From sequence record PQ850623.1: 64,000 nucleotides of DNA; one strand, written 5' to 3'. Below are positions 1 through 64,000 of this stretch, one piece after another; positions within the stretch are counted from its first letter, which is position 1, and each line of letters starts with the position of its first letter. The DNA comes from Escherichia phage RudolfBernhard_Bas96. Under the pieces are notes generated by a model that saw only the letters and a list, made by a program, of their open reading frames with translations, did no database searches and was not told where the DNA came from. The translations under genes and the position numbers were made by a program.

Positions 1-11
1 CATCAAAATAA

Positions 12-46
12 CAAAAAAAAAAAAAAACATCAGCTTTTTGAAGCTG
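12..46 (-). terminator. Putative rho-independent terminator for leftward transcription
   Basis: Hairpin CAGCTT-TTTG-AAGCTG (31-46) followed on the - strand by a 15-nt T run (A15 at 13-27 on +). Confidence 0.35.
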
Positions 47-85
47 GAGTGATGTAGTACACATTGCTGGCACTATTGATAAGCA

Positions 86-110
86 CCCCTCTTCGGAGGG
101 GTTATTTTTA
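86..110 (+). terminator. Rho-independent terminator
   Basis: Perfect 6-bp stem CCCCTC/GAGGGG with TTCG tetraloop followed by TTATTTTTA. Confidence 0.55.
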
Positions 111-136
111 TCATTAGAAAAAGTATTTAATCTTTG

Positions 137-165
137 AAGCCCATTAGGAGAGGGGCTTTTTTGTT
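137..165 (+). terminator. Rho-independent terminator (second of tandem pair)
   Basis: Stem AAGCCC/GGGCTT with 10-nt loop followed by TTTTTT. Confidence 0.5.
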
Positions 166-234
166 GTACCCCAAACTCACCTTTATGTAGACTGTTTCAG
201 TCAATCACGACTTAACTAACCTGAGAAAGTCCCT

Positions 235-567
235 ATGGGAAATGAACCAGATAACGTAACTCTAGCCAGACTCGAAGAGAGACTGAGAAACATTTTCGAA
301 AACCAAACTCGTGAAGCGAGGGAAAGGGAGAAAATGGAAGAGTCTATTAAAAAGCTAAGTGAGTCTATGGGCGACCTTAGTACCCGACTTAAACGGGTAG
401 AGGAAAGCATCACTAAGTCTGAACCTACCATCGAAGAGTTCATCACCATTAAACATAAAGTTGCTGGTGCTGGAATTTTTGGTAAGTGGGTATGGGCTGG
501 AGCAGGTGCAATTATTGGTGTATTGGCTGCTGCAAGACGGGAGATATTCGCATGGTTCGCAAGCTAA
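235..567 (+). CDS. Lysis-cassette membrane protein (holin/antiholin candidate)
   Basis: 110-aa ORF with ATG start; charged coiled-coil-like N-terminus and one C-terminal hydrophobic segment (GAGIFGKWVWAGAGAIIGVLAAA); sits directly upstream of the endolysin. Confidence 0.3.
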   Translation: MGNEPDNVTLARLEERLRNIFENQTREAREREKMEESIKKLSESMGDLSTRLKRVEESITKSEPTIEEFITIKHKVAGAGIFGKWVWAGAGAIIGVLAAARREIFAWFAS

Positions 568-812
568 AAAGAAAGATAGGGCTAGTTCCTAACTGGAAGA
601 AGTCCTGGAAGTGGGCATCTGTTCAGATTAGTGCATTTGGATTAATTCTATTTTCTGCTGTAGATATTATCCAACCAATGCTAACAGGACTACCACGTCA
701 CATCCTTGAAGATATTCCACATGGTTCCAGTATTACAATCGCACTGTTTGCTTTAAACATTGTAGGCAGACTAATACGATTCCATCCAAAGGAAGATTCT
801 CATGAAAGCTAA
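552..812 (+). CDS. Putative holin (two predicted TM segments)
   Basis: Internal ATG at 552 preceded by GGGAG RBS; basic N-terminus then two hydrophobic helices (ISAFGLILFSAV, ITIALFALNIVG); overlaps neighbours on both sides. Confidence 0.35.
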   Translation: MVRKLKRKIGLVPNWKKSWKWASVQISAFGLILFSAVDIIQPMLTGLPRHILEDIPHGSSITIALFALNIVGRLIRFHPKEDSHES

Positions 813-1437
813 ACAGAAACTTGCTGCAAAAGGTGGTGCAGTGGGAGGAGTTGTCGCTGCTATTCTGGGGGCAGTGTTCTATATGGAAGGAGGGTACGTA
901 AACAATCCTCACGACCCAGGTGGGGAAACTAATCATGGTATTACTCAATCAGTAGCCAAGTCTCATAAAGAAGTTCTGGCTACTGAGTATGGTTGGGATG
1001 GTTCCATGAAGGGTTTATCAAAAGAGATGGCTGCTGAGATATACATTGATGACTACGTACTTAAGCCTAACTTCGTAGCCTTCGCTGATATATCTCCTGC
1101 TGTAACACACAAACTGGTTGATGCTGGTGTTAACACTGGTGTAACCAGACCGGCTAAATGGTTGCAGCAATCCCTTAATGAAATGTCCCGTAATGGCAAA
1201 GACTACCCTAAAGTACAAGTTGATGGTAAAGTCGGTGCAGGTACTGTTAATGCATATAAAGCGTTACAGAAAAAACGAGGCAAAGTTGCAGCATGTCAGG
1301 TAATGATTAAGTTGCTTGATGCTAAACAACTGAACCACTACACCTCATTGAACATGCCAGACTTTACGTATGGTTGGGTAGCTAACCGAATCGGCAATGT
1401 GCCACTGGAGGCATGTAATGAAGATGCTAATCTCTAA
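802..1437 (+). CDS. Endolysin, GH108-family N-acetylmuramidase (N4 gp61-like) with SAR-like N-terminus
   Basis: 211 aa; EGGYVNNPHDPGGETNHGITQ matches the GH108 catalytic motif as I recall it; Gly/Ala-rich hydrophobic N-terminus GGAVGGVVAAILGAVF; RBS AAGGAAG. Confidence 0.75.
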   Translation: MKAKQKLAAKGGAVGGVVAAILGAVFYMEGGYVNNPHDPGGETNHGITQSVAKSHKEVLATEYGWDGSMKGLSKEMAAEIYIDDYVLKPNFVAFADISPAVTHKLVDAGVNTGVTRPAKWLQQSLNEMSRNGKDYPKVQVDGKVGAGTVNAYKALQKKRGKVAACQVMIKLLDAKQLNHYTSLNMPDFTYGWVANRIGNVPLEACNEDANL

Positions 1438-1918
1438 AGGTTGGCCTTATCTTCTGGTGGTGGTCCTCGGGGCCACCATTTACTTTTGGGGTAATTCCAA
1501 TGGACAGTCTACTGTTCAAAAGAAGTGGGATGCCCAAAAGGTTGAAGACCTGAAGGCAACACAAAAACTACAGGACAAATACAATGCTCTCCAAAGAAAC
1601 CATAGTTATGAAGTCGGGTTACTCACTTCCCGGTTGCAGACGGCTGAGAGTAATTACGCAAGCGAGCTTGCTCGCGTTAGCAGTGATTACGACAGCCGGA
1701 TGCAACAGTCTGAAAGACGAGCATCGGTATATAAACGTCAAGCCGAAGCCGGAACCCTTGAGTGCAGAAGTCTTGCAAGCCATGCAGCCAGACTCGACAA
1801 CAGTCTTGAAGAAGGCAGACGTTTGGTTGAAGAACTCCGGGCAACTGTTAGACTCCGTGACAACCAACTAATTGGGTTGGGTAAGCAAATTCAGGCTGAC
1901 CGTAAACTTTTTGAATAG
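1418..1918 (+). CDS. Rz-like inner-membrane spanin (i-spanin)
   Basis: ATG at 1418 with GGAGG RBS; N-terminal TM ([16 protein letters not shown]) followed by a long charged coiled-coil region; immediately after the endolysin. Confidence 0.5.
1584..1871 (+). CDS. Rz1-like outer-membrane lipoprotein spanin, embedded in Rz in the +1 frame
   Basis: ORF wholly inside the Rz gene in another frame; signal-peptide-like [12 protein letters not shown] ending in Cys (lipobox-like) then Pro-rich KPKPEPL; start may be ATG 1584 or 1608. Confidence 0.4.
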   Translation: MLSKETIVMKSGYSLPGCRRLRVITQASLLALAVITTAGCNSLKDEHRYINVKPKPEPLSAEVLQAMQPDSTTVLKKADVWLKNSGQLLDSVTTN

Positions 1919-1926
1919 GATTAACT

Positions 1927-4197
1927 ATGGAACACCAAGACACTTTTAAGCCTTTACCAGACCCGGCTCAATCAGAGAAGCTAACGGACTGGAAGAAGGA
2001 ACCAAGTATCCAATTACTGAAGGGTGATTTGGAATCAGCTAAACCTGCTCACGATGCAATTATGGCCCAGATTCGTGAGTGGAATGACCTAATGGAAGTC
2101 AAAGGTAAAGCTAAACCCCCAAAGGTTAAAGGTCGTTCACAAGTCCAACCTAGACTGGTTCGCCGTCAGGCAGAGTGGCGATATGCTCCATTGTCCGAGC
2201 CGTTCCTCTCATCTAATAAACTCTTTAAAGTAACTCCAGTTACTTTTGAAGATGAGTTAGCTGCACGTCAGAACGAATTAGTTCTTAACTACCAATTCCG
2301 TACACAGCTTAATAAAGTAAAACTAGTGGATGATTACGTACACAGTGTCGTAGATGACGGTACTGGTATTGCTCGTATTGGTTGGGAACGTAAGACTGTT
2401 AAGATTAAAACAGAAACACCAGTCTTCCAGTTGTATCCAATTGAGAATCAGGAACAGGCAGATGTTCTTCAACAGGCTTTACAGCTCCAGGCTGAGAATC
2501 CTCGTGAGTATGATGAAACTATGCCGGAAGATATTAAAGAAGCTGTTAACTACTTTAATGAAACTGGAGAAGCTACCTATGCAATCCAGACAGGGGTTAC
2601 TGAGGTAGAAGTAGAGAAGGCACTGGTTAACAGACCTACTGTTGAAATGCTTAACCCCAATAACGTAGTTATTGACCCAAGCTGTAATGGCGATTTGGAA
2701 AAGGCTCTGTACGCAGTTATCTCGTTTGAGACATGCAAAGCAGACCTCATGAAGAATAAAGACCGTTATCACAACTTAGATAAGATTGACTGGGAAAGTT
2801 CTAGTCCTATAACTGACCCAGACCATGAGAGTAAAACCCCTAGTGACTTCCAGTTTAAGGATGCACTTCGTAAGAAGGTTGTTGCTTACGAGTACTGGGG
2901 ATTTTACGACATCAATGATGATGGTTCTCTGGAACCAATTGTTGCTACCTGGATTGGTTCTACTCTTATCCGTATGGAGAAGAACCCATTTCCAGATGGT
3001 AAATTACCCTTAGTAGTTGTTCCTTACATGCCTCGTAAACGCGAACTCTTTGGTGAAGCTGACGCTGAACTGCTGGGGGATAACCAAGCAATTCTTGGTG
3101 CAACTATGCGTGGGATGATTGACCTGTTAGGTCGAAGTGCAAATGGACAACGTGGTTATCCTAAAGGGATGTTGGATACACTGAACCGACGTCGATATGA
3201 CGATGGGCAAGACTATGAATATAACCCAATGCAGGGTAATCCTAGTCAGGCCATTATGGAGCATAAGTTCCCTGAGTTACCCCAGTCGGCAATAGTAATG
3301 ACTCAGATGCAAAACCAGGAAGCTGAATCACTAACTGGTGTTAAAGCATTCTCAGGTGGTGTAACTGGTTCAGCTTATGGAGATGTGGCTGCTGGTATTC
3401 GTGGTGCACTTGATGCAGCATCCAAACGTGAGATGGCAATCCTTCGTCGATTAGCTAAGGGTATGGCAGACATTGGTACTAAGATTTGTGCAATGAATGC
3501 TGTGTTCTTATCTGAGAAAGAAGTAGTACGTATTACTAACGAGCAGTATGTAGAGATTAACCGTGAAGACCTTAAAGGTAACTTCGACATTGAGGTTGAT
3601 ATTAATACTGCTGAAATTGATAACCAGAAATCCCAGGACTTGAGCTTCATGGTTCAAACATTGGGTAATACGGTTGACCAAACTATTACGTTATCTCTTG
3701 TAGCTAAGATTGCAGAACTTAAACGTATGCCTGACCTGGCTCATGAGTTACGTACTTGGCAACCACAACCGGACCCTATGGAAGAACAGCTTAAGCAACT
3801 GGCAATTCAGAAAGCACAGCTTGAGAATGAAGAGTTACAAAGCAAGATTGCACTCAATATGGCTAAGGCTAAAGAGGCTGCTTCTGCTGGTGACCTTAAA
3901 GACCTGGATTATCTGGAACAGGAATCTGGTACTAAACATGCCCGTGATATGGAAAAACAAAAAGCACAATCTCAAGGAAACCAGAACCTTCAAATAACTA
4001 AGGCATTGACAACACCTATTAAAGAAGGGGAAACTACCCCCAACATATCTGCAGCTGTTGGATATAATACTTTGACTAACGGGAACTCTATACCAGAACG
4101 TGATTTAGCTGCTCAGCAAGACCCGGCTTATTCACTTAGTTCCCAATACTATGACCCTCGCCAAGACCCAGCATCGGCTCTTGGCATGAACCTGTAA
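1927..4197 (+). CDS. Portal protein (N4 gp59-like)
   Basis: 756-aa ORF with AGGA RBS; size and position (after lysis genes, before scaffold and capsid genes) match N4 late-gene order; no motif check possible by eye. Confidence 0.6.
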
Positions 4198-4210
4198 GGC
4201 AGACCTTCAC

Positions 4211-4555
4211 ATGAGTAAAGAATCAACAATCGCTGGACTGGAACATCGACTGGAAGCTGCTAAAGGTGCAGTTGCACATGCAGAAGATGTACGTAAACTT
4301 CTGGAGAACCCACTGTTCCGTAAAGTAATCCTTCGCCAGTTCTGTACTGAAGATTGTGCACGTTACGTGCAAGAGTCTGGTGACCCACTGCTTGAAGCAA
4401 ATAACCGTGCAGATGCATTGAACATGGCTCAAGCTGCTGGTCACTTACGTCGTTGGCTCGACCTCGCTATTCGTATGGGCGAAAACGAAGCTGATGTTAT
4501 TCTACAGGTAGAAGAAGAACTCGACGCAGTTCGTGCTGAACCTGAAGACGAATAA
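4211..4555 (+). CDS. Hypothetical late protein
   Basis: 114-aa ORF, ATG start, tightly packed between portal and scaffold-like gene. Confidence 0.5.
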   Translation: MSKESTIAGLEHRLEAAKGAVAHAEDVRKLLENPLFRKVILRQFCTEDCARYVQESGDPLLEANNRADALNMAQAAGHLRRWLDLAIRMGENEADVILQVEEELDAVRAEPEDE

Positions 4556-4574
4556 TTAACCGGAGATATTTCCT

Positions 4575-5795
4575 ATGACTACGGAAGCTGCAACCACAGC
4601 TTCCGACATTCTCGCAATGTCGGATGATGAGATTCTGAATATGGAAGCCCCAGCAATTATCGCTGAGGAAGATACTTCCACTCAGAACAACCCAGAAACC
4701 AACGGCGTACAGACTCCTGATGAAGAAGTTGACACCCCTGCTGTTGAAGACCTACCAACCGAAGAAACCTCCCCTGAAGCCGAACCAGATGAAGAAGATT
4801 CAGCAAATACTTTAACTTCTGATAAAGTTGATGATAAAGTTGTTGACACAGAAGTTGATAGTAACGGTGAGCCGATTACTAAAGCTGAACCTTCTACTAC
4901 TGAACCAGGCCAGGAACAGGAAGAAGAAGGCAAACAGTCTGAAGGTCTGCCTGCTGACTTCAACTATAAGGAAGGTTACGAAAAGTTGATGGCTCCTTTT
5001 AAAGCTAACGGCAAAGTGATTACTCCCCGTTCACCGGAGGAGGCCATTAGCCTGATGCAGATGGGTGCTAACTATACTCGTAAGATGCAAGAACTAAAGC
5101 CTTACCGTAAGGTAATGCTGATGTTACAGAACAACGGTTTAATGGATGAGGATAAACTTTCTTTCCTTATTGACCTGGATAAAAAGAATCCAGAAGCCAT
5201 TAAGAAGTTGCTCAAAGACTCTGGTACAGATCCTCTGGACTTTAACCCAGATGAGGAAATTAACTACCAGGGTGGCAATCACCGTGTTACCGACACCGAA
5301 GCAGATTTTGCAACCGAAATTGACGACTTAAAGTCTACTCAAGAAGGACAAGCTACATTAGGTGTTATCGGCTCGACATGGGATGCTGCCAGTAAAGATG
5401 CTCTTTACCAGAATCGTGGCCTACTCCAGACTATTCACGAACAACGTGAGAATGGTATTTATGACACCATTGCAAACGAAGTGAACCGTCTTCAGATGTT
5501 AGGCCAGATTCCGGTAGGTACTCCGTTCATTCAGGCTTATAACCACGTCGGTAACCTCCTTGCACAACAAGGGGCATTTAACCGAGTGGCTAAGCCAGAA
5601 TCGGTACAAGCAGTCAAGCCAGTGGTTCAGCCGGTAGTGCGTGTAGCACAACCTAAGCAGACTCTGGCTAACAGTGAGCAAGCTAAAGCAGCTTCCCTTA
5701 ATCGGGCTGCTACACGTAAAGCAACACCTATTGTAAACCCACTCGCTATGAGTGATGAAGATTTCGCTAAACTCCCAGTACCGGGTAGTCTTTAA
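4575..5795 (+). CDS. Acidic scaffold-like protein (putative scaffolding protein)
   Basis: 406 aa; highly acidic, Pro/Glu-rich N-terminal third; directly upstream of the capsid gene; GGAG RBS. Confidence 0.4.
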   Translation: MTTEAATTASDILAMSDDEILNMEAPAIIAEEDTSTQNNPETNGVQTPDEEVDTPAVEDLPTEETSPEAEPDEEDSANTLTSDKVDDKVVDTEVDSNGEPITKAEPSTTEPGQEQEEEGKQSEGLPADFNYKEGYEKLMAPFKANGKVITPRSPEEAISLMQMGANYTRKMQELKPYRKVMLMLQNNGLMDEDKLSFLIDLDKKNPEAIKKLLKDSGTDPLDFNPDEEINYQGGNHRVTDTEADFATEIDDLKSTQEGQATLGVIGSTWDAASKDALYQNRGLLQTIHEQRENGIYDTIANEVNRLQMLGQIPVGTPFIQAYNHVGNLLAQQGAFNRVAKPESVQAVKPVVQPVVRVAQPKQTLANSEQAKAASLNRAATRKATPIVNPLAMSDEDFAKLPVPGSL

Positions 5796-5811
5796 ACAGG
5801 AATAAGATGAT

Positions 5812-7014
5812 ATGTTAAATTATAACGCCCCAATTGACGGTCAGAAATCTAGCATTGATGGTGCTGGTTCCGACCAGATGAATACCTATTACTGGCTGAA
5901 GAAGGCTATTATTCAGTCTCGTAAAGACCAGTACTTCATGCCTCTGGCTAACACCATTAACATGCCGAAGAACTACGGTAAAACTGTTAAGGTGTATGAG
6001 TACGTTCCACTGCTTGACGATAAGAACATTAACGACCAGGGTATTGATGCTAATGGCGCTACCATCGTTAATGGTAACCTGTACGGTTCTTCCAGAGACG
6101 TTGGTAACATCACTTCTAAACTGCCTCTGCTGACAGAGAACGGTGGTCGTGTTAACCGTGTGGGCTTTACTCGTCTGTCTCGTGAAGGTTCCATCCATAA
6201 GTTCGGTTTCTTCTACGAATTTACTCAAGAGTCCTTGGACTTTGATTCTGATGATCAACTGAAAGAACACCTGTCTCGTGAACTGATGAACGGTGCTGTA
6301 CAGTTGACTGAAGCTGTTCTCCAGAAAGACCTGTTGGCTGCTGCTGGTACTGTATTGTATGCAGGTGCTGCTACCTCCGATGCCACCATCACTGGTGAAG
6401 GTTCTACCCCGTCCGTAGTTTCTTATAAGAACCTGATGCGTCTTGACCAGATTCTTACTGAGAACCGTACTCCGACTCAGACTACTATCATCACTGGTTC
6501 TAAACTTACCGATACCAAAGTACTTGGTGGTACTCGTGTAATGTACGTTGGTTCTGAACTGGTTCCAGAACTGAAAGCGATGAAAGACCTGTTCGGTAAC
6601 AAAGCATTCATCGAGGTTCAGCACTATGCTGATGCCGGTACTCTGATGAATGGTGAGATTGGTTGTATCGACAAGTTCCGTATTATTCAGGTTCCTGAGA
6701 TGCTGCATTGGGCAGGTGCTGGTGCTCAGGTTACTACTAACCCGGGTTATCGCTCTTCTATGGTTAGTGGGCAAGAACACTACGACGTATTCCCGATGCT
6801 GGTAGTTGGTGATGACTCCTTCTCTACCATTGGCTTCCAGACTGATGGTAAGTCTGTTAAGTTCTCCATCATGACTAAGATGCCTGGTCGAGAAACTGCT
6901 GACCGTAATGACCCGTATGGTGAGACTGGCTTTAGTTCCATCAAGTGGTACTACGGTATTCTGGTTAAACGTCCAGAACGTCTGGCTCTGATTAAGACTG
7001 TTGCTCCTCTGTAA
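5812..7014 (+). CDS. Major capsid protein (N4 gp56-like)
   Basis: 400 aa; strong RBS AGGAATAAG; strongly biased codon use (the antisense strand is stop-free for 472 codons); followed by a hairpin; position matches N4 order. Confidence 0.65.
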
Positions 7015-7032
7015 TAGTCCTAAATAAAACAA

Positions 7033-7058
7033 GGGGGACATAAGTCCCCCTCTTAATA
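7033..7058 (+). terminator. Hairpin terminator after capsid gene
   Basis: Perfect stem GGGGGAC/GTCCCCC with ATAA loop, then T/A-rich tail. Confidence 0.45.
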
Positions 7059-7081
7059 AAACTAGTTGAACCACAGGAAAT

Positions 7082-7723
7082 ATGAACATGAGCATTAACG
7101 ATAAACCGACCACTGACGTAGAACTGGACGTACAGGGCAACGAAGATACCGTTAACGATATTGCAATGCCTAGCGAACTTGAAGTTCTTAAGCAACGTGC
7201 AACGTTGATGAATATTAAGTTCTCTAACAACATCTCCGTTGAGAAGCTCCGTGAGAAGATTGAAGCTGCACAAGCAAAAGACGAACCAGAAGTAAAAGAA
7301 TCTGCTGTTAACCCTTTGGGTGAAAAACAGGAAGCTGGTGTTAAGAAAATGACCCTGGGTCAGAAGATTCGTGCAGAACAGACTCGACTGATTCGTGTAC
7401 GTATCCAGAACCTTGATCCCAAGAAGAAAGACCTGCCGGGTGAGATTATCACCGTAGCTAACGAATATATGGGTACTGTACGTAAGTTTGTTCCATTCGG
7501 TGAAGTCACCGACAATGGTTATCATATTCCGTACTGTATTTACGAGTTCCTTAAAGAGCGTAAGTTCATCAACATTACGACTCGTAAAGGTAAGAATGGC
7601 TTACCGGATATCCGTGCAACAGAAGCACGAGAGTTCTCCATTGAAGTATTGCCTCCGCTGACTGAAGCAGAATTGGCTCAACTGGCTCAAGCACAGATTG
7701 CTGCTGGTAGCCTGAACGATTAA
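7082..7723 (+). CDS. Virion-associated protein (N4 gp55-like position)
   Basis: 213 aa; RBS AGGAAA; synteny only. Confidence 0.45.
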   Translation: MNMSINDKPTTDVELDVQGNEDTVNDIAMPSELEVLKQRATLMNIKFSNNISVEKLREKIEAAQAKDEPEVKESAVNPLGEKQEAGVKKMTLGQKIRAEQTRLIRVRIQNLDPKKKDLPGEIITVANEYMGTVRKFVPFGEVTDNGYHIPYCIYEFLKERKFINITTRKGKNGLPDIRATEAREFSIEVLPPLTEAELAQLAQAQIAAGSLND

Positions 7724-7744
7724 CGTATAAGCTACAGTTCAACA

Positions 7745-7781
7745 CGGCTCACTGGGGTAACTCCGTGGGCCGTTTCTTTTT
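7745..7781 (+). terminator. Putative rho-independent terminator
   Basis: 8-bp stem CGGCTCAC/GTGGGCCG (one G-U) with 11-nt loop, followed by TTTCTTTTT. Confidence 0.45.
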
Positions 7782-7799
7782 GAACCAAGAGGAATGATT

Positions 7800-8636
7800 A
7801 TGTCTTGTTCTGCTGAGGTAGAAGCTAACCGACTCCTAGAAGAGTTAACTAAGGGTGATGACTTTACCCTCCCTGACATTGATATGTCTGGTCCTGAATG
7901 GGATATCCCTGGTGGTGATAATTCCCCAATCTTTGATGCTATTACTAAAGTAACAAATGAATCACTTACTACCCGTGAAGTAGGTGGTAGTGGTACGTTT
8001 GATGCATTAATGGAATCTGCACACAATCACCTTAAAGCTGAGTTTAAAGCTAATCGTATTACTGGTGGTGAATATACCAAAGCATACATTGCTATGATGG
8101 AATCGTGCATGAGTAATGCTGTTCAGTTTTTACTTGGTCGTGACCAAGCATACTGGGCTGCTGCTATGGCACAGATTCAGGCAGTTACTGCACGTGTTCA
8201 ATTGGCAACCTCTAAAGCACAGTTTGTACTGGCTAAGATTCAGGCACTGTCTGCTAAGAGTGAATATGCTCTCACTAAGATGAAGATTGCTACCGAGTCT
8301 GAAACATACTGTGCTGCATTGTTTAATGCTGACCAGATGTTACCTCAACAGCTTAAACTGATTACTGAGCAGACCGAAGCACAACGTGCACAGACACTGG
8401 ATACCCGAAGTGATGGGGCTACTGTTACTGGTTCCGTAGGTAAGCAGAAAGAGTTGTACTCTCAACAGATTACTTCTTATCAACGTGATGCAGAAGTTAA
8501 AGCATCTAAGTTGTTTACCGATGCATGGATTACACAGAAGACTATTGATGAAGGCTTGAACCCACCTAATGGTTTCACTAACGCAAGTATTGATACCATT
8601 CTGACCAAGCTGAAGTCTAACAACGGGCTGAACTAA
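7800..8636 (+). CDS. Virion protein (N4 gp54-like position)
   Basis: ORF 7794-8636; ATG at 7800 has better spacing to the AGAGGA RBS; coiled-coil-rich. Confidence 0.5.
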
Positions 8637-8637
8637 T

Positions 8638-11292
8638 ATGGGCTTATTCAGTGGGAAGACCAAAGTATACGTAGCATCCTCTGTCTATAACATGGCAGGG
8701 GATATACACAAACGTCCAAACTATATGAAGACTGTAGTCATCGGTAAGATTGTTGCTGATACAGGATTCACTATGGCAGACACTATCTCTGATAGTTATC
8801 TGAATGGACCGGGTATTCGTATGCGATTGTTCTCCAGCTGGAGTAAGAATCACTATGATTCAGAAGTTGGTATGGCTGGTTCTTCATTAGGTGTACTGGC
8901 TAAGATTGACCCTACTGTTATAGAGGGTCAAATTACTCCACCTGCTGGTGAATCAGTCTATGTTCAGGCAGCAGAGATTGGCTTTGCTGACTTTGAGCAA
9001 TGGTGTGACCAATATCTTTATGAGAATGCCCCAAGTCGAATCATGGAACGATTCGACGTAGACATTGATGAAGATACCAATGAAATTACTATGACCTCCC
9101 TGGATGGGGGTTCTACCATTACATTCACACCTACTAACTTTGAACCAGGTGCTTTGTATCTCTATGCTGATTACACATTCTATAAGTCTCCATCTACCAA
9201 TCCACCGGTAGTAGGACCGACTACTGTCTATGATAGTGAAGGCGACTTACCGTCTACTTTGTTATGGACCACTATCTCAAGCGATACTACAGCTAATACA
9301 ACCAATCTTACTAAGACTATACAGACCCATTCTGTTTACTCTGATGGTAGACCAGATGAAGACAATACTGTCACTGAACCAAGCGTAGATAACTGGAACT
9401 CTTACGTTAAGGTTTATCGTAGAGGGTTTACTGAGAAACCCGATGATGTGACTGTAGTTGTATCTGACAGGGTAATGACTCATAAAAAGTTTGGTGAGGT
9501 TCAGTCCAGTACTACTGTAACTACTAATGTAGTTGATATAGGTGGTGGTGTTACTCGGACTGACACAATCACCACAACTACAGAGACACTGGTTCGTAAG
9601 TATTCATCCCAGACTACCCGTACTGATACAGAGATGACTGCTGTTGGTACACCTAAGATGCTTATCTATAAGCAGAACTCAGGCAACGTTGCACTCGATT
9701 CACTGTTTGAAACTGAGGCTACTGATAACCGATTCTATCCATTCATTCCAATCAGGAATGATAAACAATGGGTAGAGAATGATCCAATCTACCCCCACTG
9801 TAAGAAGGCACTCTATAAAGCTACTGGTGGTAAGCTTGATAAAGTAGTAACCGAGCTTAAGAAGAACGACGACATAGGTGATATCCAGTACATCTATGGC
9901 ACATTCGGTGTATCTCTTAATACTCCAGAAGATACTGCTAAGGAATACATCTACCGTTTCTTTCAGATGGCTACTGAAGCATTCCCACCTGACCCAACCT
10001 ACCCTACATTGGAAGCAGTGATTGCAGGTTATCAGGCAGCAAATGATGCAGTCGATGCATACGTAGAATGGTGGAACAGGCAGGAAGGTCAGATTGTTGG
10101 AACACCTCCTCCCTTGCCAGAATATCCTGTCATACCTAAGCGAGAGTTTAGGGTACATAGTAATAAGCAGTACAAGTATGACATGACTATTGGTTGGAAC
10201 TATGTGTCTGAAACTGCTCATTCTGGTGAAGCATGGTCTGGTGCTAAGCAAGGACAACTTCGAGCCAGATATGCAGGGGATATAACTCTTACTCGTAAGA
10301 ACATACGTACTGCTAGTAACTCTGGTTCGACTAAGAAGCTGGAAGTTACCACTACGTTTTATTCCATGCAGGAGTATGAGTTGCTTTGGCAGGACGGTAA
10401 CAACACCTACCGTAAACTTAGAGTACTGGGTCTGAACCATAACAATAGGGTATATAAAAATAAGTCAGTGAGTATTGATGTTGCTGAAGCAATGGGCGAT
10501 GCAGAAGAGAGTGGGTTCATTATCCCACTACACACTAACATCTACCGTTCAATGTCACTGACTCGTAGTACCCAACTGTCTACTGCCTGTTCCTACTTAG
10601 TTATGAACTCGTATAAGAAGGTTAAACAGAAGTGGTATCAAACCTCTGCCTTTAAGATTGTAGTTGTTGTGGTTGCTGTCGTTGTATCCGTATTCACTAT
10701 GGGTACTGGTGGTGCAGGTATTCTTGGGGCATATGGTGCAGTTGGTGCATCGCTAGGTTTTGTTGGATTGGCTGCTGTAATAGTGGGTGCTGTAGCAAAC
10801 GCCATTGCTGCAATGATTCTGATATCTATTATTACTAAAGTATCCACTTCACTGTTTGGTGATAAGCTAGGTTTTATCATTGCTGCTGTTGCTTCAATGG
10901 TAGCCATGAACGTTGGTACTGCTATGTCTACTGGTACATCCTTATCTACCTTAGCTAGTGAAATGATGAATGCTCAGAACATCATGCAACTTACCAGTTC
11001 AGTAGGTAACGGCATTAGCCAGTATATTAATGCATCTACGGCTGCTACTATTCAGAAAGCAGAGAGTGTAATGCAGCAGTACAATACTGATATGATGGCA
11101 ATCAATAAGCAGTATGAAGAAATGTTTGGTACTGCTGGGCAGGGTGTAATTGACCCCATGCAATTCGTGTCAATGGAGTCGATGGATTCTTTCCTCTCAC
11201 GTACTCTCATGACTGGTTCGGATATAGCTGACATGTCTTTAAACATGGTTGGCAGCTACTCTGATATGACTCTTAATACTGACCTTGTTTAA
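8638..11292 (+). CDS. Large virion/ejection protein with C-terminal multi-TM region (N4 gp53-like position)
   Basis: 884 aa; Thr-rich central region; about 100 residues of contiguous Gly/Ala/Val-rich hydrophobic sequence (VVVVVAVVVSVF...ILISIITKV) near the C-terminus. Confidence 0.5.
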   Translation: MGLFSGKTKVYVASSVYNMAGDIHKRPNYMKTVVIGKIVADTGFTMADTISDSYLNGPGIRMRLFSSWSKNHYDSEVGMAGSSLGVLAKIDPTVIEGQITPPAGESVYVQAAEIGFADFEQWCDQYLYENAPSRIMERFDVDIDEDTNEITMTSLDGGSTITFTPTNFEPGALYLYADYTFYKSPSTNPPVVGPTTVYDSEGDLPSTLLWTTISSDTTANTTNLTKTIQTHSVYSDGRPDEDNTVTEPSVDNWNSYVKVYRRGFTEKPDDVTVVVSDRVMTHKKFGEVQSSTTVTTNVVDIGGGVTRTDTITTTTETLVRKYSSQTTRTDTEMTAVGTPKMLIYKQNSGNVALDSLFETEATDNRFYPFIPIRNDKQWVENDPIYPHCKKALYKATGGKLDKVVTELKKNDDIGDIQYIYGTFGVSLNTPEDTAKEYIYRFFQMATEAFPPDPTYPTLEAVIAGYQAANDAVDAYVEWWNRQEGQIVGTPPPLPEYPVIPKREFRVHSNKQYKYDMTIGWNYVSETAHSGEAWSGAKQGQLRARYAGDITLTRKNIRTASNSGSTKKLEVTTTFYSMQEYELLWQDGNNTYRKLRVLGLNHNNRVYKNKSVSIDVAEAMGDAEESGFIIPLHTNIYRSMSLTRSTQLSTACSYLVMNSYKKVKQKWYQTSAFKIVVVVVAVVVSVFTMGTGGAGILGAYGAVGASLGFVGLAAVIVGAVANAIAAMILISIITKVSTSLFGDKLGFIIAAVASMVAMNVGTAMSTGTSLSTLASEMMNAQNIMQLTSSVGNGISQYINASTAATIQKAESVMQQYNTDMMAINKQYEEMFGTAGQGVIDPMQFVSMESMDSFLSRTLMTGSDIADMSLNMVGSYSDMTLNTDLV

Positions 11293-11305
11293 CAGGAGAA
11301 TCCCC

Positions 11306-11749
11306 ATGGATTTGTCATTCTTAACAGGCAACCAAACCCCACAGCCAGCTGCTATGTCTTGGATGTCTAATAACAATCAAAACTTTAATACCCCAGCTAT
11401 GAACTACAATCCGGGTGCAACTATTGGTATGAATGCAGGTACAGGGTTAGCTACCCCTGCATCTTTCTTATCTGGTTCAGCTAATCAGTTGGGTATGAAC
11501 GTACCTACCTTTCAACTAGGACTTGGTGCACTTGGTTCCTTAGCTGGTATCTATAGTGGTTTCCAGGCCAACAAACTAGCCAAAGACCAGTTGAACTTCA
11601 CTAAGAGTGTTACTAACACTAACCTGAATAATCAGATTAAGTCTTATAACACTGCACTGGAAGACCGTGCTCGTAGTCGTGCTACAGCAGAGAACCGTGA
11701 CCAGTCTTCGGCTGATGCTTATATTGCAGCTAATAAACTAACCCGTTAA
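11306..11749 (+). CDS. Small virion protein (N4 gp52-like position)
   Basis: ORF track starts at TTG 11285; ATG 11306 follows a strong AGGAGA RBS; Asn/Gly-rich. Confidence 0.5.
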   Translation: MDLSFLTGNQTPQPAAMSWMSNNNQNFNTPAMNYNPGATIGMNAGTGLATPASFLSGSANQLGMNVPTFQLGLGALGSLAGIYSGFQANKLAKDQLNFTKSVTNTNLNNQIKSYNTALEDRARSRATAENRDQSSADAYIAANKLTR

Positions 11750-11761
11750 TAGGAAACCATC

Positions 11762-13726
11762 ATGGCTCAGATAACGTGGAGAAATGTTGATGCACCTAAC
11801 TTCTCTGGAGTTGGTGACAGCATTCGCACATTTGGCAACATGATTGGTAACGCCACCTCCGGCTTAAGTGATGCACTGGGTAATTTCCAGAACGCTGCCA
11901 AGCAGGAGGCTGGCAATGCCGTCATGATGAATGCTATGCAGTACCAAGACCCTAATGAGTACCGTAATGCTTTGGCATCTGGTGCACTGTTTCAGGGAGT
12001 TGACCCTTCACTGGTAAACCAGCGTACCCTCCAAAACCTGGATGAGCGAGCAGGTACACTACTGACTCAACAAGGTCAGCAGGGAACCAATGACTACAAT
12101 TCTTATGTCTTTGACCGTTTACGGAATACTAATACTGCATTAGATAATGCCTCCCCTGCTATCCGTTTACTGTCTGAGGCATACCAGTCTGGTGACCAGA
12201 ATCGTATCAATACTGCGTTGGAACAGACACGTGATACATTGTCTGCACTCCCTGCCGACCAACAGCTTGAGCTGATGACCAGTCTCCAAGGTCAGGGTGG
12301 TCAGGCTATTAATCAGGCACAGAACCGTTTTGATTTGGGTGTTGCTCAACGTAATGATGCTGATAGTCAGGCAGCTATGGGTGTAATGTCACAGATTACT
12401 CGCGGTGCTGAGAACCCCAATGATGCCCGTCTGTTAGCAGAAGCATATAGCAAGAACCTGTCTCCGGTTGCACAGGCACGTTTGCAGGAAATGCTTGCAC
12501 GAGCATATCCGGGTGTTTACGGTAATAATGTTGGTGCTACGTCTGCTCCAGGTACTGCTGGTACACGTCAGGGTTCCCCTTACGATGTTACTTACCAGTT
12601 TGCTGGTACATCTACTCCTATTACTCAAATGAGTATTGGTGATGTAATTAAACACCAGGATGGTATGAAGTCGAAGCAGGGTGCTTCTCCTGTTGGTGCA
12701 TTCCAAATTAACCAAGCTACTCTGCTAGACTTCGCTCCCAAAGTTCTTGGTTCAGATTGGCAAAGCCAGCCTCTTTCTCCTGAGAACCAGGATAAGATTG
12801 GTAAGGCTATCTTCGAGGCCCGTAAGAACGGTAACCTTAAAGATACCTGGGCTGCTCTGCCTAACTCTACCCCAGGTGCTTATAAGGATATGACTTGGGA
12901 ACAGATTAAACCTGTTATTGCCCAAGCAGAAGTGGGGGCTGACCCTCTTGCTATGGTTCAGAATAATCAAGGTAATCAGGCAGTATCTACTCTGACTCAG
13001 GGTATGATTGGTACTCGTTCTATGCAGGATAATACCGGTAGTCTTAATACTGATTTCCTTGGTACTGTCACTGATAATACCCCGGTAGGTGAGATTGCTA
13101 ACCGTCTGTTGGAGGGTGATTTTAAAGGTGCTGACCGTAACTGGGTACTGAACCGACTGAACGATATTTCTCAACGTGGGAACATGTCACCAGCTATGGC
13201 TGCTGCTGTTATGCAACGTGCACAGACTGGCGTACCAGAAGGTTATATTAGCCGTGCTATTGATGCAGTTAACCCATTCATTACTAATGAAGCCGGTAAT
13301 GGTATGCGTCTTAATGACCGTCAGGTAGAACAGTTAATTGAGGGTGTGAAACGGGGAGAGCCACTGGAAGGTAGCGTTCGTAACCTGGGTCGTGCTCAAG
13401 CTATGCAGAATATTCAGGCAGCACAGACTGCATATGATGCTGCTGTAGCTGCACTGGCAAATACCCAGAATAAGATTAACACCGGACAAAGTGGTCTTAC
13501 TGCACTGTTACCTGCACGTCAGGAGGCTGTTACTAAAGCTGCTGCAATGCTCCAAGCTGCACTGGCACAAGTACAAGCTGACCCGGCTAACCTGGCTCCA
13601 AGAGGTTTCCAGTCACAGACTAGTGTGGACAGGGCACGAGCCAAGGAAGATGAAGAACGTGCTGCACGATACTTACGTCAGGCACAAGGATTGCCTGAGT
13701 ATATGCAACCAAGACAAAATCGGTAA
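11762..13726 (+). CDS. Virion/ejection protein (N4 gp51-like position)
   Basis: 654 aa; RBS AGGAAA; Gln/Asn/Ala-rich; segment GAFQINQATL loosely resembles a lytic-transglycosylase motif (weak). Confidence 0.5.
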   Translation: MAQITWRNVDAPNFSGVGDSIRTFGNMIGNATSGLSDALGNFQNAAKQEAGNAVMMNAMQYQDPNEYRNALASGALFQGVDPSLVNQRTLQNLDERAGTLLTQQGQQGTNDYNSYVFDRLRNTNTALDNASPAIRLLSEAYQSGDQNRINTALEQTRDTLSALPADQQLELMTSLQGQGGQAINQAQNRFDLGVAQRNDADSQAAMGVMSQITRGAENPNDARLLAEAYSKNLSPVAQARLQEMLARAYPGVYGNNVGATSAPGTAGTRQGSPYDVTYQFAGTSTPITQMSIGDVIKHQDGMKSKQGASPVGAFQINQATLLDFAPKVLGSDWQSQPLSPENQDKIGKAIFEARKNGNLKDTWAALPNSTPGAYKDMTWEQIKPVIAQAEVGADPLAMVQNNQGNQAVSTLTQGMIGTRSMQDNTGSLNTDFLGTVTDNTPVGEIANRLLEGDFKGADRNWVLNRLNDISQRGNMSPAMAAAVMQRAQTGVPEGYISRAIDAVNPFITNEAGNGMRLNDRQVEQLIEGVKRGEPLEGSVRNLGRAQAMQNIQAAQTAYDAAVAALANTQNKINTGQSGLTALLPARQEAVTKAAAMLQAALAQVQADPANLAPRGFQSQTSVDRARAKEDEERAARYLRQAQGLPEYMQPRQNR

Positions 13727-13736
13727 TACTAATAAA

Positions 13737-13757
13737 AGCCCTACGGGGCTTTTTTCT
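13737..13757 (+). terminator. Rho-independent terminator upstream of vRNAP gene
   Basis: Stem AGCCC/GGGCT with TACG loop followed by TTTTTT. Confidence 0.55.
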
Positions 13758-13820
13758 TTAACTGGCTTACTGTAGAGTAAGTTACCTATATACGATATAA
13801 GTTTGAACAGGAAACATGCT

Positions 13821-16800
13821 ATGTCAACATTTGACCGTCTGGCAGGTTTCGCAGACAGCATCACTAATGCTAAGCAAGTCGATGTCTCTACTGCAACCTC
13901 TCAGAAGCAAGCTGCACAAGGGCAAAGCCCTTTCCAATTAACCCCAGAGAATGCTTACAATCTCCAGACCGGACGAGTAGGTAATCTTGGAATCGGTGCA
14001 TTCGAACCAGGTTCACTTCAGGCAGATTTCACTCAAGCCTCCCCATTAGAAATCATTAATAAATACGGTAATGAGCAAGGTTTACAGATTCTTAATAGCC
14101 GAGCTAATGCTGCTGATGTTGTACGTCAGGACTTATCTAAACAACGTACTAACGCAGAAGCATTTGGCGATACTCTTTCTGGTGTTGGTCTTGGTGTTGC
14201 TAATACCCTTGGGGGCATTGCTGCTCTTGGTACAGGTCTGGTCAATGATAATGCCGGGGCATCCATTGCTTCCGGGATGGATTGGTTGAATGAAGGTGTA
14301 CACAATCTACAGTCTGATGCACTGAATGCTACCCGTAAAGTTGTTCAGAATCAGAACCAGATTTCTGCTCAAAAGAACCAGAAACTCTATGAACAAGACA
14401 TCAAAAATGGGGAGAGCGATTTGGTTGCCTCCTTGTCTCGCATTGGTCGTGACGCTTTCGATTCTGTTGCTAACACACTTGATAATGGTATGGCTGTTTC
14501 CGACGGACTGAGTGAAGGTGTTGGTTCTCTCTTTACTGGTGGTCCACTTATCCGTGGTGTATCTGCACTAGGTAAAGTAATGGTAGGGGGTGATAAAGCT
14601 GTTAAGGGTATTACCTTAGCTGCTGGGTTAGGTTCACGTCCTGCACAGGTTGCATTGTCTGCCGGTCGTGTTGCTGCACCTGCTATCGCAATCGGTGGTA
14701 TGGAAGCAGGTGGTGCATACCAACAGACTGCTTCTGAAATCATGAAGATGTCCCATCAAGAACTGGCAAGTAAGTCTCCTGTTTACCAACAACATATTGC
14801 CGATGGTTTATCTCCTGATGAAGCACGACGTCAGGCTGCATCTGAAACAGGTATTATTGCTGCTGGCTTAACTGCTCCAGTTGCTGCTGCTACCGGTCCA
14901 CTGGTATCTCGCTTTGAACTTAACCCACTTAAGGTAGGTTCACTGGCAGGTGCTGGTTCTAATATGCTGCGTGAAACTGTAGAGGAAGGTATTCAATCCG
15001 GCTTTGGTCAGTTCGCACAGAATACTGCAATCAAAGGAAACGTTGATGCATCCCGTGACACCCTCAAAGGGGTTGGTGAGCAGGCAGGTCTTGGTGCACT
15101 TTATGGGTTCGGTAGTGCTGGGGTTGCTCAGGCTCCTGGTGCAACTGTTAAAGCAGTTGGTGCTTCTGCTGGTCCTGCTCTTCGTACTACCCTGGCTGGT
15201 GCTTCTCTGGTTGGTAAAACATTAGCAAAAGCTGCCTCTCCTCTTACTAACATCCTGGTTCAACGTGGTGAAGAAGTTGCTAAGCGTAATGAACAAGCAT
15301 CCCCTGTAGCTGATGCTACGGTTAATGCTGCTGCACAGGAAGCTGCTGCTCAGGCAGAACAAGCACAAGCAACTGTACAGGAAGCAGTAGATGCAATGGA
15401 TATCACTCCAGAAGAGAAAGCTGCTGCTACCCAATACGCTGCTGATTTAACTCAGGCAATGAAGTTTGACCCAGTAGAATTGGAACAAGCTAACCCAGTA
15501 ATCCGTGAAGCTGTTTCTGGCTCTACTAACCGTGTAGAAGCTATTCAGAAGATGGCTGACCTGGTTAATACTGCTGAAGACCCTAACGTTCAAATGGAAG
15601 CTGCAATCCAGATGTATGACAACATCATGTCTATGGATAGCTTCATTAACCGTGACCCAGGTGCACTGGCTAATCTGGAACAAGGTTCTCCTGCTGCTGC
15701 AATCGTAGACCAGTTCTCTGGCTTGATGGCTAACGTACAGAATACCCCTAAAGTACTTCGCGCATTCCGTGCCATCCATTCCATGATTCAGGAACAGGCT
15801 GAAGCAGGTAAATTGAAAGCTACTGAAGAAGCCAATCAAGCCCAAGCAAACAATATTGCTATGGCTGCTGATGTGTCCCCAGAAGTGCTAGATGCAGATT
15901 CAGTGAACATGGTTCTGAAACATGCAAGTGAAGGTAAGATTACATTGGGGAATCGTCAACGTGCTGCCCTGCAATCTGCTGCTGCCTTGTTACAGGGTGC
16001 ACGAGAGTTCGACGCTAAAGCAGAAGAACTAGGCTTACGTCCTCAAGACATTGTTAGTAAACAGATTAAAACCGACGAGTCTCGTTCTAATGAAGGACAG
16101 TACTCTGCGTTGCAACATGCGAAACGCATTCGTTCTGCGTATAACTCTGGTAACTTCGATTTGGCCTCCGCTTATCTGAGCGACTTTATGAAGTTCGCCC
16201 AGCACATGCAGAATAAGGTCGGAGCGTTGAATGAGCATCTGATTTCGGGGAATGCGGATAAGAATAAGTCTGTTCATTATCAGGCTCTCTCGCCTTCCCG
16301 TGAATGGGTACGTAGTCGTACTGGCCTCGGTGTCAATCCGTATGATACCAAATCTGTTAAGTTTGCCCAGCAAGTAGGACTGGAGGCCAAAACCGTAGCT
16401 GATATTGCTAATGCACTTGCTACGGCTTACCCGGAGCTTAATGTTTCTCATGTGAAGGTTACCCCATTGGATTCACGTCTGGACAAGCCTGCTGCCCAGG
16501 TAGTTAAAGAGTTCCGTCAAGGTGGTCTTGATGCCACTCAGTCTCAACAGACTAATGAACCAGTGAATCAGGTTGATGAAACTCCTGCACCAGTGCAAGA
16601 GGACACTACTACTGTACAGCCTAAAGCTAAACCAGTGGTAGAAAATAAGACTGCTCCTACTAAGGAGACTAGTCCAAAAACAGAAGAAGTCTCTACTACT
16701 AAGCCTGAAACAGTAGATGCTACCCTTACTAATGAGGATACCATCGAGCAACCTACTGAATCGGAAAGAGATGCTTATGTGAAAGAGAATACTATTTCAC

Positions 16801-19800
16801 AAGATACTCTTAATAAGTATGGTGACCGTAGAGAGAGTCCATGGCTCTTTGCTGATGGTACTGTTGTTGGTTCTAACGGTGACCATATCAGTCTGTCTGA
16901 TGTATTTGGTCATGATGGTTATCGTGATATGTCCTTGGATACTGGTGCTATTCGCTCTACTTTCTATAAAGGTAGTGAGCAACCATTTGTATCTCTGCAA
17001 TTGTTTGATAATCAGAAGTTGACTGCTGAACAATTCAATACTGTTCAATCTTTCGTTGAAGCCAATAATGCACAGATTCTGGTTGGTGTAGATACCTCTG
17101 GTCGTAACACTAACAACGTGGAGAAAGATGAGGTATCACTGGCTCAGCTAAAAGCAGGTTATACTGTTGGTGGTAAACCTCTGTCTGAAATGGAAACAGT
17201 GTTCCCTGTCTATAACAATGAAAAGACACCGAACCAGTTCCTGAAAGCATTCTCTCTGCCGGAAGAACCTAAGTCTCGTACCATTGGTTCCGAATCCCCT
17301 TTAGCTGATATTAAGCAAGCACTCTCTTCTGCTGCTCGCTTTGAAGCATTTACTCAAAAAGAAAATAACGCTCTCACAGGTGATGTGTTAAAACGCTATC
17401 AAGACTTGATGGACTTTGGGGAAACTCTGAAGACTACTTTGTCTGAACGACTGGCTAAGTTCCTTGCTAACAAAAATGTTGGTAAACGTTTTGCAGAAGG
17501 TACTGAAGCTAACCGTTGGGTAGGTGGTAAGTTACTTAACATCGTAGAGAAAGATGGAGATACCTTTAAGTTTAATGATCAGTTGTTAGAGACTGCTGTA
17601 CTTGCTGGTCTGCAATGGCGACTAACTGCTACACAGAATGCTGCCATTAAAGATATGAAAGACGTAGCTGCTATTACTGGTGTAGAAGCATCTCTGTTAC
17701 CAGAAGGCATTCTGGCTGAGTTCGAGAATGCCCAGACTTTAGTAGAAGCTACTAGCTCACTGGCTCAGAAGATTGAATCCTACTGGGGTTTGAATCGTAA
17801 CCCTAATGCACCACTGGGTTATACCAAGGGTATTCCAGTGGCAATGGCTACAGAGATTTTGTCTTCCCTCATTGAGATGGGTGCAGTTACTGAGACTATG
17901 CTGGATGTGTCTGAGATTGACCCAGACTCTAATAAGACTGTTGGTCTGTACACTATTAATAAGTTGGCTGATAAAGACCCTATTAATAATTTCCCTACAG
18001 CAATTGAAGAAGCTGTTTTGGTAAACCCGGAAGAGAAAATGTACTTTGGTGATGACATTCCTTCCGTGGCTCAAACTCAGTTACGTAACCCTGCTGTTAA
18101 GAACACCCCTGAACAGAAAGCTGCACTGAAAGCCGAACAGGCTACCGAGTTCCGTGTACACATGCCGATGGTTAACTTCTATGAAGCTTTAGGCCGTGAC
18201 AACATTCTGGAACTAATGGGTGCTGGTACTCTTAATCCTGATTTGCTGAATAAGAACAATGCTAAATCACTGGAAGGTAAGAACTTATCAGTATCTATGG
18301 CATATGATTCCTTGTTTGGTTTAATTAATCAGCTAAAAGAACAAGAGAATGGTTTGGATACCCCTATTCACTATGGCTATAACATGACCCGAGTAGGTCG
18401 TATGCAGATGCTTGGTAAGAACAACCCACAATCCAGTAAGCTGGTTCGTGAAGCAATTCTGCCAACCTTCTCTACTATTGACTTGAGTAATGAAAACAGC
18501 CAAGCGTTCTCTGACTTCCAGTTAGGACTGGCTCAGGCATTAGGCATCAAGGTACACAAAATGTCCCGTGAAGCTATGGCCGAAGAGTTGACTAAAGCTC
18601 TGGAAGGTAAACTGAAACCTGCTGTTGATATGATGGTTGAGTTCGATAAGTCTGGTTACTTACCTACAGATGCAGTAGATATTCTGAAGACCTCTCTGGG
18701 TGATAACAAATCCTTCGTAGCTCTCATGGCTCTGATGGAATATGCCCGTTACCTGAACAGTGATGACCGTGCCAACTTTACTACTCCCCTGTACGTTGAA
18801 GCTGATGGTGTAACCAACGGCCCAATCAACGCAATGGTATTAATGACTGGTGGTAAGTTCACTTCGGACTGGATTAAGAATACTGCCAAAGGTGGTTTGT
18901 TCTTCGGTCGTGCTGGTAAAACGATGAACGAACATTGTTCTATTGACGATAATGTTGACCTGTATGAAGCATCTACTAATGGTCTGCAATTTTATCTAAA
19001 TGAGTTACGTACTACTTACCGTAACAATATTCCGGTTATGAGCCAGATGAATCATCTCCAGAAGTTAATGGATTTGTTCATTAAAGATTTTAACCTGAAT
19101 GAAGACGGTACTCTGGACCTGAAACGTGGCATCGCTAAAAACCCCCTGACCATTACCATCTACGGTTCTGGTGCTCGTGGTATTGCTGGCAAGATGGTTA
19201 GTGCAATCACTGACACCATCTACGAACGCCTCAGTGACGTTCTACAAGCACGGGCTGCTGACCCTAGCATTTCCCCAGCTATGGCAATGTTTGGTAAGGA
19301 GGCTGCGTCTGAGGCAGATGCTCAGGCTATGCTGAATACCTTCCTTACTTCTATGGAAGCACTGACCGGTAAGATTCCAGCTAAGCGTAAAGGTAAGTTA
19401 TTTATTAAGGAAGTAGATGGTGCTCTGACTGGTGAGCTAGATCCCCAGGAGTTTACTGTATCTGGTGATGCCCTTAAGAACTTACAAGAGAATATGTTGC
19501 ACTTCTTCGTTGAACCAATGAGACAAAGTATCCGGTTCACCGTTGGTGAAGGTCTGATGCACTCCACTGAGAACTTACAGAAGGCTACCCAGATTCAGTC
19601 TCTGGTATTGCAGGATATGTTCCAACAAGCAGTACAAGCTAAGCTGGCAGAAAAAGAAAAAGACCCATCCTGGAAGAAGGGTGATTTCTTAACACAGAAA
19701 GAACTGAATGAAATTCAGAAATCATTGTCTCCACTGGCTCCAATGATTGAGACTGGTTCACAGACTTTCTACATTGCAGGAAGTGAGAATACTGATGTTG

Positions 19801-22800
19801 CTAACCAAGTACTGGCTACCAACTTAGATGACCGTATGCGTGTGCCAATGAGCATCTATGCTCCTTCACAGGCAGGCGTTGCAGGTATTCCATTTATGAC
19901 CATTGGTACTGGTGATGGCATGATGATGCAGACCCTTTCTACTATGAAAGGTGCTCCGAAGAATACCCTGAAAATCTTTGATGGTATGAACATTGGTATC
20001 AATGACATCACTGATGCAAGCCGTAAAGCTAATGAGGCTGTATATACTTCCTGGCAGGGCAACCCTATTAAGAACGTGTATGACTCCTTCTCTAAGTTCA
20101 TGAAGAACGTAGACTTTAATAAGTTGTCAGATAAGACAATTGATGACATTGCCCGTTCTGCTTTAGATTTTGAACAGCTTTCTCATATCAGTCGTGTTGA
20201 GGGAGACAGGCAGTATAAGATTGATATGATTAAGAATTCCGGTGTTAACCTTATTGAACGTAACTTGCGTAACATTGCTCTGGGTGTAGATATTCGTCAC
20301 AAAGTAATGAACCAAGTACAGACCACTGTTGACCAGATGGCTGCTGTGGGTGCTCCTTATGTGAACAACGGTAAAATCTCTCTGGAAGGTCTGACTGTAG
20401 ACCAGCAAGTAGCTAAGCTGAACGAACTGTTCGATGCTGAATTAAACAAGCGTCGTGATGCAGTACGTGCTGCTAAAGCAGAACCAGTGAAAGAAGTACC
20501 AGTTATGGAACAAGTTGGTCGTGTACTTAAGTCTGGTGTACGTCTGTTATCTAATACTGCTATCACTAAGCTGGGTAAAGAGATGACCCCTGAACAACAA
20601 GCAGTATTGAAAGAAGTACAGAAATCCCTTGCTGCTAAAGACTACAAGGTTGTTTACGGTACTCCTGCTCAACTGGATGCTTACGCTATTGAGAAGAATA
20701 TTACTCGTCCTGCACCGGAAGATATTGAAGCTGCTGAAGCTGGTAATGCGTATGGCTGGACTAACTTTGATGATAAGACCATCTACTTAGTTACCCCTTC
20801 TTTAGAGACTCTGGTTCACGAACTGGTACATGCTTCTACTTTTGAATCTGTACTGGCTCACTATGAGGGTACTCCTAATGAAGCAGTCCAGAATATTGAA
20901 GACCTGATGAACCAGTTCCGTACTCTGGATGTTAAGAACGAATCCCCGGCAGTACGTGAAGCATATGCTGATGCACTCAATACCATTAATGGTCACTTGT
21001 CTAATGGCTTCATTGAACCAGCAATGGCTAAAGCTGCTGCACTGAATGAGTACATGGCATGGGGCTTAACCAACCGTGAACTGATTGGTAAGCAGAAGAA
21101 GACTACTGCACTGAAGACTATGGTTCAGTCTGTATATGAAGCAATTAAGCGTCTGGTATTTGGGCGTAAGAAAGCACCTGCTAATGCAGATGATATGTTC
21201 TCTGGCTTACTGTTTAACTCTTCAGTAGTTATGCGTGGACAGGCTCCTACGGCTGCTGTATCCAAGGACACTACCTTGTTTCATAACAAGGCATACGGTG
21301 ACAATACCCGTCTGGAAGAGTTGGGACAGACTTTTGATAAACTGATTACTAACTACATTGGTTCTGAACCAGTACAGCAAGTAATTCGTAAAGGTAAGTT
21401 CTCTGATGCAGTAGTGAATGCAACTAAAGTAACTCGTGATGTTCAGGCTCACGGCTTTACCATGAATATGCAGGAACAGCGACTGTTTACTAATATCGTT
21501 GCTGCTTTGGCTACTGAAGCTGCTATTAGCCCGGCTGCTCTTTCTCGTGCACAGGAATATTACGCACACGTCACCAAGAACCTGACCGTTGAAGCATTCA
21601 TGGCTGACCCGGATAGTACTAACCCTGCTGACCGTTATTATGCTCAGCAGAAGTTCGATACTATCATGGGGGCTAACAACATTGAGTTTGATGCACAGGG
21701 TCATTCTTCCTTACTGCCTACCTTTGTTGGTCTGGCAATGGTAAGTGAAGAGGTGCGTAACGTACTGGCTAACATTCCTGTTATGAAAGCAGATAAGAAA
21801 TCTGGTAATACCATTGATGCAATGCTGACTAACATCGGTACTGCTGCAATGTCTAGTCTGAATGCTCGTGTAGCTGGTGATACCAAAGCTACCAACGTAC
21901 AGGAAGGTATGGATGCACTGGCTCAGACAATCATGCAGACTAGCTTAAATGCACAGTCATTCTATGATTCCGTTGCTACACCTAGTGGTAATGCTATTGA
22001 CCGTGCTAATCAGTATCTGGTGGATTCTATTGATGTACTGTCTACTCGTGCTTTAGAAAGTGCCCGTGAAGTTGCAGCTAATACCAAGAATCCATTGGTT
22101 AAGGGTGCTGCTCATGCTGCACAACTGGTAGCTGCCATTGCTACAGAGAAGAATGGTGCAATCGTAGCCGAAGGTGTTATGGCTGCAATGAACCAGGGCA
22201 AGGTATGGCAACCTTTCCACGACTTGGTTAATGACTTAACCGGTCGTACTAAGAGTAATGCTTCTGTGTATGATTTGATTAAAGCAGTTCGTGCACAGGT
22301 ACAAGCAGACCGTCAGCAGTTCCGTGAACATCTGCCTACCACTATTGCATCTAAGTTCAGCCGTAAGCTGACTAATGATGAGTGGAAAGCAATGTACACT
22401 GGTATGGGTAAAACTGACTTAGCTGTTCTGCGTGACACCATGTCTCTGGCTGAAATCCGTGACCTACTGTCTGACCAAAAGATCGTTGACCGTGAAGTGA
22501 ATAAGCTGGAAGCAGATTTGCAGAAGCAAGCTGGTCGTAACTGGCCTCTTATTAGCCGTAAATCTAAGCAACTGGCTCAGTACATGATTAACGGTACAGT
22601 CGGCAATAACCTGCTGCGTAATGCTACTGCAATCTCTCGTATGCTGGGTGAACGTCAGGCTGCTCGCTCTACTGTAGATGTAGCTCAACTGGATAAACTG
22701 ATTACCCTGTATGCACTGGAAGCAATGAATAAGTCTGACCGTGAGATGTTATCTTCACTGGCTCAGGCAGAAGTTGATGGAATGGACTTTGCTACTTCTT

Positions 22801-24620
22801 ACCTGGTTGGTCAGCGTAAAGATGAAATGGCTAAAGCCAAGTCTGATATGCGTGCAACCCTGAACCAGTACAAAGGGCATATCCCTAGTGAGACTAAACA
22901 GAGTGTTAATCTGATTGTTGCTGAAGATAGTCAGTTTGCTGATTTGATTGAGAAGTCCTATGTACGTCTGGGTACTTATCAAGGTAGCTCTGCTAATCGT
23001 GGTCCGGCACGTAGTTACTACTTTGCACCAGTACAGGCACAGGCTCCTTTCTCACAGGGTATCCTACAGAACGTTCGTAATACTGCTGGTGGTGTAGACC
23101 TCGGCACAGGCTTTACGATGGGTTCGATGGTAGCTGGTCGTATTACTGACAAGCCTTCCGTAGACCGTATTACTAAAGCACTGGCTCGTGGTGAACGTGG
23201 TAATGAACCACTGCTGCCTGTGTATGATGACAAAGGTAATGTAGTTGCTTATGAGCAATCTATTGACCCCAACATGCTGAAGCACATTGAAGGTGAAAAC
23301 CACCTTGCCCGTGCAATTGGTGTATGGCGTGGTCGTCAGGTGGAAGAAGCTAAGGCTCAGCGTTTCAACGATATGCTGATTGAGAACCTGCATAGCATGT
23401 ATGAGAATGACATTAAGATGTCTGCCTCTAACAAGTCCCAGTATGTGAACCTTCTTGGTTCTAAACTGGATCCAGTAACTGCTGATGCTCTTAAGCTAAT
23501 GAACAGTGAAACCCGTCAGAAAGCAGAAAGTCTGTTTGGTGAGGGTGAACTGTGGGTACGTCGTGACATGCTGAATGATGCACTTGGTTATCGTGCAGCT
23601 TCTGTTGGTGATGCCTGGTCTGGTAATTCTCGTTGGTCCCCGGAAACTCTGGATACTTTCAAGAAAGCTATGCTGGGTGTATTTGGCAACCGTGCTTATA
23701 AGTACACAATGGGTGGAGAGAACCTGGTTCAAAACTTAGTTAAAGAAGCCAAGACTCTGATTGTAGTTAAGTCAGTAGTCGTACCTGCTGTTAACTTCTT
23801 GGCTAACCTTTACCAGATGGTTGCTCGTGGTGTACCGGTTAAGAACATTGCTAAGAGCATTCCACAGAAGACTGCTGAGATTAACCAGTACCTTAAATCT
23901 CGTCTGCGTCAGGTAGATGCAGAAGCAGAATTACGTGCAGCTACTAACCCGAACCAGATTCGTAAACTTAAGGCTGAGATTCAGTCCATTACTGATAGTC
24001 ATAAGCGTATGAGTATCTGGCCTCTGTTAGAAGCCGGTGAGTTCTCTTCTATTGCAGATGCTGGCATCGGTCGTGATGACATCCTGATTACTGAGGGCAA
24101 ACTTCATGAATACATGGAAAAACTGGCTGATAAGTTACCTAAGTCTGTACGTACTGCCGGACGCTATGCACTTATCACTAAAGATACTGCTCTGTTCCAG
24201 GGTATCCAGAAGACAGTTGAGTACTCTGACTTTATCGCTAAAGCAATCATCTATGATGAACTGACTCAGCGTAAAGGTAAGACTCGTGAAGAAGCACTTG
24301 GACGTGTAACGGAAGAGTTTGTTAACTATGACCGTCTGCCGGGTCGCTTCCGTGGGTATATGGAAAGTGTTGGTTTAATGTGGTTCTACAACTTTAAGAT
24401 TCGTTCAGCTAAGGTTGCAGTGTCCATGATTCGTAATAACCCGGTACACGCAGCAATGGCTATGTTGGCTCCAACCCCTACCATGTTTGGTAACGTTGGT
24501 CTGCCTATTCAAGACAACATCTTTAGCATTGCTGCTAAAGGTAGTCTGGATTACTCATGGGGCTTTGGTCAGGGGCTTCGTGCACACAACCTGAACCCTT
24601 GGATGAACCTGGTAAACTAA
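13821..24620 (+). CDS. Virion-encapsidated RNA polymerase (vRNAP, N4 gp50-like)
   Basis: Single 3599-aa ORF (track begins at TTG 13803; ATG 13821 follows AGGAAA RBS); central region has a T7-like motif B (KRGIAKNPLTITIYGSGARG); size is diagnostic of N4-like phages. Confidence 0.85.
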   Translation: MSTFDRLAGFADSITNAKQVDVSTATSQKQAAQGQSPFQLTPENAYNLQTGRVGNLGIGAFEPGSLQADFTQASPLEIINKYGNEQGLQILNSRANAADVVRQDLSKQRTNAEAFGDTLSGVGLGVANTLGGIAALGTGLVNDNAGASIASGMDWLNEGVHNLQSDALNATRKVVQNQNQISAQKNQKLYEQDIKNGESDLVASLSRIGRDAFDSVANTLDNGMAVSDGLSEGVGSLFTGGPLIRGVSALGKVMVGGDKAVKGITLAAGLGSRPAQVALSAGRVAAPAIAIGGMEAGGAYQQTASEIMKMSHQELASKSPVYQQHIADGLSPDEARRQAASETGIIAAGLTAPVAAATGPLVSRFELNPLKVGSLAGAGSNMLRETVEEGIQSGFGQFAQNTAIKGNVDASRDTLKGVGEQAGLGALYGFGSAGVAQAPGATVKAVGASAGPALRTTLAGASLVGKTLAKAASPLTNILVQRGEEVAKRNEQASPVADATVNAAAQEAAAQAEQAQATVQEAVDAMDITPEEKAAATQYAADLTQAMKFDPVELEQANPVIREAVSGSTNRVEAIQKMADLVNTAEDPNVQMEAAIQMYDNIMSMDSFINRDPGALANLEQGSPAAAIVDQFSGLMANVQNTPKVLRAFRAIHSMIQEQAEAGKLKATEEANQAQANNIAMAADVSPEVLDADSVNMVLKHASEGKITLGNRQRAALQSAAALLQGAREFDAKAEELGLRPQDIVSKQIKTDESRSNEGQYSALQHAKRIRSAYNSGNFDLASAYLSDFMKFAQHMQNKVGALNEHLISGNADKNKSVHYQALSPSREWVRSRTGLGVNPYDTKSVKFAQQVGLEAKTVADIANALATAYPELNVSHVKVTPLDSRLDKPAAQVVKEFRQGGLDATQSQQTNEPVNQVDETPAPVQEDTTTVQPKAKPVVENKTAPTKETSPKTEEVSTTKPETVDATLTNEDTIEQPTESERDAYVKENTISQDTLNKYGDRRESPWLFADGTVVGSNGDHISLSDVFGHDGYRDMSLDTGAIRSTFYKGSEQPFVSLQLFDNQKLTAEQFNTVQSFVEANNAQILVGVDTSGRNTNNVEKDEVSLAQLKAGYTVGGKPLSEMETVFPVYNNEKTPNQFLKAFSLPEEPKSRTIGSESPLADIKQALSSAARFEAFTQKENNALTGDVLKRYQDLMDFGETLKTTLSERLAKFLANKNVGKRFAEGTEANRWVGGKLLNIVEKDGDTFKFNDQLLETAVLAGLQWRLTATQNAAIKDMKDVAAITGVEASLLPEGILAEFENAQTLVEATSSLAQKIESYWGLNRNPNAPLGYTKGIPVAMATEILSSLIEMGAVTETMLDVSEIDPDSNKTVGLYTINKLADKDPINNFPTAIEEAVLVNPEEKMYFGDDIPSVAQTQLRNPAVKNTPEQKAALKAEQATEFRVHMPMVNFYEALGRDNILELMGAGTLNPDLLNKNNAKSLEGKNLSVSMAYDSLFGLINQLKEQENGLDTPIHYGYNMTRVGRMQMLGKNNPQSSKLVREAILPTFSTIDLSNENSQAFSDFQLGLAQALGIKVHKMSREAMAEELTKALEGKLKPAVDMMVEFDKSGYLPTDAVDILKTSLGDNKSFVALMALMEYARYLNSDDRANFTTPLYVEADGVTNGPINAMVLMTGGKFTSDWIKNTAKGGLFFGRAGKTMNEHCSIDDNVDLYEASTNGLQFYLNELRTTYRNNIPVMSQMNHLQKLMDLFIKDFNLNEDGTLDLKRGIAKNPLTITIYGSGARGIAGKMVSAITDTIYERLSDVLQARAADPSISPAMAMFGKEAASEADAQAMLNTFLTSMEALTGKIPAKRKGKLFIKEVDGALTGELDPQEFTVSGDALKNLQENMLHFFVEPMRQSIRFTVGEGLMHSTENLQKATQIQSLVLQDMFQQAVQAKLAEKEKDPSWKKGDFLTQKELNEIQKSLSPLAPMIETGSQTFYIAGSENTDVANQVLATNLDDRMRVPMSIYAPSQAGVAGIPFMTIGTGDGMMMQTLSTMKGAPKNTLKIFDGMNIGINDITDASRKANEAVYTSWQGNPIKNVYDSFSKFMKNVDFNKLSDKTIDDIARSALDFEQLSHISRVEGDRQYKIDMIKNSGVNLIERNLRNIALGVDIRHKVMNQVQTTVDQMAAVGAPYVNNGKISLEGLTVDQQVAKLNELFDAELNKRRDAVRAAKAEPVKEVPVMEQVGRVLKSGVRLLSNTAITKLGKEMTPEQQAVLKEVQKSLAAKDYKVVYGTPAQLDAYAIEKNITRPAPEDIEAAEAGNAYGWTNFDDKTIYLVTPSLETLVHELVHASTFESVLAHYEGTPNEAVQNIEDLMNQFRTLDVKNESPAVREAYADALNTINGHLSNGFIEPAMAKAAALNEYMAWGLTNRELIGKQKKTTALKTMVQSVYEAIKRLVFGRKKAPANADDMFSGLLFNSSVVMRGQAPTAAVSKDTTLFHNKAYGDNTRLEELGQTFDKLITNYIGSEPVQQVIRKGKFSDAVVNATKVTRDVQAHGFTMNMQEQRLFTNIVAALATEAAISPAALSRAQEYYAHVTKNLTVEAFMADPDSTNPADRYYAQQKFDTIMGANNIEFDAQGHSSLLPTFVGLAMVSEEVRNVLANIPVMKADKKSGNTIDAMLTNIGTAAMSSLNARVAGDTKATNVQEGMDALAQTIMQTSLNAQSFYDSVATPSGNAIDRANQYLVDSIDVLSTRALESAREVAANTKNPLVKGAAHAAQLVAAIATEKNGAIVAEGVMAAMNQGKVWQPFHDLVNDLTGRTKSNASVYDLIKAVRAQVQADRQQFREHLPTTIASKFSRKLTNDEWKAMYTGMGKTDLAVLRDTMSLAEIRDLLSDQKIVDREVNKLEADLQKQAGRNWPLISRKSKQLAQYMINGTVGNNLLRNATAISRMLGERQAARSTVDVAQLDKLITLYALEAMNKSDREMLSSLAQAEVDGMDFATSYLVGQRKDEMAKAKSDMRATLNQYKGHIPSETKQSVNLIVAEDSQFADLIEKSYVRLGTYQGSSANRGPARSYYFAPVQAQAPFSQGILQNVRNTAGGVDLGTGFTMGSMVAGRITDKPSVDRITKALARGERGNEPLLPVYDDKGNVVAYEQSIDPNMLKHIEGENHLARAIGVWRGRQVEEAKAQRFNDMLIENLHSMYENDIKMSASNKSQYVNLLGSKLDPVTADALKLMNSETRQKAESLFGEGELWVRRDMLNDALGYRAASVGDAWSGNSRWSPETLDTFKKAMLGVFGNRAYKYTMGGENLVQNLVKEAKTLIVVKSVVVPAVNFLANLYQMVARGVPVKNIAKSIPQKTAEINQYLKSRLRQVDAEAELRAATNPNQIRKLKAEIQSITDSHKRMSIWPLLEAGEFSSIADAGIGRDDILITEGKLHEYMEKLADKLPKSVRTAGRYALITKDTALFQGIQKTVEYSDFIAKAIIYDELTQRKGKTREEALGRVTEEFVNYDRLPGRFRGYMESVGLMWFYNFKIRSAKVAVSMIRNNPVHAAMAMLAPTPTMFGNVGLPIQDNIFSIAAKGSLDYSWGFGQGLRAHNLNPWMNLVN

Positions 24621-24622
24621 AT

Positions 24623-24657
24623 TAAAAAAGCCCCTCAAATGAGGGGCTTCTATTTTA
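24623..24657. terminator. Bidirectional terminator between convergent late (+) and early/middle (-) units
   Basis: Stem AAGCCCCTC/GAGGGGCTT with AAAT loop, A-run on the left and T-rich run on the right. Confidence 0.7.
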
Positions 24658-24948
24658 CTTCTTAACTACAAGAATTTTTCGATCAGTTTTGATTACATAA
24701 TCAATATTGTTGGCTTCAAAATGAATATCTACAAAATCAGCGTGTACACTTTGATAAGTACCATTGTTTCTACGAATACCTAACTTCTTACAGAGAACCA
24801 TTGCAATTCCTGTATCTGGTACAGCAATCCAATTGTTACCATCAATTTGTACATCACAACCAAAGGTTAAACGATGCCTTGCCTTACGGTGTACATGCAA
24901 TCCACCAATACGCTTTGGTATAAGCTGCCCTTTCTTAAAGAGTTCCAT
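24655..24948 (-). CDS. Hypothetical protein
   Basis: 97-aa ORF, last gene of the leftward unit. Confidence 0.4.
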   Translation of the reverse strand: MELFKKGQLIPKRIGGLHVHRKARHRLTFGCDVQIDGNNWIAVPDTGIAMVLCKKLGIRRNNGTYQSVHADFVDIHFEANNIDYVIKTDRKILVVKK

Positions 24949-24956
24949 ATAGTTTC

Positions 24957-25484
24957 CTATAGAATTATCCAGTCATCTGCTAATACATCCGATTGGGATG
25001 GAACCCAAGGCATAAACTGGTCATCAGCAGTTTTGATGCCTAACCATGGGCGAGGCTTCAGTTCATCAGCAAATCTTGGACGTTCTAGACTACTGCTGTT
25101 CCATTCTTCAGCAGCAACGTACTCAATGTACATTCCCTTACCGTTCCAGCCTTTACGGGCTAGTTTGAAGCCTGCCTTAAGAATCTCTATGGCATGACCA
25201 AACGTGCAGCCTTTGTCCACATCGTGGTATGCAGCTTCAAATGCAGCCCTCGGTGACCAGCTAATATAACCACGGAATTGCTCATGGTTAGGTTTAGAAT
25301 CCGGGTATTCTACTAAGTAACCTACTTCTAATGGATCTTCATTAGCAGGCACATCCCATCCACGAAGTTTGCAATATGTTTCCTTGTTCATCCGGAATCC
25401 ATTTACACACTTGGTTCCAATGTAGTTGGTGAAGTGAACTTTAATTTCTTCTGACGTAACTACCTCAAATGATAAAGCCCTCAC
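24957..25484 (-). CDS. gp49-like N-terminal region fused to DUF2829 (Tad2-like) domain
   Basis: 175 aa with GTG start; C-terminal half has ARKGWNGKGMYIEY and PWVPSQSDVLADDW, the two DUF2829 signature blocks as I recall them; N-terminal half resembles the neighbouring 126-aa protein. Confidence 0.55.
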   Translation of the reverse strand: MRALSFEVVTSEEIKVHFTNYIGTKCVNGFRMNKETYCKLRGWDVPANEDPLEVGYLVEYPDSKPNHEQFRGYISWSPRAAFEAAYHDVDKGCTFGHAIEILKAGFKLARKGWNGKGMYIEYVAAEEWNSSSLERPRFADELKPRPWLGIKTADDQFMPWVPSQSDVLADDWIIL

Positions 25485-25575
25485 TAGGAGGGCTTATTTT
25501 GTTTTGGCTTCGTGAGCCTTACCACATGTCGGGTAGTTCAGTACCTTTCGGTAAAAACTACCTTACACTTGTTTA

Positions 25576-25956
25576 TTAAATGGTGCAACCACCACCATCA
25601 CAGGTATTGTTTTCTGCAAAGGAAGCCAGAGCCTTAGCAGTCTCCTCTTTCTCATGCAGTGCCTGACGTAGCAGGTAACCCTCTATTTCCCAAATCTTAT
25701 CGAATGCATTTTCATATGCATACTGACGGCCTTTCTGCTCATCATAGATGGCCGGGTCAACACAGGCAGATTCGCCTGTAACTTTGAAGCCGTTTTCCAG
25801 GATGATAACACAGTAGGTTGTCAGGCCCAGGTTAGCCAAATCGTCTGCCGGAAGTGCAGAAGGGTTAACGAAGGCAGACTTTACTGCATCAGCACCGTTG
25901 AAATAGTAGACGCTCTTAATCTTAGCTTCGATTGATTCTTTACTTACTGTTGCCAT
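25576..25956 (-). CDS. gp49-like family protein (hypothetical)
   Basis: 126 aa; shares motifs with the N-terminal half of 24957-25484 (CV..NGF...E..C); C-terminal CDGGGC. Confidence 0.4.
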   Translation of the reverse strand: MATVSKESIEAKIKSVYYFNGADAVKSAFVNPSALPADDLANLGLTTYCVIILENGFKVTGESACVDPAIYDEQKGRQYAYENAFDKIWEIEGYLLRQALHEKEETAKALASFAENNTCDGGGCTI

Positions 25957-26098
25957 TATTAGCCTCGTAGAGTGGTTTGAGTTTGTATTTAAACATGACT
26001 GCGTTGTTATAGGCTACGCTACCTGCAAACACCAAAGACTTACGTCCTCGGTTATCCGTTACCTCATAGGCATACGGGGTTAAAATTAGGTCAATCAT
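25940..26098 (-). CDS. Small hypothetical protein
   Basis: ORF track 25940-26125 starts at TTG; internal ATG at 26098; weak RBS. Confidence 0.25.
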   Translation of the reverse strand: MIDLILTPYAYEVTDNRGRKSLVFAGSVAYNNAVMFKYKLKPLYEANNGNSK

Positions 26099-26123
26099 AT
26101 AAATCGTCCAATGAGTAGTTCTC

Positions 26124-26161
26124 AAATAAAAAAGTCCCCCAGAGTGACGGCTCTGAGGGAC
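26124..26161 (-). terminator. Rho-independent terminator downstream of the tRNA-like cluster
   Basis: 11-bp stem GTCCCCCAGAG/CTCTGAGGGAC (one mismatch) followed on the - strand by TTTTTTATTT. Confidence 0.6.
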
Positions 26162-26410
26162 TTAGTACTATTTACCCATAGCTGGGAGGCTTGTATGAAC
26201 TTTATGAGTACCAGGTTCAGGTACGCTTAACTGGTGTGCTACTTGGATTGATAGTCCACTCATATCGCTCAGGCTAGGATTTAAGGAGTTCCTATTCTCC
26301 AGCGAAATTCCCGTCGAGGGGAATAACAATACATTAGCAGCCACTGGACTGTCTTACCAGTGTTGTCTTTAGAGTGCTATGCAATCAGGACTATGTTACT
26401 GCTGAATGGG

Positions 26411-26495
26411 TGTCCACTACTGGATTTGAACCAGTGACCCCAGACACCTTGTTCTCTCGAAGCTTTCCTGTGCTCTACCACTGAGCTAAGTGGAC
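26411..26495 (-). tRNA. tRNA-like gene, about 85 nt, isotype unassigned
   Basis: Minus strand reads acceptor GTCCACT/AGTGGAC, canonical D-arm GCTC-AGTGGTA-GAGC and T-arm ACTGG-TTCAAAT-CCAGT; the 35 nt between them did not fold into a standard anticodon arm by eye. Confidence 0.45.
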
Positions 26496-26994
26496 ATAAT
26501 AGAATGAGCTGGGGCAGGATACCTACCCCATCCAACCAAGTTACTCTGTATCTGAAGAACTATATTAAGTAGTTCATTTTACAGCAATAAGTAATTAGCT
26601 ACTGCTTAACCAGGATGATTAGACGTGCTCATATTGGGTGAGTCATGCCAGGCTCTAACTGGCTCCTTCTTCGCAATCCTTACATACCCCTACATAATTA
26701 TTGCGTTAAGCTTTTTTGTTTAAGTTTAAGTGAAGGCGTTCTTGCTGACTCATAATTGGGTGGGCGTTTGACGAATGACTAGTTCGTTACTACCCGTTTG
26801 CCATAAGTACCTGGCGACTATGGTTTGAGATGGGAGTCCGAGTCCTGTACAGCCTTACCGTCTCCACATTGGCAGCGTATCTAGAATAGCACTTCCGGGT
26901 ACGGATTTAACTGTTACATCTCAAATATGGTAGGGGCGTCCAGAGGTTTCATCTGGTACTTACGCCGTCGTATTTACGACTTACCCCCATTGTT

Positions 26995-27075
26995 TGGTTG
27001 CAGGTGGAGGAGTTGAACCTCACTTCACATACAGATTGGGAAACCTGTAGCATAACCGTATGCTCACCCACAATA
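26995..27075 (-). tRNA. tRNA-like element (3' half convincing, 5' boundary uncertain)
   Basis: Minus strand ends ...GAGG-TTCAACT-CCTCC-ACCTGCA-A-CCA (T-arm, acceptor 3' strand, discriminator, encoded CCA); no complementary 5' acceptor found at the expected distance. Confidence 0.3.
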
Positions 27076-27200
27076 ATTCTTCCAATTCAGAGTAGCACTG
27101 TTGCAGTCGTCACTGCCCATAGGTGAGGACTCGAACCTCACAATACCGTATGGCTAACGTCGCTGAACCTTTTCGCGTTCTATGCAGTGCTACTTTGAAT

Positions 27201-27285
27201 TGGTTACCAGTGAAGGATTCGAACCTCCGGTTGGAGTCTATAGCTTACCGCAGCAGCCCTCCAATCTAGCGGTGTCACACTTAGT
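27201..27285 (-). tRNA. tRNA-like element (3' half convincing, 5' boundary uncertain)
   Basis: Minus strand ends GGAGG-TTCGAAT-CCTTC-ACTGGTA-A-CCA; the only perfect 5' acceptor complement (TACCAGT) lies 124 nt upstream. Confidence 0.3.
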
Positions 27286-27326
27286 CCAAACTTGAACATG
27301 CCAAGCCATCTCGTGCAACTGGTAAT

Positions 27327-27405
27327 TGGTTCCGGCGTCTGGACTCGAACCAGAACACTCATGCCGGGCACGACACTAGTACCTACACCGGAATAGTTGC
27401 CAGGG
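27327..27405 (-). tRNA. tRNA-like element (3' half convincing, 5' boundary uncertain)
   Basis: Minus strand ends TCTGG-TTCGAGT-CCAGA-CGCCGGA-A-CCA; nearest acceptor complement (TCCGGTG) gives only 66 nt. Confidence 0.3.
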
Positions 27406-28210
27406 ATTCCACCTGGCTCTATCTGTTTTTATAGTCACTCAGATATTGTCTGGACTTTGACCATCTGGGGATTCGAACCCTCATCTCGGTGGCCAACCGT
27501 GCATTTGCCTCATGCTACTCTGGTCATAGTTGGCCCCCGTTTCTAATACATGGACGGGGGAACTCCACGGTCGTTTGATAATCAGGACGACTCACTCCTG
27601 ACTGAGGTTACGCTGTTAGGCGACCATCAGATACGCTTCTTCGTTTGCATTTATGTTATTGGTTCGTTTCTAAAAAACCGCATAATCGCTACGAAAACTA
27701 TCGGAGAGTGTACTAACTCTGGGCCACGCTTTTGTGGACATCGGCCTACCTTCCACAGCTAATCAGCTAATACACTCACCGATAGCCCGTAATAGGGGGG
27801 AGGGGACGAATCCTCCCTTTATACCCTATATTGCATGTAAGACCTAACAATTCGATGTTGTAGACGGATAGGCTTATGCTTACCGGCATTAAACTCCCGC
27901 CCCCTTAGTGGGCTGGGTTAATTAGTATACTCAACATTGAGCAGTTAGTTTGATAAGGGATCTGAAGCCTTATCCCAAAGATACCAACCTTTGGGATATA
28001 GCCTAAGATTCAGAAATGGCCCCTATAGGAGAGGCCATTGATTAACCCGAATGTTGCTTTACATTTTCTGTGATAACCGGTTCTTAAAATAGTCTGTCTG
28101 ACGGATGGGGGGCCACCCCTAGCGTCAGTGCCATACGGCAAAGATTAAGTTAAGAAAGGTTATGATAGGAGTTCCTATCTCAAAGGATTCTGACAGAACC
28201 CTTCACGATA

Positions 28211-28477
28211 TTAACTACTCTTTTTCAATGCTTCAACTTCGCCATCTTTATACCAAGCATATGGTATTAAGATTTTGCAGCCTTCTGAATCAATGTGGAA
28301 TGCTTTGTTTACTTCAGCAGGTTCTCCACCCATGAAAGAACTAACCTTTCCATTGAGCCAGTGAATAGTAAATTTGTTCATATTAACCCCGGTTGAACCA
28401 ATGGACTGGGGAGAGTATTCCAATCCACTGGTTCGGTTGTTGTTATTCTGGCGGCTTGTCACCACCGTGTTTACCAC
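28211..28477 (-). CDS. Hypothetical protein
   Basis: 88-aa ORF, first gene left of the noncoding region. Confidence 0.4.
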   Translation of the reverse strand: MVNTVVTSRQNNNNRTSGLEYSPQSIGSTGVNMNKFTIHWLNGKVSSFMGGEPAEVNKAFHIDSEGCKILIPYAWYKDGEVEALKKSS

Positions 28478-28612
28478 TGCATTTCCACAGGATAATGACA
28501 GTGATGATAAAAGCTATGTATGGAGCCGACACGTCTATAATCCTGACCAGTAGTAGCATCAGGACTATAAACACTACCACACCTAGCAGCAGCTTCTGAG
28601 CCACCTACCAGA

Positions 28613-29062
28613 TTAACTACGTTTTAGGCCAGCGAACAGTGAAGGCTTCGCAGCAGGTTTCTCTGCTGGTTCTTCAGCCTTAACTTCTTCCTGCACAACT
28701 TCTTCTTGTGCTTCTGGTTCAGCTACTGCTTCTTCAGGTTCCGGCGTAGAACTCTCGTTCGGTCCACCAGTAGAGGTCTGGATTTCTTCTTCCTTTGCCT
28801 CTTCTTCTGCTTCATCCTCAACAACCGGTTCTGGTTCTACCGGACGGTGTTTGGCTTCTTGTGGGTTCTTACGAGGACGGCGAGTCTTCTTCTCTACCAC
28901 GGGGGGGGTGTCATCACTATGACCGACCTCTTCATTGATACCAATGGTGGCAGTACCGTCTGCATTCACCAGGATATTAATGTCCCCGGCAAGATTAACT
29001 TGTTCATTTACATAAGCTTCAATAGCAGCTTCTACTTCAGACTGGTTCAGAACGATTTGCAT
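28613..29062 (-). CDS. Highly acidic protein (Glu/Pro-rich C-terminal half)
   Basis: 149 aa; C-terminal 90 residues dominated by E, P, A, V (EPEPVVEDEAEEEAKEEE...). Confidence 0.5.
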   Translation of the reverse strand: MQIVLNQSEVEAAIEAYVNEQVNLAGDINILVNADGTATIGINEEVGHSDDTPPVVEKKTRRPRKNPQEAKHRPVEPEPVVEDEAEEEAKEEEIQTSTGGPNESSTPEPEEAVAEPEAQEEVVQEEVKAEEPAEKPAAKPSLFAGLKRS

Positions 29063-29063
29063 A

Positions 29064-29618
29064 TTATGCCTTTATTAATTTAATGAGATTCTGGAAAGCT
29101 GGTAGATTTACCCCAGCGTGGATTGCACCGATTGCATCAGCTAAGTGCTCATTCTTATTCAGAAGTTTACCTTTCTTATCCGTGAGCCAGTTGGCTTCAG
29201 GATAGATGGCATGAGCAGCACGAATCATCGTGTCTTTGGATGCTGTTTTATCACCGACCAGTGCAAGTTTGTTTTCAATTGGGGATACTTCAAAGATTGG
29301 ACAATCCAATGCACGGAATGCACCGATTAGTCCTACGCATACACCATAGGACTTCATTCCGTTAGCAGACTGAGAGCCTACTGGTACTTCTACGAATACT
29401 GCTTTAGCAGACCGTAACCATTCCTCACAACCAAGAAACAAATCATGGGCAGCTTGTATATCTTTGGAGTTGGTTCGAACTTGTTTGTTATGGTCAACTT
29501 CAGTTTGAACCAGTTTAAGTTCGACCTGCTCGAAGACACCGGACTCAATGTCCAGCATCCCACGAGCTAATCCCCAATTGCGGAGGCTAATGTCTGCACC
29601 GACAATTGGGATTTTCAT
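29064..29618 (-). CDS. RuvC-like Holliday-junction resolvase (putative)
   Basis: 184 aa; N-terminal IPIVGADISLRNWGLA and C-terminal EHLADAIGAIHAG resemble RuvC catalytic Asp/His motifs. Confidence 0.45.
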   Translation of the reverse strand: MKIPIVGADISLRNWGLARGMLDIESGVFEQVELKLVQTEVDHNKQVRTNSKDIQAAHDLFLGCEEWLRSAKAVFVEVPVGSQSANGMKSYGVCVGLIGAFRALDCPIFEVSPIENKLALVGDKTASKDTMIRAAHAIYPEANWLTDKKGKLLNKNEHLADAIGAIHAGVNLPAFQNLIKLIKA

Positions 29619-30421
29619 TAACGCTTACCGAACAGAGATTTACCACCAGCAGGAGTAGTACCTGTGCCAGCACCTGCACCAGGTTTAGGAGGCAAGCCAC
29701 CTTTACCGTTACCACCAGTAGAACCCTTGGTCTTATCACGGGTTTTACCTTTGTTCTTTTCCAGCCATGCTGCATAGAATACAGCCAGTTCTGGAGTCAG
29801 TTCTTTCTCAGCCTTCTCTGCTTCCTGAGCCTCGACGACTGTGACCAGCAGTTCCGGGTGAAACACTTTCTGAATCTCGTTTACTTCTCGAGTTTCACCG
29901 GAGTCAACGTAACCGTTGTCACCTTTAACCTGCTTAGCTTCCAGAACCTTTTCCAGAGCGAAGGTAACAGTCTGACCAACCAGATCAACTGGAACCATGA
30001 CAGACTTGTTGGTTTCTGCTTTCAGATCGAAGTCATAGACTTTAACAATCTTCTCTTCGAAGTCTGCATCTGGCAGTTCACAACCAGTAGCCATAAGCAT
30101 CATGTCATTAATGACAGTGTAACCAGGCAGGAAGTATTCTTTACCATTCTTCTCGTAAGTCGGCTTATTGCCTTTAGCATTACCAGAAGTAAAGTACACC
30201 TGAGCACGGAACTCACCAGCATCATTGCCGTCAGAACCTTTCAGGTTTTCGATGATTAACTGCATCCAGTCTGCACCAGAGTCAGCTTTACCTACGTAAG
30301 CTACTTTTACAGTACCGGTGTAGATATCGGATTCTTTAGCACCGAAGCCACCCCCACCAAGAGTGTCTTTTGCAGCTTCAACGTTTTTGGTCTTTTCTTT
30401 CAAGTTACCGAACAGTGACAT
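29618..30421 (-). CDS. Single-stranded DNA-binding protein candidate (N4 gp45-like size and position)
   Basis: 267 aa (N4 SSB is about 265 aa); Gly-rich flexible C-terminal tail; assignment by size and position only. Confidence 0.3.
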   Translation of the reverse strand: MSLFGNLKEKTKNVEAAKDTLGGGGFGAKESDIYTGTVKVAYVGKADSGADWMQLIIENLKGSDGNDAGEFRAQVYFTSGNAKGNKPTYEKNGKEYFLPGYTVINDMMLMATGCELPDADFEEKIVKVYDFDLKAETNKSVMVPVDLVGQTVTFALEKVLEAKQVKGDNGYVDSGETREVNEIQKVFHPELLVTVVEAQEAEKAEKELTPELAVFYAAWLEKNKGKTRDKTKGSTGGNGKGGLPPKPGAGAGTGTTPAGGKSLFGKR

Positions 30422-30461
30422 AATATTTTTCCTAATAAGTGATTAACAACCAGGCAAACGC

Positions 30462-30905
30462 TTAAGCGTAGTATTCAGCCAGATGGTCTAAGAGTTTTTG
30501 GGCATCATTGTCGATATAAGTCTGAGATTTATCGAACATACCCATCGGTGAACGAAGTCGTTTACCAACAGACTTCTTGGTTGGACGAGTCTGGAATACG
30601 TGCTTATAGCCTAAGTCACGTTCTTCTTCCGTAATATCAAGCATCTTGTTGCCATACTTTTCCAGTTCTTTGATGTCTACACGTTCTGCGTAAACCACTG
30701 TAGAGAAGTAAGCCTCAAGGCCATTGTTCTTCAGTGAACCCTTAACTGGGATGAATGTTTTCATCACACCAGCAGCTTCGTCGAGTTCATCTTTGGCATG
30801 GGCAGTAATAATTACTGGCTTACCAAACTTAACGACTTTCTGTTGCAGCAGTATTTTAAAGAACTGCGCAAAGTCTCCCCACGATACGTTCAAGAGTGTA
30901 CGCAA
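30462..30905 (-). CDS. C-terminal segment of a split P-loop ATPase (possible exon 2)
   Basis: 147-codon frame with no ATG at its 5' end (track start is TTG); lies downstream of an HNH ORF that follows the Walker A/B half. Confidence 0.4.
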   Translation of the reverse strand: MRTLLNVSWGDFAQFFKILLQQKVVKFGKPVIITAHAKDELDEAAGVMKTFIPVKGSLKNNGLEAYFSTVVYAERVDIKELEKYGNKMLDITEEERDLGYKHVFQTRPTKKSVGKRLRSPMGMFDKSQTYIDNDAQKLLDHLAEYYA

Positions 30906-31050
30906 CTACACTCCCAGCAGCATTACCTGCATCTGCATGTTTCCATGCAGTCCAGACTATATCTTCATCCTCGTTAATTACGATAGGATGCTGACCGCTT
31001 CGAGCAGCATTAGCTTCTGCCCTACTCCATTACTGGATAGTCGTTGCACC

Positions 31051-31542
31051 TTACTTAATCTTTTGTATAGCATGGGGTAAGCCATGCTCAATGATATAGG
31101 CATTTCTCGCTTCCAGAGCTTCAACCTCGGAATCAAAATTACCTACAAAGATTCTTTCATTACCATTGCAGATTCTTGCTGACCATTTTTTCTTAGTGGT
31201 ATTTAAACCTATTCCTAAGTAGGTAGCTTTACTGGTTATTCTTTTTCTGGAATTAATGGCCTGAGTTGTTCTAGTTGCCCATCTCAGATTTCCTGGTACA
31301 TACCCCAGTGAACCATCTATTCTGTCTAAAGTAAGACCCAGCCTTTCCCTGTCTGCATAACCATCTAATGACTCTAGATAGGCAGCAAACACTTTGAAGT
31401 CAGAGAACTCTTCTGCTCTAGTTATCCCCCTAGCCCCATAGTTTTTATAACTAGCGTGCTTAGGGTTGTCACATCTCTGTTTAATGGTTAACCATGTGTA
31501 ATACAGAGGATGTAATTCATTACCGAATCTTTTCTTACTCAT
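31051..31542 (-). CDS. HNH-family homing endonuclease with AP2 DNA-binding domain (degenerate HNH)
   Basis: 163 aa; LDRIDGSLGYVPGNLRWAT (HNH_3-like with His replaced) plus C-terminal AP2-like YLGIGLNTTKKKWSARI...FDSEVEALEARNAY; flanked by about 130-145 bp of noncoding sequence on each side. Confidence 0.55.
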   Translation of the reverse strand: MSKKRFGNELHPLYYTWLTIKQRCDNPKHASYKNYGARGITRAEEFSDFKVFAAYLESLDGYADRERLGLTLDRIDGSLGYVPGNLRWATRTTQAINSRKRITSKATYLGIGLNTTKKKWSARICNGNERIFVGNFDSEVEALEARNAYIIEHGLPHAIQKIK

Positions 31543-31674
31543 GTTTGTAACTCCGTTAATAAAAACCGGAGAAAGATTAAGTCTTGGCTCAGGATTGCCC
31601 TCGTCTTTACGTTAGGGGTTTCCCTGAATTCAATCAGTTATCATTAATCATTACTGACTAACGGGCCTTAGTAG

Positions 31675-32010
31675 TTAAGCCTTTTGGGTATTAGCAGATG
31701 GCAATACATATTGGGATTCCAGCATGTCCATCATAAAGGTAGCAGAGTCGATAATGATACCATCAACATCATCTGCCATTTCACCACCAGGTGATGCAAC
31801 ATCAAATGCTTCCCAAATCTGGTATGGGTCTTCAATGTTGTAAGTATTGAACTTGTTACGGAAAGGCAGACGTTTACCTGCTTCAGTATTCAGATAGAGC
31901 CAGCGTTCCTGGTTCCGGATATTACGCAGTGATGCTGATTTACCACTCGCTGAGAATCCTGCGATCAGGATTAGCTGAGTGTTCATATCATTGGAGATTT
32001 CTTCGGACAT
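31675..32010 (-). CDS. N-terminal segment of a split P-loop ATPase (possible exon 1)
   Basis: 111 aa; Walker A GFSASGKS and Walker B-like GIIIDSATF; too short to be a complete ATPase. Confidence 0.45.
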   Translation of the reverse strand: MSEEISNDMNTQLILIAGFSASGKSASLRNIRNQERWLYLNTEAGKRLPFRNKFNTYNIEDPYQIWEAFDVASPGGEMADDVDGIIIDSATFMMDMLESQYVLPSANTQKA

Positions 32011-32066
32011 TATTTTTCCTCGTTTAGTTTAGGAGTCCTTCAAACCAAAGAAAGACTCCTGTTTAC

Positions 32067-34220
32067 TTACTTGCCAGCGAAGCGTTTAGCCACGGTGACC
32101 ATTACGGTTGAATTCAATTCATCATCCGGCAATGGATTAGCCAGTTTCTTATTGAATGAGTAGACGGCTTGCTGTACTTGAGCAAAGTCCCAACCACTGT
32201 CTACTAATGCCAGTGCGTATTTAATCATTTGATTATTACGATTACCGGAGGCAATACGACCAGCGAACCAACGCTCCAGATTGTCTAACGACTGTACTTC
32301 CTTCATCTGGTTCTGGAACTGCTCGTTCTTACTGGTACGGGGAATAAAGTCACGTACATCCAACAGATTCGCATCAAGATTGTAATGATAGGAACCAGTC
32401 TCACAGGACATCCACTTCTTGGCTCGTTGGTTAGCAGACTCATCCGTTTCGAATGGTAGCCAAGCCATAACGTTATTCATGAACTCTTTGTATTCCTCAG
32501 TGTCGAGGTGTAGCTCATAGTTCATTGGAATAATCAGACGGAAGCGGTTCTCTTCTTCAGTATGACGCTTAGTGGTATAGGTCATGAACTTATATTCCTT
32601 CATCAGTTCATGGCACGTATGCAGTGGTACTCCTCCATCACAGTCAATAACAATCATGTTAAATCCTGGGATAACGTTCTCTTCAGAACGATGCCCATTC
32701 TTCATGTGATGGTTAACCCAGTGCATACCGGGAGCTTGGGTTAATACATGTAATTGGTCAAACGGTACTCGTTCACCAACATAGTCATAAGCAAAGCTAT
32801 CACTATATGCCACTATCATCTCATTGGTGTCAGTCTCTTTCAGAGTCTCACCACGGAAGAATTCAATACCCTCATTGAAGGTCTTCTTAATAATGATGTG
32901 CTGTTTGTAACCCCATGCTGTAGCAAGAGTCATCATCTCATTACGAGCTGCATTACCACTCTTATAGAACGGTAATGACTCCAGCAAGTCAGCATGAGTC
33001 ACTTCTTTACCTACGGAGGCAATGTACTTAGCCAGCTTCACATAGGCTTTCTCACGATTGAGAATACCCTGGAATGCTGCCCCGGATTCTTCTACGAGCA
33101 GGATCGCTTGTTTAAGGTGAGACATCTCAATGAATGAACTCTGGTCAACAAACGCTAGTGCACCTGCCAGCTTAAGAGCCTTAAAGTAACGGTGGGAGAT
33201 TTCAGCCTTACGAATTTCTTCGTGGTCAGCCATAGCTTCTGCTTTCTTCTCACAATCAATTTTGTAAGTAATCAGAGCAATTCCCACTGCATCTTCCACA
33301 ACCATCTTAAAACCAAACAGGTTTGGGTCAGCCAGACTATGGAAGTGGTTAGCCCATTTACCAAGGGACTGTACGTTATCCTGCTTAATCAGGTTACGGT
33401 AGATTTCTTCCGGGGTCAGCGTTGCATGTGCTCGCTTGTCTAAATGCCCGATGGCAAACAGACAACGACGTGCATACCCTGTATCAAGGAAATCATAGAA
33501 CTGATCTTCAGTTTGCCCACCATCCAACAGCTTACTCGGAGTACCGAACAGCAGCAGGTTAGCAGGAGTCTTACCATCCAGTTCTTCACCACGAATACTT
33601 TCAGCAGTGTTCTTGGTTAACTTCTGTTTTACTTTCCCCTGGTCATATAACTCAAGGAACAGGTTAAGCACTTCAACGTTGGCAATGAGGTTAGAACCAA
33701 TCTCATCAATCTGTAAGTTAATAGCACCACAACCAGCCATAAGCAGCTTGTGACGAAGCTGTTTTACAGCAGGTGCTGTACCAGAGTCGAATGTGAATGG
33801 GAATGCCCCAGCACGTTTATACTCTGCTTCAACTTTATCGAACTCATCATTCTGGTCAGTACCTTGACGAGCAGCACGTTCGTTAGCAATCTTCCATAAA
33901 CGGTCATTTGCAATGACGGGCATGGTGTCTTCCATAAAACGTTTACGGAAGCCAGTCATGAACCCGTCTTCAATAATATTTACCGAGTGACCTTTACCGA
34001 AACCAGATGTAGCCAACGCCATAGCGTAGATGTTTACCGGCAGGTCACCACGGTCTTTAGTTACGATGGTTGCACCCATGCAGGATGCCATTTTAGCCAA
34101 GAAGTAGGCTACTTCGACACGGAAGAATCCCCGGTCGTTATTCTGGGTTTTATTGCAGAGCACATCTACGATTTCTTCAATCGCCGGATGGTGCACTACT
34201 CCGGTAAGGTCAATACTCAT
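32067..34220 (-). CDS. Primase-like replication protein (putative DNA primase)
   Basis: About 717 aa from ATG 34220, which overlaps the upstream stop as ATGA (track start 34277); large replication-module protein between nuclease and ATPase genes; function by size and position. Confidence 0.35.
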   Translation of the reverse strand: MSIDLTGVVHHPAIEEIVDVLCNKTQNNDRGFFRVEVAYFLAKMASCMGATIVTKDRGDLPVNIYAMALATSGFGKGHSVNIIEDGFMTGFRKRFMEDTMPVIANDRLWKIANERAARQGTDQNDEFDKVEAEYKRAGAFPFTFDSGTAPAVKQLRHKLLMAGCGAINLQIDEIGSNLIANVEVLNLFLELYDQGKVKQKLTKNTAESIRGEELDGKTPANLLLFGTPSKLLDGGQTEDQFYDFLDTGYARRCLFAIGHLDKRAHATLTPEEIYRNLIKQDNVQSLGKWANHFHSLADPNLFGFKMVVEDAVGIALITYKIDCEKKAEAMADHEEIRKAEISHRYFKALKLAGALAFVDQSSFIEMSHLKQAILLVEESGAAFQGILNREKAYVKLAKYIASVGKEVTHADLLESLPFYKSGNAARNEMMTLATAWGYKQHIIIKKTFNEGIEFFRGETLKETDTNEMIVAYSDSFAYDYVGERVPFDQLHVLTQAPGMHWVNHHMKNGHRSEENVIPGFNMIVIDCDGGVPLHTCHELMKEYKFMTYTTKRHTEEENRFRLIIPMNYELHLDTEEYKEFMNNVMAWLPFETDESANQRAKKWMSCETGSYHYNLDANLLDVRDFIPRTSKNEQFQNQMKEVQSLDNLERWFAGRIASGNRNNQMIKYALALVDSGWDFAQVQQAVYSFNKKLANPLPDDELNSTVMVTVAKRFAGK

Positions 34221-35197
34221 GATGGAAAATATCTCTCTCTTTGTTTGCAAATAGATGCGACAGGGCAGTAAAGACATCTTTTAACCTGTCCCTCCACGAC
34301 CTTGATAGCACCCTTGCCACCTTTTTCAGCCATGAAGATACGAGCAGATGCCATATCGTCAAAGTTTTTGGTACTTCTGGCTCCAGGTACATCTACCTTA
34401 GAAGCATCAGAGAAGTATTTGAACTGTGGCTCTGTTCGCCACAACTCCTCGTCAGTACATTCCGGGATTTCCTCTTCCGGTGCATCCCAGTACTTTTCGA
34501 TTAGGTGAATCTTCTCCTCTACCCAACGCTCAGTTTTCTCGACAGACAGCAACGGAATATCCTTATGCATAATGCGATTAGCAGGATAGTTCGGATTGCT
34601 ATTAGCCATGTGTTTCATGAAGTCAGTGAAGATGTAGTTAATACGGATTACATCCTCAGTAATGATGTCGTTGTGAATCCAACGGTACAAGCTGCCTTGC
34701 ATCTTGTGTTCATCATCACGGGAACCAGCAACCCAGGAATAGGTTGAGGTAGACTTGAAGTCTTGTAACAGACCTTCTGTTACGATGTCGAATTTACCAC
34801 CAATAGTCCATCCCTTAACCTGCTTGGTTCCACGCTGTTCAATGTAGATTGGGATAAGGTCAGGATTAGCAGCAAAGTCTGCTTTGGTTGGGTTAATGAC
34901 TACTGCATCAATTACTCGCTGAGGATAACCTAGCTTCTTCAATGCAGTCTTATGGCCTAGCTTCCAGGCTTTCTCGATAGAATCATGTAAGCCAGTACCC
35001 ATTGATGTGGAGACGAAATCCATGACATCAATTGACTGGTCACTAAAATCTACACGATGCTTCATGACGATTTGCTTAATAGGCTTAAGCAATGTAGTAG
35101 CAGACAGGTACTTAGGATTGTCTACGTAATCGTACTCATCATGTAATAGCCATACAGCCAGAGCCAGTGAGACATCATGATTGTTGGTTACCTTCAT
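34217..35197 (-). CDS. PD-(D/E)xK-type nuclease with C-terminal Cys cluster (RecB/Cas4-like)
   Basis: 326 aa; GKFDIVTEG...QDFK fits a D...(D/E)xK core; C-terminal CLYCPVASIC. Confidence 0.4.
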   Translation of the reverse strand: MKVTNNHDVSLALAVWLLHDEYDYVDNPKYLSATTLLKPIKQIVMKHRVDFSDQSIDVMDFVSTSMGTGLHDSIEKAWKLGHKTALKKLGYPQRVIDAVVINPTKADFAANPDLIPIYIEQRGTKQVKGWTIGGKFDIVTEGLLQDFKSTSTYSWVAGSRDDEHKMQGSLYRWIHNDIITEDVIRINYIFTDFMKHMANSNPNYPANRIMHKDIPLLSVEKTERWVEEKIHLIEKYWDAPEEEIPECTDEELWRTEPQFKYFSDASKVDVPGARSTKNFDDMASARIFMAEKGGKGAIKVVEGQVKRCLYCPVASICKQRERYFPS

Positions 35198-35459
35198 TGT
35201 AAGCCTTTTTCAATATTCGATTAGCATAATGCACAATCTTCTCTGAGTCGTACACCGAAGAGTTACCTGGTTTACCATTACCCATACGGGCAGCAGCATT
35301 TCGCCATAGAGCTTTAAAGGCACAACCTTCATCGAAGGTCATGCCCAGTGCTTGGATAATATCCTCACACTCTGCTTGATATGGCTCTTGCTCTTTCCGT
35401 TGGGGATTCTTAATTAAAACTACATAGTAGTTATTAAGACCACCGGAGAGCTTAGTCAT
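35175..35459 (-). CDS. Hypothetical protein
   Basis: 94-aa ORF; coupled to neighbours (overlapping stop/start). Confidence 0.4.
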   Translation of the reverse strand: MTKLSGGLNNYYVVLIKNPQRKEQEPYQAECEDIIQALGMTFDEGCAFKALWRNAAARMGNGKPGNSSVYDSEKIVHYANRILKKAYNEGNQQS

Positions 35460-35764
35460 TATTCCCCCTTGGGAATCATGTTTGCCTGGAACTCTGGTTC
35501 AGACATCAGACCCAGGTTGCTAAGAGACAGATAAACAATATCTTTCAGGTCAACTGAGGTGTCGAAACGCTGGTCCAGACTAATCTTCAGGGAGTGATTG
35601 ACACGGGCCAAATCTTTATAAGTCACATGAGGTTCGTCAGTGAGCAGCATTGTATTCATGGTAAGCAGGGAACCATCATCTGCTTTAGGAAGCTGGAAGA
35701 TTACCTGTGCTGCCACCATCCAATGATACTTTTTGACGACGGTTTCTTTAGTACTTTTAGTCAT
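35459..35764 (-). CDS. Hypothetical protein
   Basis: 101-aa ORF; ATGA-type overlap with the DNA polymerase gene. Confidence 0.4.
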   Translation of the reverse strand: MTKSTKETVVKKYHWMVAAQVIFQLPKADDGSLLTMNTMLLTDEPHVTYKDLARVNHSLKISLDQRFDTSVDLKDIVYLSLSNLGLMSEPEFQANMIPKGE

Positions 35765-38340
35765 GCGAATGCCTTTTGAATTATTTGATTAACTTCTTCT
35801 GGGGTAGCGTGATTTGGAATCTCAATCTCGTTAGCCCACGTTGGGTAAAACAAGGATAGTTCCCCACCCAAACCAACTTCTGGATGAGCAATATCAGGAT
35901 GGTCTTGCCAGTTAACGGCTTTAACCAAGTGCTTGTTCGTGTACTGCAAGGTATCCATGTTGTCACGAATCATGAAGTACTGAGCATCATGAATGTGAAT
36001 ACTAGGACGTATATCTAATCTGAACTCACTGGCTCTGACTTTACGCATAAATTCTGAACCAGCACGGTTATTCAGTAGACACCAGCTTTGTCCCAAGGCA
36101 TTACCAGCAGTTCTACCTTCAGCCTCTGCTTCATATGGAGTCTTACATGTCCCACGTAAAACCTGAGCCAGTAAAGGAGTACGCACTCTCAAACCAAATG
36201 CAGCAGTTATATATCCAGTCTTGGCAGCTTCGTCTAGCTTAGCCTGAACCCACATATCACTAACTACATAGAGGTCGTGATAACGTTTCTCTGTTGTTTT
36301 AGCTTTCTCTTCTGAGAAGCCACAGTTTTTCATCAAGCCCATGTACGTGCCACCATAGGTAAGCAAGAATGTTGGGGCTTTAGAATCACTACGCAAGTGC
36401 TTGTACTTCGTCTGAATAGAATTAATTGACTCAACTGTATCTACAATATCTGGCATCTGCTCACCGAAGTAAGCATACGCACGAAGACTATGCCCATCGT
36501 AACCATCGGTATACACCTTAAGTTTCTGAGGGTCTTTCGTAGTCAATGCAGATATTCTGTCTTCCAGTGAGGCGAAGTCCAAACCGCAAAATATCCAGCC
36601 AGGAGGGGCTTCGAAGCATTTCTTAATCTTCTTGGCATATTTAGAACCGGATGGAATTGTTTGTAGATTTGGCTCTGAAGCCGATAGCCTACCGGAGACT
36701 GTGCCTCCCAGATTGAGGTTGCCGAACAGATAGTGCCAGCCATCCGGCCCCGGTTGGGCATTCCTGAAAGCTGGTATAAAACTAGTGATAATCTTATCCA
36801 CGAGTTTATAGTCGATAAGTGCATTGAGCAGTTCCTTAACATCTTCACTCTGCGTATGTGTACGCAGTGCTTTAATAGTGTCACCGTCAGTAGCAGGTTG
36901 CTTGCTCTTAGTAAGACTAAGAACCGGTAAACCAATGTAATCAAATAACAGTTTCTGTAATTGTGGACCGGAGTTAGGATTAAACTCGATGTCACAATCA
37001 GCCAATGTTACCTGCTTCTTCTTAAGCTTAGCATTCTTATCGTCTACCCATTCCTGACGAAGCATCAGGGTGAAATTCTTCATGAGCTTAGACTCACGAA
37101 TAGTTTTCAAAGCCTGGTTCCTGTCAGTTTCCATTTCTTCAGCCACTTGGTTAACGGTTTCCATATTCATAGGCATACCGGTTAACTGCATCTGAATAAT
37201 GTCTTCACAGGCTGGTTTAAAGATGTTGTTGTAAACATCCAGTTGATCGTCAGCAATGAGAGTATCCCAGTGCTTCTCGTAGGTGTACCACGTACACAAA
37301 CCATCAATGAGGTTGTAGCGTAACAGTTGCTCATTAGGAATAAGACGTATGTCTTTAATATCATCCTGAGCGTAGTTACCTGCATACTCCTGAGCCTGGT
37401 CTTTCAGACTAAGGTGATTACCAGCACAACTGTTAGTAGCCAGGTAGGTGATTAACTTAGTACAGTCCCAATTACGTAGCATGATTTCCATGCCATGCAG
37501 TAAGCCTTCTGTATCAATCAGGTTATCCATGAATAACTGATAGATAAGTATGTACACGTCATAGCTAATGTTGTGATACATCTGCCGTTGAGTGTATTTA
37601 ATGAAGAACTCACGCAATAGGTTACGAACAACATCATTCCTGTTGATACGCCCATAAGGAGCTTCAGTAGCCCCCTTAATTGGCTCGTAGTCCACATTAA
37701 AAGCTATGCCTTGTGTCTTACTCCAACAGAATGTAATCGTTCCTATGCCTGCGTTATAGTGCTTTAAACCGAAGGATTCGATGTCTATAGCCAGAGGCTT
37801 ATTCATCTCAAGCAACTGGTCTAGCCAGGCTTTAATCTTTTCGGGTGTATCTGGGTAGGCCTCAAACTCAATGATTCCCTGACCTGGTTCAGCATACTGT
37901 CCACGAATGTGGTTAAGTAATGCATCCATACCCTGAGCAATCTTAGCTTTTACTACGGGTGGGTCGTAAAAGACCTGTCTGTAGCTGGGTGTATAGATAA
38001 CCTTCTGCTTACCCCATACTGAGTCACAAACATAGCCGAGGTTAGCCTCTGCTTTAGCTTCTTTAGTCAGTATTTTGAAATAGTCAGAATCGGTACAGAT
38101 AATGTACTGAGTCTCTGCATCGTCCAGTACTTGTTGCAGTTCCTGCTGTATGAACTCCTTAATCTCCCTTGCAGGAGTCTTCTTCTTGCCTGGGGCAGAA
38201 TGAAGTTCAAGGAAGATGAAATCTTCCATACTTAGGTCATAAGGCAGCAGGTAGGTTTTAATCATCTCCTCCCTTCGGATTTGATGACCGAGGATAGCAA
38301 TAGGATACTTGCCAGTATCCTGAGAGGTGATGTAACGCAT
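35761..38340 (-). CDS. DNA polymerase, family A, with 3'-5' exonuclease domain (N4 gp39-like)
   Basis: 859 aa; exo motif AIDIESFGL; Pol A motif A LDFASLEDR, motif B KAPTFLLTYGG, motif C IHDAQ. Confidence 0.85.
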   Translation of the reverse strand: MRYITSQDTGKYPIAILGHQIRREEMIKTYLLPYDLSMEDFIFLELHSAPGKKKTPAREIKEFIQQELQQVLDDAETQYIICTDSDYFKILTKEAKAEANLGYVCDSVWGKQKVIYTPSYRQVFYDPPVVKAKIAQGMDALLNHIRGQYAEPGQGIIEFEAYPDTPEKIKAWLDQLLEMNKPLAIDIESFGLKHYNAGIGTITFCWSKTQGIAFNVDYEPIKGATEAPYGRINRNDVVRNLLREFFIKYTQRQMYHNISYDVYILIYQLFMDNLIDTEGLLHGMEIMLRNWDCTKLITYLATNSCAGNHLSLKDQAQEYAGNYAQDDIKDIRLIPNEQLLRYNLIDGLCTWYTYEKHWDTLIADDQLDVYNNIFKPACEDIIQMQLTGMPMNMETVNQVAEEMETDRNQALKTIRESKLMKNFTLMLRQEWVDDKNAKLKKKQVTLADCDIEFNPNSGPQLQKLLFDYIGLPVLSLTKSKQPATDGDTIKALRTHTQSEDVKELLNALIDYKLVDKIITSFIPAFRNAQPGPDGWHYLFGNLNLGGTVSGRLSASEPNLQTIPSGSKYAKKIKKCFEAPPGWIFCGLDFASLEDRISALTTKDPQKLKVYTDGYDGHSLRAYAYFGEQMPDIVDTVESINSIQTKYKHLRSDSKAPTFLLTYGGTYMGLMKNCGFSEEKAKTTEKRYHDLYVVSDMWVQAKLDEAAKTGYITAAFGLRVRTPLLAQVLRGTCKTPYEAEAEGRTAGNALGQSWCLLNNRAGSEFMRKVRASEFRLDIRPSIHIHDAQYFMIRDNMDTLQYTNKHLVKAVNWQDHPDIAHPEVGLGGELSLFYPTWANEIEIPNHATPEEVNQIIQKAFA

Positions 38341-38349
38341 AGCTTTACC

Positions 38350-38880
38350 TTAGAAGATCAGATGTGAAGCTGCATAGTACTCAATAGAAGGTAGAATCTT
38401 CTCATACTGTTTGATTGCCATAGCATCACCAGCAAGAGTCCAAGCTGCTTCACGAGTACGTGGTAGCCCTTTGTACTGACCAGTCTGGTCTTGTGCTACC
38501 AGACATTCAGGTAGAGCATCACGTACATCCTGATAGGACATACAACCACGAACCAGACGATATACAGTCTGGTTTACAAGGTGTACTTCCATAATCAGAC
38601 GACTGGAGGCTTTCAGATACTTGTCCATTGCAGGCCAAAGTTCTGGATTAAGTGTTAACCGCTCACCGTAGGTTGGAGGTCTGGTAGCATTAGAACGCTG
38701 ATAGAACTCCCCTTGATGAAGAAATCCAGCCGATACATCTACACCATTGATACGGTCATTCTTATCAATGATGCCATTTAACACACCATCAAGGCGAACC
38801 AGTTCTGCTAAGAACAGGTGCTTGACTATCTCACTACTATTGGCAACCTGACCAATAGTTGCTGAACCAATCTGAGGCAT
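38350..38880 (-). CDS. Hypothetical protein
   Basis: 176-aa ORF between helicase and polymerase genes. Confidence 0.45.
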   Translation of the reverse strand: MPQIGSATIGQVANSSEIVKHLFLAELVRLDGVLNGIIDKNDRINGVDVSAGFLHQGEFYQRSNATRPPTYGERLTLNPELWPAMDKYLKASSRLIMEVHLVNQTVYRLVRGCMSYQDVRDALPECLVAQDQTGQYKGLPRTREAAWTLAGDAMAIKQYEKILPSIEYYAASHLIF

Positions 38881-38890
38881 ATACCCTCCC

Positions 38891-40201
38891 TTAGAAAGTT
38901 AGACCACCGTACTTACTGGCAAGATTGCCATAGAACACTACACGCTTACGGGCACGTGACACAGCGACGTAAAGCAGACGGGCAACCATATCAGGTTGGC
39001 GACAGCTTGAGAGGTCATTTGCATCAATGAAGATTGTGTCGTAAGTAGAGCCTTGTGATTTATGAACAGTACATGCATGAGTAGCACGCAGGTCTGGAAT
39101 GGTTTCTTTAAGACGGAAGTAAGGTTCCCAGTTCTTCTCTTTACCTAACCACTTAACCAAACGGTTGAAGTAGTCTGGGTCAGTAGGAATTGGAACTTCA
39201 CTAACAATACCACCATAACCAAGGTCTAGAGTACTATCACGGACTTCCAGTTCCAGGTCACCTGTAACCTTAATCATGCGAGTACTGCTATCCTGGTCAA
39301 TGAGTTTTACGTCCTGCTCGATAGACAGACGGTCTTCCACGCCCAAGCGAACAGCAGAGTTAGATACCAACTGTTCACCAATGGAGTATTCACCTACGTA
39401 GCCATTAGCTTCACGAATGTAGTTATTGTAATTAATAACCTGGTCATTGGTGTAAGCAACAATACGGCTATTGGTGGGTTGGGTGAAGTGACTGAGAACC
39501 AGTTTCTCCATCTCTTCCCCTTGCACCCAGTCAATAATGCCTGGAATACATTTAATAGGTAGGAAGCCTGTCTTACCTTCCACCGTATCACGCAATTGCT
39601 GGTGCAATGCTTTGAGTTCTGGTGTATCGGTACGCATCTGTTCAGTCAGATAGTGTGTTGGGATATTGCCAGCATACACTGGAGACTTACTCTCTTTAAC
39701 AGGTAGAAGCTGAGAAGCATCACCTACGAATACCAGTTTACACTGGTGAGTACCTTCACGAGCATACTTAAGTAACTGACGGTCAATCATGGATGCTTCG
39801 TCTACGAAGATAATTTTGTTCTTCTTAATATTGAATGATTTAGACGGTACAACATTAGCCTCACCAGTCTTAAAGTCATTCTTAACAATCAGCCCCTGAA
39901 AGGAATGATAGGTAGAGGTTGGACGCCCAGTAGCTTGAGCCAGAACTTCAGCAGCTTTGTTCGTGGTCGCAGTCATGACAACTTCGTTATACAGGGGCTT
40001 GGTTCCCATTAGAGAACAGGTTTCCATATATGCAGGCATAGTGTCATCAATAAGGTGCGACATCAGGAATGTCTTACCAGTTCCTCCAGGTCCACTGATT
40101 CCGAACTCTGTGGCATTAGGGTCGAGCAGGAAGTCGAAGAACTCCTTCGCAACCGCTTCTTGCCCCTGGTTCAATGGGGCTTTGGTAGGTTTGGAAAACA
40201 T
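38891..40201 (-). CDS. SF1 DNA helicase (Dda/RecD-like)
   Basis: 436 aa; Walker A GPGGTGKTF near the N-terminus, Walker B-like IIFVDEASMI. Confidence 0.7.
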   Translation of the reverse strand: MFSKPTKAPLNQGQEAVAKEFFDFLLDPNATEFGISGPGGTGKTFLMSHLIDDTMPAYMETCSLMGTKPLYNEVVMTATTNKAAEVLAQATGRPTSTYHSFQGLIVKNDFKTGEANVVPSKSFNIKKNKIIFVDEASMIDRQLLKYAREGTHQCKLVFVGDASQLLPVKESKSPVYAGNIPTHYLTEQMRTDTPELKALHQQLRDTVEGKTGFLPIKCIPGIIDWVQGEEMEKLVLSHFTQPTNSRIVAYTNDQVINYNNYIREANGYVGEYSIGEQLVSNSAVRLGVEDRLSIEQDVKLIDQDSSTRMIKVTGDLELEVRDSTLDLGYGGIVSEVPIPTDPDYFNRLVKWLGKEKNWEPYFRLKETIPDLRATHACTVHKSQGSTYDTIFIDANDLSSCRQPDMVARLLYVAVSRARKRVVFYGNLASKYGGLTF

Positions 40202-40213
40202 TTAAATCTCCAG

Positions 40214-40236
40214 TAAAAAACCCTCCGTAGAGGGTT
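40214..40236 (-). terminator. Rho-independent terminator
   Basis: Stem AACCCTC/GAGGGTT with CGTA loop; T run on the - strand. Confidence 0.55.
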
Positions 40237-40693
40237 AGATGTAAGGGGTTAAATCCGGGGGAGTGTAGTCTTTCCCCTTCATGACTTTCTTGTTCTCGTT
40301 GAAGATAGGTTCCCCATCTTCGAACTTGGAATAGTTTGAGCGATTGACTTCAGCCAATGCTCCAGGGACATTCATCCCAAGGAAAGTACCGACGCCAGTT
40401 GCTGTAACAATCTGATCTGCCAGTGCATCCAGTAGTTCTACTGAGTCTTTGATAACAATATTGTTATCCTTTTTAAGCAGGTTGCCTACATGGTCAATTG
40501 CTGCACGTAGTGCCTCGATTTGTGAGGCACGTTCCAGGTTTTTACTGGTAATAGCGTTTAGCATTTCTGCTACTTCTTCCAGATGGCAACCAATCTGTGT
40601 ATTGATGTTCTTACTCGTCGGATTCGGTACGGCTTTTAGAAACCATTGCCGTGTGTTTTCCAGCGTACAAACGGATGAACTTGTCATGCTCAC
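40235..40693 (-). CDS. MazG-like nucleotide pyrophosphohydrolase (putative)
   Basis: 152 aa; HLEEVAEML and ELLDALADQIV resemble the paired EExxE/D-rich helices of MazG/HisE-type NTP pyrophosphatases; weak. Confidence 0.3.
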   Translation of the reverse strand: MSMTSSSVCTLENTRQWFLKAVPNPTSKNINTQIGCHLEEVAEMLNAITSKNLERASQIEALRAAIDHVGNLLKKDNNIVIKDSVELLDALADQIVTATGVGTFLGMNVPGALAEVNRSNYSKFEDGEPIFNENKKVMKGKDYTPPDLTPYI

Positions 40694-41006
40694 TCTCTTG
40701 GTTAAGGTGGCGATTATTATATGCCTCCAGAATCAAGTCCCTTACGTATGAACGAATCTCATAAGCAGGGCCAACTTGCTCTGATAGCCAATATACCACA
40801 TGGGTTGGTAATGGACGGAGTACATTCTCCATGAACGTCCGACGTGTGTCGGCTGGTTCAATGTTTAAAGAACGCAATCGCAAAGTAACCGTAGTGGGGT
40901 GAACCCCCAACGTCTTAGCGATAGTTGCGAGGGACAGACCAACAGCATTCATACGAATGATGTCTTCATCAGTTGCTTTGCGATTAACTCTGTAAACTTT
41001 ACTCAT
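40611..41006 (-). CDS. Helix-turn-helix DNA-binding protein
   Basis: ORF track 40611-41036; likely start MSKVYR at 41006; HTH-like segment LSLATIAKTLGVHPTTVTLRLR. Confidence 0.4.
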   Translation of the reverse strand: MSKVYRVNRKATDEDIIRMNAVGLSLATIAKTLGVHPTTVTLRLRSLNIEPADTRRTFMENVLRPLPTHVVYWLSEQVGPAYEIRSYVRDLILEAYNNRHLNQESEHDKFIRLYAGKHTAMVSKSRTESDE

Positions 41007-41232
41007 AGTACATTTCCTCTTCAAATTTACCCTCACTTTATTATAAGTGAGGGCATTTGAACAGGCTAGGACTGGTTCTTATACCATTCCCCGAACTCTT
41101 TCATTGCATCTTCTAAGGATAAGCCTTCGAAGAATTGACCAAAGTGTCCGTTGTACTTCACACAAATCCTTGTAACGGTTTGCTTTTGGGGTGTGATTAC
41201 TTCCCGTATATCCACCTTATCAATGCTAACCA

Positions 41233-43284
41233 TTACTTAGCAGCCTTGACCAGCTTAGTAGCTAACTTAGCTTCTTCTTCAGTCAGTCCCATTGCAGTGA
41301 ATGACTTCTTGGCATGACGCTTATAGTCTTGCAGAGCATGGCCTTTCTGATAGTCAGAGTAGGACGTATCGTTCAGGATGCTACGCAGGTTATCAACGTG
41401 TTTACCAGACGGTGCTACCTTAGTGGCAGTAGCCGAGCGGTGAACCTTAGCTTGCTTCACTGGTTTTGGTTTGCCGATAGGTTTAGCTGTGTAAGTTGTA
41501 CGTACATCTGCAATCTTAGCCACCACATCAGAACTAACACCTAAAGCAGCCCATGGCTTACGAGCCTTACCTCGCATTTCCACAAGTAAATCAGCAGCAG
41601 CTAATTTATCTTCCGGGGAAGTAGCGTTAAGGAACTCTTTGATCAGTTCCTGAATTTGTTCTTTCACAGTAGGAGCCTTATTAACAATAGGTTTAAGGTC
41701 AGTAGCCTTCACTGGTTCAGCAGCTACAGCTTCATTTAGTGACTCTTCCATATTCAGTGCTTCTTTATTAGCAACTGTACGGAATTGTTCTACGGAACCG
41801 GATGAGAGATTGGTGTATTTGAGGTTAGTACCACGATGCCCACCAACCATAACAAGTGTGGTAGGTGAACTATGGTTCCCAACGATGGCATCGTTAAGTA
41901 ACTTCTTACCCACTTCTGTCTTAGACAGGTAGATACCATTGTTAACGTTGCAACGTTCCTCTTCCGGTAGTTCAGCAATAATGTGATACGCAGCTACACG
42001 CATCTTATTAGTGTTGTACTCAGGAACAGCAAATACATCTTCTGGTGCTACTTTACCAAGGATAGTTACGTTACCACCGAAGGTACGGATGTAACTCATG
42101 GATGCTACGTGCAGGCCGTTGGAGCAGTCCTGACGACGGTCAGGGTCTACCAGGTCTTCTCGCACCTGTACTTTACAACCTACCCACTGACGAATGTTGC
42201 CTGAGTGACAGTCAACGAATACACGTTTACCATTTTCTTCACCACTGAACTTAAGGCGTTTCAGGAACAGGATGGAACCATCATCAGCAATAGGCAGTTC
42301 AGCAGTTTCCATGAACTTCATCAGGTCTTCTACTGAGTGCAGACGGTCTTTAATAACCGGAGCCAGACGTTCAAGGAACTTAGTAAAGCCCTTATAGTCT
42401 TTTAGCTGGGCAGACTGACGCAGGTGACGTTGCAGGTTCTCAACTCCAGGGATAACCCCATTGTTGGTAACAGCAACAACCACTTCATCTTCCTTCACAT
42501 CAGTGTGAAAGTAAGCATCATCGGTACTGATAGCACCTAATGCAGCCAGCTTCTCAGAAGCAGCAGCCAACTTATCCTGGTTCGTAGTTTTAGCTACTTC
42601 CACATAAGGCAGTGGTGTTTCCTCACGGTTGGTAAATACAACATGTACACCTTTGATGTTCTGGGCTTGTTTAGCAAACTCACCCATTTCATCGTCAGAT
42701 ACTGCACGAATTCCAATTGGCCATTCTTGTGAAAGAGTATGGTTGGTATGGTCATAACCCCAGCCTAGTACGTCGTTAATAAAACGAACCAGTGCAGGAT
42801 GGTTATGGTCTTTGCCCCAGCCAGTAACCCACATCAGATTGTCACGTTTGTCATAGTAACCATCTGCTACCGTTACTTCTGGTTCATTAGCCTGGACAGC
42901 CAGAAAAGTATCCATAGCTTTAGACACTAGCGTCTTAGTAGGATTACCTAGCTTAATATCTGAGACGGTACGGGCTGGTGAAACACCTGTACCATCTTCG
43001 AAGAACTCTTTAAGTTTAGCTTTAGCTATCTTGAAGAAACGGACGAATCCGTTGGTGTTCTTTTCTGCTTCCAGGTATTCAGTACGTAGTTCTACTTCTG
43101 GTGCAATGTTTACTTCTATTTGGTCTTGGGTAGTACCCAGACCTTTAGTCTGTGCTTCAGATACAATGCGAGCAACCCGTGGGTCGCTCTGAGGATATAC
43201 AACCGTGGAGCCATCAGGCTTCCACAGTGTGAGGTTTCGACTGTCAACTGCCAGTGCGATGATAGAAATCAATTCGATTTTCAT
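41233..43284 (-). CDS. rIIB: rIIB-like protein
   Basis: 683 aa, immediately downstream of the rIIA-like gene; assignment rests on the conserved rIIA-rIIB pairing in N4-like phages. Confidence 0.4.
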   Translation of the reverse strand: MKIELISIIALAVDSRNLTLWKPDGSTVVYPQSDPRVARIVSEAQTKGLGTTQDQIEVNIAPEVELRTEYLEAEKNTNGFVRFFKIAKAKLKEFFEDGTGVSPARTVSDIKLGNPTKTLVSKAMDTFLAVQANEPEVTVADGYYDKRDNLMWVTGWGKDHNHPALVRFINDVLGWGYDHTNHTLSQEWPIGIRAVSDDEMGEFAKQAQNIKGVHVVFTNREETPLPYVEVAKTTNQDKLAAASEKLAALGAISTDDAYFHTDVKEDEVVVAVTNNGVIPGVENLQRHLRQSAQLKDYKGFTKFLERLAPVIKDRLHSVEDLMKFMETAELPIADDGSILFLKRLKFSGEENGKRVFVDCHSGNIRQWVGCKVQVREDLVDPDRRQDCSNGLHVASMSYIRTFGGNVTILGKVAPEDVFAVPEYNTNKMRVAAYHIIAELPEEERCNVNNGIYLSKTEVGKKLLNDAIVGNHSSPTTLVMVGGHRGTNLKYTNLSSGSVEQFRTVANKEALNMEESLNEAVAAEPVKATDLKPIVNKAPTVKEQIQELIKEFLNATSPEDKLAAADLLVEMRGKARKPWAALGVSSDVVAKIADVRTTYTAKPIGKPKPVKQAKVHRSATATKVAPSGKHVDNLRSILNDTSYSDYQKGHALQDYKRHAKKSFTAMGLTEEEAKLATKLVKAAK

Positions 43285-43288
43285 CAGA

Positions 43289-45850
43289 TTATTTACCTTT
43301 CAGTTTATTTAGACGATTACGGTAGAGGGACTTAAACCCAGGAATATCCTCTGGATTCTTCTTGAGATGTTTAACTAAACTACCTAAGTCTAGGCTCTGT
43401 AGGATGTCACCAGCACTCCAGCTGTAACTGAATAGTCCTTTGTACTCGTTAAGTACTTCGAAATGCTTGTGCATACGAGGATTAACCATCCTTACATATG
43501 GCTCTAAGACATCTACTGACTTAATGAGGCCCAGCTCAACAAGTCTCTCTTTGTTACGTGGATGGTTTCTTAGGAAGTCACATGCCCATTCATATTCTGG
43601 TTTAAAAGTCAGACTCTGTAATGGTTTAAATGTTAGACCCAGGATGTCGAGGATTTCCCAATATTCTCTGTCATCCAGACCTACGTATTCCAGAACACCG
43701 ATACGCTGTTCAGTGGCATACTTCTTAAATCCCTTGCTGGTAATAACAGACATCAATTCATTAAGACGAATATCGTCAATGTGAATAGCACCACGGCGTT
43801 TGGCCTTGTTAACTTCGATTTGATTACGACAGACAACAGTCTCTGCTTTCATCTCATCAGATAACTCCCACCATTTCCACATGGTTCCAATCTTGGCAGT
43901 TTCTGGTCTACCAGAAACAACCTGATTGGCTAGCACGTAGTACTTTGGCAGTTCTACTTCAACGAACCCGTATTTCTCATGATAGATTGGATCAGCAAAT
44001 TCACTCCGAATAAGTGGCTTGGATTCCCAATCACCACTCGTATTTCGTTCACGAATAGTACCTAGTACAGCATTCAATGAAACCAGTGCATTAGTTTTAC
44101 CTCCTGCTTTGGTTTTATTGGCAGCTATTGTCTTAGCACGCTTCTCAGCAGCTATCTTAGCTTGTTCTCTGCGGAAGTTAGTTGGCTTGTCCCACTCATT
44201 ATACTGAGTAAGGTCAATTACCCGATAACCCATAGCAGTGAACTTAGCTACAGCTTTTTCTGCTTCCCCTTTCTTAGGACTAACAACGTGAACAAAAGCA
44301 GTACGCTCCAGGTCACCTCGGTTGTATTCTGGGAAGTATGAGAAAGAATCTGCACAGTCAGATAAACGACGAGTAACTACAACGTTCTTAGTAGTGAATA
44401 TGCCAATACTCTGGTGGGAGTTATTGTATATCCTAAAGTAATCAGTGAGTTTACCTTTTACTAAGTCAACACGGTTACCCTGGTTCATTATGTAACCAGA
44501 CCACTTAATACCTGTAGCTTTTAAAGCAGCAAGCTGAGGTAGGTGCAGATGACGGTATACTAAATCCTGGAATAAGGATGTACCGTCTGCACGGGTATCC
44601 TTAAGAGCACTCATAGCTTTACTATACAGTTTCTTAAGACCTGCATACTCAGGGCGAGCTAATAATGCCTTATTGGATAGATTACGCCAGTGCTTAATAT
44701 GATGCTTACGTTGCTTAGCCCACAAGCTAGAGGACATATAGCGTTGAACGATTCTGTCTGTAACAGCACCCAGGAAAGACGGATATTCCCAATAGCGAGT
44801 AGAAGATTCGGAGGCATACTCTTCAACCTGCTTAATGGCTTCAGGAATCTTAGCCTTAATCTCTTTCTCCATACGGTCTACTAAATCTACACATAGAGCA
44901 GTAATACCATCGTCGGTTAACTTCTGGTTAGATAGAGTTTCACGACTAGGGGCAATAGCTAAGGTGTCTGGTGCAGCCTGAACTACTAAAGTCTCAGCAC
45001 CAATGATATTCATAAAGTTGAGAATAAGACCTACAGCCTCTTCACTAGCTGGACTATATACTATTGGGTACATTACGTTACCGTAGCGAACGAAGATGTT
45101 ACTGCTACCCATATAGCTTTGATACCAGCTATCAGACATATCATAAGAACCAGGTTCAAATGACATACCTAGTGTTTTTAGTAGAGTGTAGTCACCTTGC
45201 TGAATACTATTGCCTGTTTCTTCACGAATTAATTTGGGAAGACTAAGCTCAGCCTTAATCTCTCCGTTAAATACAATTGATGTGATGTAATGCACAAAGG
45301 TATTTACATCATGCTTACCCAGTTGGAATTTAACTTCCAGACCAGATTCCTCAGTAGGAATACCAGTAATGATAGGAACAATACCCGGTTTACCATCATT
45401 CTCAATTGCAGCCTTAGCTACGTTATATACCGACATCTTTCCTTGGTTCCATGAAGTAACCTGGAAGCTATCTGTATAAGCAAATGGGGATTTACAACCC
45501 AGACCAAAGCCACCAGTAACACTACTGTTGGACTTCTTAGTAGATGCACCATATACACCATAAATGGAACCAATGAGTTCATCCGGGATACCGTTACCAA
45601 AGTCACGGAAAGTAATAAAATTGTCAGTATCAATGGTGATACGGATAGGAGTATCAGTATTACCTGCTTCAATATGAGCATCCCAACTGTTACAGATAGT
45701 CTCACGGACTACTGCCAGAGTAGGGTTGTTATATAAGGAAGTACTTAATACGTGAAAGAATGCCGGGTCATCAGAGATGCCAAAGGCGATTGCTTCTTTG
45801 CCACCCAGTGTCGCTGAAGTGGCTGATTGATTGGTATCTGCAACTAACAT
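43289..45850 (-). CDS. rIIA: rIIA-like protein (N-terminal GHKL ATPase fold)
   Basis: 853 aa; N-terminal GHKL motifs (ETICNSWDA, RDFGNGI, GGFGLGCKS) typical of rIIA proteins. Confidence 0.6.
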   Translation of the reverse strand: MLVADTNQSATSATLGGKEAIAFGISDDPAFFHVLSTSLYNNPTLAVVRETICNSWDAHIEAGNTDTPIRITIDTDNFITFRDFGNGIPDELIGSIYGVYGASTKKSNSSVTGGFGLGCKSPFAYTDSFQVTSWNQGKMSVYNVAKAAIENDGKPGIVPIITGIPTEESGLEVKFQLGKHDVNTFVHYITSIVFNGEIKAELSLPKLIREETGNSIQQGDYTLLKTLGMSFEPGSYDMSDSWYQSYMGSSNIFVRYGNVMYPIVYSPASEEAVGLILNFMNIIGAETLVVQAAPDTLAIAPSRETLSNQKLTDDGITALCVDLVDRMEKEIKAKIPEAIKQVEEYASESSTRYWEYPSFLGAVTDRIVQRYMSSSLWAKQRKHHIKHWRNLSNKALLARPEYAGLKKLYSKAMSALKDTRADGTSLFQDLVYRHLHLPQLAALKATGIKWSGYIMNQGNRVDLVKGKLTDYFRIYNNSHQSIGIFTTKNVVVTRRLSDCADSFSYFPEYNRGDLERTAFVHVVSPKKGEAEKAVAKFTAMGYRVIDLTQYNEWDKPTNFRREQAKIAAEKRAKTIAANKTKAGGKTNALVSLNAVLGTIRERNTSGDWESKPLIRSEFADPIYHEKYGFVEVELPKYYVLANQVVSGRPETAKIGTMWKWWELSDEMKAETVVCRNQIEVNKAKRRGAIHIDDIRLNELMSVITSKGFKKYATEQRIGVLEYVGLDDREYWEILDILGLTFKPLQSLTFKPEYEWACDFLRNHPRNKERLVELGLIKSVDVLEPYVRMVNPRMHKHFEVLNEYKGLFSYSWSAGDILQSLDLGSLVKHLKKNPEDIPGFKSLYRNRLNKLKGK

Positions 45851-45877
45851 TTATTTACTCTCCAGTTTAAATGTTGC

Positions 45878-46069
45878 TTATAGAAGTACTTGTTTACACT
45901 TATAAAAAATAGCTTTACGTAGTTCAGCTTCTTCCAGTGGTTCATCATTAGGATGATGACCTACTGGACTGTTTTGAAAAGCACTCATTAGGAATAAGAC
46001 CTGATATTCGGTTAAGCCATTAATCTGAATGCTATACGTTTTCTCTGAGGCGATGTTTACATTAGCCAT
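45878..46069 (-). CDS. Small hypothetical protein
   Basis: Track ORF 45878-46189 overlaps the upstream gene by 128 nt; internal start MANVNI at 46069 removes most overlap. Confidence 0.3.
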   Translation of the reverse strand: MANVNIASEKTYSIQINGLTEYQVLFLMSAFQNSPVGHHPNDEPLEEAELRKAIFYKCKQVLL

Positions 46070-46436
46070 TGCGTTTACCCGCCATTGCTTGAAGAACGAA
46101 TACAGCCATATCTGATGCCATATCGTCAGTAATGTCATTAACCGTACCGTAAGGTAACGGACCATTATCTTCCCAGTTATCGAGTACATTCTGCACTTCA
46201 GCTAATCCAGCCTGAATCATCTCTTTGTTTGGTTCTAGCCATAATTTACGTTCCTCTGCCAGTGCAGCAATGCACATACACAAGGAAGCGATATTAGCTG
46301 GGCAAGCAGCAATATCACCGGTAACTGCAATATCACTAAGTGGAACAGCCTTACCAGTTTTACTATGAATAACTTCAGGATTAATCACGGATTTGCTCCA
46401 GGTTGTGGGCAGGAATAGGGAAACATGGATAGTCAC
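46062..46436 (-). CDS. Hypothetical protein
   Basis: 124-aa ORF. Confidence 0.4.
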   Translation of the reverse strand: MTIHVSLFLPTTWSKSVINPEVIHSKTGKAVPLSDIAVTGDIAACPANIASLCMCIAALAEERKLWLEPNKEMIQAGLAEVQNVLDNWEDNGPLPYGTVNDITDDMASDMAVFVLQAMAGKRNG

Positions 46437-46593
46437 CGGTAGGATCCAGTGTTACTGATACATGCAGTGTATTTGTCATTTGGGTTAACATCAGAGCAGC
46501 ATTGAAATCGTCTTGGATACAGGCATATACAATGTCACCCTTCTCACCCTCACACATTATAGGTGTGTCTTTGATACGGTATTTAGCAGGCAT
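46381..46593 (-). CDS. Hypothetical protein
   Basis: 70-aa ORF. Confidence 0.35.
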   Translation of the reverse strand: MPAKYRIKDTPIMCEGEKGDIVYACIQDDFNAALMLTQMTNTLHVSVTLDPTGDYPCFPIPAHNLEQIRD

Positions 46594-46602
46594 ATTATTT
46601 CC

Positions 46603-46827
46603 TTATTTTTTACTAACAATGGGGTTTCTGTAATTCCAGGCTTTACTAAGTTTTTCTAACTTAAATCCTGCATACCCATATTCTTTAGACAGGATTTCTT
46701 CTGCAATATCCAATGCATTAATTTTGCATAAACGCCCGTCTATGCAGATGTTTTTAAAACTACCGACGGATTCCCTGTATAGTCCATTGGAATCTTTCTC
46801 CAACATAGTTGCATACCAACTTGCCAT
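46603..46827 (-). CDS. Hypothetical protein
   Basis: ATG at 46827 preceded by a perfect AGGAGG RBS (track start 46857 is TTG inside the terminator). Confidence 0.45.
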   Translation of the reverse strand: MASWYATMLEKDSNGLYRESVGSFKNICIDGRLCKINALDIAEEILSKEYGYAGFKLEKLSKAWNYRNPIVSKK

Positions 46828-46852
46828 AAATCCTCCTGGGACAGTAATTGAA

Positions 46853-46880
46853 ACCAAAAAAAGACCTCCCGGAGGAGGTC
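46853..46880 (-). terminator. Rho-independent terminator
   Basis: 8-bp stem AGACCTCC/GGAGGTCT with CGGA loop; TTTTTTT on the - strand. Confidence 0.65.
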
Positions 46881-46886
46881 TTAGGT

Positions 46887-47123
46887 TTACTTACGATTCC
46901 GTCCTACGAATTGTAATAGACGTTCCTTAGCATCATCCTGTTCCTTGATAGCTACATAGTCGCGTGCATAGTAATACACACACCATAAGCCAATAGAACA
47001 TGCAGAATATCGAGCCACTACGAAGAACATCTCTTCCAGGCTCTGTGCACCATGCAGTGTAAATACAAATTCCAGAACCAGGATGATACTTATAAACATT
47101 GCTTGAATAGCTAAACGTTTCAT
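46887..47123 (-). CDS. Small membrane protein
   Basis: 78 aa with two hydrophobic helices; ATGA overlap with thyX. Confidence 0.45.
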   Translation of the reverse strand: MKRLAIQAMFISIILVLEFVFTLHGAQSLEEMFFVVARYSACSIGLWCVYYYARDYVAIKEQDDAKERLLQFVGRNRK

Positions 47124-48064
47124 TCTGTAATTGTTTCTCCGGGAATTAGTTTACGGAATTGGATGAAATCCAGTAAGTTGCCTGAATATAGCTTACCTTC
47201 ACGGTCCATTGAAGTAACACCCTGTTCCCAGGTTAATGGGTTCTGGTTGTTAACAAACTTGGTACTGAAGTCCATCGGGGTAGCCTGATGTTCAGTAGGT
47301 GATGCATGAATTGGCTGTTTCTCTACCAACTTAGCAAACAGAACAAGATCATCACTGATAGTAGATGGCTTGCCTTCAAAGTTGTTATAGGAGGCACGAG
47401 CACAACGAGCAGCAGAGACTTTAAGCAGTAGACCTAAAATTTCTCCATCACTTGGTTCATCACGAGTAATTCGTTGATATTTGCAATGATTGTAAGCATT
47501 AGCACAATCAGTATTGCGAATATAAGGCAGATGCCAGTCACCTTTCTTGAGCTTTTGCGGAACAGATTCTTCATGAGCCTTCTTCATGGCCTGAGCCAGT
47601 AAACGGATTTCCGGTTGGGCATCTTCATGGTCACGTAAGCCATAGAAGTTAGCCCAGCTAGTTGAAGTTACCACTACACGGATATGTGTGAATGGTTCCA
47701 GAATACGGTTAACAATCTGCTTATGTACTTGTCCACGACGCAGTTGTTCAGCATATACAGCAGCAGCAGATGCAGCGTTATCCCAGATAAACTTAGCATC
47801 CTCAATCTCCATAGGAGTGAGTTCTTCTTCTGCTTGCATACCTTTCTGATTCTTGCCCCAGTGACTTGGCATCACTGGTTCATTACGAACCTGCTCGATG
47901 AACTTAGACGTAGGTATAGCACGACTGCTTGAAGCATTGCGGTTGAATACACGGTGAGTCATAAACTCACTGTGAATGAATCGGGGGTAGACCAATTCAA
48001 AGGTAGTAATACGAGTACCAGTTGCATGATGAACGGAATCTGCAATGACAGTTGCCTTAATCAT
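47120..48064 (-). CDS. thyX: Flavin-dependent thymidylate synthase (ThyX-like)
   Basis: 314 aa; HRVFNRNASSSR fits the ThyX signature RHRxxxxxxxSxR. Confidence 0.55.
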   Translation of the reverse strand: MIKATVIADSVHHATGTRITTFELVYPRFIHSEFMTHRVFNRNASSSRAIPTSKFIEQVRNEPVMPSHWGKNQKGMQAEEELTPMEIEDAKFIWDNAASAAAVYAEQLRRGQVHKQIVNRILEPFTHIRVVVTSTSWANFYGLRDHEDAQPEIRLLAQAMKKAHEESVPQKLKKGDWHLPYIRNTDCANAYNHCKYQRITRDEPSDGEILGLLLKVSAARCARASYNNFEGKPSTISDDLVLFAKLVEKQPIHASPTEHQATPMDFSTKFVNNQNPLTWEQGVTSMDREGKLYSGNLLDFIQFRKLIPGETITE

Positions 48065-48507
48065 TAGAATGACCTTAGATAGTTGGTTATACCACTACGG
48101 CTTTCTGTAATCCTCTTGGCCTGAACATACACCAGCTTAAACTCACTACGAGGCAGTTCCTGTAATATTGCTATACCTTCAGTAAGAGCCACAGAACACG
48201 CTACAGCGGTTTCTTTTTTAAAGGAGTACAAGTCTTCATACATGAGGGCTTCATACTCTTTCCGGAGCATACAGAGAGCATCTCTTGCCTTATCACTTAC
48301 TTCTTGTGAACCAGCAGACATAGCTAAGCTGTATATGATAAAGACTTGTTCGAAAACAAAGTCCAGTAATCTATCAGGGGTATTAGTCCCCATAAATAAT
48401 TTTGTTGCGTAGGAACGGGCCTTACGGTTGAGTTCATACTCATCCTCTATACCTTTATTATAAAGAACAGGATTCCGTTCCCTTTTTCTTAGAAATGGGA
48501 TACGCAT
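48064..48507 (-). CDS. Hypothetical protein
   Basis: 147-aa ORF; stop/start abut thyX. Confidence 0.45.
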   Translation of the reverse strand: MRIPFLRKRERNPVLYNKGIEDEYELNRKARSYATKLFMGTNTPDRLLDFVFEQVFIIYSLAMSAGSQEVSDKARDALCMLRKEYEALMYEDLYSFKKETAVACSVALTEGIAILQELPRSEFKLVYVQAKRITESRSGITNYLRSF

Positions 48508-48890
48508 TAGTATTTACTACCTCTTCTATACCAAGGGTAATGATGGGTAGTGCTCTTACCTTTAAACACATCCTTAGTACGAGGATTCTTTTGTATTTGA
48601 GCCAGGTAAAGATGCATTTCGTCACACGGACTAAGCCAGAACTTATCTATGATTCGGTCTACCTTAGATTTTAGATGAGGCTCAGGAGGGATGTATGGGA
48701 AAACATTAAATGATCTACTAGTCCATCCTTTCTGAATAGCAGCTTGCATTGCTGCGTAAACATCAGGACCAATTCCATTTTCTTCTACTTGGTCATGTAT
48801 AGTTTTGCCTAAAGTAAGCATTGCAGTTTGTTCCAGTTTACTTAAGTCCAGTCCATATAAGATAGACTTACCATTTTGTCTGTTTGACAT
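48507..48890 (-). CDS. Hypothetical protein
   Basis: Track ORF extends to 48992 through a terminator hairpin; ATG at 48890 lies just downstream of the hairpin. Confidence 0.45.
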   Translation of the reverse strand: MSNRQNGKSILYGLDLSKLEQTAMLTLGKTIHDQVEENGIGPDVYAAMQAAIQKGWTSRSFNVFPYIPPEPHLKSKVDRIIDKFWLSPCDEMHLYLAQIQKNPRTKDVFKGKSTTHHYPWYRRGSKY

Positions 48891-48904
48891 AAGAGTACCT
48901 GTAA

Positions 48905-48932
48905 TTAAAAAAGCCCACGGGTTAGGTGGGCT
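48905..48932 (-). terminator. Rho-independent terminator
   Basis: Stem AGCCCAC/GTGGGCT with 7-nt loop; TTTTTTAA on the - strand. Confidence 0.6.
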
Positions 48933-49007
48933 TGGATTAGGAGATGGATAAGCAATGAGCTGGAAGTAACTTCCACAAGCACCACTATACAATGATGCTT
49001 AGGTTAG

Positions 49008-49304
49008 TTACTTATCAGACTGGCTCGTTTGAGACACGTTGTACTGGTTCCCACTACCAACGTTAACGATTGTAGTCTGAGACTGTCCTTTATTAGACAG
49101 TGACCAAATCAGTGCTACTACCCAGAAGACTAAAGACCAGCCTAATACGATATTGAGTACACCAATGCCCCACTTAGAGACATGGCCCCGTGCAAAAGCA
49201 ATAATGGTAGGGATAAGGTATACAGCTAGTGCAAATAAAAGAACGAGGATTGCTGCTAAAGATTCCATGATGGTTCCTATGTGGGGTTGAGTTAGTTTCT
49301 TCAC
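49008..49304 (-). CDS. Membrane protein (two TM helices)
   Basis: 98 aa; helices LAAILVLLFALAVYLIPTIIAF and IGVLNIVLGWSLVFWVVALIW. Confidence 0.5.
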   Translation of the reverse strand: MKKLTQPHIGTIMESLAAILVLLFALAVYLIPTIIAFARGHVSKWGIGVLNIVLGWSLVFWVVALIWSLSNKGQSQTTIVNVGSGNQYNVSQTSQSDK

Positions 49305-49341
49305 AAATAGCCCAACTATGCTGGGCTATTTAGGCAGCTAC

Positions 49342-49554
49342 TTACTCATCTAAAGCTTTACGAACGTAACCACGTACTGAACGATAGCTTTCTTTTGCAG
49401 TTACAGTTCGTCCATCAATGAGATGAATTACAGCACCAGCCGGAGTTTCATCTACATCTACTACGTTAGTTGCAACAATAGTTTTACGCTGGGTACTGTC
49501 AACAGGAGTTACTTGAAATACAGACATGTTGTTTCCTTTAGGCATTTCTGCCAT
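49342..49554 (-). CDS. Hypothetical protein
   Basis: 70-aa ORF. Confidence 0.4.
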   Translation of the reverse strand: MAEMPKGNNMSVFQVTPVDSTQRKTIVATNVVDVDETPAGAVIHLIDGRTVTAKESYRSVRGYVRKALDE

Positions 49555-50104
49555 GGTTGGGGTTATAACCGAAAAGTATTTCGGCTTCTTTTCTTGTGGC
49601 TACTGCGTCATCTAACTCAGCAAACCATCCCAGGTGGATTTTATTCCCATTATCATAAATGGAAACATTCCATAAATTATGACGTTTACTATAGCTTACT
49701 CCGTGGTAACCACTTGTATTATTCGAGCTTAATGCCCTATTTTTTAAGTTATCTGACCTTGACCGGCTAAATAAATTAAAATGCCTGTTATTAGTGCGTA
49801 CACCATCATCATGGTCTATATCTTCTGGCTCAGTACCATGAAGCATTTTCCAGATAATACGGTGAGCATAGTAAAACTCACCATTTAATGTTCCGCGCAA
49901 ATAACCATTTTTAGATAATGAGGCTAGTGCAGGTTTCCCTGCCCATGCAGAATTCCATACATTAGCTACATGTTCTGGACTTCTTAGTGGGTTGCTGTTA
50001 AATGTCCACTCTGGTCTTACCTTCCAGGTTAATCCCCCAGTTAGTGGGTCATAATCTAAGCAAGCTAGTAACAACAAGCGATTTGGTAAAACCTTTGCTT
50101 TCAT
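49538..50104 (-). CDS. HNH homing endonuclease with AP2 domain
   Basis: 188 aa; HNH core IDHDDGVRTNNRHFNL and AP2-like GYHGVSYSKRHNLWNVSI...GWFAELDDAVATRKEAE. Confidence 0.7.
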   Translation of the reverse strand: MKAKVLPNRLLLLACLDYDPLTGGLTWKVRPEWTFNSNPLRSPEHVANVWNSAWAGKPALASLSKNGYLRGTLNGEFYYAHRIIWKMLHGTEPEDIDHDDGVRTNNRHFNLFSRSRSDNLKNRALSSNNTSGYHGVSYSKRHNLWNVSIYDNGNKIHLGWFAELDDAVATRKEAEILFGYNPNHGRNA

Positions 50105-50107
50105 TTT

Positions 50108-50614
50108 TTACTTACTTTCCCTAGCCTCTACCGGCATATTCGGTTGATTATTGTACTTGCCATTGTAATTAGCAGGCTCTTGAACCAGATGAAATAATAC
50201 TTGAGCTATCCCAGCACCAGCCGGGATATGCAGTTTCTTGCGACCTTGATAGACCAGTTCGAGGGTAAGATACCCTTTCCATCCTGGTTCTATTACGGTA
50301 TTGAACACTGATAATGCACGCCTTGCCCAGGTAGATTTATCGTGAACGATTGCTACACAGGAAGGGGACATGTTGAACTTCTCAATTGCTGAAGCCAATG
50401 CGAATTTACCGAAGTGGCGTTTAACAACCCCAGCATCGACAGTCTTCACCATTGGAATCAACCCAAATAAGCGATAGAAGGTGATGTCTTGTTTGATACG
50501 AATATCATAACCGGCTTCACCTAATCCATAACTTACACCATGCTCGGATACCTTACGGTCTGGTACATCCAGCAATTGAGATGAACGGTATAGAGAATTA
50601 CCATTAACAACCAT
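50108..50614 (-). CDS. dcd: dCTP deaminase-like (dUTPase superfamily)
   Basis: 168 aa; VIEPGWKGYLTLELV resembles the dCTP deaminase/dUTPase signature. Confidence 0.5.
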   Translation of the reverse strand: MVVNGNSLYRSSQLLDVPDRKVSEHGVSYGLGEAGYDIRIKQDITFYRLFGLIPMVKTVDAGVVKRHFGKFALASAIEKFNMSPSCVAIVHDKSTWARRALSVFNTVIEPGWKGYLTLELVYQGRKKLHIPAGAGIAQVLFHLVQEPANYNGKYNNQPNMPVEARESK

Positions 50615-51789
50615 TATTTCATTCCTTTAGGGATGTGAACTACCCCCCCAAAAGGTACGGTAGCATTAGGATTATTCAGAACACACCAGATGATAGGGAT
50701 ATCAAATGGCAATTCTTCCATTGGACGAACATACATATCGGAGAATACGATTGCAGCGGTTGGCTTATTCTTAATAATCCATTCACGCACTGGCTCAAGG
50801 TTTGTGCCACCACGACCAGTAATCTTAATCTCTTCAAAAGTATCTTCTTCAGTGATGTCTATTTCTTCTTGGATAATATCGTCGAAGGTAATAAGGGTCA
50901 TCTTCTTAGGATTGAACTGGCTCTTAACGTAGGCAACCTCTGAGTTAAAACGCAGAGAGTCAGCACTACTAATAGAACCAGATACATCCTCAAAGTAGGC
51001 TAAGTGTCGTAAGCGTCCTTCATCATCTTCCAGCGATGGTAGATAGATATCAGTGAAACGACGGTTAGGTCTGGCCCACGTATAGTGTGTATCATCAATG
51101 TCGGTAAAGAAGTTCAGCAGGACTTCCTGCCAAGGAACCACTGGTTTAAGGAATTGGGTAATTACCTCTTCCATACGACCAGCACCCTTACCTGGCATCA
51201 TTCCACCAGCCATCTTCTGGCTTTGCATTGCACGAACTACGTTGTTGACAACAGCGCCCTGGGACTGCCCCGAAGAGGGGGCTTTCATGTCGCCAGCAAG
51301 ACCTGCTCCAGCACCCCCTGACGGCTTCTGCCTTTTCTGAGGGTTCTTCATCAAGTCGTCGTAGATGTCTTCTTCGACCCATCCTTTATATTGAGGATCT
51401 TTGCAAATGCCTTCGTCAATACCGGTGAACTTGTAACCATCCTCTTCTAACTGAAGGTTAATGAAGTGGTCACATGCCTGGTTCCAGACTTCCGGGTCAC
51501 GGCTTCCACGACGGATGCCATGTAGATATGCCACATGCCAGAGTTCGTGCATTAGCACTGTTTCTCTTGTATCGGGACACATCCATATAAAGAAGTCTGG
51601 GTTGAAATGGAGTTCTATCCCATCAGTACATGCAGTGGGACAGTCTTCACGTTTCCATGAGAACTTAAGACTACACAGCAGTGAACCAAAAAACGCTGCA
51701 CTACGTCCGAGAAAGGCGTTAGCTTGGATCCTGTCGTACTCACGCATGAGTTGTTCATCACTAAGTGTGTGCTGAGGTATCTGGTTCAT
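50614..51789 (-). CDS. VWA-domain protein with N-terminal HExxH metallopeptidase-like motif
   Basis: ATG at 51789 (track start 52023 overlaps the AAA gene by 227 nt); HELWHVAYLHG motif; MIDAS-like DVSGSIS. Confidence 0.5.
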   Translation of the reverse strand: MNQIPQHTLSDEQLMREYDRIQANAFLGRSAAFFGSLLCSLKFSWKREDCPTACTDGIELHFNPDFFIWMCPDTRETVLMHELWHVAYLHGIRRGSRDPEVWNQACDHFINLQLEEDGYKFTGIDEGICKDPQYKGWVEEDIYDDLMKNPQKRQKPSGGAGAGLAGDMKAPSSGQSQGAVVNNVVRAMQSQKMAGGMMPGKGAGRMEEVITQFLKPVVPWQEVLLNFFTDIDDTHYTWARPNRRFTDIYLPSLEDDEGRLRHLAYFEDVSGSISSADSLRFNSEVAYVKSQFNPKKMTLITFDDIIQEEIDITEEDTFEEIKITGRGGTNLEPVREWIIKNKPTAAIVFSDMYVRPMEELPFDIPIIWCVLNNPNATVPFGGVVHIPKGMK

Positions 51790-51796
51790 GTTGTGA

Positions 51797-52849
51797 TTAT
51801 CCGTGAATGTAACGAGAGATATTGGCAGCAGCCTTACGCCACTCAGGGGTAGCCTGAATTTCTGGTAATGCTCTGCCCACTGTACGGAAGTACAGAATCT
51901 TATGGGTGAACGTTTTAAAGCGTTCAATGTACTGAAGAACATCTGTGAAGTTATCTTCAGTAGTTTTGTTAGCCAGATGGTTAACGGTAGCCCAACACAG
52001 GTTATTATCTTCAGGCAATGCACAGCCCAGAGGGTCTTTGACTACCTTCTCAATCGTAATCATACGATTGTATACCTGAGTGAACTGAACAAACTCTACG
52101 GCCTTACCTGGTGTAACAAAACCGCTGTAGTACAAGGAATCTTCATCAGGCAGAGCACCTTCTGGTTGGTTCTTGAGGTCTTTGTTAATGAAGTCCCAGG
52201 TACGTGGGCAGCAGAATGTCTTGTTCTTATGGGCGGGGTCGAAGTCGTGTAGATAGCCAGGGTTAGCATGTAAGAATGCAACCAGACGCTCATCCCATTC
52301 TTGCGGAATCATTACGTCTTCAACAAAGATGTCGAAGTTAAGTTCCATTTCAAAGTGAACAACACGAGACTGCATTGCAGTACCCAGTGGGTTAACGATA
52401 GCACGGTCAGTAGCTTTGTTACCGGCACAGATAATCATCACATTAGGGTGAAGTTTTTTCTGTCCAGTCATACGGTCTAGAATCAGTTTGTATGCAGCAG
52501 CTACTACTTCTTTCTTAGCTGAGTTGAACTCATCAAGGAACAGGAGCCAGCCATTATAACCTTCTGGTACTTCATCCCCCTCGATAGGGAATAAGTCAGC
52601 AAAGGGAATAAACTCTGCACGGTCACCTTTACGGAATGGTAGACCAGACAAGTCTTCCGGGGCAGAAGTAGACAGACGATGGTCAATCAGCTTCATACCA
52701 AATTCTTCTGCAACAGAACGAATAATTGCAGACTTACCCATGCCTGGTGATGAAGTCAGGAATGGTACGTTACCTGCTTGCAAGGCACGGATAATAAAGT
52801 TACGGGCTTGGCGTGTATTACATACAGTCAAGGAGTCAATGCTCGCCAT
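51797..52849 (-). CDS. AAA+ ATPase (MoxR-like, paired with the VWA protein)
   Basis: 350 aa; Walker A SPGMGKS, Walker B LLFLDEFN. Confidence 0.6.
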   Translation of the reverse strand: MASIDSLTVCNTRQARNFIIRALQAGNVPFLTSSPGMGKSAIIRSVAEEFGMKLIDHRLSTSAPEDLSGLPFRKGDRAEFIPFADLFPIEGDEVPEGYNGWLLFLDEFNSAKKEVVAAAYKLILDRMTGQKKLHPNVMIICAGNKATDRAIVNPLGTAMQSRVVHFEMELNFDIFVEDVMIPQEWDERLVAFLHANPGYLHDFDPAHKNKTFCCPRTWDFINKDLKNQPEGALPDEDSLYYSGFVTPGKAVEFVQFTQVYNRMITIEKVVKDPLGCALPEDNNLCWATVNHLANKTTEDNFTDVLQYIERFKTFTHKILYFRTVGRALPEIQATPEWRKAAANISRYIHG

Positions 52850-52883
52850 TTACTTACTCTCCTAAAGTTAATGGAATTACTAA

Positions 52884-53210
52884 TTAAGATTTAACGCATG
52901 GATACGCTGTATCAATTGCTAACAGAATCATGTCTGATGGTTTTTCTACTGCATTAACCTTTCGGTCATACAGAATAATAGAGGCCACTTTGTCAAAAAG
53001 GTGACCTAACTTAATACCATCAGGTACACAGTTATTTCCTGCTTCTGCTCCCATGGTAACCATGCCCATGAAGTAACCCTGGTTCAAAAAGTTACCCTTA
53101 TCTGCTTTGTAATCAGCAGCAGCTTCCAATAAGGTTGCACGACTGGATGCTTGAGCACCGAAGGAAAGAACTGATAAAGCTACTAGAACAACAGCAATTA
53201 AAGTTTTCAT
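52884..53210 (-). CDS. Secreted/periplasmic protein with cleavable signal peptide
   Basis: 108 aa; N-terminus MKTLIAVVLVALSVLSFGAQA looks like a Sec signal peptide with AxA site. Confidence 0.5.
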   Translation of the reverse strand: MKTLIAVVLVALSVLSFGAQASSRATLLEAAADYKADKGNFLNQGYFMGMVTMGAEAGNNCVPDGIKLGHLFDKVASIILYDRKVNAVEKPSDMILLAIDTAYPCVKS

Positions 53211-53396
53211 TTAGTCACCTTTTAACTCGTTGAGTTGAAGTACTCCGGTAGGGGTTAATGACCACCCAAAACCAGCATTGAATTGTACTAAGCCCAGTTT
53301 CTTAAGAGACTGTGCTGTTTTGTTATTATGGTTGCGGGTAGCAGAACCACCTTGAACCATGCGAAGGAAGATTGCTTGGGACTGGGTAAGTTTCAT
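53211..53396 (-). CDS. Hypothetical protein
   Basis: 61-aa ORF; coupled to flanking genes. Confidence 0.35.
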   Translation of the reverse strand: MKLTQSQAIFLRMVQGGSATRNHNNKTAQSLKKLGLVQFNAGFGWSLTPTGVLQLNELKGD

Positions 53397-53581
53397 TTCT
53401 TCTCCGGTACGAACTGCATTACGCAGCTTTGATTACGAGGGATATTCAATTCACATTCATGCTTGAGGGTTTGTGTTACAGAATTTGGAGTAGAACCAAA
53501 GTAGGTATTAGAAATAGCTACAATTCCCGCACCAATTAACCCACCTAACAAGAATGAGAAGAATGCAATCTCTTTATACAT
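53393..53581 (-). CDS. Small membrane protein
   Basis: 62 aa; one TM helix (IAFFSFLLGGLIGAGIVAI). Confidence 0.4.
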   Translation of the reverse strand: MYKEIAFFSFLLGGLIGAGIVAISNTYFGSTPNSVTQTLKHECELNIPRNQSCVMQFVPEKK

Positions 53582-53605
53582 TTCCTGGCTCCAGGTTGTT
53601 TAAGT

Positions 53606-53635
53606 CAAAAAAAGACCTCCCTTTATTAGGGAGGT
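53606..53635 (-). terminator. Rho-independent terminator
   Basis: 8-bp stem GACCTCCC/GGGAGGTC; TTTTTTT on the - strand. Confidence 0.65.
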
Positions 53636-53686
53636 CAATCTTGAGGGTTTCCTTTCAGGGTTTATAACCCCAAATAAGGGATACCC

Positions 53687-54520
53687 TTATTCTGCAACAG
53701 TAACAGCGATGGTTACATCGACAGTACCGTTGGTAACTACTACAGAAGTAGCATCACCAGCAGCCACTGGTTTAACTGTCAGTACGTTACCAGCAATAGT
53801 AGCTGTAGCACGACCTGAATCTGGAGCAGTCTTGATAGACAAAGTACCAGCAGATGAACCAACAGGCATAGCTGCAATGGTTACATTCTTACCTTCAGCA
53901 GTATCAGCAGCAACAGACAGAGCCAGTGAAGCAGGGGTAGCTACCAGTGAGCTTGCTTTGTAGTAACCTACAGCCAGCAACGAGGTATCTTCTACCGTGG
54001 TTCCATTAGCATCAGTAACAATCACTTTATAAGTACCAGCAGAAGTAGCTGTTACGTTGTTAAGGGTCAATGTTGCAGTAGCAGCAGAAGGGTTAGTACT
54101 GGAACTAATATCAGCGAATGCTGCACCAGCAGTATCAGTTTTGAATTGCCATTTATAAGTAAATGGTGCTTTACCACCTGCTACCTCAATATGCCAGTTA
54201 ATATCTTCATCTTTAATGGCAGAGATTACACGAGGCAGTTTGGTAGCAATAGTCAGGCGTGGAGTAGCTTTCATGTCGATAGTGACCGACTGCATATCCA
54301 CGATGTTGTCAGGCCAGAAGCCTTCTTCAGCAGGGTTTTTAGCAGAGCGTTTATACAGCAGGTCACGTACACCGTGAAAAATAACTAAGCTATCAGGGTA
54401 AGTGGCATCCGGATGTACAAAAGTACCTACTTCCACAGAACCACCTGGAACACTACCACCCGAATCAAGCACGGTAGCAACGTTGGTAGTTTTATTAAAC
54501 GCAATCTTTAAGGTTGGCAT
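53687..54520 (-). CDS. Ig-like domain capsid decoration protein (N4 gp17-like)
   Basis: 277 aa; Thr/Ala/Val-rich beta-strand repeats typical of bacterial Ig-like domains; next to the RNAPII genes as in N4. Confidence 0.5.
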   Translation of the reverse strand: MPTLKIAFNKTTNVATVLDSGGSVPGGSVEVGTFVHPDATYPDSLVIFHGVRDLLYKRSAKNPAEEGFWPDNIVDMQSVTIDMKATPRLTIATKLPRVISAIKDEDINWHIEVAGGKAPFTYKWQFKTDTAGAAFADISSSTNPSAATATLTLNNVTATSAGTYKVIVTDANGTTVEDTSLLAVGYYKASSLVATPASLALSVAADTAEGKNVTIAAMPVGSSAGTLSIKTAPDSGRATATIAGNVLTVKPVAAGDATSVVVTNGTVDVTIAVTVAE

Positions 54521-54566
54521 GCATGTATCCTCTTGAGTAAATATGCCTAATCATTATGAAGGCTGA

Positions 54567-54597
54567 TAAAAAAGAAAGCCACCCTCAAGGGTGGCTA
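54567..54597 (-). terminator. Rho-independent terminator
   Basis: Perfect 8-bp stem AGCCACCC/GGGTGGCT with TCAA loop; T-rich run on the - strand. Confidence 0.65.
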
Positions 54598-54792
54598 GTT
54601 GTTGATGTGGTAAATCCAGTAAGCTATCCAACCGGCTAATACAAAACATCCGGCAGAGTATGCTCCATAGTAGCAATAGGCAAACTTGGATTTGTGGGCG
54701 TTAACTATAGTGAGTATCATAATAGCAGATAAAACTATCAGTACAGTTTTAGTAATAACATCATAGATGTCTGGCATGTTGACTACCTCCAA
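54595..54792 (-). CDS. Small membrane protein
   Basis: 65 aa; two hydrophobic helices. Confidence 0.45.
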   Translation of the reverse strand: MEVVNMPDIYDVITKTVLIVLSAIMILTIVNAHKSKFAYCYYGAYSAGCFVLAGWIAYWIYHINN

Positions 54793-54829
54793 GCAAAAAA
54801 TAAAAGCCCCATACCCGAAGGTATGAGGC
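54793..54829 (-). terminator. Rho-independent terminator after RNAPII genes
   Basis: 10-bp stem (one mismatch) with CGAA loop; TTTTATTTTTT on the - strand. Confidence 0.7.
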
Positions 54830-54836
54830 CAGTTTA

Positions 54837-56054
54837 TTAACTTAATGCATAGTCTGTTTCAAGAATGTCCTGCCAGAGGCTGTCATCCAGCTTACCAGCG
54901 GAGAACTCTTGTCCCAGTACCTGAGACAGGATGAAGCCCAGCAGGTCACTCTTAGCAATGTCAGACAGAATCTGATTGTACTGACGACGCAAGTCATTGC
55001 CATAGTTAGGGTGGCAACGGAAGCAGTCATGTACAGTCATTACAGGGAATGGTTTCTTAGGCATGGTATTGAGCGTAGCCATGATTACATCTGTATCAAC
55101 CAATGCAATCGTTACTGAGTCCAGATAATCAAAGATACGGGTAGACAGGAATCCCGACTTCTCATAGTTAGTCCACAGTGTGTTAACCATTTCATAGTTA
55201 TCATTGGAGCCAACCATGTAATCACTGGTTCCTTCGCAGAGGGACTTAATATAGTTCACCTGGTTCATGCTGAAGTTACAACGACGTAGCATCTCGCGTA
55301 CCACCATCCCATCAATAGAGTGGGTGATGTTAGCAGATAGCATACGGGTCTTTTCTTCAGTACCCTGAACCATACGAGTGATATCGAATGGTTTACCTAA
55401 GAAGTTAACAGTCTGTACTTCAGGAACCATGACCTTAATGACAGCGTGGAAGTTGTCAGGCAGTACCCATACGTAACGGTTAGCATCCGGGTTGCCACAT
55501 TGCAGTAAGAACTTGTTCAGTGCCCAAGGACCACTAGCAACAGTTTTCATTACATTCTCAAAAGTCTTGATACGGATACCTTCACCGAATACTTCTTTCG
55601 GCTTAGCTTCTGAACCATAGAATGCAGTCATAACTGCCTGCTTAGTATCACTACGTTTAATACGAGATGCTTCTCCAAGGATGTCCAGCATCTTGTGGTA
55701 GATAACTGTGTAAGCATCACGACGTAATGGCTTACCATTCTCTCCCATGTAGTTAACTACGTTACACAGTTCAGCAGCAGAACGGTCACCAGTCAGGCAA
55801 GCCAGTAACTGTAAGCCAGATGATGTAGCATCCAGAGCTACGGCATAACCGATAGGCTTACCGGCTTTCATATCTTTCCATGCGTTTACACCAGCGTAGA
55901 ACAGCGCAGATTCTTCAGCTTCATCTACCAGATTGAACAGGTTAGCTTCATTCTCGTCGAACCAGCTAATACGTTCATCCCATGTCTTCTTATCCAGACC
56001 GTAAGAGTTCGCAATATCAATTTTTAAATACTCTTTAGCTGTGAAAATCTGCAT
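54837..56054 (-). CDS. N4-type RNA polymerase II large (catalytic) subunit, T7-like
   Basis: 405 aa; T7 RNAP motif A-like DATSSGLQLLACL, motif B KQAVMTAFYGS, motif C VHDCF. Confidence 0.75.
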   Translation of the reverse strand: MQIFTAKEYLKIDIANSYGLDKKTWDERISWFDENEANLFNLVDEAEESALFYAGVNAWKDMKAGKPIGYAVALDATSSGLQLLACLTGDRSAAELCNVVNYMGENGKPLRRDAYTVIYHKMLDILGEASRIKRSDTKQAVMTAFYGSEAKPKEVFGEGIRIKTFENVMKTVASGPWALNKFLLQCGNPDANRYVWVLPDNFHAVIKVMVPEVQTVNFLGKPFDITRMVQGTEEKTRMLSANITHSIDGMVVREMLRRCNFSMNQVNYIKSLCEGTSDYMVGSNDNYEMVNTLWTNYEKSGFLSTRIFDYLDSVTIALVDTDVIMATLNTMPKKPFPVMTVHDCFRCHPNYGNDLRRQYNQILSDIAKSDLLGFILSQVLGQEFSAGKLDDSLWQDILETDYALS

Positions 56055-56055
56055 C

Positions 56056-56637
56056 TTAGGCTCCTAGTTTCCACTTATATCCGTATACTTGTGCATACGT
56101 ACCATTAATTACTTGATTAATATTAGAAGGTATACCATTAACACTTCGTGCAGCAGCACTAAGTGAATGGAACGTCTTAATGTATTCGCCATCTAGTGAG
56201 TACTGCTCAACAGGCTTAGCTGATTTAGTATTGATGCCATTAATTGCATCAGAGTAGTACCTCTTTACGTTGGTATTAGCTGTAACAATACGAATGTTAT
56301 CCAAGGAATAACCTTTGTAATCATCCAACCTGTCTAAGCTAGGCTTCAAGGCAGTTGGATAATCTTCTAATACCCACTTGTCATACAATGTGTGAAATTC
56401 TTTGTTTGAATATACCCATTTCTTTAGCTCCTCCTTAGTGAAGGACACAGGAGTAAATCCTTTCTTCTTGGTTCTACTAATAGAATTGGAGTACATTTGA
56501 TTAATGACCCCATGTTTTGAACGGGTAAAGCGTTTAAGGCAGTCTTTACAGTCTGCCCTTACACCTTGTTTGCCAGTGGACTGTTTATTGAACATGTCCA
56601 GAGGCAAGTTCTTCTTACATACTGAACATGTCTTCAT
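56056..56637 (-). CDS. Homing-endonuclease-like protein inserted between RNAPII subunit genes
   Basis: 193 aa; N-terminal Cys cluster CSVCKK...CKDC, central YSLDNIRIV, C-terminal repeated DNA-binding-like modules; sits exactly between the two RNAPII genes. Confidence 0.4.
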   Translation of the reverse strand: MKTCSVCKKNLPLDMFNKQSTGKQGVRADCKDCLKRFTRSKHGVINQMYSNSISRTKKKGFTPVSFTKEELKKWVYSNKEFHTLYDKWVLEDYPTALKPSLDRLDDYKGYSLDNIRIVTANTNVKRYYSDAINGINTKSAKPVEQYSLDGEYIKTFHSLSAAARSVNGIPSNINQVINGTYAQVYGYKWKLGA

Positions 56638-56638
56638 A

Positions 56639-57457
56639 CTAATCCTCGTTTACTAGTTCTTTATCTGCAAATTCAATCACTGCCTTGTTGTAGGATGTCC
56701 CTTGAAAATTAATATGGTATCCACAGGCATAGGTTCTGCCCCTCTTGTCATACTTATGCGCTAGTGAGAAGTTATTGCCTTCCTGAGTCACTAATTCCAT
56801 TACTTCTTTAGCAGTACGACTGTACTTCTCAAAGGCTTTAACTCGTTTCTCATAGTCCTGACGGGTTTCACCCTCTTTGGGTTTATCCATATTAGGACGA
56901 GAGTCTTTTACATAGTTAGCAACGTCCCAGTTAATACAGAGGCGTTGGTTGTTCATACGGTTGATGTGGTCAAGGCAGACGTCCATCTCATGATGGTTCT
57001 TCTTGAGGATGATGCTTCCTTTAGTCTGGTAGTAACCAGTATCCCTGTTAGTTCTGACGGGATTGGGAGCACTTACTATAGGTAATGGATACTGGAATGC
57101 TTCCAGTTCCATCTGAACATCTTCACTAATCTCATAGATAACACCGAACTTGTCGATGGTAGGGTCATAGTTGAAGCAGTCATTCTCTGCCATCTTATGC
57201 AGACAGTCAGCGATGTACTGAGCATCATCTGAGTGACTCATGAGAGAGCCAATCATAGTCTGGATGTCAGCACGTTTATGTAGGGCAATCTGCACCATTG
57301 CATCAATGAGCAGCTTATAATCAATATCTAAATAGGCAGCGAATGCCTTAAAGTCAATTTCTTTGGAGTCCTCGAATTCCTTCCTCATGCGAGGCAGTAA
57401 TTGATTTTTATTGAATAGGACTTCAAGCTGCTTCTGATGTTCAATAGATGAGTACAT
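56639..57457 (-). CDS. N4-type RNA polymerase II small (N-terminal) subunit
   Basis: 272 aa; GGAGA RBS; assignment by adjacency to the catalytic subunit and N4 gp15/gp16 arrangement. Confidence 0.5.
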   Translation of the reverse strand: MYSSIEHQKQLEVLFNKNQLLPRMRKEFEDSKEIDFKAFAAYLDIDYKLLIDAMVQIALHKRADIQTMIGSLMSHSDDAQYIADCLHKMAENDCFNYDPTIDKFGVIYEISEDVQMELEAFQYPLPIVSAPNPVRTNRDTGYYQTKGSIILKKNHHEMDVCLDHINRMNNQRLCINWDVANYVKDSRPNMDKPKEGETRQDYEKRVKAFEKYSRTAKEVMELVTQEGNNFSLAHKYDKRGRTYACGYHINFQGTSYNKAVIEFADKELVNED

Positions 57458-57488
57458 CGCATATTCTCCAATTAGTTAATTACCACAA

Positions 57489-57501
57489 GGTGCGGAGCAC
57501 C
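57489..57501 (-). promoter_or_regulatory. Candidate vRNAP early-promoter hairpin GGTGC-GGA-GCACC
   Basis: Perfect 5-bp inverted repeat around a GGA triloop on the template (+) strand, 38 nt upstream of the RNAPII small-subunit start. Confidence 0.5.
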
Positions 57502-57505
57502 CTTC

Positions 57506-57856
57506 TTATGACCAGTAGTTGTAAGCATCACCTAAGTGTTTACGCCATGCTTCAGGTAACAGTACATTGCCAGTAACATTATTGAACAGGTATGGGTCCA
57601 GAAAGTCATCTCCCATTACTTTGAAATCCCACTGTGGATTAGTAGATGCATAGGAAATAAAGCCTTCAACGAAGCCATAGATAGCACCCTCTTTAATTCG
57701 GTTACCATTGCCATCCCTTACTGGAATGGCAAAGCTATTACCATAATGACCGTAGGCCATACCCCAACGTGCACCGTGCTTCTTATAGGCTAACTTGGCA
57801 GCAGCATTGGTATGCTGACCTAATGTGTTAGTAGTGAATACGAAGATTTCTTTCAT
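57506..57856 (-). CDS. Hypothetical early protein with Gly-rich Rossmann-like N-terminus
   Basis: 116 aa; IFVFTTNTLGQHTNAAAKLA...GNSFAIP pattern. Confidence 0.45.
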   Translation of the reverse strand: MKEIFVFTTNTLGQHTNAAAKLAYKKHGARWGMAYGHYGNSFAIPVRDGNGNRIKEGAIYGFVEGFISYASTNPQWDFKVMGDDFLDPYLFNNVTGNVLLPEAWRKHLGDAYNYWS

Positions 57857-57859
57857 TAG

Positions 57860-58240
57860 TTACCCTTTTGGATTTTCTACAAAATAGTTATACATAGCCC
57901 GAACGAGCTTCTCTTTAATAACCTCACCATGACATGGTTTCGGATAACAGAAGCATTGTAAGGCTAGGCCTTTTTCATCAATGGCTTTATTACCAAGACG
58001 ATTGAGTTCATCCAGTACAACTGGATTACCTTTATCAATCTGTTCTTGCAGCCAGACTTTATACTTAGCAATTACTTGCTCTCTGGTTCCATGCTTACCA
58101 ATGACGAATGGATTGCCTAACGGTGAGCCACGACCAATGTACTCACCGTATTTACCGTGATGTTTATTAACAATGATAATCGGACGTGCGGATATACCCA
58201 ACAGAGCATTGGTGTTATCACCTAATGAGATAGTTTTCAT
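57860..58240 (-). CDS. DUF4326-like protein
   Basis: 126 aa; GNPF motif and LQCFCYPKPCHG Cys/His motif as I recall DUF4326. Confidence 0.4.
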   Translation of the reverse strand: MKTISLGDNTNALLGISARPIIIVNKHHGKYGEYIGRGSPLGNPFVIGKHGTREQVIAKYKVWLQEQIDKGNPVVLDELNRLGNKAIDEKGLALQCFCYPKPCHGEVIKEKLVRAMYNYFVENPKG

Positions 58241-58551
58241 GGTTTAAGTACCTGAAATGCGAATACAGGGCGTTTACTACGCCATTGATTCATAGCCAGT
58301 TCACTGGCAGGAGAGCCATCATGTAAGTCATATATGAATGTAATCATATACTCTGGTTTCTCTGGGAAGTTCTCTGTAGAGAATGGTAGACCTGCTTCCT
58401 TTAATACAGGAACCAGTGGTGATTTGGCTTCACAGTAAATAGTGAACTCTTCATTGAATGCTTTACTAGTCTGAGATACATAATCAATATTACGCATCAT
58501 CTTATCGACATCAGTAAATGTATTATCATGTACTACTACAATGTTATTCAC
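58237..58551 (-). CDS. Hypothetical early protein
   Basis: 104 aa; ATGA overlap with both neighbours. Confidence 0.45.
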   Translation of the reverse strand: MNNIVVVHDNTFTDVDKMMRNIDYVSQTSKAFNEEFTIYCEAKSPLVPVLKEAGLPFSTENFPEKPEYMITFIYDLHDGSPASELAMNQWRSKRPVFAFQVLKP

Positions 58552-58805
58552 TCTACTTTCTCCAGGGTTAGGTATACTGTATTTGGTTGAGGTACATAGT
58601 CACAAAAACCAATTTCCTCTTGTCTGCCACTAGACTTCCAAATACAGTTTTCGGTTAGCTTAGGCTTTCTACTAAATCCAATTAGTGAGGCATTCTTACT
58701 CTTCTGGGGACGAGGTAATAAGGCTACATATTTAACCCATAATGGGACTTCAATAGTTTGCCCCATATAGTTAAATGATTTAGTTACAGGGAATGTAATA
58801 ATCAC
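58548..58805 (-). CDS. Hypothetical early protein
   Basis: 85 aa; ATGA overlaps. Confidence 0.45.
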   Translation of the reverse strand: MIITFPVTKSFNYMGQTIEVPLWVKYVALLPRPQKSKNASLIGFSRKPKLTENCIWKSSGRQEEIGFCDYVPQPNTVYLTLEKVE

Positions 58806-59023
58806 TTTTGGTATCCTTGTATATAGTTAATACGGCGAATACGCTGAGTAGATGCCTTAACAGCCATCTGCTGATTCTCTTCTTTATGCTGATTCTTTAA
58901 CAACTTATCCCATTCTTCCTGGTTCCGTTGTTTCTGCAATATACGACTACAACGCTTATGATTGGCAACTCCACGTCCTTTCTTACAGACTGGGCAGATA
59001 CCATAATCGCTCGTGTACATCAT
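58802..59023 (-). CDS. Small Cys-containing basic protein
   Basis: 73 aa; CPVCKK...HKRC; Lys/Arg/Gln-rich C-terminus. Confidence 0.4.
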   Translation of the reverse strand: MMYTSDYGICPVCKKGRGVANHKRCSRILQKQRNQEEWDKLLKNQHKEENQQMAVKASTQRIRRINYIQGYQK

Positions 59024-59328
59024 TGGCTTAAAGCCTCCATTAATATTTTACGAATAACGTTAACATCAGATTCAGTACCAATTAAACCAACAGGTTTCTT
59101 TGTACTATCTGTGACAAAGGATGCAATCCTTTCCATCTCTGCTGTAATTAATTTGTCACCACTAATAAGACGATTACGAAGGTAGGCTTCATAAGCTACT
59201 TCTATATCCTCTACTGTGGTTCTTTCATTACGAGTGAATGGATTACTTAATGGGAAGGGTAAATGTATCCGTATATTCCTGTCAGCTACCTTAGCTAAGT
59301 GAGGAAGTATACATACTATTTCATTCAA
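59020..59328 (-). CDS. Hypothetical early protein, weakly DUF4326-like
   Basis: 102 aa; PLSNPF...VAYEAYLRNRL parallels the GNPF...KYKVWL block of 57860-58240 but lacks the Cys/His motif. Confidence 0.4.
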   Translation of the reverse strand: MNEIVCILPHLAKVADRNIRIHLPFPLSNPFTRNERTTVEDIEVAYEAYLRNRLISGDKLITAEMERIASFVTDSTKKPVGLIGTESDVNVIRKILMEALSQ

Positions 59329-59365
59329 GGTTCTTTCTCCTATTTAAATACATATCTAACTATTC

Positions 59366-59403
59366 AAAAATAAAAAATAGGAGCCTCCTATTGGAGGACT
59401 CCT
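59366..59403 (-). terminator. Rho-independent terminator
   Basis: Imperfect stem AGGAGCCTCC/GGAGGACTCCT; ATTTTTTATTTTT on the - strand. Confidence 0.6.
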
Positions 59404-59405
59404 TA

Positions 59406-59534
59406 CTATTTAATACATGGGTGATTGAAGGTAACAATCTTACGTACTGGTTCAGATGCCTGTTTCTTAGCAGCCAGACGTTCTTTCATCTTCTGTACGT
59501 CAGATTTATTACCTAAAATAAGTGATTTACGCAT
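59406..59534 (-). CDS. Small basic ORF (42 aa), unannotated in the ORF track
   Basis: ATG at 59534 with AAGGA RBS 9 nt upstream; Lys-rich product MRKSLILGNKSDVQKMKERLAAKK...; ends right at the terminator hairpin. Confidence 0.25.
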   Translation of the reverse strand: MRKSLILGNKSDVQKMKERLAAKKQASEPVRKIVTFNHPCIK

Positions 59535-59538
59535 TATA

Positions 59539-60012
59539 TTAATCCTTACCATGATTAGAGTGGAAACCATATTCATTGTTAGCTAACTCTCTAGCTTCTA
59601 CAGCTTCGTCGAAAGTGTTGAATCTACCTAAATGCTTTAGCTTACCATTAATCTTTATACGAACTCTCCATTTACCAGCTTCATATCTTACTCCCGTTGC
59701 ACCCGACATATTATTAGAAGCTCTACTTCTATTACGATTGTTATCTTGGGAAGATACTGCCCTTAGGTTTTCTAAACGGTCATCTGTTCGTATGTGATTG
59801 ATATGGTCAACCATATAACCGTCAGGCAATTTACCGTTGTGCATTTCCCAGATTATAGTAGCTGCCTTAAGATGTCGGTATTTTACTTGGACATATACAT
59901 ATCCACTGTACGTGTCGAAACTTCCAGCAATATCCCCACTTTTAGCTCTGCCACTACTAACCTTCCAGTAGAGTTTGCCTTCACGGTAGGAGAAGAATTC
60001 ATGCCAGTCCAT
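59539..60012 (-). CDS. HNH homing endonuclease with AP2 domain
   Basis: 157 aa; HNH core VDHINHIRTDDRLENLR; AP2-like GVRYEAGKWRVRIKINGKLKHLGRFNTFDEAVEAR. Confidence 0.7.
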   Translation of the reverse strand: MDWHEFFSYREGKLYWKVSSGRAKSGDIAGSFDTYSGYVYVQVKYRHLKAATIIWEMHNGKLPDGYMVDHINHIRTDDRLENLRAVSSQDNNRNRSRASNNMSGATGVRYEAGKWRVRIKINGKLKHLGRFNTFDEAVEARELANNEYGFHSNHGKD

Positions 60013-60205
60013 ATTTGGTTCCCATGATTAATGACTTACGCATGTTTAGTACTCCACATAAAGTTAAAAGGTTTATTGTTACGTACAATTCTTACAGCCA
60101 TTTGATAGCCATTGAGTTGCACAACACCATAGTGTCGCTTCTGTACTCCAGTGTGATATCTACGGAAGATACATTCTTCAATGGCATCCTCAATGTTAGT
60201 GAATA

Positions 60206-60394
60206 TCACTGGTTCCTCTTTGCAAACTCTTCTGCTTGTTGCTTGTAATACTGAGTCATTGCTTTTTTGTGTTTAACACTGGCAATGAGACACTCGATAG
60301 TAACGAATGGCAGCTTAGCAATAAGCAACCATTTATGACGTAACTTCCAGCCTAGAAAGTAGAAGATTACACAGAAAGCGATGAAGTCTAACAT
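60206..60394 (-). CDS. Small membrane protein
   Basis: 62 aa; N-terminal TM helix FIAFCVIFYFLGW. Confidence 0.4.
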   Translation of the reverse strand: MLDFIAFCVIFYFLGWKLRHKWLLIAKLPFVTIECLIASVKHKKAMTQYYKQQAEEFAKRNQ

Positions 60395-60494
60395 GGTTAA
60401 TTCCTCTTCTAAGATAGCTCTATTGAGATAGCTTTACTTTCTAGGGACTCTTCGTCGAAAACCCCTGAAAAGTAGAACTTATCTTATCGTCTAG

Positions 60495-60526
60495 TTAAAA
60501 ATAAAAGGACTACCCGAAGGTAGTCC
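60495..60526 (-). terminator. Rho-independent terminator
   Basis: Perfect 8-bp stem GGACTACC/GGTAGTCC with CGAA loop; TTTTATTTTT on the - strand. Confidence 0.7.
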
Positions 60527-60535
60527 AGTTGTTGA

Positions 60536-60919
60536 TTAGAAAGTCAGTTTACGAGCATATTTATTCTCGTCTGCTGGGATGTCAGCAGCCTCTGCTTTCA
60601 CACGACGAAGTTGAACTTGCAGGTTAATGATACCTTCTTCACCTGGTTTCAGGTTCTGAGCATATTCGATTAACTGTTCCAGCAAATCGTTCTGTGCACA
60701 ACGCATAGCACGGAAGTCAGCATTGCTGCTATTAGTAGGCAGTGGTTCCTGAGTATCCAGTGGGATACCAGTAGGCAGAGAGATGAATTTCTCATCATCA
60801 GAGCCTTCATTAGCAATATAACCAATGTTCAGCCAGAACTGAGCTTTTGGCTTATCAGTTTTAGCAGTAGAAGTAGCAGCAGCGTTAGATTGACCGAAAG
60901 TGAATTTTTGAATAGACAT
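60536..60919 (-). CDS. Early protein (hypothetical)
   Basis: ATG at 60919 with GGAGAG RBS (track start 61018 lies too close to the promoter hairpin); 127 aa. Confidence 0.5.
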
Positions 60920-61030
60920 TTTGTACTCTCCAGATTGATAAATGTTTGATTTATGGGTTTGTCCGTCGGTGACTAAACCCAAGAAAAGACTTAGGATTTC
61001 GATAAGAAGTGGATTCATTCTTATCCTTTA

Positions 61031-61043
61031 GACGCGGAGCGTC
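61031..61043 (-). promoter_or_regulatory. Candidate vRNAP early-promoter hairpin GACGC-GGA-GCGTC
   Basis: Perfect 5-bp inverted repeat around GGA on the template strand, between a terminator hairpin and the next early gene; preceded by ATCCTTTA. Confidence 0.5.
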
Positions 61044-61102
61044 TTGGTTTTTAGAAGTAGAAGTAAAGTAGATAAATATCTACTTTTGACTATCTATCTA
61101 AT

Positions 61103-61133
61103 CTTTATAAAAGGAGACTCCGAAGAGCCTCCT
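61103..61133 (-). terminator. Putative terminator
   Basis: Stem AGGAGACTC/GAGCCTCCT (one mismatch) with CGAA loop; modest T/A run. Confidence 0.45.
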
Positions 61134-61139
61134 ATTGAT

Positions 61140-61463
61140 TTAGTCTTTAGTCAGGATGTCGATTACTTTTGAATATTCTGCGTTATAGATACGAGCGTTC
61201 TCTGAATCTTTGCAGAATTCTTCGATACTTTTCTTACGCATAGTCTCGTTCATAGCTGTTTCTTCAGCTAATTTGTTTACGAATGTATGCATTTCTAATT
61301 TAGTACGAATGGCTTGTTTCTCTGCCATAGTAGATACATATGAGTTAAGCATACCTACTGCTTTAGTAGCTGTGCTGAATGTATCTGCAACAGTAGTAGC
61401 AGCAGAGTTAACAGTACCCAGTAAAGTTCCTGCGGTCATACGTACAGTAGCGGCAGTAGTCAT
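61140..61463 (-). CDS. Early protein (hypothetical)
   Basis: 107 aa; Thr/Ala-rich N-terminus; 50 nt downstream of a candidate promoter hairpin. Confidence 0.5.
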   Translation of the reverse strand: MTTAATVRMTAGTLLGTVNSAATTVADTFSTATKAVGMLNSYVSTMAEKQAIRTKLEMHTFVNKLAEETAMNETMRKKSIEEFCKDSENARIYNAEYSKVIDILTKD

Positions 61464-61506
61464 GATGATAGCTCCAATAGTTGATGATAGGACGACATGT
61501 CCATAA

Positions 61507-61519
61507 CATGCGGAGCATG
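61507..61519 (-). promoter_or_regulatory. Candidate vRNAP early-promoter hairpin CATGC-GGA-GCATG
   Basis: Perfect 5-bp inverted repeat around GGA in a 215-bp noncoding G-rich gap; preceded by TCCATAA. Confidence 0.5.
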
Positions 61520-61678
61520 TGTAACGTGTAAGGTGGGGTAGGGTAGTGGCTACAGGGTCAACATACCGGGGGGGCTAGTTGAGTGTAAGGGTGTAGCCCC
61601 AGCCACACCACTGTAGCCATACATAGCTATCACAATTTTGACATGCAAAAATATTATAACTATCCCACTTATAAGCAG

Positions 61679-62017
61679 TTAAATAGGAGGTGAGATTCGG
61701 GTGATAATACGAGCTATGTCAGAGTAATAATCAGGATGGTTAGGGTTACCACTACTATGTCTTACGGCAGCATCTTTGATAAACACATGAGCATAATCAC
61801 CTAATAAGATGAAGGCTGACTCACCATTTTGCAAGATAACTATCTTTGCATTGCTGTTAGTAAGAATCTTATGCCCTTGTGCAAAGTCTGCTAACTCTCC
61901 TGGTTCCATTATTAGTGTGGAATCCCCATAGGACATAAGGTGGATGATTGCTTTCTCTGGTTCAGAAGAGTAGTGCAGTAAGTCAGTACCACTCATGCCT
62001 AAGAGTTTAACGTTCAT
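61679..62017 (-). CDS. Early protein, member of tandem paralog array
   Basis: 112 aa; shares hydrophobic core motif with neighbours (STLIMEPGELADFAQG). Confidence 0.45.
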   Translation of the reverse strand: MNVKLLGMSGTDLLHYSSEPEKAIIHLMSYGDSTLIMEPGELADFAQGHKILTNSNAKIVILQNGESAFILLGDYAHVFIKDAAVRHSSGNPNHPDYYSDIARIITRISPPI

Positions 62018-62056
62018 GCTTCAGTACCTGTACCAGATATGGGGATGAGTTTAGTT

Positions 62057-62341
62057 TCACCGTCTTTCCTTATAGATTGGGGTGTTATCCTCGAAGGATA
62101 GGATGTACTTATCTGTATTGAGATGCCACGGACTGAATCTATCCTGCCAGGACATAGGTGTTCCTGGTTCAAGTAGATGTACTTCTGCTTTCTTATTGTA
62201 TAAGAAAAGCAATCCCTGTAGTTCGTGCAAGGACTGTTCGTCTGGAACCAGGATAAGTACATCAGCGTCTAGGTTAGCTACTTCTTTATGGTGGGTGTAT
62301 TCATCCCAAGACAGAACTGAATAAATTTTACTGATAACCAT
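62057..62341 (-). CDS. Early protein, member of tandem paralog array
   Basis: 94 aa; DADVLILVPDEQSLHELQGLLFLYNKKAEVHLLEP aligns with 63539-63829. Confidence 0.5.
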   Translation of the reverse strand: MVISKIYSVLSWDEYTHHKEVANLDADVLILVPDEQSLHELQGLLFLYNKKAEVHLLEPGTPMSWQDRFSPWHLNTDKYILSFEDNTPIYKERR

Positions 62342-62658
62342 TAGTAGCTCTCGTCGCTAGATAAATATGAGGAAGGATAGAGGGTAATGAGTCTACCTGT
62401 AAGAGTAGTATCTACCATAGGCTCACAAGTGGAATAGATATATACCCGTGCAAACTCAGATACTTCAACCGATGTATCTATCTTAGTGAATGTAATTGGT
62501 ATGCCTAACATTAGACAAGAACCAATAAGCTCATCAGCTTCTTCACTAGGTTCATATAAGATAGTAGCACCATCCAGTTTACCACTTAAGCAATCTTGCT
62601 TAGTTACCTTACTGAGATAGCAGCTTGTACTTAGTGCAATTAATGAGTAGAAGTGCAT
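62341..62658 (-). CDS. Early protein, member of tandem paralog array
   Basis: 105 aa; GATILYEPSEEADELIGSCLMLG core. Confidence 0.45.
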   Translation of the reverse strand: MHFYSLIALSTSCYLSKVTKQDCLSGKLDGATILYEPSEEADELIGSCLMLGIPITFTKIDTSVEVSEFARVYIYSTCEPMVDTTLTGRLITLYPSSYLSSDESY

Positions 62659-62661
62659 AAC

Positions 62662-62976
62662 TTACATCCTTACATAGTAGTAACGGTACTCATCGTTCTC
62701 ATAGCGGCTACCCCATTGGTATTCATCAGATACCATCATGTACGGGATAGGGTCATTAGCGTTATAGTTGGTATAGACAGAAGGAGGAATGATACATACA
62801 ACCTTACGGTCATTACCTGCTAGGAAGAGTTGGCCCCTTACTTCATGATAATCTTCTAAGGTAGGAACCAGTATTACTTGTTGAGGGTTGCTGTTCATGA
62901 CTTCTTCTAAAGTGAAGTCGGTTGTGTACATGGACTCCCCCTTAACAAAACTGGGGACGGTCATTATGAATTTCAT
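62662..62976 (-). CDS. Early protein, member of tandem paralog array
   Basis: ATG at 62976 preceded by AGGAAGGA RBS (track start 63051 overlaps the upstream gene); QQVILVPTLEDYHEVRGQLFLAG core. Confidence 0.5.
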   Translation of the reverse strand: MKFIMTVPSFVKGESMYTTDFTLEEVMNSNPQQVILVPTLEDYHEVRGQLFLAGNDRKVVCIIPPSVYTNYNANDPIPYMMVSDEYQWGSRYENDEYRYYYVRM

Positions 62977-63337
62977 GATTAATTTTCCTTCCTTTAGGGA
63001 TAGGTCTGAAGAAAATGGAAAGTGTTTTATTAAAGAGGTTATGTTCAACAATCATTTCCCAGCCAGGTACTTTATAGAACCTAACTCCTGGGAAGAATGT
63101 TTCGAAGTCTACATACTCAGTAAGGTCGTATACAACTGGTTCAGTAAGTATACGCGTATTGATTTGTAGGTTACTTAAGAAAAATGAACCAACTATCTCA
63201 TGGGATTCTTCGCAGTCTGGTAGGAAGACTACATGTTTAGATAGGAACTTACTTACCATCTCTGGTTCCCCTAGGTAGTAGGGTTCCTGCTTACGTAGTA
63301 CTCCAGTAATATCAATATCAAAAGCGTAGATGCACAT
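62942..63337 (-). CDS. Early protein, member of tandem paralog array
   Basis: 131 aa; GGAGGT RBS; KHVVFLPDCEESHEIVGSFFLSN core. Confidence 0.5.
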   Translation of the reverse strand: MCIYAFDIDITGVLRKQEPYYLGEPEMVSKFLSKHVVFLPDCEESHEIVGSFFLSNLQINTRILTEPVVYDLTEYVDFETFFPGVRFYKVPGWEMIVEHNLFNKTLSIFFRPIPKGRKINHEIHNDRPQFC

Positions 63338-63349
63338 AATTGCATACCT

Positions 63350-63389
63350 CCAGAAAAAGAAATGGGGTAGAGCCTCTCGACCCTACCCC
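63350..63389 (-). terminator. Terminator/attenuator-like hairpin directly upstream of an early gene RBS
   Basis: Stem GGGGTAG/CTACCCC enclosing a 12-nt loop, followed on the - strand by ATTTCTTTTTCTGGAGGT (T run merging into the RBS). Confidence 0.4.
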
Positions 63390-63445
63390 TTACCGTTTTC
63401 AATCACGGGTCAGTTCATCCCCCTAGGTACTTATGTACCGTTAGA

Positions 63446-63458
63446 CCTACGGAGTAGG
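63446..63458 (-). promoter_or_regulatory. Candidate vRNAP early-promoter hairpin CCTAC-GGA-GTAGG
   Basis: Perfect 5-bp inverted repeat around GGA on the template strand, between the first two early genes in the window. Confidence 0.45.
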
Positions 63459-63538
63459 AAAGGAGCCGGGGAACCCTGACTGTAGAAGTTATTAACTCTT
63501 TACGAGTACCGCCACTGTCTACTAGGCGGTATGACTAA

Positions 63539-63829
63539 TCACATCATCACCGTCATCCGAACGCTGTCTTTGCTTCGTTTGATGGAGACACTATGAGGTA
63601 ATTTTGTGAAGAACACAAGAGCTGAAAATCGTTTTTCTAAAGAGTAAGTTTCTCTTGGTTCTAAAATCTTAATGCCTGGACGATTCTCTAACAGCATCAT
63701 CCCAGCTAATTCATGATAGGTATCTTCATCATGTGTAATGATAATATCATCCGGTAGAATACCAGCCTTGGTGTGGTCTAGCTCTTTGTATTCATCTTTA
63801 GAGTCGTGGACTCTCATATAGATTCTCAA
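63539..63829 (-). CDS. Early protein, member of tandem paralog array
   Basis: 96 aa; PDDIIITHDEDTYHELAGMMLLENRPGIKILEP aligns with 62057-62341. Confidence 0.5.
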   Translation of the reverse strand: MRIYMRVHDSKDEYKELDHTKAGILPDDIIITHDEDTYHELAGMMLLENRPGIKILEPRETYSLEKRFSALVFFTKLPHSVSIKRSKDSVRMTVMM

Positions 63830-64000
63830 GATAATACTCCTTGGGGAATAGGGTCATCGGAACATTACATACTATTTAGTATCATGAACTTTTTCTATAT
63901 CATGACTAAAGTGTAACTGTATGATATGGTTTCTACAAGGGGTATCTCACCCCAAGAAAAGAATCTTCGTTAATAGACATAACTTTGTAGAGAGATAAGT

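What the first reader, a model, noticed from the sequence alone, without database searches (positions are those of the whole stretch)
57506..59328. Translationally coupled early operon with two DUF4326-like proteins
Six small genes with ATGA-type overlaps (59020-59328 through 57506-57856). ORF 57860-58240 has the GNPF and L-C-x-C...CHG motifs I associate with DUF4326, and 59020-59328 carries a degenerate copy of the N-terminal block. ORF 57506-57856 has a Gly-rich Rossmann-like N-terminus. This is a candidate nucleotide- or signal-modifying host-takeover module.
Basis: partly seen in the sequence, partly recalled or inferred. Interest (0 to 1): 0.5.

Follow-up and report, generated by a model that had tools for sequence, protein, structure and literature searches.

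The report
N4-like phage early ADP-ribose-related cassette
This is the conserved early-gene cassette of an N4-like coliphage (homologues of N4 gp9 to gp14): it encodes one intact DUF4326 enzyme, a degenerate copy of it and a degenerate macro-domain protein, so it is probably a counter-defence module acting on ADP-ribose-type molecules, and it has never been tested.

Summary
Six conserved minus-strand genes (59328 to 57506) are joined by four 4-nt start/stop overlaps (two ATGA, two GTGA) and one 3-nt spacer. The window is a G7C-like N4-like phage, and the genes are G7C gp9, gp9.1, gp9.2, gp11, gp12 and gp14.

- **gp12** is a bona fide DUF4326 protein (Pfam E=2.5e-22) with every invariant residue intact.
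- **gp9** is a true but degenerate paralogue. It keeps 1 of the 10 invariant residues and has lost all three Cys and the His.

Independent fusion proteins join DUF4326, this macro-like domain and a YAcAr SLOG domain. A sister phage carries a SLOG gene in the same cassette.

The best reading is an early counter-defence module aimed at ADP-ribose adducts or NAD-derived signals. That link was already predicted computationally by Iyer, Burroughs and Aravind, and no experiment exists. The new points are that two of the three recognisable proteins look like pseudoenzymes and that all six genes are under purifying selection (dN/dS 0.04-0.28, one zero-dN pair aside).

Verdict: new member of a known kind, moderate interest.

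The parts
59020..59328 (-). gp9 homologue (102 aa, TTG start). A degenerate DUF4326 paralogue that lacks the Y-x-G-R and C-x-C-x4-C-H residues.
   Evidence: Pfam 15.5 bits, below the gathering score; PHROG 464, 1.2e-15; keeps only N43 of the 10 invariant residues; found in 94 phage records, all enterobacterial N4-likes; dN/dS 0.04-0.14.
58802..59023 (-). gp9.1 homologue (73 aa). A small basic protein with a C-x2-C...H-x2-C pattern; function unknown.
   Evidence: PHROG 6887, 1.1e-41; dN/dS 0.06-0.20. The Cys/His pattern is read directly from the sequence.
58548..58805 (-). gp9.2 homologue (85 aa, GTG start); function unknown.
   Evidence: (PHROG 1972, 2.1e-18).
58237..58551 (-). gp11 homologue (104 aa, GTG start; N4 gp11 family); function unknown.
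   Evidence: PHROG 7827, 8e-57; 72% identical to N4 gp11, dN/dS 0.16; no related solved structure.
57860..58240 (-). gp12 homologue (126 aa). An intact DUF4326 domain protein and the only predicted active enzyme of the block.
57506..57856 (-). gp14 homologue (116 aa). A degenerate macro-like protein of the A1S_2505 family: K47 is R and the IGCGLAG loop is deleted.
59366..59402 (-). Terminator-like hairpin with a T-run directly upstream of gp9. No promoter hairpin lies between it and gp9.
57489..57501 (+). Template-strand hairpin GGTGC-GGA-GCACC between gp14 and the RNAP1B gene. It resembles an N4 virion-RNA-polymerase early promoter and marks the downstream edge of the block.
   Evidence: aligns with the N4 site upstream of gp15.
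61030..61044 (+). Template-strand hairpin AGACGC-GGA-GCGTCT upstream of the gp2 homologue. It is the nearest upstream early-promoter-like site from which the block could be transcribed.
   Evidence: aligns with the N4 site upstream of gp2.
61506..61520 (+). Template-strand hairpin ACATGC-GGA-GCATGT upstream of the gp1 homologue (early-promoter-like).

Best explanation
**Shown.** The block is the early accessory cassette of a G7C-like (Gamaleyavirus) N4-like coliphage and is homologous to N4 gp9-gp14. It lies in the region flanked by N4-type virion-RNA-polymerase promoter hairpins. It has no such hairpin of its own.

It holds three recognisable proteins:
- gp12 is an intact DUF4326 domain. It has a strand, Cys-rich loop, helix arrangement and its fold is nearest to the sugar-phosphate-binding C-terminal domain of RapZ.
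- gp9 is a paralogue of gp12 that has lost the conserved Cys, His and Arg residues.
- gp14 is a macro-fold protein of the TARG1/DarG/Poa1p type. In this phage it has lost the family's conserved Lys and its second Gly-rich loop.

**Inferred.**
- Transcription presumably comes from the upstream P1/P2-like promoters, by read-through of weak terminators.
- The cassette is a counter-defence module directed at the host's NAD+/ADP-ribose-based immunity.
- gp12 would process a phosphoribosyl or ADP-ribose-derived substrate, either a soluble messenger or toxin, or a remnant of an ADP-ribosyl adduct on nucleic acid.
- The degenerate gp9 and gp14 would act without catalysis, as binders, decoys or partners of gp12.
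- gp9.1, gp9.2 and gp11 are small early proteins with no assignable function.
For: - **Identity and synteny.** 94% nucleotide identity to G7C and the same gene order as N4 gp9, gp11, gp12, gp14.
- **Families.**
- **Independent fusions link the domains.** P0179 is DUF4326 + gp14-type domain + YAcAr SLOG. P0193 is gp14-type domain + DUF4326, in the opposite order. P0224 and P0229 are gp14-type domain + YAcAr.
- **SLOG in the same cassette.** Sister phage 24-32N carries a YAcAr SLOG gene there (E=2e-10). DUF4326 lies next to SLOG genes in non-N4-like viral contigs.
- **Link to ADP-ribosyltransferases.** The gp14-type fold occurs inside crAss-like phage giant proteins, one of them named 'ART-PolyVal-like domain-containing protein'.
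[quoted passage not shown] The anti-Avs SLOG protein ORF83 has amoeba-virus homologues with a C-terminal DUF4326 (10.1101/2025.06.06.658234). The T4 macro protein Tk.4/AdfM counters DarTG2 (10.1101/2025.11.20.689424). ICP1 AdfB is proposed to counter DarT through direct interaction (PMC11481870).
- **Selection.** All six genes are under purifying selection.
Against: - No protein of these families from any N4-like phage has been tested, and DUF4326 has no known biochemistry.
- The invariant C-x-C-x4-C-H motif could be a structural zinc site rather than a catalytic loop.
- gp14 lacks what look like the key macro-domain ligand and catalytic elements, so it may not touch ADP-ribose at all.
- Gene-neighbourhood co-occurrence of DUF4326 with the macro-like gene is almost confined to N4-like contigs (23 of 80 and 18 of 80 loci). 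It is therefore largely one inherited arrangement. Only the fusions are independent evidence.
- DUF4326 also sits beside or inside replication genes: T4 nrdA.1, and DNA polymerases of several phages.
Confidence: 0.5

Rival explanations
1. Specific anti-DarTG module. The cassette protects replicating phage DNA from ADP-ribosylation by DarT-type toxins. The macro-like protein would bind or remove the adduct, or bind the toxin. DUF4326 would clear the remaining phosphoribosyl group.
For: - The T4 macro protein Tk.4/AdfM was shown to counter DarTG2 (10.1101/2025.11.20.689424), and Tk.4 falls in the same TARG1/BT1257/Poa1p/DarG group by sequence.
- DUF4326 is found within or beside DNA polymerase genes in several phages, and fusions to replication components are reported (PMC7824862).
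- Neutralisation of DarT through direct interaction, rather than enzymatic reversal, has been proposed for AdfB (PMC11481870).
Against: - The window's gp14 lacks the Lys that aligns by motif with the TARG1/DarG catalytic Lys, and lacks the IGCGLAG loop.
- It shows no sequence-level similarity to DarG or AdfM.
- There are no data on DarTG sensitivity of N4-like phages.
Confidence: 0.2
2. Nucleotide-metabolism, DNA-replication or DNA-modification helper unrelated to ADP-ribose. gp12 would be a zinc-binding (CxCx4CH) accessory factor for nucleotide or DNA transactions, and its neighbours would be unrelated early proteins.
For: - DUF4326 homologues are T4 nrdA.1, next to ribonucleotide reductase genes.
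- They lie within or beside DNA polymerase genes in Vibrio phage 24, Ralstonia RsoM3USA and Sphingobium Lacusarx.
- Three invariant Cys plus one His are typical of zinc sites.
- gp12 is far more conserved than the RNA polymerase subunit gene two genes downstream, next after gp14: 94% against 65% identity to N4. That fits a core-machinery partner.
Against: - The repeated, order-independent fusions to a macro-like domain and to SLOG domains are not explained.
- Nor is the SLOG gene inserted into the same cassette in sister phages.
- The gene lies in the variable early accessory region, not in the replication module.
Confidence: 0.2
3. No functional module. The six genes would be independent small early 'host-acquisition' genes kept together only by operon inheritance. 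The degenerate gp9 and gp14 would be decaying relics or would have unrelated new functions.
For: - Three of the six proteins have no detectable family beyond phage ORFan groups.
- The content between the conserved genes varies among relatives: gp11.1, the SLOG gene and others come and go.
- Neighbourhood association is mostly lineage-bound.
Against: - gp9 and gp14 are under clear purifying selection, dN/dS 0.04-0.22.
- gp9 is conserved from Escherichia to Klebsiella and Erwinia N4-likes.
- Fusion proteins tie DUF4326 to the gp14-type domain.
Confidence: 0.12
4. One reading: ORF 57506-57856 is a SLOG/LOG-type Rossmann nucleotide-processing enzyme that works with DUF4326.
For: - SLOG domains really are partners of DUF4326 (PMC9503650).
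- Some database records label a neighbouring gene in sister phages 'DprA'.
Against: - gp14 has no LOG, DprA or YAcAr HMM hit.
- In fusion proteins the gp14-type domain and the YAcAr SLOG domain occupy separate segments.
- No SLOG gene exists anywhere in the window.
Confidence: 0.03

Closest known systems
Phage N4 gp9, gp11, gp12 and gp14 (early region) and their G7C orthologues
   Same: Same gene order, same position between the gp2 and gp15 (RNAP1) genes, and the same promoter-like hairpins. Protein identity to N4 is 74% (gp9), 72% (gp11), 94% (gp12) and 51% (gp14).
   Different: - The window and G7C have gp9.1 and gp9.2 where N4 has gp10.
- The window lacks G7C gp11.1 and N4 gp13.
- The window's gp14 is the loop-deleted 116-aa allele. 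N4 gp14 keeps IPTK and GCGLAG.
Pfam DUF4326 (PF14216), including T4 NrdA.1. [quoted passage not shown]
   Same: gp12 scores far above the gathering threshold and has every invariant residue: Y-x-G-R, G-N-P and C-x-C-x4-C-H-G. Homologues occur in 1889 phage records.
TARG1/OARD1, DarG, Poa1p and BT1257-type macro domains, and the phage anti-DarT macro protein T4 Tk.4 (AdfM)
   Same: - The wider A1S_2505 family shares loop-1 (GSN-x-AG-x-HG-x-GAA), 'IPTK' and 'RIGCGLAG' motifs. These resemble TARG1 'CIS-x-D-x-x-MGAGIA', 'LITK' and 'PRIGCGL'.
   Different: - The family lacks the two N-terminal strands of canonical macros.
- It is not detected by Pfam Macro models.
- The window's gp14 has R for the Lys, substitutions at four loop-1 Gly/Ser positions, and no second loop.
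- It has no detectable sequence similarity to Tk.4.
Viral ADP-ribose-derivative processing systems that combine SLOG, Macro, NADAR, Nudix and DUF4326 (Iyer, Burroughs, Aravind; PMC9503650, PMC7824862)
   Same: The same domain combination appears. DUF4326 and a macro-like domain are neighbours here. DUF4326 + macro-like + YAcAr SLOG are fused in P0179. SLOG is present in sister phages. The genes are encoded among early genes.
   Different: Those papers stress jumbo phages, myoviruses and giant viruses. This is a 72-kb podovirus. Two of the three proteins are degenerate, and there is no NADAR or Nudix partner.
RapZ C-terminal domain (PDB 5o5s)
   Different: Only 10% identity. RapZ lacks the C-x-C-x4-C-H motif, and homology is not established.

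Membership tests
Pfam DUF4326 (gp12, 57860-58240) | Score above the Pfam gathering threshold over the whole domain | tested here: met
   79.8 bits against 25; profile positions 4-82 of 82.
Pfam DUF4326 (gp12, 57860-58240) | Invariant residues Y34, G36, R37, G42, N43, L94, C96, C98, C103, H104 | tested here: met
   All ten are present in gp12 and invariant in a 12-sequence alignment with 28-56% identity to gp12.
Pfam DUF4326 (gp12, 57860-58240) | Rhodanese/Cys-phosphatase-like fold, as claimed in PMC9503650 | tested here: inconclusive
   [not shown]
Pfam DUF4326 (gp12, 57860-58240) | Enzymatic activity on ribose-linked phosphates or ADP-ribose products | not testable with these tools
   Only a published prediction exists; no biochemistry is reported.
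Pfam DUF4326 (gp9, 59020-59328) | Score above the Pfam gathering threshold | tested here: not met
   15.5 bits against 25, E=0.027.
Pfam DUF4326 (gp9, 59020-59328) | Homology to family members over the full length | tested here: met
   PHROG 464, 1.2e-15 over residues 1-101. BLASTP against gp12, 5e-08. Iterative search from gp12 recovers N4 gp9 at 8e-33. A local DUF4326 profile gives 5e-05.
Pfam DUF4326 (gp9, 59020-59328) | Invariant Y-x-G-R and C-x-C-x4-C-H residues | tested here: not met
   Only N43 of the ten is retained. CFCYPKPCHG is replaced by LIGTESDVN.
Macro domain superfamily, TARG1/DarG/Poa1p class (gp14, 57506-57856) | Macro fold | tested here: met
   [not shown]
Macro domain superfamily, TARG1/DarG/Poa1p class (gp14, 57506-57856) | Match to Pfam Macro models | tested here: not met
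   No hit for gp14. Among 75 family members, one hit at E=0.18. A profile search of PDB sequences was also not significant.
Macro domain superfamily, TARG1/DarG/Poa1p class (gp14, 57506-57856) | Second Gly-rich (diphosphate/distal-ribose) loop, 'RIGCGL' in TARG1-type macros | tested here: not met
   The loop is deleted in the window, G7C and 24-32N. It is present in N4 and in 80 of the 83 locus homologues compared.
Macro domain superfamily, TARG1/DarG/Poa1p class (gp14, 57506-57856) | Catalytic Lys (TARG1 K84 / DarG K80 position) | tested here: not met
   The family motif IPTK reads IPVR here. Equating it with TARG1 K84 rests on motif comparison and my memory of the TARG1 sequence, not on a structural superposition that I could inspect.
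Macro domain superfamily, TARG1/DarG/Poa1p class (gp14, 57506-57856) | ADP-ribose binding or hydrolysis | not testable with these tools
   Needs binding and hydrolase assays.
NCBIfam NF049995, A1S_2505 family phage non-structural protein, N-terminal domain (gp14) | Score above the curated cut-off | tested here: met
   87.1 bits against 45, profile positions 1-109 of 109. There are 1341 representative proteins at E<=0.001.
   [not shown]
N4-type early transcription unit (virion RNA polymerase) | Template-strand hairpin promoter (5-7 bp stem, 3-nt loop) upstream, positionally conserved with N4 | tested here: met
   There are three sites with a GCGGAGC core, at 57489-57501, 61030-61044 and 61506-61520. 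They align with N4 sites upstream of gp15, gp2 and gp1. None lies directly upstream of gp9, where a terminator-like hairpin sits instead. Identifying the N4 sites as promoters P1-P3 rests on my own knowledge.
N4-type early transcription unit (virion RNA polymerase) | Early expression measured | not testable with these tools
   Needs time-resolved RNA-seq.

The most novel reading that the evidence does not exclude
The cassette may be a 'one enzyme plus two pseudoenzymes' system. The catalytically dead DUF4326 copy (gp9) and the loop-deleted macro protein (gp14) would be maintained by selection as non-catalytic sponges or decoys. They would sequester ADP-ribose-derived immune messengers, or bind and neutralise a host ADP-ribosyltransferase or immune sensor, while gp12 supplies the only chemistry.

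The swap between full and loop-deleted gp14 alleles within one phage genus would then reflect an arms race with different host systems.
Probability: 0.15. Interest if true: 0.65.

Novelty: new member of a known kind. Interest (0 to 1): 0.35.

Why it matters
N4-like phages are a classic model and are used in therapy cocktails, yet most of their early genes have no function assigned.

If the cassette is an ADP-ribose-directed counter-defence module, it would give the first experimental handle on DUF4326. That domain occurs in about 1900 sequenced phage genomes, including T4 (nrdA.1), and in giant viruses, and its chemistry is unknown.

The natural series of gp14 alleles is a ready-made comparison for asking whether such proteins act as enzymes or as binders. 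The series runs from the full macro-like form with Lys, to the Lys-less form, to the loop-deleted form.

As it stands, the finding mainly confirms and localises a link that has already been published as a computational prediction.

Tried and rejected
- **Sequence searches of solved structures** with gp12, gp14, gp11 and a gp14-family profile gave nothing significant.
- **Pfam, NCBIfam and PADLOC** gave no significant hit for gp9.1, gp9.2 or gp11, only sub-threshold matches for gp11. PADLOC gave nothing for any protein.
- **The SLOG/LOG assignment of gp14** was rejected.
- **Homologue searches for gp12.** The first and third searches returned almost only near-identical G7C-type gp12. The gp12 model therefore rests on a shallow alignment, and its fold matches should be read with care.
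- **hhalign of the gp14 family against T4 Tk.4 alone** was not significant. Against a three-sequence TARG1-type alignment it reached E=3e-4 but only 39% probability.
- **Foldseek against AFDB** was unavailable.
- **The follow-up Aravind-lab paper on the rhodanese-phosphatase superfamily**, which I recall, could not be found or read. Its content is not used.
- **Literature searches for experimental work** on N4 gp9, gp12 or gp14, or on T4 nrdA.1, found none.
- **Gene-neighbourhood co-occurrence** was computed but is down-weighted, because nearly all positive loci are N4-like contigs. In addition, the locus scans were seeded with the conserved motifs themselves.
- **The 3Cys+His geometry** (zinc site or not) could not be checked, because model coordinates are not exposed.
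Full report
**What the window is.** A 2.2-kb query around the finding matches 74 phage records, all N4-like phages of enterobacteria (Escherichia 65, Shigella 5, Gamaleyavirus 3, Klebsiella 1). The best is vB_EcoP_G7C at 94% nucleotide identity. In G7C the six ORFs are annotated with the same lengths as gp9, gp9.1, gp9.2, gp11, gp12 and gp14. The genes downstream are RNAP1 subunit B, an HNH homing endonuclease and RNAP2. N4 itself has gp9, gp10, gp11, gp12 (DUF4326), gp13 and gp14 in the same place.

**Check of the observation.**
- The six minus-strand ORFs are at the stated coordinates.
- The junctions read ATGA, GTGA, GTGA and ATGA, then TAA-cta-ATG. That makes four 4-nt overlaps and one 3-nt spacer.
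- Pairwise dN/dS of each gene against relatives is 0.04-0.28, apart from one pair with no non-synonymous change. All six are therefore real, constrained genes.
- gp12 carries PLGNPF and LQCFCYPKPCHG and scores 79.8 bits on Pfam DUF4326.

**gp9 is a full-length but degenerate paralogue of gp12.**
- Pfam alone is below threshold (15.5 bits).
- Both proteins hit PHROG 464, at 1.2e-15 and 1.4e-39.
- BLASTP between them gives 5e-08.
- An iterative search seeded with gp12 recovers gp9 homologues, including N4 gp9 at 8e-33.
- In a 12-sequence alignment with 28-56% identity to gp12, ten DUF4326 residues are invariant: Y34, G36, R37, G42, N43, L94, C96, C98, C103 and H104.
- gp9 keeps only N43. CFCYPKPCHG has become LIGTESDVN.
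- gp9 is confined to N4-likes of Escherichia, Shigella, Klebsiella and Erwinia (94 records). Its dN/dS is 0.04-0.14.
- Other N4-like lineages also carry Cys-less DUF4326 variants beside an intact one or beside the macro-like gene, for example L017 and L081.

**gp14 is a macro-fold protein, not SLOG.**
- It belongs to NCBIfam NF049995, 'A1S_2505 family phage non-structural protein' (9e-25).
- This is a large family with 1341 representatives at 50% clustering. Pfam does not cover it.
- With a 75-sequence alignment with 35-57% identity to gp14, AlphaFold2 gave pLDDT 94.6.
- In BFVD the model matches family members, domains inside crAss-like phage giant proteins (one named ART-PolyVal-like), and more weakly annotated phage Macro proteins.
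- The family consensus is FVFGSN-AG-HG-GAA ... SYAIPTKD ... F-VT-IGCGLAGY--IAPLF. It resembles the TARG1-type loop 1, 'LITK' and 'PRIGCGL' motifs.
- A profile-profile comparison with TARG1, T4 Tk.4 and BT1257 aligns the helix-strand-IGCGLAG segment at E=3e-4 and 39% probability.
- T4 Tk.4 sits in this macro class by sequence. It has been reported as AdfM, an anti-DarTG2 factor (10.1101/2025.11.20.689424).

**The window's gp14 is a degenerate member.**
- It keeps 27 of the 43 columns that are at least 90% conserved. The other 74 sequences keep at least 40.
- The losses sit in loop 1 (G8T, S9T, G16T, G18A), at IPTK (now IPVR), and in the IGCGLAG loop, which is deleted.
- N4 gp14 and the PhAPEC5-type Gamaleyavirus allele keep both motifs. 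G7C and the window have IPVR plus the deletion. 24-32N has IPVK plus the deletion. Some N4-like viral contigs (L004, L006, L008) have IPTL.
- Phages whose flanking gp12 and RNAP1B are 94-98% identical to the window carry a gp14 only 55% identical. The gene has therefore been swapped as an allele within the genus.
- The deleted allele is still constrained, with dN/dS 0.16-0.22.

**Evidence that the proteins work together.**
- Among representatives of the gp14 family, P0179 is DUF4326 (7-81) + gp14-type domain (91-203) + YAcAr SLOG (209-273).
- P0193 has the gp14-type domain first and DUF4326 second.
- P0224 and P0229 join the gp14-type domain to YAcAr.
- Sister phage 24-32N has a YAcAr SLOG gene (E=2e-10) inserted in the same cassette. 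Similar genes lie within 5 kb in 9 of 83 loci seeded on the gp14 family.
- DUF4326 abuts SLOG genes in non-N4-like viral contigs.
- Simple co-occurrence of DUF4326 and the macro-like gene (23 of 80 and 18 of 80 loci) is almost restricted to 70-78-kb N4-like contigs, so it counts as one inherited arrangement.
- These results reproduce what Iyer, Burroughs and Aravind described. [quoted passage not shown]
- The EVADES preprint notes that the SLOG-like anti-Avs protein ORF83 has amoeba-virus homologues with a C-terminal DUF4326 (10.1101/2025.06.06.658234).

**Transcription context.**
- All three GCGGAGC heptamers in the 64-kb window lie on the + strand, which is the template strand for these genes.
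- Each sits in an intergenic region and each is the centre of a 5-6-bp-stem, GGA-loop hairpin: 57489-57501, 61030-61044 and 61506-61520.
- They align with N4 sequences upstream of gp15, gp2 and gp1.
- The N4 gp2 site reads CATCCAAAAGAAGCGGAGCTTCTTC. I recognise this from my own knowledge as the N4 P2 early promoter used in virion RNA polymerase studies.
- The gp9-gp14 block lies between the second and third sites.
- Directly upstream of gp9 there is a terminator-like hairpin with a T-run (59366-59402) and no promoter hairpin.
- Expression therefore most likely depends on read-through from upstream early promoters. This is inference.

**Conclusion.**
- The structural observation is right.
It is wrong about the fold of the last gene.
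- The most likely function is counter-defence against NAD+/ADP-ribose-based immunity, with gp12 as the only plausibly active enzyme.
- The catalytic state of gp9 and gp14 argues that they act by binding. There is precedent in the ICP1 anti-DarT factor AdfB, proposed to act through direct interaction (PMC11481870).
- None of this has been tested. The genes are long-known 'hypothetical' N4 early genes, and the domain association has been published. I therefore rate it a new member of a known kind, with moderate interest.

Noticed in passing
57489-57501, 61030-61044, 61506-61520 (+ strand): Three template-strand hairpins (5-6 bp stem, GGA loop, core GCGGAGC) lie in intergenic regions upstream of the RNAP1B, gp2 and gp1 homologues. 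They align with the corresponding N4 sites and look like the three N4-type virion-RNA-polymerase early promoters.
   Followed up: partly
56056-56637 (- strand): A 193-aa endonuclease with a NUMOD1 domain, annotated HNH in G7C as ORF15.1, is inserted exactly between the genes for the two subunits of the middle RNA polymerase (56639-57457 and 54837-56054).
   Followed up: no
59539-60012 (- strand): A second homing-type endonuclease (HNH_3, with a sub-threshold AP2-like match; G7C gp2.1 homologue) lies upstream of the cassette. A 42-aa gp6 homologue at 59406-59534 lies between it and the terminator-like hairpin.
   Followed up: no
57860-58240 versus N4 (L003 3605-3973): gp12 is 94% identical in protein to N4 gp12 (dN 0.044, dS 0.76). 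The nearby RNA polymerase subunit gene (two genes downstream, next after gp14) is only 65% identical and its dS is saturated. gp9 is 74% and gp14 is 51% identical. This means either unusually strong constraint or a more recent exchange of this one gene.
   Followed up: partly
57506-57856 versus L007, L009, L011: Within Gamaleyavirus the gp14 gene exists as two alleles about 55% identical: a full macro-like form and a loop-deleted 116-aa form. The flanking genes are 94-98% identical. This is a cassette-like allele swap.
   Followed up: partly
L001 5728-6048 (Escherichia phage 24-32N, PV933157): The gp9 homologue, which has a TTG start, is not annotated as a gene in this GenBank record although it is 96% identical to the window's gp9.
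   Followed up: no
between 58237 and 58240 (gp11/gp12 junction): G7C has an extra 80-aa gene, gp11.1, between gp11 and gp12. It is absent from the window. 24-32N has several further small genes and a YAcAr SLOG gene in this block. The cassette is a hot spot of gene gain and loss.
   Followed up: partly
alignment A3 (gp14-family proteins from metagenomes): One gp14-family protein also matches Pfam Dmd (PF17587, the T4 antitoxin against RnlA) at E=1.2e-4. This would be a fusion of two counter-defence-type domains.
   Followed up: no
One DUF4326 domain sits inside a 2588-codon open reading frame.
   Followed up: no

What the first reader, a model, noticed from the sequence alone, without database searches (positions are those of the whole stretch)
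61679..63829. Tandem array of six diverged paralogous small early genes
Six consecutive leftward ORFs (63539-63829, 62942-63337, 62662-62976, 62341-62658, 62057-62341, 61679-62017) share a core of the type hhh(L/F)(V/L)P(D/T)xE(D/E)xHE(L/V)xGxhhLxxxxxxhxhhEP while flanks have diverged. Gene families expanded in a phage early region usually encode host-takeover or anti-defence proteins under diversifying selection. Two candidate promoter hairpins and an attenuator-like hairpin lie inside the array.
Basis: seen in the sequence. Interest (0 to 1): 0.65.

Follow-up and report, generated by a model that had tools for sequence, protein, structure and literature searches.

The report
Right-end paralog gene array with RNA gate
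Six neighbouring small genes of this N4-like E. coli phage are diverged copies of one uncharacterised protein family, but they lie at the late-entering right end of the genome rather than in the early region, and the first copy is followed by a strongly conserved folded RNA ending in a transcription terminator.

Summary
All six leftward ORFs (61679-63829) are real genes under purifying selection (dN/dS 0.08-0.43), and they belong to one family of ~100-aa alpha/beta proteins.

- **Paralogy:** g1, g2, g3 and g5 are linked by BLAST and profile comparison. g4 and g6 form a second subclade, joined to the first by profile-profile comparison (0 of 400 shuffles reach the score), a bridging Klebsiella phage protein and predicted structure.
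- **Family:** it includes N4 gp70 and gp71 and is found only in Schitoviridae. It has no Pfam or PDB relative.
- **Position:** The window is a Gamaleyavirus (G7C-like). The array lies between the terminase module and the right terminal repeat, which is the last DNA to enter the cell, not in the left-end early region.
- **Selection:** no gene-wide diversifying selection is seen. What varies between relatives is gene content downstream of g4.
- **Hairpins:** They are helices of a ~190-nt structured RNA in the g1-g2 spacer that evolves 3-100 times (mostly more than 10 times) slower than flanking synonymous sites. The RNA shows compensatory changes in every helix, ends in an intrinsic terminator abutting g2's ribosome-binding site, has no Rfam match, and recurs in five genera.

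Protein function remains unknown.

The parts
63830..64000 (.). Divergent control region between the gp69-like/terminase operon (beyond the window end, + strand) and g1. It is conserved across the G7C, N4 and KP8 types. The promoter class has not been identified.
   Evidence: Alignment of 11 phages shows long invariant blocks, including the hairpin GGGGTGAGATACCCC. Synteny with gp69-like and terminase genes.
63539..63829 (-). g1, 96 aa (TTG start after AAGGAG). It is the N4 gp70 ortholog (PHROG 7213), the most widely conserved member of the family, and is always followed by the RNA element.
   Evidence: 35% identity to N4 gp70, E 2e-24. tblastn finds it in Escherichia, Klebsiella, Achromobacter and Pseudomonas schitoviruses. 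dN/dS 0.08-0.32.
63354..63538 (-). Conserved structured RNA element in the g1-g2 spacer.
- P1: 63531-63507
- P1b: small hairpin after P1
- Single-stranded UAAUAACUUCUACA
- P2: GUCAG 63480-63476 paired with CUGAC 63413-63409
- P2b: CCCC/GGGG
- Junction: GGCUCCUUU 63467-63459
- P3: 63458-63446
- P4: 63439-63426
- P5: CCGU..ACGG
- Terminator at the 3' end
   Evidence: - Spacer divergence is 0.005-0.074 against flanking dS of 0.07-1.13.
- On a MAFFT alignment, 96% of cells are paired and 11 pairs show double changes, against 4.0 +/- 1.3 in shuffles (0 of 500 reach it).
- CM R1 finds the element on the same strand and at the same position in KP8-type phages, N4, JWAlpha and inbricus (E 1e-10 to 3e-5).
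- No Rfam match.
63364..63389 (-). Intrinsic terminator (11-bp stem, GAGA loop) followed by AUUUCUUUUU. It runs directly into the GGAGG Shine-Dalgarno sequence of g2.
   Evidence: Scan. Annotated as a terminator in PhAPEC5 and JWAlpha. The stem sequence is replaced by compensatory changes in L150, L067, N4, KP8 and JWAlpha.
62942..63337 (-). g2, 131 aa, N4 gp71 ortholog (PHROG 9160). Family core plus a C-terminal extension.
   Evidence: hhalign: g2-N4 gp71 92%, g2-g3 78%. dN/dS 0.15-0.27.
62662..62976 (-). g3, 104 aa (PHROG 11661), core subclade. Its start overlaps the end of g2 by 35 nt.
   Evidence: dN/dS 0.09-0.17.
62341..62658 (-). g4, 105 aa (PHROG 12099), second subclade (with g6).
   Evidence: hhalign g4-g6L 66%, E 5e-5 over 78 columns. 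Merged-profile test. dN/dS 0.16-0.41.
62057..62341 (-). g5, 94 aa (PHROG 16338), the central member that links g1, g2 and g3. Absent or replaced in several relatives.
   Evidence: AlphaFold2 model: pLDDT 90, pTM 0.80, element order beta-beta-beta-alpha-beta-beta-beta. Gene-content variation.
61679..62017 (-). g6, 112 aa (PHROG 12606), second subclade. The last gene before the terminal repeat. Duplicated (g6 plus g6L) in Mimir124 and IME11 (pSb-1 has g6L plus a 44-aa g6 fragment).
   Evidence: Model pLDDT 66, with the same order of elements as g5. Its BFVD hits overlap those of g5.
61205..61607 (.). Region equivalent to the direct terminal repeat, which marks the physical genome end. It contains vRNAP promoter P1 (61520-61506) and the 5' part of the gp1 homolog (61140-61463). 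Not part of the array; it fixes the array's position in the genome.
   Evidence: Mimir124 DTR annotation mapped through the alignment. gp1 note in IME11. P1 hairpin ACATGC-TCC-GCATGT plus TATGG, like N4 P1.

Best explanation
**Shown**
- The six ORFs are functional genes. They are old tandem duplicates of one Schitoviridae-specific family of ~100-residue alpha/beta proteins, the family of N4 gp70 and gp71. They fall into two subclades: g1/g2/g3/g5 and g4/g6.
- The array is the right-end module of a G7C-like genome. It is transcribed away from the terminase operon toward the right terminal repeat.
- The array has a fixed 'head' and a plastic 'tail'. The head is g1 followed by a ~190-nt structured RNA that ends in an intrinsic terminator touching g2's ribosome-binding site. 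The tail is g2-g4, which are conserved, plus a distal part that is duplicated, lost or replaced between close relatives.

**Inferred**
- There is no room for a promoter between the terminator and g2. Transcription of g2-g6 therefore comes from upstream of g1 and depends on read-through of that terminator. On this reading the RNA acts as a gate (attenuator or processing element) that sets the ratio of g1 to the downstream paralogs.
- This DNA enters the cell last, so the genes are probably expressed in the middle or late phase, not early.
- g2-g6 are most likely accessory proteins that each bind a different host or phage partner through the conserved acidic strand-helix edge (hhhLVPDxEDxHELxG ... 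LEP). g1, conserved across subfamilies, may have a more basic role.
- The biochemical activity is unknown.
For: **Genes are real**
- dN/dS is 0.08-0.43 in all six.

**Paralogy**
- Sequence and profile evidence.
- KP8 gp069 bridges the two subclades.

**Fold**
- The g5 model has pLDDT 90, and the g6 model has the same order of elements.
- Both models retrieve only small Schitoviridae proteins in BFVD.
- No Pfam, NCBIfam or PDB-sequence match.
- Only 23 clusters match among 1.84 billion representatives.

**Position**
-.
- The same synteny (terminase, gp69-like, then g1-like, ~250-nt spacer, family members, N4_Gp1, N4_Gp2) occurs around distant members, in KP8 and in JWAlpha and inbricus.

**Plastic tail**
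-.
- L067 keeps g1 and the RNA but has a different gene after it.

**RNA and terminator**
-.
- Many G-U pairs and much weaker antisense hits point to the sense strand.

**Left end enters first**
- PMC4496689, PMC3715699.
Against: - No expression data exist for this region in any relative I could find, so the temporal class and terminator read-through are inferences.
- The promoter upstream of g1 was not identified. The σ70 scan found fewer sites than shuffles, and the motif conserved across genera does not recur elsewhere in the window.
- Phage RNAPII may ignore the terminator, in which case the RNA would not act as a gate.
- The link of g4 and g6 to the core is moderate (hhalign probability about 40%), and the g6 model has only pLDDT 66.
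- Nothing indicates what the proteins bind. An accessory role is argued only from gene turnover and genome position.
- g1's wide conservation fits a core function equally well.
Confidence: 0.6

Rival explanations
1. One reading: the six genes are early genes transcribed from hairpin promoters by the virion RNA polymerase, and encode host-takeover or anti-defence proteins under diversifying selection.
For: - The genes are small, acidic, multi-copy and variable in copy number.
- They are co-oriented with the early genes and lie directly upstream of them in a concatemer or circular map.
- One hairpin in the g1-g2 spacer has the 5-bp stem and TCC loop of vRNAP promoters.
Against: - The array lies on the far side of the terminal repeat from the early genes, at the end that enters last (PMC4496689).
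- The look-alike hairpin's loop is not conserved even among close relatives, and it lacks the GC-loop-GC closing pairs of the three genuine promoters.
- About one such hairpin per strand is expected by chance (my estimate from stem and loop probabilities).
- dN/dS is below 0.45 in all genes.
Confidence: 0.15
2. The family has a core role tied to genome ends, packaging or replication, for example end protection or concatemer processing, rather than an accessory host-interaction role. The conserved spacer acts at the DNA level, as a packaging or origin signal.
For: - g1 and the spacer are conserved next to the terminase genes and near the terminal repeat in two subfamilies.
- The spacer is far more conserved than the neighbouring coding DNA.
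Against: - The distance from the spacer to the repeat is not conserved: a few hundred bp in N4 against ~1.8 kb here.
- The element has a multi-helix junction with many G-U pairs on one strand only, and it ends in a hairpin plus U-run. This fits RNA better than duplex DNA.
- Members downstream of g4 are freely lost or replaced, which is unlike core genes.
Confidence: 0.2
3. The shared motif is compositional or convergent: unrelated small ORFs that happen to share a hydrophobic-acidic-helix pattern.
For: - g4 and g6 give no significant pairwise BLAST hit to the other four.
- PHROGs files the six genes in six different families.
Against: - Profile-profile scores exceed all 400 column shuffles.
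- Each subclade's HMM, built without the window's own sequences, scores members of the other subclade best among the remaining ~400 ORF segments: the g4/g6 HMM ranks g1 and g5 next, and the core HMM ranks g4 next, though g6 only eleventh.
- KP8 gp069 bridges the two subclades.
- The structure models have matching secondary-structure order and overlapping structural neighbours.
Confidence: 0.03

Closest known systems
N4 gp70 and gp71 (right-end ORFs of coliphage N4; PHROGs 7213 and 9160)
   Same: - g1 is the gp70 ortholog (35% identity, E 2e-24), and g2 is the gp71 ortholog (31% identity; hhalign 92%).
- Same position after gp69/terminase and the same ~200-nt spacer with a terminator.
   Different: - N4 has only these two members plus a 42-aa remnant (gp72) that clusters with g6.
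- This phage has six members, and relatives have up to seven (in arrays of six to eight genes).
- No function or expression class is published for gp70-72 in the papers I could search.
Cluster of 29 small genes upstream of the right terminal repeat of Pseudomonas phage LUZ7 (Ceyssens et al. 2010, PMC3715699)
   Same: - Same genome position: after the gp69-like gene, rightward, ending at the right repeat.
- Small genes of unknown function that account for gene-number differences between related N4-like phages.
   Different: - LUZ7's genes are ~55-75 aa and did not appear among the sequence or structure matches to this family.
- The RNA model finds nothing in LUZ7.
N4 virion-RNA-polymerase hairpin promoters (P1, P2, P3)
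   Same: - Helix P3 of the spacer RNA in this window is a 5-bp stem with a TCC loop.
- Three genuine promoters of this kind lie elsewhere in the window, at 61520-61506, 61044-61030 and 57501-57489.
   Different: - The loop and closing pairs are not conserved.
- Relatives have loops of CTA, CCA or 4-7 nt, with a compensated stem.
- It is located at the wrong genome end.
Transcription attenuators, leader RNAs and 3'UTR-derived small RNAs that end in an intrinsic terminator
   Same: A structured RNA of ~190 nt lies between two cistrons and ends in a hairpin plus U-run immediately before the next gene's ribosome-binding site. A conserved C/U-rich single-stranded stretch (CUCCUU) resembles an anti-Shine-Dalgarno seed.
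   Different: - No Rfam family matches.
- No ligand, protein partner or alternative antiterminator fold has been identified.
- Whether it acts in cis or in trans is unknown.
Late intergenic small RNAs of LUZ7 (ONT-cappable-seq, PMC9163698)
   Same: This is precedent that N4-like phages make abundant non-coding RNAs shorter than 250 nt from an intergenic region late in infection.
   Different: - The locus differs: it lies between orf69 and orf70 in the replication module.
- No sequence or structure match to the element described here.

Membership tests
N4 gp70/gp71-type right-end small protein family (Schitoviridae) | Significant sequence or profile similarity to gp70 or gp71 | tested here: met
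   g1-gp70 E 2e-24 and g2-gp71 E 2e-7. g2 family-gp71 hhalign 92%. g3 and g5 are linked to g1 and g2 at 78-92%. g4 and g6 are linked through g6L and KP8 gp069.
N4 gp70/gp71-type right-end small protein family (Schitoviridae) | Position between the gp69-like/terminase genes and the right terminal repeat, transcribed toward the repeat | tested here: met
N4 gp70/gp71-type right-end small protein family (Schitoviridae) | Common fold | tested here: inconclusive
   The g5 model is confident (pLDDT 90), while the g6 model is moderate (pLDDT 66). Both have the same element order and overlapping BFVD neighbours. g1-g4 were not modelled, and there are no experimental structures.
vRNAP hairpin promoter (N4 P1-P3 type) | 5-7 bp stem and 3-nt loop with a central purine on the template strand | tested here: met
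   63458-63446 reads CCTAC-TCC-GTAGG, giving a template-strand loop of GGA.
vRNAP hairpin promoter (N4 P1-P3 type) | Conserved loop and GC closing pairs, as in genuine promoters, retained in relatives | tested here: not met
   Genuine promoters in N4 and in this window all read GC-[T(C/T)C]-GC. In the look-alike the closing pair is AC/GT. The loop varies among relatives (TCC, CTA, CCA, TACT, CTGCAA), and N4 has no hairpin there.
vRNAP hairpin promoter (N4 P1-P3 type) | Location in the left-end DNA that is injected first | tested here: not met
   The hairpin lies ~1.8 kb upstream of the right terminal repeat. The constraint is stated in PMC4496689.
Intrinsic (factor-independent) terminator | GC-rich hairpin followed by a U-run | tested here: met
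   11-bp stem plus AUUUCUUUUU at 63389-63354.
Intrinsic (factor-independent) terminator | Maintained by selection (compensatory changes at a conserved position) | tested here: met
   4 of 11 pairs show double changes within the G7C type. N4, KP8, JWAlpha and inbricus have entirely different stems at the same position. Annotated independently in PhAPEC5 and JWAlpha.
Intrinsic (factor-independent) terminator | Actually terminates the polymerase that transcribes this region | not testable with these tools
   Needs 3'-end mapping in infected cells.
Regulated attenuator or riboswitch-like leader | Mutually exclusive terminator and antiterminator folds, or a defined ligand or protein partner | not tested
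   I noticed only possible alternative pairings by eye (GACCC with GGGUC), and these are not conserved in L150.
Any Rfam family | Covariance-model match | tested here: not met
   No relevant match at E <= 1 over 60900-64000.
Any Pfam, NCBIfam or PDB protein family | Profile or sequence match | tested here: not met

The most novel reading that the evidence does not exclude
The g1 + RNA + terminator 'head' is a new riboregulatory module of Schitoviridae. The ~190-nt RNA has a multi-helix junction and invariant UAAUAAC and CUCCUU stretches, and is conserved in at least five genera of two subfamilies. In this reading the RNA senses a phage or host factor, possibly the g1 protein encoded just upstream. 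It then decides whether transcription reads through into a fast-turnover array of paralogous effector proteins with a fold not seen in the PDB. Alternatively, it is released as a 3'UTR small RNA that targets ribosome-binding sites.
Probability: 0.3. Interest if true: 0.7.

Novelty: new variant of a known kind. Interest (0 to 1): 0.55.

Why it matters
- **A family out of scattered ORFs.** N4-like phages are a model for phage transcription, yet their right-end genes (N4 gp70-72 and equivalents) have no assigned function or expression class. Here these 'hypothetical' ORFs, split over six PHROGs, turn out to be one family with a confidently predicted fold that has no PDB relative.
- **Wide conservation.** The module 'g1, structured RNA with terminator, paralog array, terminal repeat' is shared by phages of Escherichia, Klebsiella, Achromobacter and Pseudomonas.
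- **A testable RNA.** The RNA element is an unusually well-supported candidate for a new phage regulatory RNA. It offers a concrete handle (terminator read-through) for asking how and when this module is expressed.
- **Practical use.** G7C-like phages are used in phage therapy, so knowing which right-end genes are variable accessory genes helps genome engineering.

Tried and rejected
- **Protein libraries.** Pfam, NCBIfam and PDB-sequence searches of the six proteins or the family profile found nothing significant. The vaccinia C7 hit (E 0.055) and the RcsD_ABL hit (E 0.17) are at chance level.
- **afdb50 fold search.** The library was unavailable.
- **Large protein searches.** The three searches returned only close G7C-type relatives, because the top 120 rows are dominated by near-identical sequences.
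- **Degenerate DNA pattern for helix P1 in viral contigs.** It gave mostly chance hits. I filtered them with nhmmer.
- **Ribozyme and small-RNA readings of the spacer.** I considered hammerhead (UGAUGAG...GAAA) and C/D-box k-turn readings by eye. I dropped them because the core nucleotides are not conserved and Rfam gives no hit.
- **Shared promoter motif.** I looked for one using the conserved block TTASACTTTAG upstream of g1. It occurs less often in the window than in shuffles.
- **σ70 promoter scan of the array.** It found no enrichment over shuffles.
- **Literature.** Searches for expression or essentiality data on N4 gp70-72 or the G7C right end found nothing specific. The LUZ7 late small RNAs lie at a different locus and do not match.
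Full report
**What the window is**

The last 3 kb of the window is 85-90% identical to Gamaleyavirus (G7C-like, Schitoviridae) phages of E. coli and Shigella.
- g1 63539-63829
- g2 62942-63337
- g3 62662-62976
- g4 62341-62658
- g5 62057-62341
- g6 61679-62017

Each matches its own PHROG of unknown function at E 1e-42 to 1e-66. None matches Pfam or NCBIfam.

**Are the six ORFs paralogs?**

Four of them are, by ordinary sequence statistics.
- BLASTP gives g1-g5 36 bits, g3-g5 30 bits, g2-g3 26 bits and g2-g5 23 bits.
- Against the whole PHROG library, g1 and g3 hit g5's family (E 6e-5 and 5e-4), and g5 hits g1's family (E 3e-3).
- I built family alignments from eight relatives and three large protein searches. 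With these, hhalign gives g1-g5 92%, g3-g5 89%, g2-g3 78% and g2-g5 54%.

g4 and g6 form a second group.
- g6 matches a paralog found in relatives (g6L) at 98%.
- g4 matches g6L at 66%, E 5e-5 over 78 columns.

Several lines tie the second group to the first.
- The merged g4/g6/g6L profile aligns to the merged core profile in exactly that register, with score 26.3 and P 3e-4. No score from 400 column shuffles comes near it (mean 10.2, sd 2.0, max 19.1).
- An HMM built from relatives of g4 and g6 only, run against all 404 stop-to-stop segments of the window, ranks g1 (E 0.006) and g5 (E 0.036) immediately after g6 and g4.
- Klebsiella phage KP8 gp069 hits both groups, at 98% and 63%.

The similarity is therefore not compositional. 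The six genes are one family with two subclades.

**Structure**
- AlphaFold2 on g5, with a 57-sequence family alignment, gives pLDDT 90 and pTM 0.80. The fold is a beta-sheet packed against one helix, in the order beta-beta-beta-alpha-beta-beta-beta. The conserved LVPDExxxHELxG segment forms the third strand and the N-terminal half of the helix.
- g6 is modelled less well (pLDDT 66). It has the same order of elements plus one extra helix.
- Foldseek against predicted viral structures returns, for both models, the same set of uncharacterised 85-130-aa proteins. They come from G7C-like phages, the N4-like phage OLB145 (a gp71 homolog), Klebsiella KP8 (three proteins), Achromobacter JWAlpha-type phages (about six proteins) and Pseudomonas phage Zuri (three proteins). 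Below these matches come only weak, unrelated hits.
- A profile search of 1.84 billion representative proteins finds only 23 clusters.

The family is thus confined to Schitoviridae, is multi-copy in several genera, and has no characterised relative.

**Where the array sits**

- In PhAPEC5 and N4 these genes are the last genes of the genome (N4 gp70, gp71, gp72). They are divergent from gp69 and the terminase.
- In Mimir124 the 403-bp direct terminal repeat is annotated immediately downstream of the g6 homolog. Through the alignment it maps to window ~61205-61607.
- The ORF at 61140-61463 is the homolog of N4 gp1, annotated '12 kDa protein in genome left end'.
- Using N4's known promoters as a guide, I found the three virion-RNA-polymerase hairpin promoters of this phage on the coding strand: 61520-61506 (before gp1), 61044-61030 (before the gp2-like gene) and 57501-57489. 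All read stem-TCC-stem with GC closing pairs.

So the early region begins downstream of g6, on the other side of the physical genome end. The array is the right-end module. According to the N4 literature the left end is injected first, vRNAP promoters are constrained to it, and the remaining DNA enters only after middle transcription (PMC4496689, PMC3715699). The array is therefore very unlikely to be 'early' in the N4 sense. Its actual temporal class is not known.

**Selection and turnover**
- Pairwise dN/dS between this phage and seven relatives is 0.08-0.43 for all six genes. The genes are real and under purifying selection, and there is no gene-wide sign of diversifying selection. Site-specific tests were not possible.
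- What does vary is content. g1-g4 are present in every close G7C-type relative examined; the divergent contig L067 keeps only g1 and the spacer.
- The distal positions carry different combinations of g5, a g5-like gene, g6, a g6-like gene, an unrelated HExxH protein and another unrelated gene.
- One divergent relative (L067) keeps only g1, the spacer and the HExxH gene.
- N4 has two members plus a 42-aa remnant. KP8 has five members, and JWAlpha has g1 plus four genes of ~105-137 aa.
- LUZ7 has 29 tiny genes at the same position, already noted in the literature as being of unknown function.

**The hairpins**

The g1-g2 spacer (63338-63538) is the most conserved stretch of the locus.
- Its divergence from seven relatives is 0.005-0.074. 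Synonymous divergence in the flanking g1 and g2 is 0.07-1.13.
- Blocks of it are recognisable even in N4 and KP8.

Comparison of variants shows a set of helices maintained by compensatory changes:
- P1: ACCGCC, 11-nt loop, GGCGGU.
- P1b: a hairpin of variable length.
- A conserved single strand, UAAUAACUUCUACA.
- A long-range helix P2/P2b (GUCAG..CCCC with GGGG..CUGAC) that encloses a junction (GGCUCCUUU) and two hairpins, P3 and P4.
- P5.
- An intrinsic terminator (63389-63364, then AUUUCUUUUU) that runs straight into g2's GGAGG.

Covariation statistics support this structure.
- On a MAFFT alignment of 15 distinct G7C-type sequences, which was not fitted to the structure, 96% of cells pair. 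With slid partners the figure is 31-48%.
- In that alignment 11 of 36 pairs show changes on both sides, against 4.0 +/- 1.3 in shuffles (0 of 500 reach it).
- A covariance model built from that alignment finds a full-length match on the same strand and at the same position in KP8-type phages (E 3e-7 to 2e-5) and in N4 (E 3e-5). It also finds one in Achromobacter phage JWAlpha (E 1e-8) and Pseudomonas phage inbricus (E 1e-10), which belong to another subfamily.
- The model finds nothing else on that strand in the window (only a weak antisense hit over the terminator) and nothing in LUZ7.
- In the model-fitted three-genus alignment, 23 of 36 pairs change on both sides. That alignment leans toward the structure by construction.
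- Frequent G-U pairs and the weak antisense scores point to the sense strand.
- Rfam has no match.

- The 'promoter hairpin' at 63458-63446 is helix P3. In this phage it happens to look like a vRNAP promoter, but its loop is CTA, CCA or longer in relatives and it lacks the GC closing pairs.
- The 'attenuator-like hairpin' is the terminator, and that part of the reading stands.

**How the locus most likely works**

*Shown*
- A conserved control region lies upstream of g1.
- Then come g1, a structured RNA and a terminator.
- g2-g6 follow, tightly packed or overlapping, with no space for a promoter after the terminator.

*Inferred*
- g2-g6 are transcribed by read-through from the g1 promoter.
- The RNA sets how much read-through occurs, or is processed or released as a stable 3' fragment.
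- Its invariant CUCCUU junction resembles an anti-Shine-Dalgarno sequence. It could pair with a ribosome-binding site in cis or in trans.
- The proteins probably act by binding partners through the conserved acidic edge of the fold.
- The variable tail suggests accessory, host-specific roles. g1, conserved across subfamilies, may be more basic and is a natural candidate partner of the RNA.
- None of these functional steps has been tested.

**Comparison with what is known, and verdict**
- The closest known entities are N4 gp70 and gp71 (same family, no known function) and the LUZ7 right-end small-gene cluster (same position, no detectable homology).
- The RNA resembles leader or attenuator RNAs, or 3'UTR small RNAs, in its layout, but it belongs to no described family.
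- The finding is a real, moderately interesting locus: a new protein family definition plus a well-supported candidate regulatory RNA.
- Function remains open.

Noticed in passing
window 61520-61506, 61044-61030, 57501-57489 (- strand): Three hairpins of the N4 virion-RNA-polymerase promoter type (stem, TCC loop, stem, with GC closing pairs). They lie before the gp1 homolog, before the gp2-like 160-aa ORF, and further into the early region. The first is nearly identical in context to N4 P1.
   Followed up: partly
window 61682-61653 (- strand): A strong σ70-like promoter match (TTAACT, 18-nt spacer, TATAAT; 10 of 12 positions) at the end of g6. It lies just outside the terminal repeat and reads into it.
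   Followed up: no
window 63830-64000: The divergent intergenic region between the gp69-like gene and g1 is conserved across G7C-, N4- and KP8-type phages. It includes a hairpin, GGGGTGAGATACCCC, preceded by a T-run, and a block TTA(C/G)ACTTTAG. No promoter class could be assigned.
   Followed up: partly
L001 329-643, L004 3945-4259, L008 1958-2272, L067 683-1006, L131 3853-4185: Relatives carry, inside the same array, a ~105-aa protein with an HExxH motif (LVHELNHF), possibly a minimal metallopeptidase. It is absent from this window and unrelated to the family.
   Followed up: no
L131 3476-4355 (Klebsiella phage KP8 gp064, gp066, gp067): Three ~56-68-aa proteins in the KP8 right-end array share a pattern (GNVY ... 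INIRT ... LIGT) and look like a second small paralog family.
   Followed up: no
window 59539-60012 (- strand): A 157-aa ORF whose sequence looks, by eye, like an HNH-type endonuclease with an AP2-like DNA-binding region sits among the early genes. A similar ORF occurs at L067 2414-2908. It is likely a homing endonuclease.
   Followed up: no
L158 42699-48346 (Pseudomonas phage LUZ7 gp087-gp115): Twenty-nine genes of ~40-75 aa (most 55-75) occupy the position equivalent to this array. Many have nearly identical lengths, which suggests another independent expansion. The RNA model finds no element there.
   Followed up: partly
L002 (OY979416.1, Klebsiella phage vB_Kpl_K57alpha1.2): The deposited annotation places 'DNA primase' and 'exonuclease' pseudogene features over DNA that is 89% identical to this small-gene array. 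The record's feature table seems to be offset from its sequence.
   Followed up: no
L005 4949-5077 (N4 gp72) and L007 1097-1231: N4 gp72 (42 aa) and a 44-aa ORF of pSb-1 cluster with the g6 family. They appear to be remnants of a longer gene next to the terminal repeat.
   Followed up: no

Follow-up and report, generated by a model that had tools for sequence, protein, structure and literature searches.

The spacer between the gp70-like and gp71-like genes of Escherichia phage RudolfBernhard_Bas96 is predicted to encode a conserved, structured RNA that ends in a transcription terminator. The window, as we call the whole 64,000-nucleotide stretch of DNA that was analysed, contains a hairpin and U-tract directly before the ribosome-binding site of the gp71-like gene. 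In stem, loop, U-tract, position and orientation these have the sequence characteristics of a Rho-independent (intrinsic) terminator. The terminator is the 3′ module of a predicted sense RNA that fills the spacer and is roughly 140 nt long (roughly 190 nt with the hairpin hp0). The reading that we favour, and hold somewhat likelier to be right than wrong, is that most gp70 transcripts stop at a leaky intrinsic terminator, with a structured domain at their 3′ end, and that this terminator meters how much transcription passes on into the array of paralogous genes behind it. By its sequence the hairpin alone is an ordinary intrinsic terminator, of a kind flagged by annotation pipelines in relatives. 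Its context outweighs it: a compact, conserved and covarying RNA that would be crossed by every transcript into the right-end genes.

The region 61500–64000 matched 58 phage records, nearly all of them Gamaleyavirus (G7C-like, Schitoviridae) and mostly at 83–93% identity. The window runs as the reverse complement of the usual genome orientation. In the homologous stretch of PhAPEC5, read in window orientation, the paralog array is followed by an annotated 'terminator', the gp70-like gene, and divergent gp69-like and terminase genes. In Mimir124 an equivalent array is followed by a 403-bp direct terminal repeat, and by colinearity the terminal repeat was placed at about 61607–61205 in the window. 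The right end of N4 carries gp70 (69055–69363), a 210-nt spacer, gp71 and gp72. These comparisons identify the hairpin locus as the right-end gp70/gp71-like cluster, which lies beside gp69 and the terminase genes and upstream of the terminal repeat; the true early genes and the terminal repeat come after it in the window because the assembly is permuted. In N4 the right end enters the cell after the rest of the genome (PMC3715699); the cluster is therefore presumably not early, and the label 'early gene' given to the gp71-like ORF in an earlier note on this DNA had to be withdrawn.

Table 1. Features of the gp70/gp71-like spacer and of the genes on either side, in window coordinates
Feature	Position	Strand	Sequence and remarks
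gp70-like ORF	63539..63829	-	phrog_7213; upstream neighbour of the element, itself in the paralog family; stop codon 63541–63539
hp0	63507..63531	-	UACCGCC-11 nt-GGCGGUA; starts 8 nt past the gp70-like stop codon
UAAUAAC box	63488..63494	-	5′ edge of the modelled element
P1, 5′ strands	63468..63480	-	P1a GUCAG (63480–63476), G, P1b GUUCCCC (63474–63468); long-range helix, RNAalifold
Invariant single-stranded stretch	63459..63467	-	GGCUCCUUU; C/U-rich, predicted unpaired in the junction; CUCC core kept in N4 and KP8
hpP	63446..63458	-	CCUAC-UCC-GUAGG; stem-loop inside the P1 junction; 'promoter hairpin' of the earlier note
hp2	63426..63439	-	GGUAC-AUAA-GUACC; G-C to A-U compensatory swap, 8 versus 10 of 18 distinct sequences
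P1, 3′ strands	63409..63423	-	P1b GGGGGAU (63423–63417), GAA, P1a CUGAC (63413–63409); holds conserved GAUGA (63419–63415)
hp3	63393..63408	-	CCGU-GAUUGAAA-ACGG; RNAalifold; U-A to A-U swap in Moo19 and L032
Terminator stem-loop	63364..63389	-	GGGGUAGGGUC-GAGA-GGCUCUACCCC; 11 bp, GNRA-type loop
A and U-tract	63354..63363	-	AUUUCUUUUU; predicted intrinsic-terminator release signal; 8 U in 10 nt
Shine-Dalgarno sequence and start codon	63335..63351	-	GGAGG (63351–63347), 9-nt spacer, ATG (63337–63335) of the gp71-like ORF; start likewise annotated in PhAPEC5 and Mimir124
gp71-like ORF and four further paralogs	61679..63337	-	genes downstream of the terminator
Array members	62942–63337 (gp71-like), 62662–62976, 62341–62658, 62057–62341, 61679–62017	-	

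The ORF directly behind the terminator is a real gene: its homologues include PhAPEC5_73, whose annotation notes a similarity to N4 gp71, and phrog_9160. It is one of six paralogous ORFs running from 63829 to 61679; PHROG cross-hits connect several of them, and the other five are 17–24% identical to the gp71-like protein. The database homologues, 157 in number, are close relatives, all at least 74% identical and unnamed. A Pfam search of the array proteins gave no matches, and they matched only PHROGs without known function. The AlphaFold2 model was poor (pLDDT 62.9), and a Foldseek search of the PDB returned nothing at E ≤ 0.001.

On the minus-strand DNA the terminator hairpin consists of a 5′ arm GGGGTAGGGTC (63389–63379), the loop GAGA (63378–63375) and a 3′ arm GGCTCTACCCC (63374–63364); seven of the 11 stem pairs are G-C and two are G·U, and the loop has 4 nt. 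The stem is followed by an A (63363) and TTTCTTTTT (63362–63354), or with its A, A+UUUCUUUUU (63363–63354), then by CT and GGAGG, and the gap between the T-run and the Shine-Dalgarno sequence is 2 nt. The hairpin sits 150 nt 3′ of the stop codon of the co-oriented gp70-like gene, and hairpins occupy the equivalent position in N4, KP8, Moo19 and Jgk1. Hairpin and tail together gave −21.3 kcal/mol, compared with −9.5 ± 2.3 kcal/mol in 200 dinucleotide shuffles, none of which was as stable (z = −5.07), and the hairpin thus far exceeds chance expectation. A terminator scan of 58000–64000 found nine sites, against 3.9 ± 1.9 in shuffles, and this hairpin had the longest stem among them. Three other strong terminators in the genome likewise precede a Shine-Dalgarno sequence and start codon, by 14–23 nt. 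An automated 'terminator' feature of the ARNold type is already present at this site in the GenBank records of PhAPEC5, PhAPEC7, SPSP, AL25 and Jura. Counting against a textbook terminator, the residue directly after the stem is A, not U, in gamaleyaviruses. The GC-rich hairpin and T run abutting the Shine-Dalgarno sequence, as the earlier note had described them, were confirmed by the spacing to GGAGG, by the stability of the fold and by covariation of the stem.

A hairpin and U-tract precede the gp71 ribosome-binding site in every lineage that has the gp70/gp71 pair, and the stems differ. In the window and G7C the stem is GGGGUAG(G/A)GUC paired with GGCUCUACCCC, in Moo19 GGGGCAUAGUC with GGCUAUGCCCC, and in Jgk1 GGGGACUAGUC with GGCUAGUCCCC, each followed by the tail AUUUCUUUUU. 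KP8 has the stem-loop GGGAGGCCCA-CUGCAA-UGGGUCUCCC with the tail UUUUUCUUU, and N4 has GGGAGCC-AAAU-GGCUCCC with the tail UUUUUCUUUU; the N4 and KP8 tails read UUUUUCUUU(U), that is, U5CU3–4. Pairing of the stem is kept by compensatory changes in five lineages (Gamaleyavirus, Moovirus, Jgk1, Kaypoctavirus and N4), and within the gamaleyaviruses the changes are limited to A-U to G·U and U-A to U·G. The U-tract, which is neither paired nor coding, was invariant in all 18 distinct sequences from Gamaleyavirus, Moovirus and Jgk1. Conservation of the stem by compensatory change, together with that of the U-tract, is the pattern expected from selection on an intrinsic terminator.

The modules upstream of the terminator are, from 5′ to 3′, hp0, the UAAUAAC box, the helix P1, which closes a junction containing two small hairpins, and hp3 (Table 1). 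RNAalifold, run on 14 sequences, predicted the small hairpins and the long-range helix P1 enclosing hpP and hp2. The CCGCC/GGCGG stem of hp0 was invariant in all lineages including N4 and KP8, and a 50-nt block here was 99.3% identical among 17 relatives. Nearly all lineages retain AAUAAC; Jgk1 and a few gamaleyaviruses have UAGUAAC. The sequence of P1 itself changes widely while pairing is retained. N4 has CACCCA/UGGGUG at this position, together with a GCUAC/GUAGU helix, and the KP8 group has UUCAGG/CUUGGA; three KP8-type variants of the 5′ strand (UUUCAGG, UUUCGAG and UUCCGGG) each pair with (C/U)UUGGAU. In N4 both inner hairpins of the junction are replaced by a 24-nt stretch.

Covariation was scored on two alignments. 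In A3, which holds 18 distinct sequences and for which the structure was specified by hand, 98.0% of cells were paired, and nine pairs showed double changes, compared with 3.9 ± 1.1 after column shuffling (none of 500 shuffles reached this number) and 0–2 when the structure was slid to other registers. Two columns of P1b illustrate the changes: column 27/93 had C:G in nine sequences, A:U in four and G:U in four, and column 29/91 changed from C:G to U:A in Moo19 and L032 (the Moo19 clade). The terminator helix was 99.5% paired in A3, with three double-change pairs. In A7, which covers 19 distinct sequences from all lineages and gives upper estimates, since this alignment was fitted to a model and leans towards the structure, 97.6% of cells were paired (74.2 ± 1.4% when shuffled), and 29 of the 37 pairs were double-changed (19.3 ± 2.1 when shuffled, 0 of 500; 1–6 in slid registers); among these are 10 of 12 pairs in P1, all four in hp3 and 8 of 11 in the terminator. 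There were 63 G·U cells but only 6 A·C cells, and the opposite strand would pair in only about 87–88% of cells. This asymmetry assigns the fold to the sense RNA, as opposed to the other strand or a symmetric cruciform in the DNA.

Across 55 gamaleyavirus records the 200-nt spacer was 92–100% identical. Profiling 17 relatives showed it to be the best-conserved part of the region, at 93–99% identity, compared with 69–92% for the gp71-like coding sequence and values down to about 20–55% for the distal paralogs. A covariance model trained without N4 or KP8 matched over the full length of the element, precisely at the gp70/gp71 spacer, in the KP8 group (E about 4e-7) and in N4 and its relatives (E about 1e-4). 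The element is present in all four named genera of the Enquatrovirinae and in the unclassified Jgk1. It is single-copy in the 64-kb window, where the next match of the model was only the reverse complement of the terminator. Searches of Rfam 15, at E ≤ 1 over 60000–64000 and at E ≤ 10 over 63320–63560, returned sub-threshold noise only; the best match within the spacer was Fluoride, with 13.1 bits against a gathering threshold of 34. Elsewhere in the searched region, an Rfam U6atac match at 60497–60608 proved to be a different terminator. Host mimicry was tested by blastn of the element against 5,426 E. coli genomes, with no matches. On sequence grounds the element is therefore a candidate structured RNA family missing from Rfam. 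A coding function for the spacer was rejected: AlfredRasser and Mimir124 have small annotated ORFs here, on one strand or the other, but 1-nt indels disrupt these in relatives, and substitutions track base-pairing, not codons. A hammerhead or k-turn reading of GAUGA...CUGA was also rejected on inspection, as the strand arrangement is wrong and Rfam lends it no support.

Several observations bear on how the genes behind the terminator are expressed. A σ70-like promoter scan of the spacer (63338–63538) found no site, and the 2 nt between the T-run and the Shine-Dalgarno sequence leave no room for a promoter downstream of the terminator. The gp71-like gene and the compact array behind it would therefore be transcribed only by read-through. 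Upstream of gp70, a block that is conserved from N4 to G7C holds a hairpin at 63953–63939 together with a weak σ70-like −10 sequence; the latter lies about 50 nt before the gp70 start codon and reads TACAAT in N4 and KP8 and CATGAT here. This site is compatible with transcription by the host polymerase, for which the signal would be a textbook terminator. We infer from the sequence termination itself, its partial character and the polymerase involved. Transcripts would probably start upstream of gp70, and most of them would end at the U-tract, so that the gp70 message carries a folded 3′ end protected by a hairpin; mRNA for the gp71-like gene and the later paralogs would come solely from transcripts that read through. 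As a leaky valve the element would set, and possibly time, the ratio of gp70-like to downstream expression. The suggestion in the earlier note that the hairpin attenuates the paralog array thus survives in part: a terminator does precede the ribosome-binding site, and the array appears reachable only through it, but the link with an early gene and a promoter hairpin does not stand, as described below.

Leaky terminators within operons have precedents. They are exemplified by TE/Tφ of T7, and in the N4-like phage LUZ7 they dominate and shape operon output (PMC9163698). The hairpin resembles the intrinsic terminators of E. coli and its phages in its GC-rich 11-bp stem, tetraloop and U-rich tract, in its position after a co-oriented gene, and in having downstream genes that need read-through. 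It differs from them in that the stem is the terminal helix of a larger covarying fold, in that A comes first after the stem, and in that its activity is predicted. Three RNA polymerases act one after another in N4-like phages. Single-subunit phage enzymes may not respond to the terminator signal in the usual way. The right-end genes of N4-like phages comprise gp70–72 and the paralog expansions of G7C-like phages, and our literature search found no report of N4 gp70–72 transcription, of a right-end promoter or terminator, or of an Enquatrovirinae transcriptome. The spacer element makes the question of right-end transcription directly testable, and adds a candidate structured-RNA family to the gaps in Rfam. 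A constitutive valve does not explain about 100 nt of conserved, covarying fold upstream of the terminator, nor the invariant UAAUAAC, CUCC and GAUGA.

A rival reading is a conditional attenuator: the upstream fold (the P1 junction, hp3 and the invariant loops) would have as its partner a ligand, a protein of phage or host, or the elongating polymerase itself, and would switch read-through on at a given stage of infection. Such an RNA could be riboswitch-like, protein-dependent, or an antitermination RNA like HK022 put. With a conserved multi-helix domain followed by a terminator and a ribosome-binding site, the locus is arranged like a cis-regulatory leader; the fold shows covariation and includes unpaired motifs that do not vary, and the element is single-copy, always precedes a gp71 homologue and is better conserved than the surrounding proteins. 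Riboswitch and attenuator platforms share this module order, with a conserved upstream multi-helix domain bearing invariant unpaired nucleotides and no promoter between terminator and ORF. Unlike them, the element lacks a conserved, mutually exclusive antiterminator: when the terminator arms were compared with the upstream RNA by RNAduplex in six lineages, the best duplexes to the 5′ arm had energies of −15 kcal/mol (window), −8.9 kcal/mol (pSb-1 type) and −6.1 kcal/mol (N4), and lay at non-homologous sites in Moo19, Jgk1 and KP8. Rfam gave no riboswitch or leader matches, and the content of the junction varies, with N4 dispensing with both inner hairpins. Two specific pairings were tried and rejected. 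UCCUACUCC, as an antiterminator to the 5′ arm, gives −15 kcal/mol in the window only and is not conserved. Sequestration of the Shine-Dalgarno sequence by CUCC or ACUUCU was too inconsistent: the window and N4 can form 4 bp, whereas Moo19 and KP8 can form 6 bp (by eye; RNAalifold outer helix).

The lack of an antiterminator weakens conditional attenuation, yet is compatible with an RNA that acts through a protein or on the polymerase, and we consider the conditional attenuator unlikely. The HK022 put RNA consists of two stem-loops close to the promoter and acts on the host RNA polymerase. Like put and other processive antitermination RNAs, the element would be a structured phage RNA just upstream of a terminator that is read through, with no need for alternative pairing. 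It is unlike put, which is promoter-proximal and has two stem-loops. In its boldest form the proposal would make the whole spacer (63354–63531) an undescribed class of phage cis-regulatory RNA common to all Enquatrovirinae, whose junction (UAAUAAC, CUCC and GAUGA) senses a factor or acts on the polymerase and so decides whether the terminator is obeyed. We put this forward as a speculation and consider it unlikely; if true, the spacer RNA would gate an expanding right-end accessory gene family by time or by type of polymerase.

A rather unlikely alternative is that the terminated RNA is itself the product, a stable trans-acting small RNA derived from the gp70-like 3′ untranslated region or independently transcribed, with read-through into the array being secondary. 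The terminator and U-tail would then form the 3′ end of the small RNA and possibly an Hfq-binding module. A strong terminator, a long U-tail and a compact conserved fold would suit such an RNA, the invariant C/U-rich GGCUCCUUU resembles an anti-Shine-Dalgarno seed, and conservation is higher in the non-coding stretch than on either side of it. There is also a parallel in LUZ7, where an intergenic region produces abundant small non-coding RNAs ending at terminators (PMC9163698). The LUZ7 candidates sRNA1–3 share with the element a structured non-coding stretch, a terminator with a long U-tail and stronger conservation than the neighbouring genes; the element differs in lying directly before a ribosome-binding site. 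However, no promoter or processing site that would generate a 5′ end was identified, the spacer having no σ70-like site. UAAUAAC was considered as a recurrent (middle) promoter motif and rejected, as its occurrences in the window have neither extended similarity nor a consistent intergenic position. Neither does the E. coli genome search, which found no similar sequence in the host, favour a trans-acting RNA, and the gp71-like array would be left without an evident route of transcription.

The earlier note had also called hpP a promoter hairpin. Read as a promoter for the virion RNA polymerase (vRNAP), hpP would start an early transcript that the terminator attenuates about 85 nt further on, and would so time an early array. 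Promoters for this enzyme need a 5–7-bp stem, a 3-nt loop, a G:C loop-closing pair and, on the template strand, a purine at −11, G at −10, G at −8 and C at +1 (PMC4496689). The inverted repeat CCTAC-TCC-GTAGG exists as described and resembles the N4 promoters P1–P3: it is a perfect hairpin with a 5-bp stem and 3-nt loop, its template loop is GGA as in three canonical promoters of the window, and its loop-closing pair and −11/−10 bases fit. However, on the template strand its −8 base is A (63449) and its +1 base is T (63441) in place of the required G and C, both of which are present in the three canonical sites. These three (61519–61507, 61043–61031 and 57501–57489) and hpP are the only perfect 5-bp/3-nt hairpins with a TCC loop on the gene strand of the window. 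The canonical sites have the form xxxGC-TCC-GCxxx, with GG four bases downstream, and occur within or beside the terminal repeat and the early genes; the promoters of KP8 match the same pattern (ACGTTGCTCCGCAACCTATGGA and others, with TGG in KP8 sites) (PMC6950046).

Comparison with relatives also argues against a promoter. The stem of hpP is retained while its loop varies between UCC, CUA, UAC, UUCG and CUGCAA. The loop of the commonest haplotype, CTA (template TAG), loses the G at −10, and in L030 the loop TAC places T at the template centre, −11. Jgk1 has a 4-nt loop; in the Moo19 clade a loop of 6 nt sits on an 8-bp stem, and the hairpin is absent from N4. Furthermore, hpP lies at the right end of the genome, outside the early region, which is the leftmost 10%. 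Because the covarying helix P1 encloses hpP, with its 5′ strand upstream, the RNA must start upstream of this hairpin. We therefore do not count hpP among the vRNAP promoters, and regard promoter activity with early timing as very improbable. This corrects a mis-annotation invited by a permuted assembly, which puts the right-end cluster next to the early region, and by a GGA-loop hairpin that mimics a virion-polymerase promoter.

That the locus is instead a DNA-level cis element (an origin of replication, or a signal for packaging or recombination) whose inverted repeats act in DNA, with only an incidental likeness to a terminator is scarcely credible: the very high nucleotide conservation of non-coding sequence close to the terminase genes and to the end of the genome, and the use of extruded DNA hairpins and the need for the virion polymerase in replication in N4 (PMC4496689, PMC13434306), would fit such an element, but the pairing is strand-asymmetric, the invariant U-tract fits an RNA release signal, and the terminal repeat lies at differing distances, about 1.7 kb away in the window and a few hundred bases away in N4.

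Between the gp70-like and gp71-like genes lies a structured RNA whose first hairpin, hp0, has a stem that is invariant across all lineages compared, N4 and KP8 included. Invariance of this kind, without covariation, suggests that hp0 is recognised by its specific sequence rather than kept for pairing alone. An additional hairpin is present between hp0 and the UAAUAAC box in Moo19, Jgk1 and KP8.

Small protein-coding genes are annotated within this spacer in two GenBank records, on the sense strand in AlfredRasser (L034 466-588) and on the antisense strand in Mimir124 (L002 2219-2335). Relatives differ by one-base indels within these genes, and substitutions there preserve pairing. These differences indicate that the annotated spacer genes are over-predictions overlying the structured RNA.

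The gp70-like gene is one of six small paralogous ORFs (94-131 aa; 61679-63829, minus strand), all of which share a conserved E..G...L core. Nucleotide conservation among relatives falls steadily along the array, from ~90% to ~20-40%. This decay suggests that the distal copies turn over rapidly, as has been observed for accessory or anti-defence cargo. The top sigma70-like promoter match in the 6-kb region (TTAACT-18-TATAAT, 10/12; 61682-61653, minus strand) is found at the extreme end of the array and faces the terminal repeat. Transcription from this predicted promoter would run towards the terminus if the genome is linear, and into the early genes if it is concatemeric.

Three canonical hairpin promoters of the virion-RNA-polymerase type were identified, all matching the KP8/N4 promoter consensus and each with GG 4 nt downstream. 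The first of those listed in the table is contained in the inferred terminal repeat. In the gp69/gp70 divergent region, the block around the conserved hairpin is kept from N4 to G7C and is 96-97% identical among gamaleyaviruses; the stem is degenerate in KP8. No terminator reading of this hairpin block was obtained on either strand, and the block may be a candidate late or divergent promoter element.

Hairpins and hairpin promoters in the window
Feature	Position	Strand	Remarks
hp0, stem CCGCC/GGCGG, 11-nt loop	63531-63507	minus	8 nt past gp70-like stop
Conserved hairpin block GATTCTTTTCTT-GGGGT-loop-ACCCC-TTG.AGAAAC	63953-63939	minus	gp69/gp70 divergent region 63830-64000
Hairpin promoter CATGC-TCC-GCATG	61519-61507	minus	canonical virion-RNA-polymerase type
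Hairpin promoter GACGC-TCC-GCGTC	61043-61031	minus	canonical virion-RNA-polymerase type
Hairpin promoter GGTGC-TCC-GCACC	57501-57489	minus	canonical virion-RNA-polymerase type
Strong terminator-like hairpin	54830-54805	minus	Shine-Dalgarno + start codon within 14-23 nt
Strong terminator-like hairpin	53636-53614	minus	Shine-Dalgarno + start codon within 14-23 nt
Strong terminator-like hairpin	46882-46861	minus	Shine-Dalgarno + start codon within 14-23 nt

Three other strong terminator-like hairpins are listed in the table. Several terminators of the window carry UUCG tetraloops, whereas the terminator at 63364-63389 has a GNRA loop.

At the extreme start of the window (~13-27, plus strand), 15 consecutive A residues follow AAATAAC. 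Among the early genes, a 157-aa ORF (59539-60012, minus strand) contains, by eye, an HNH-type motif (DHINHIRTDDRLENLR), and its C-terminal part is AP2-like in appearance, also by eye; this ORF may be an inserted, putative homing endonuclease.
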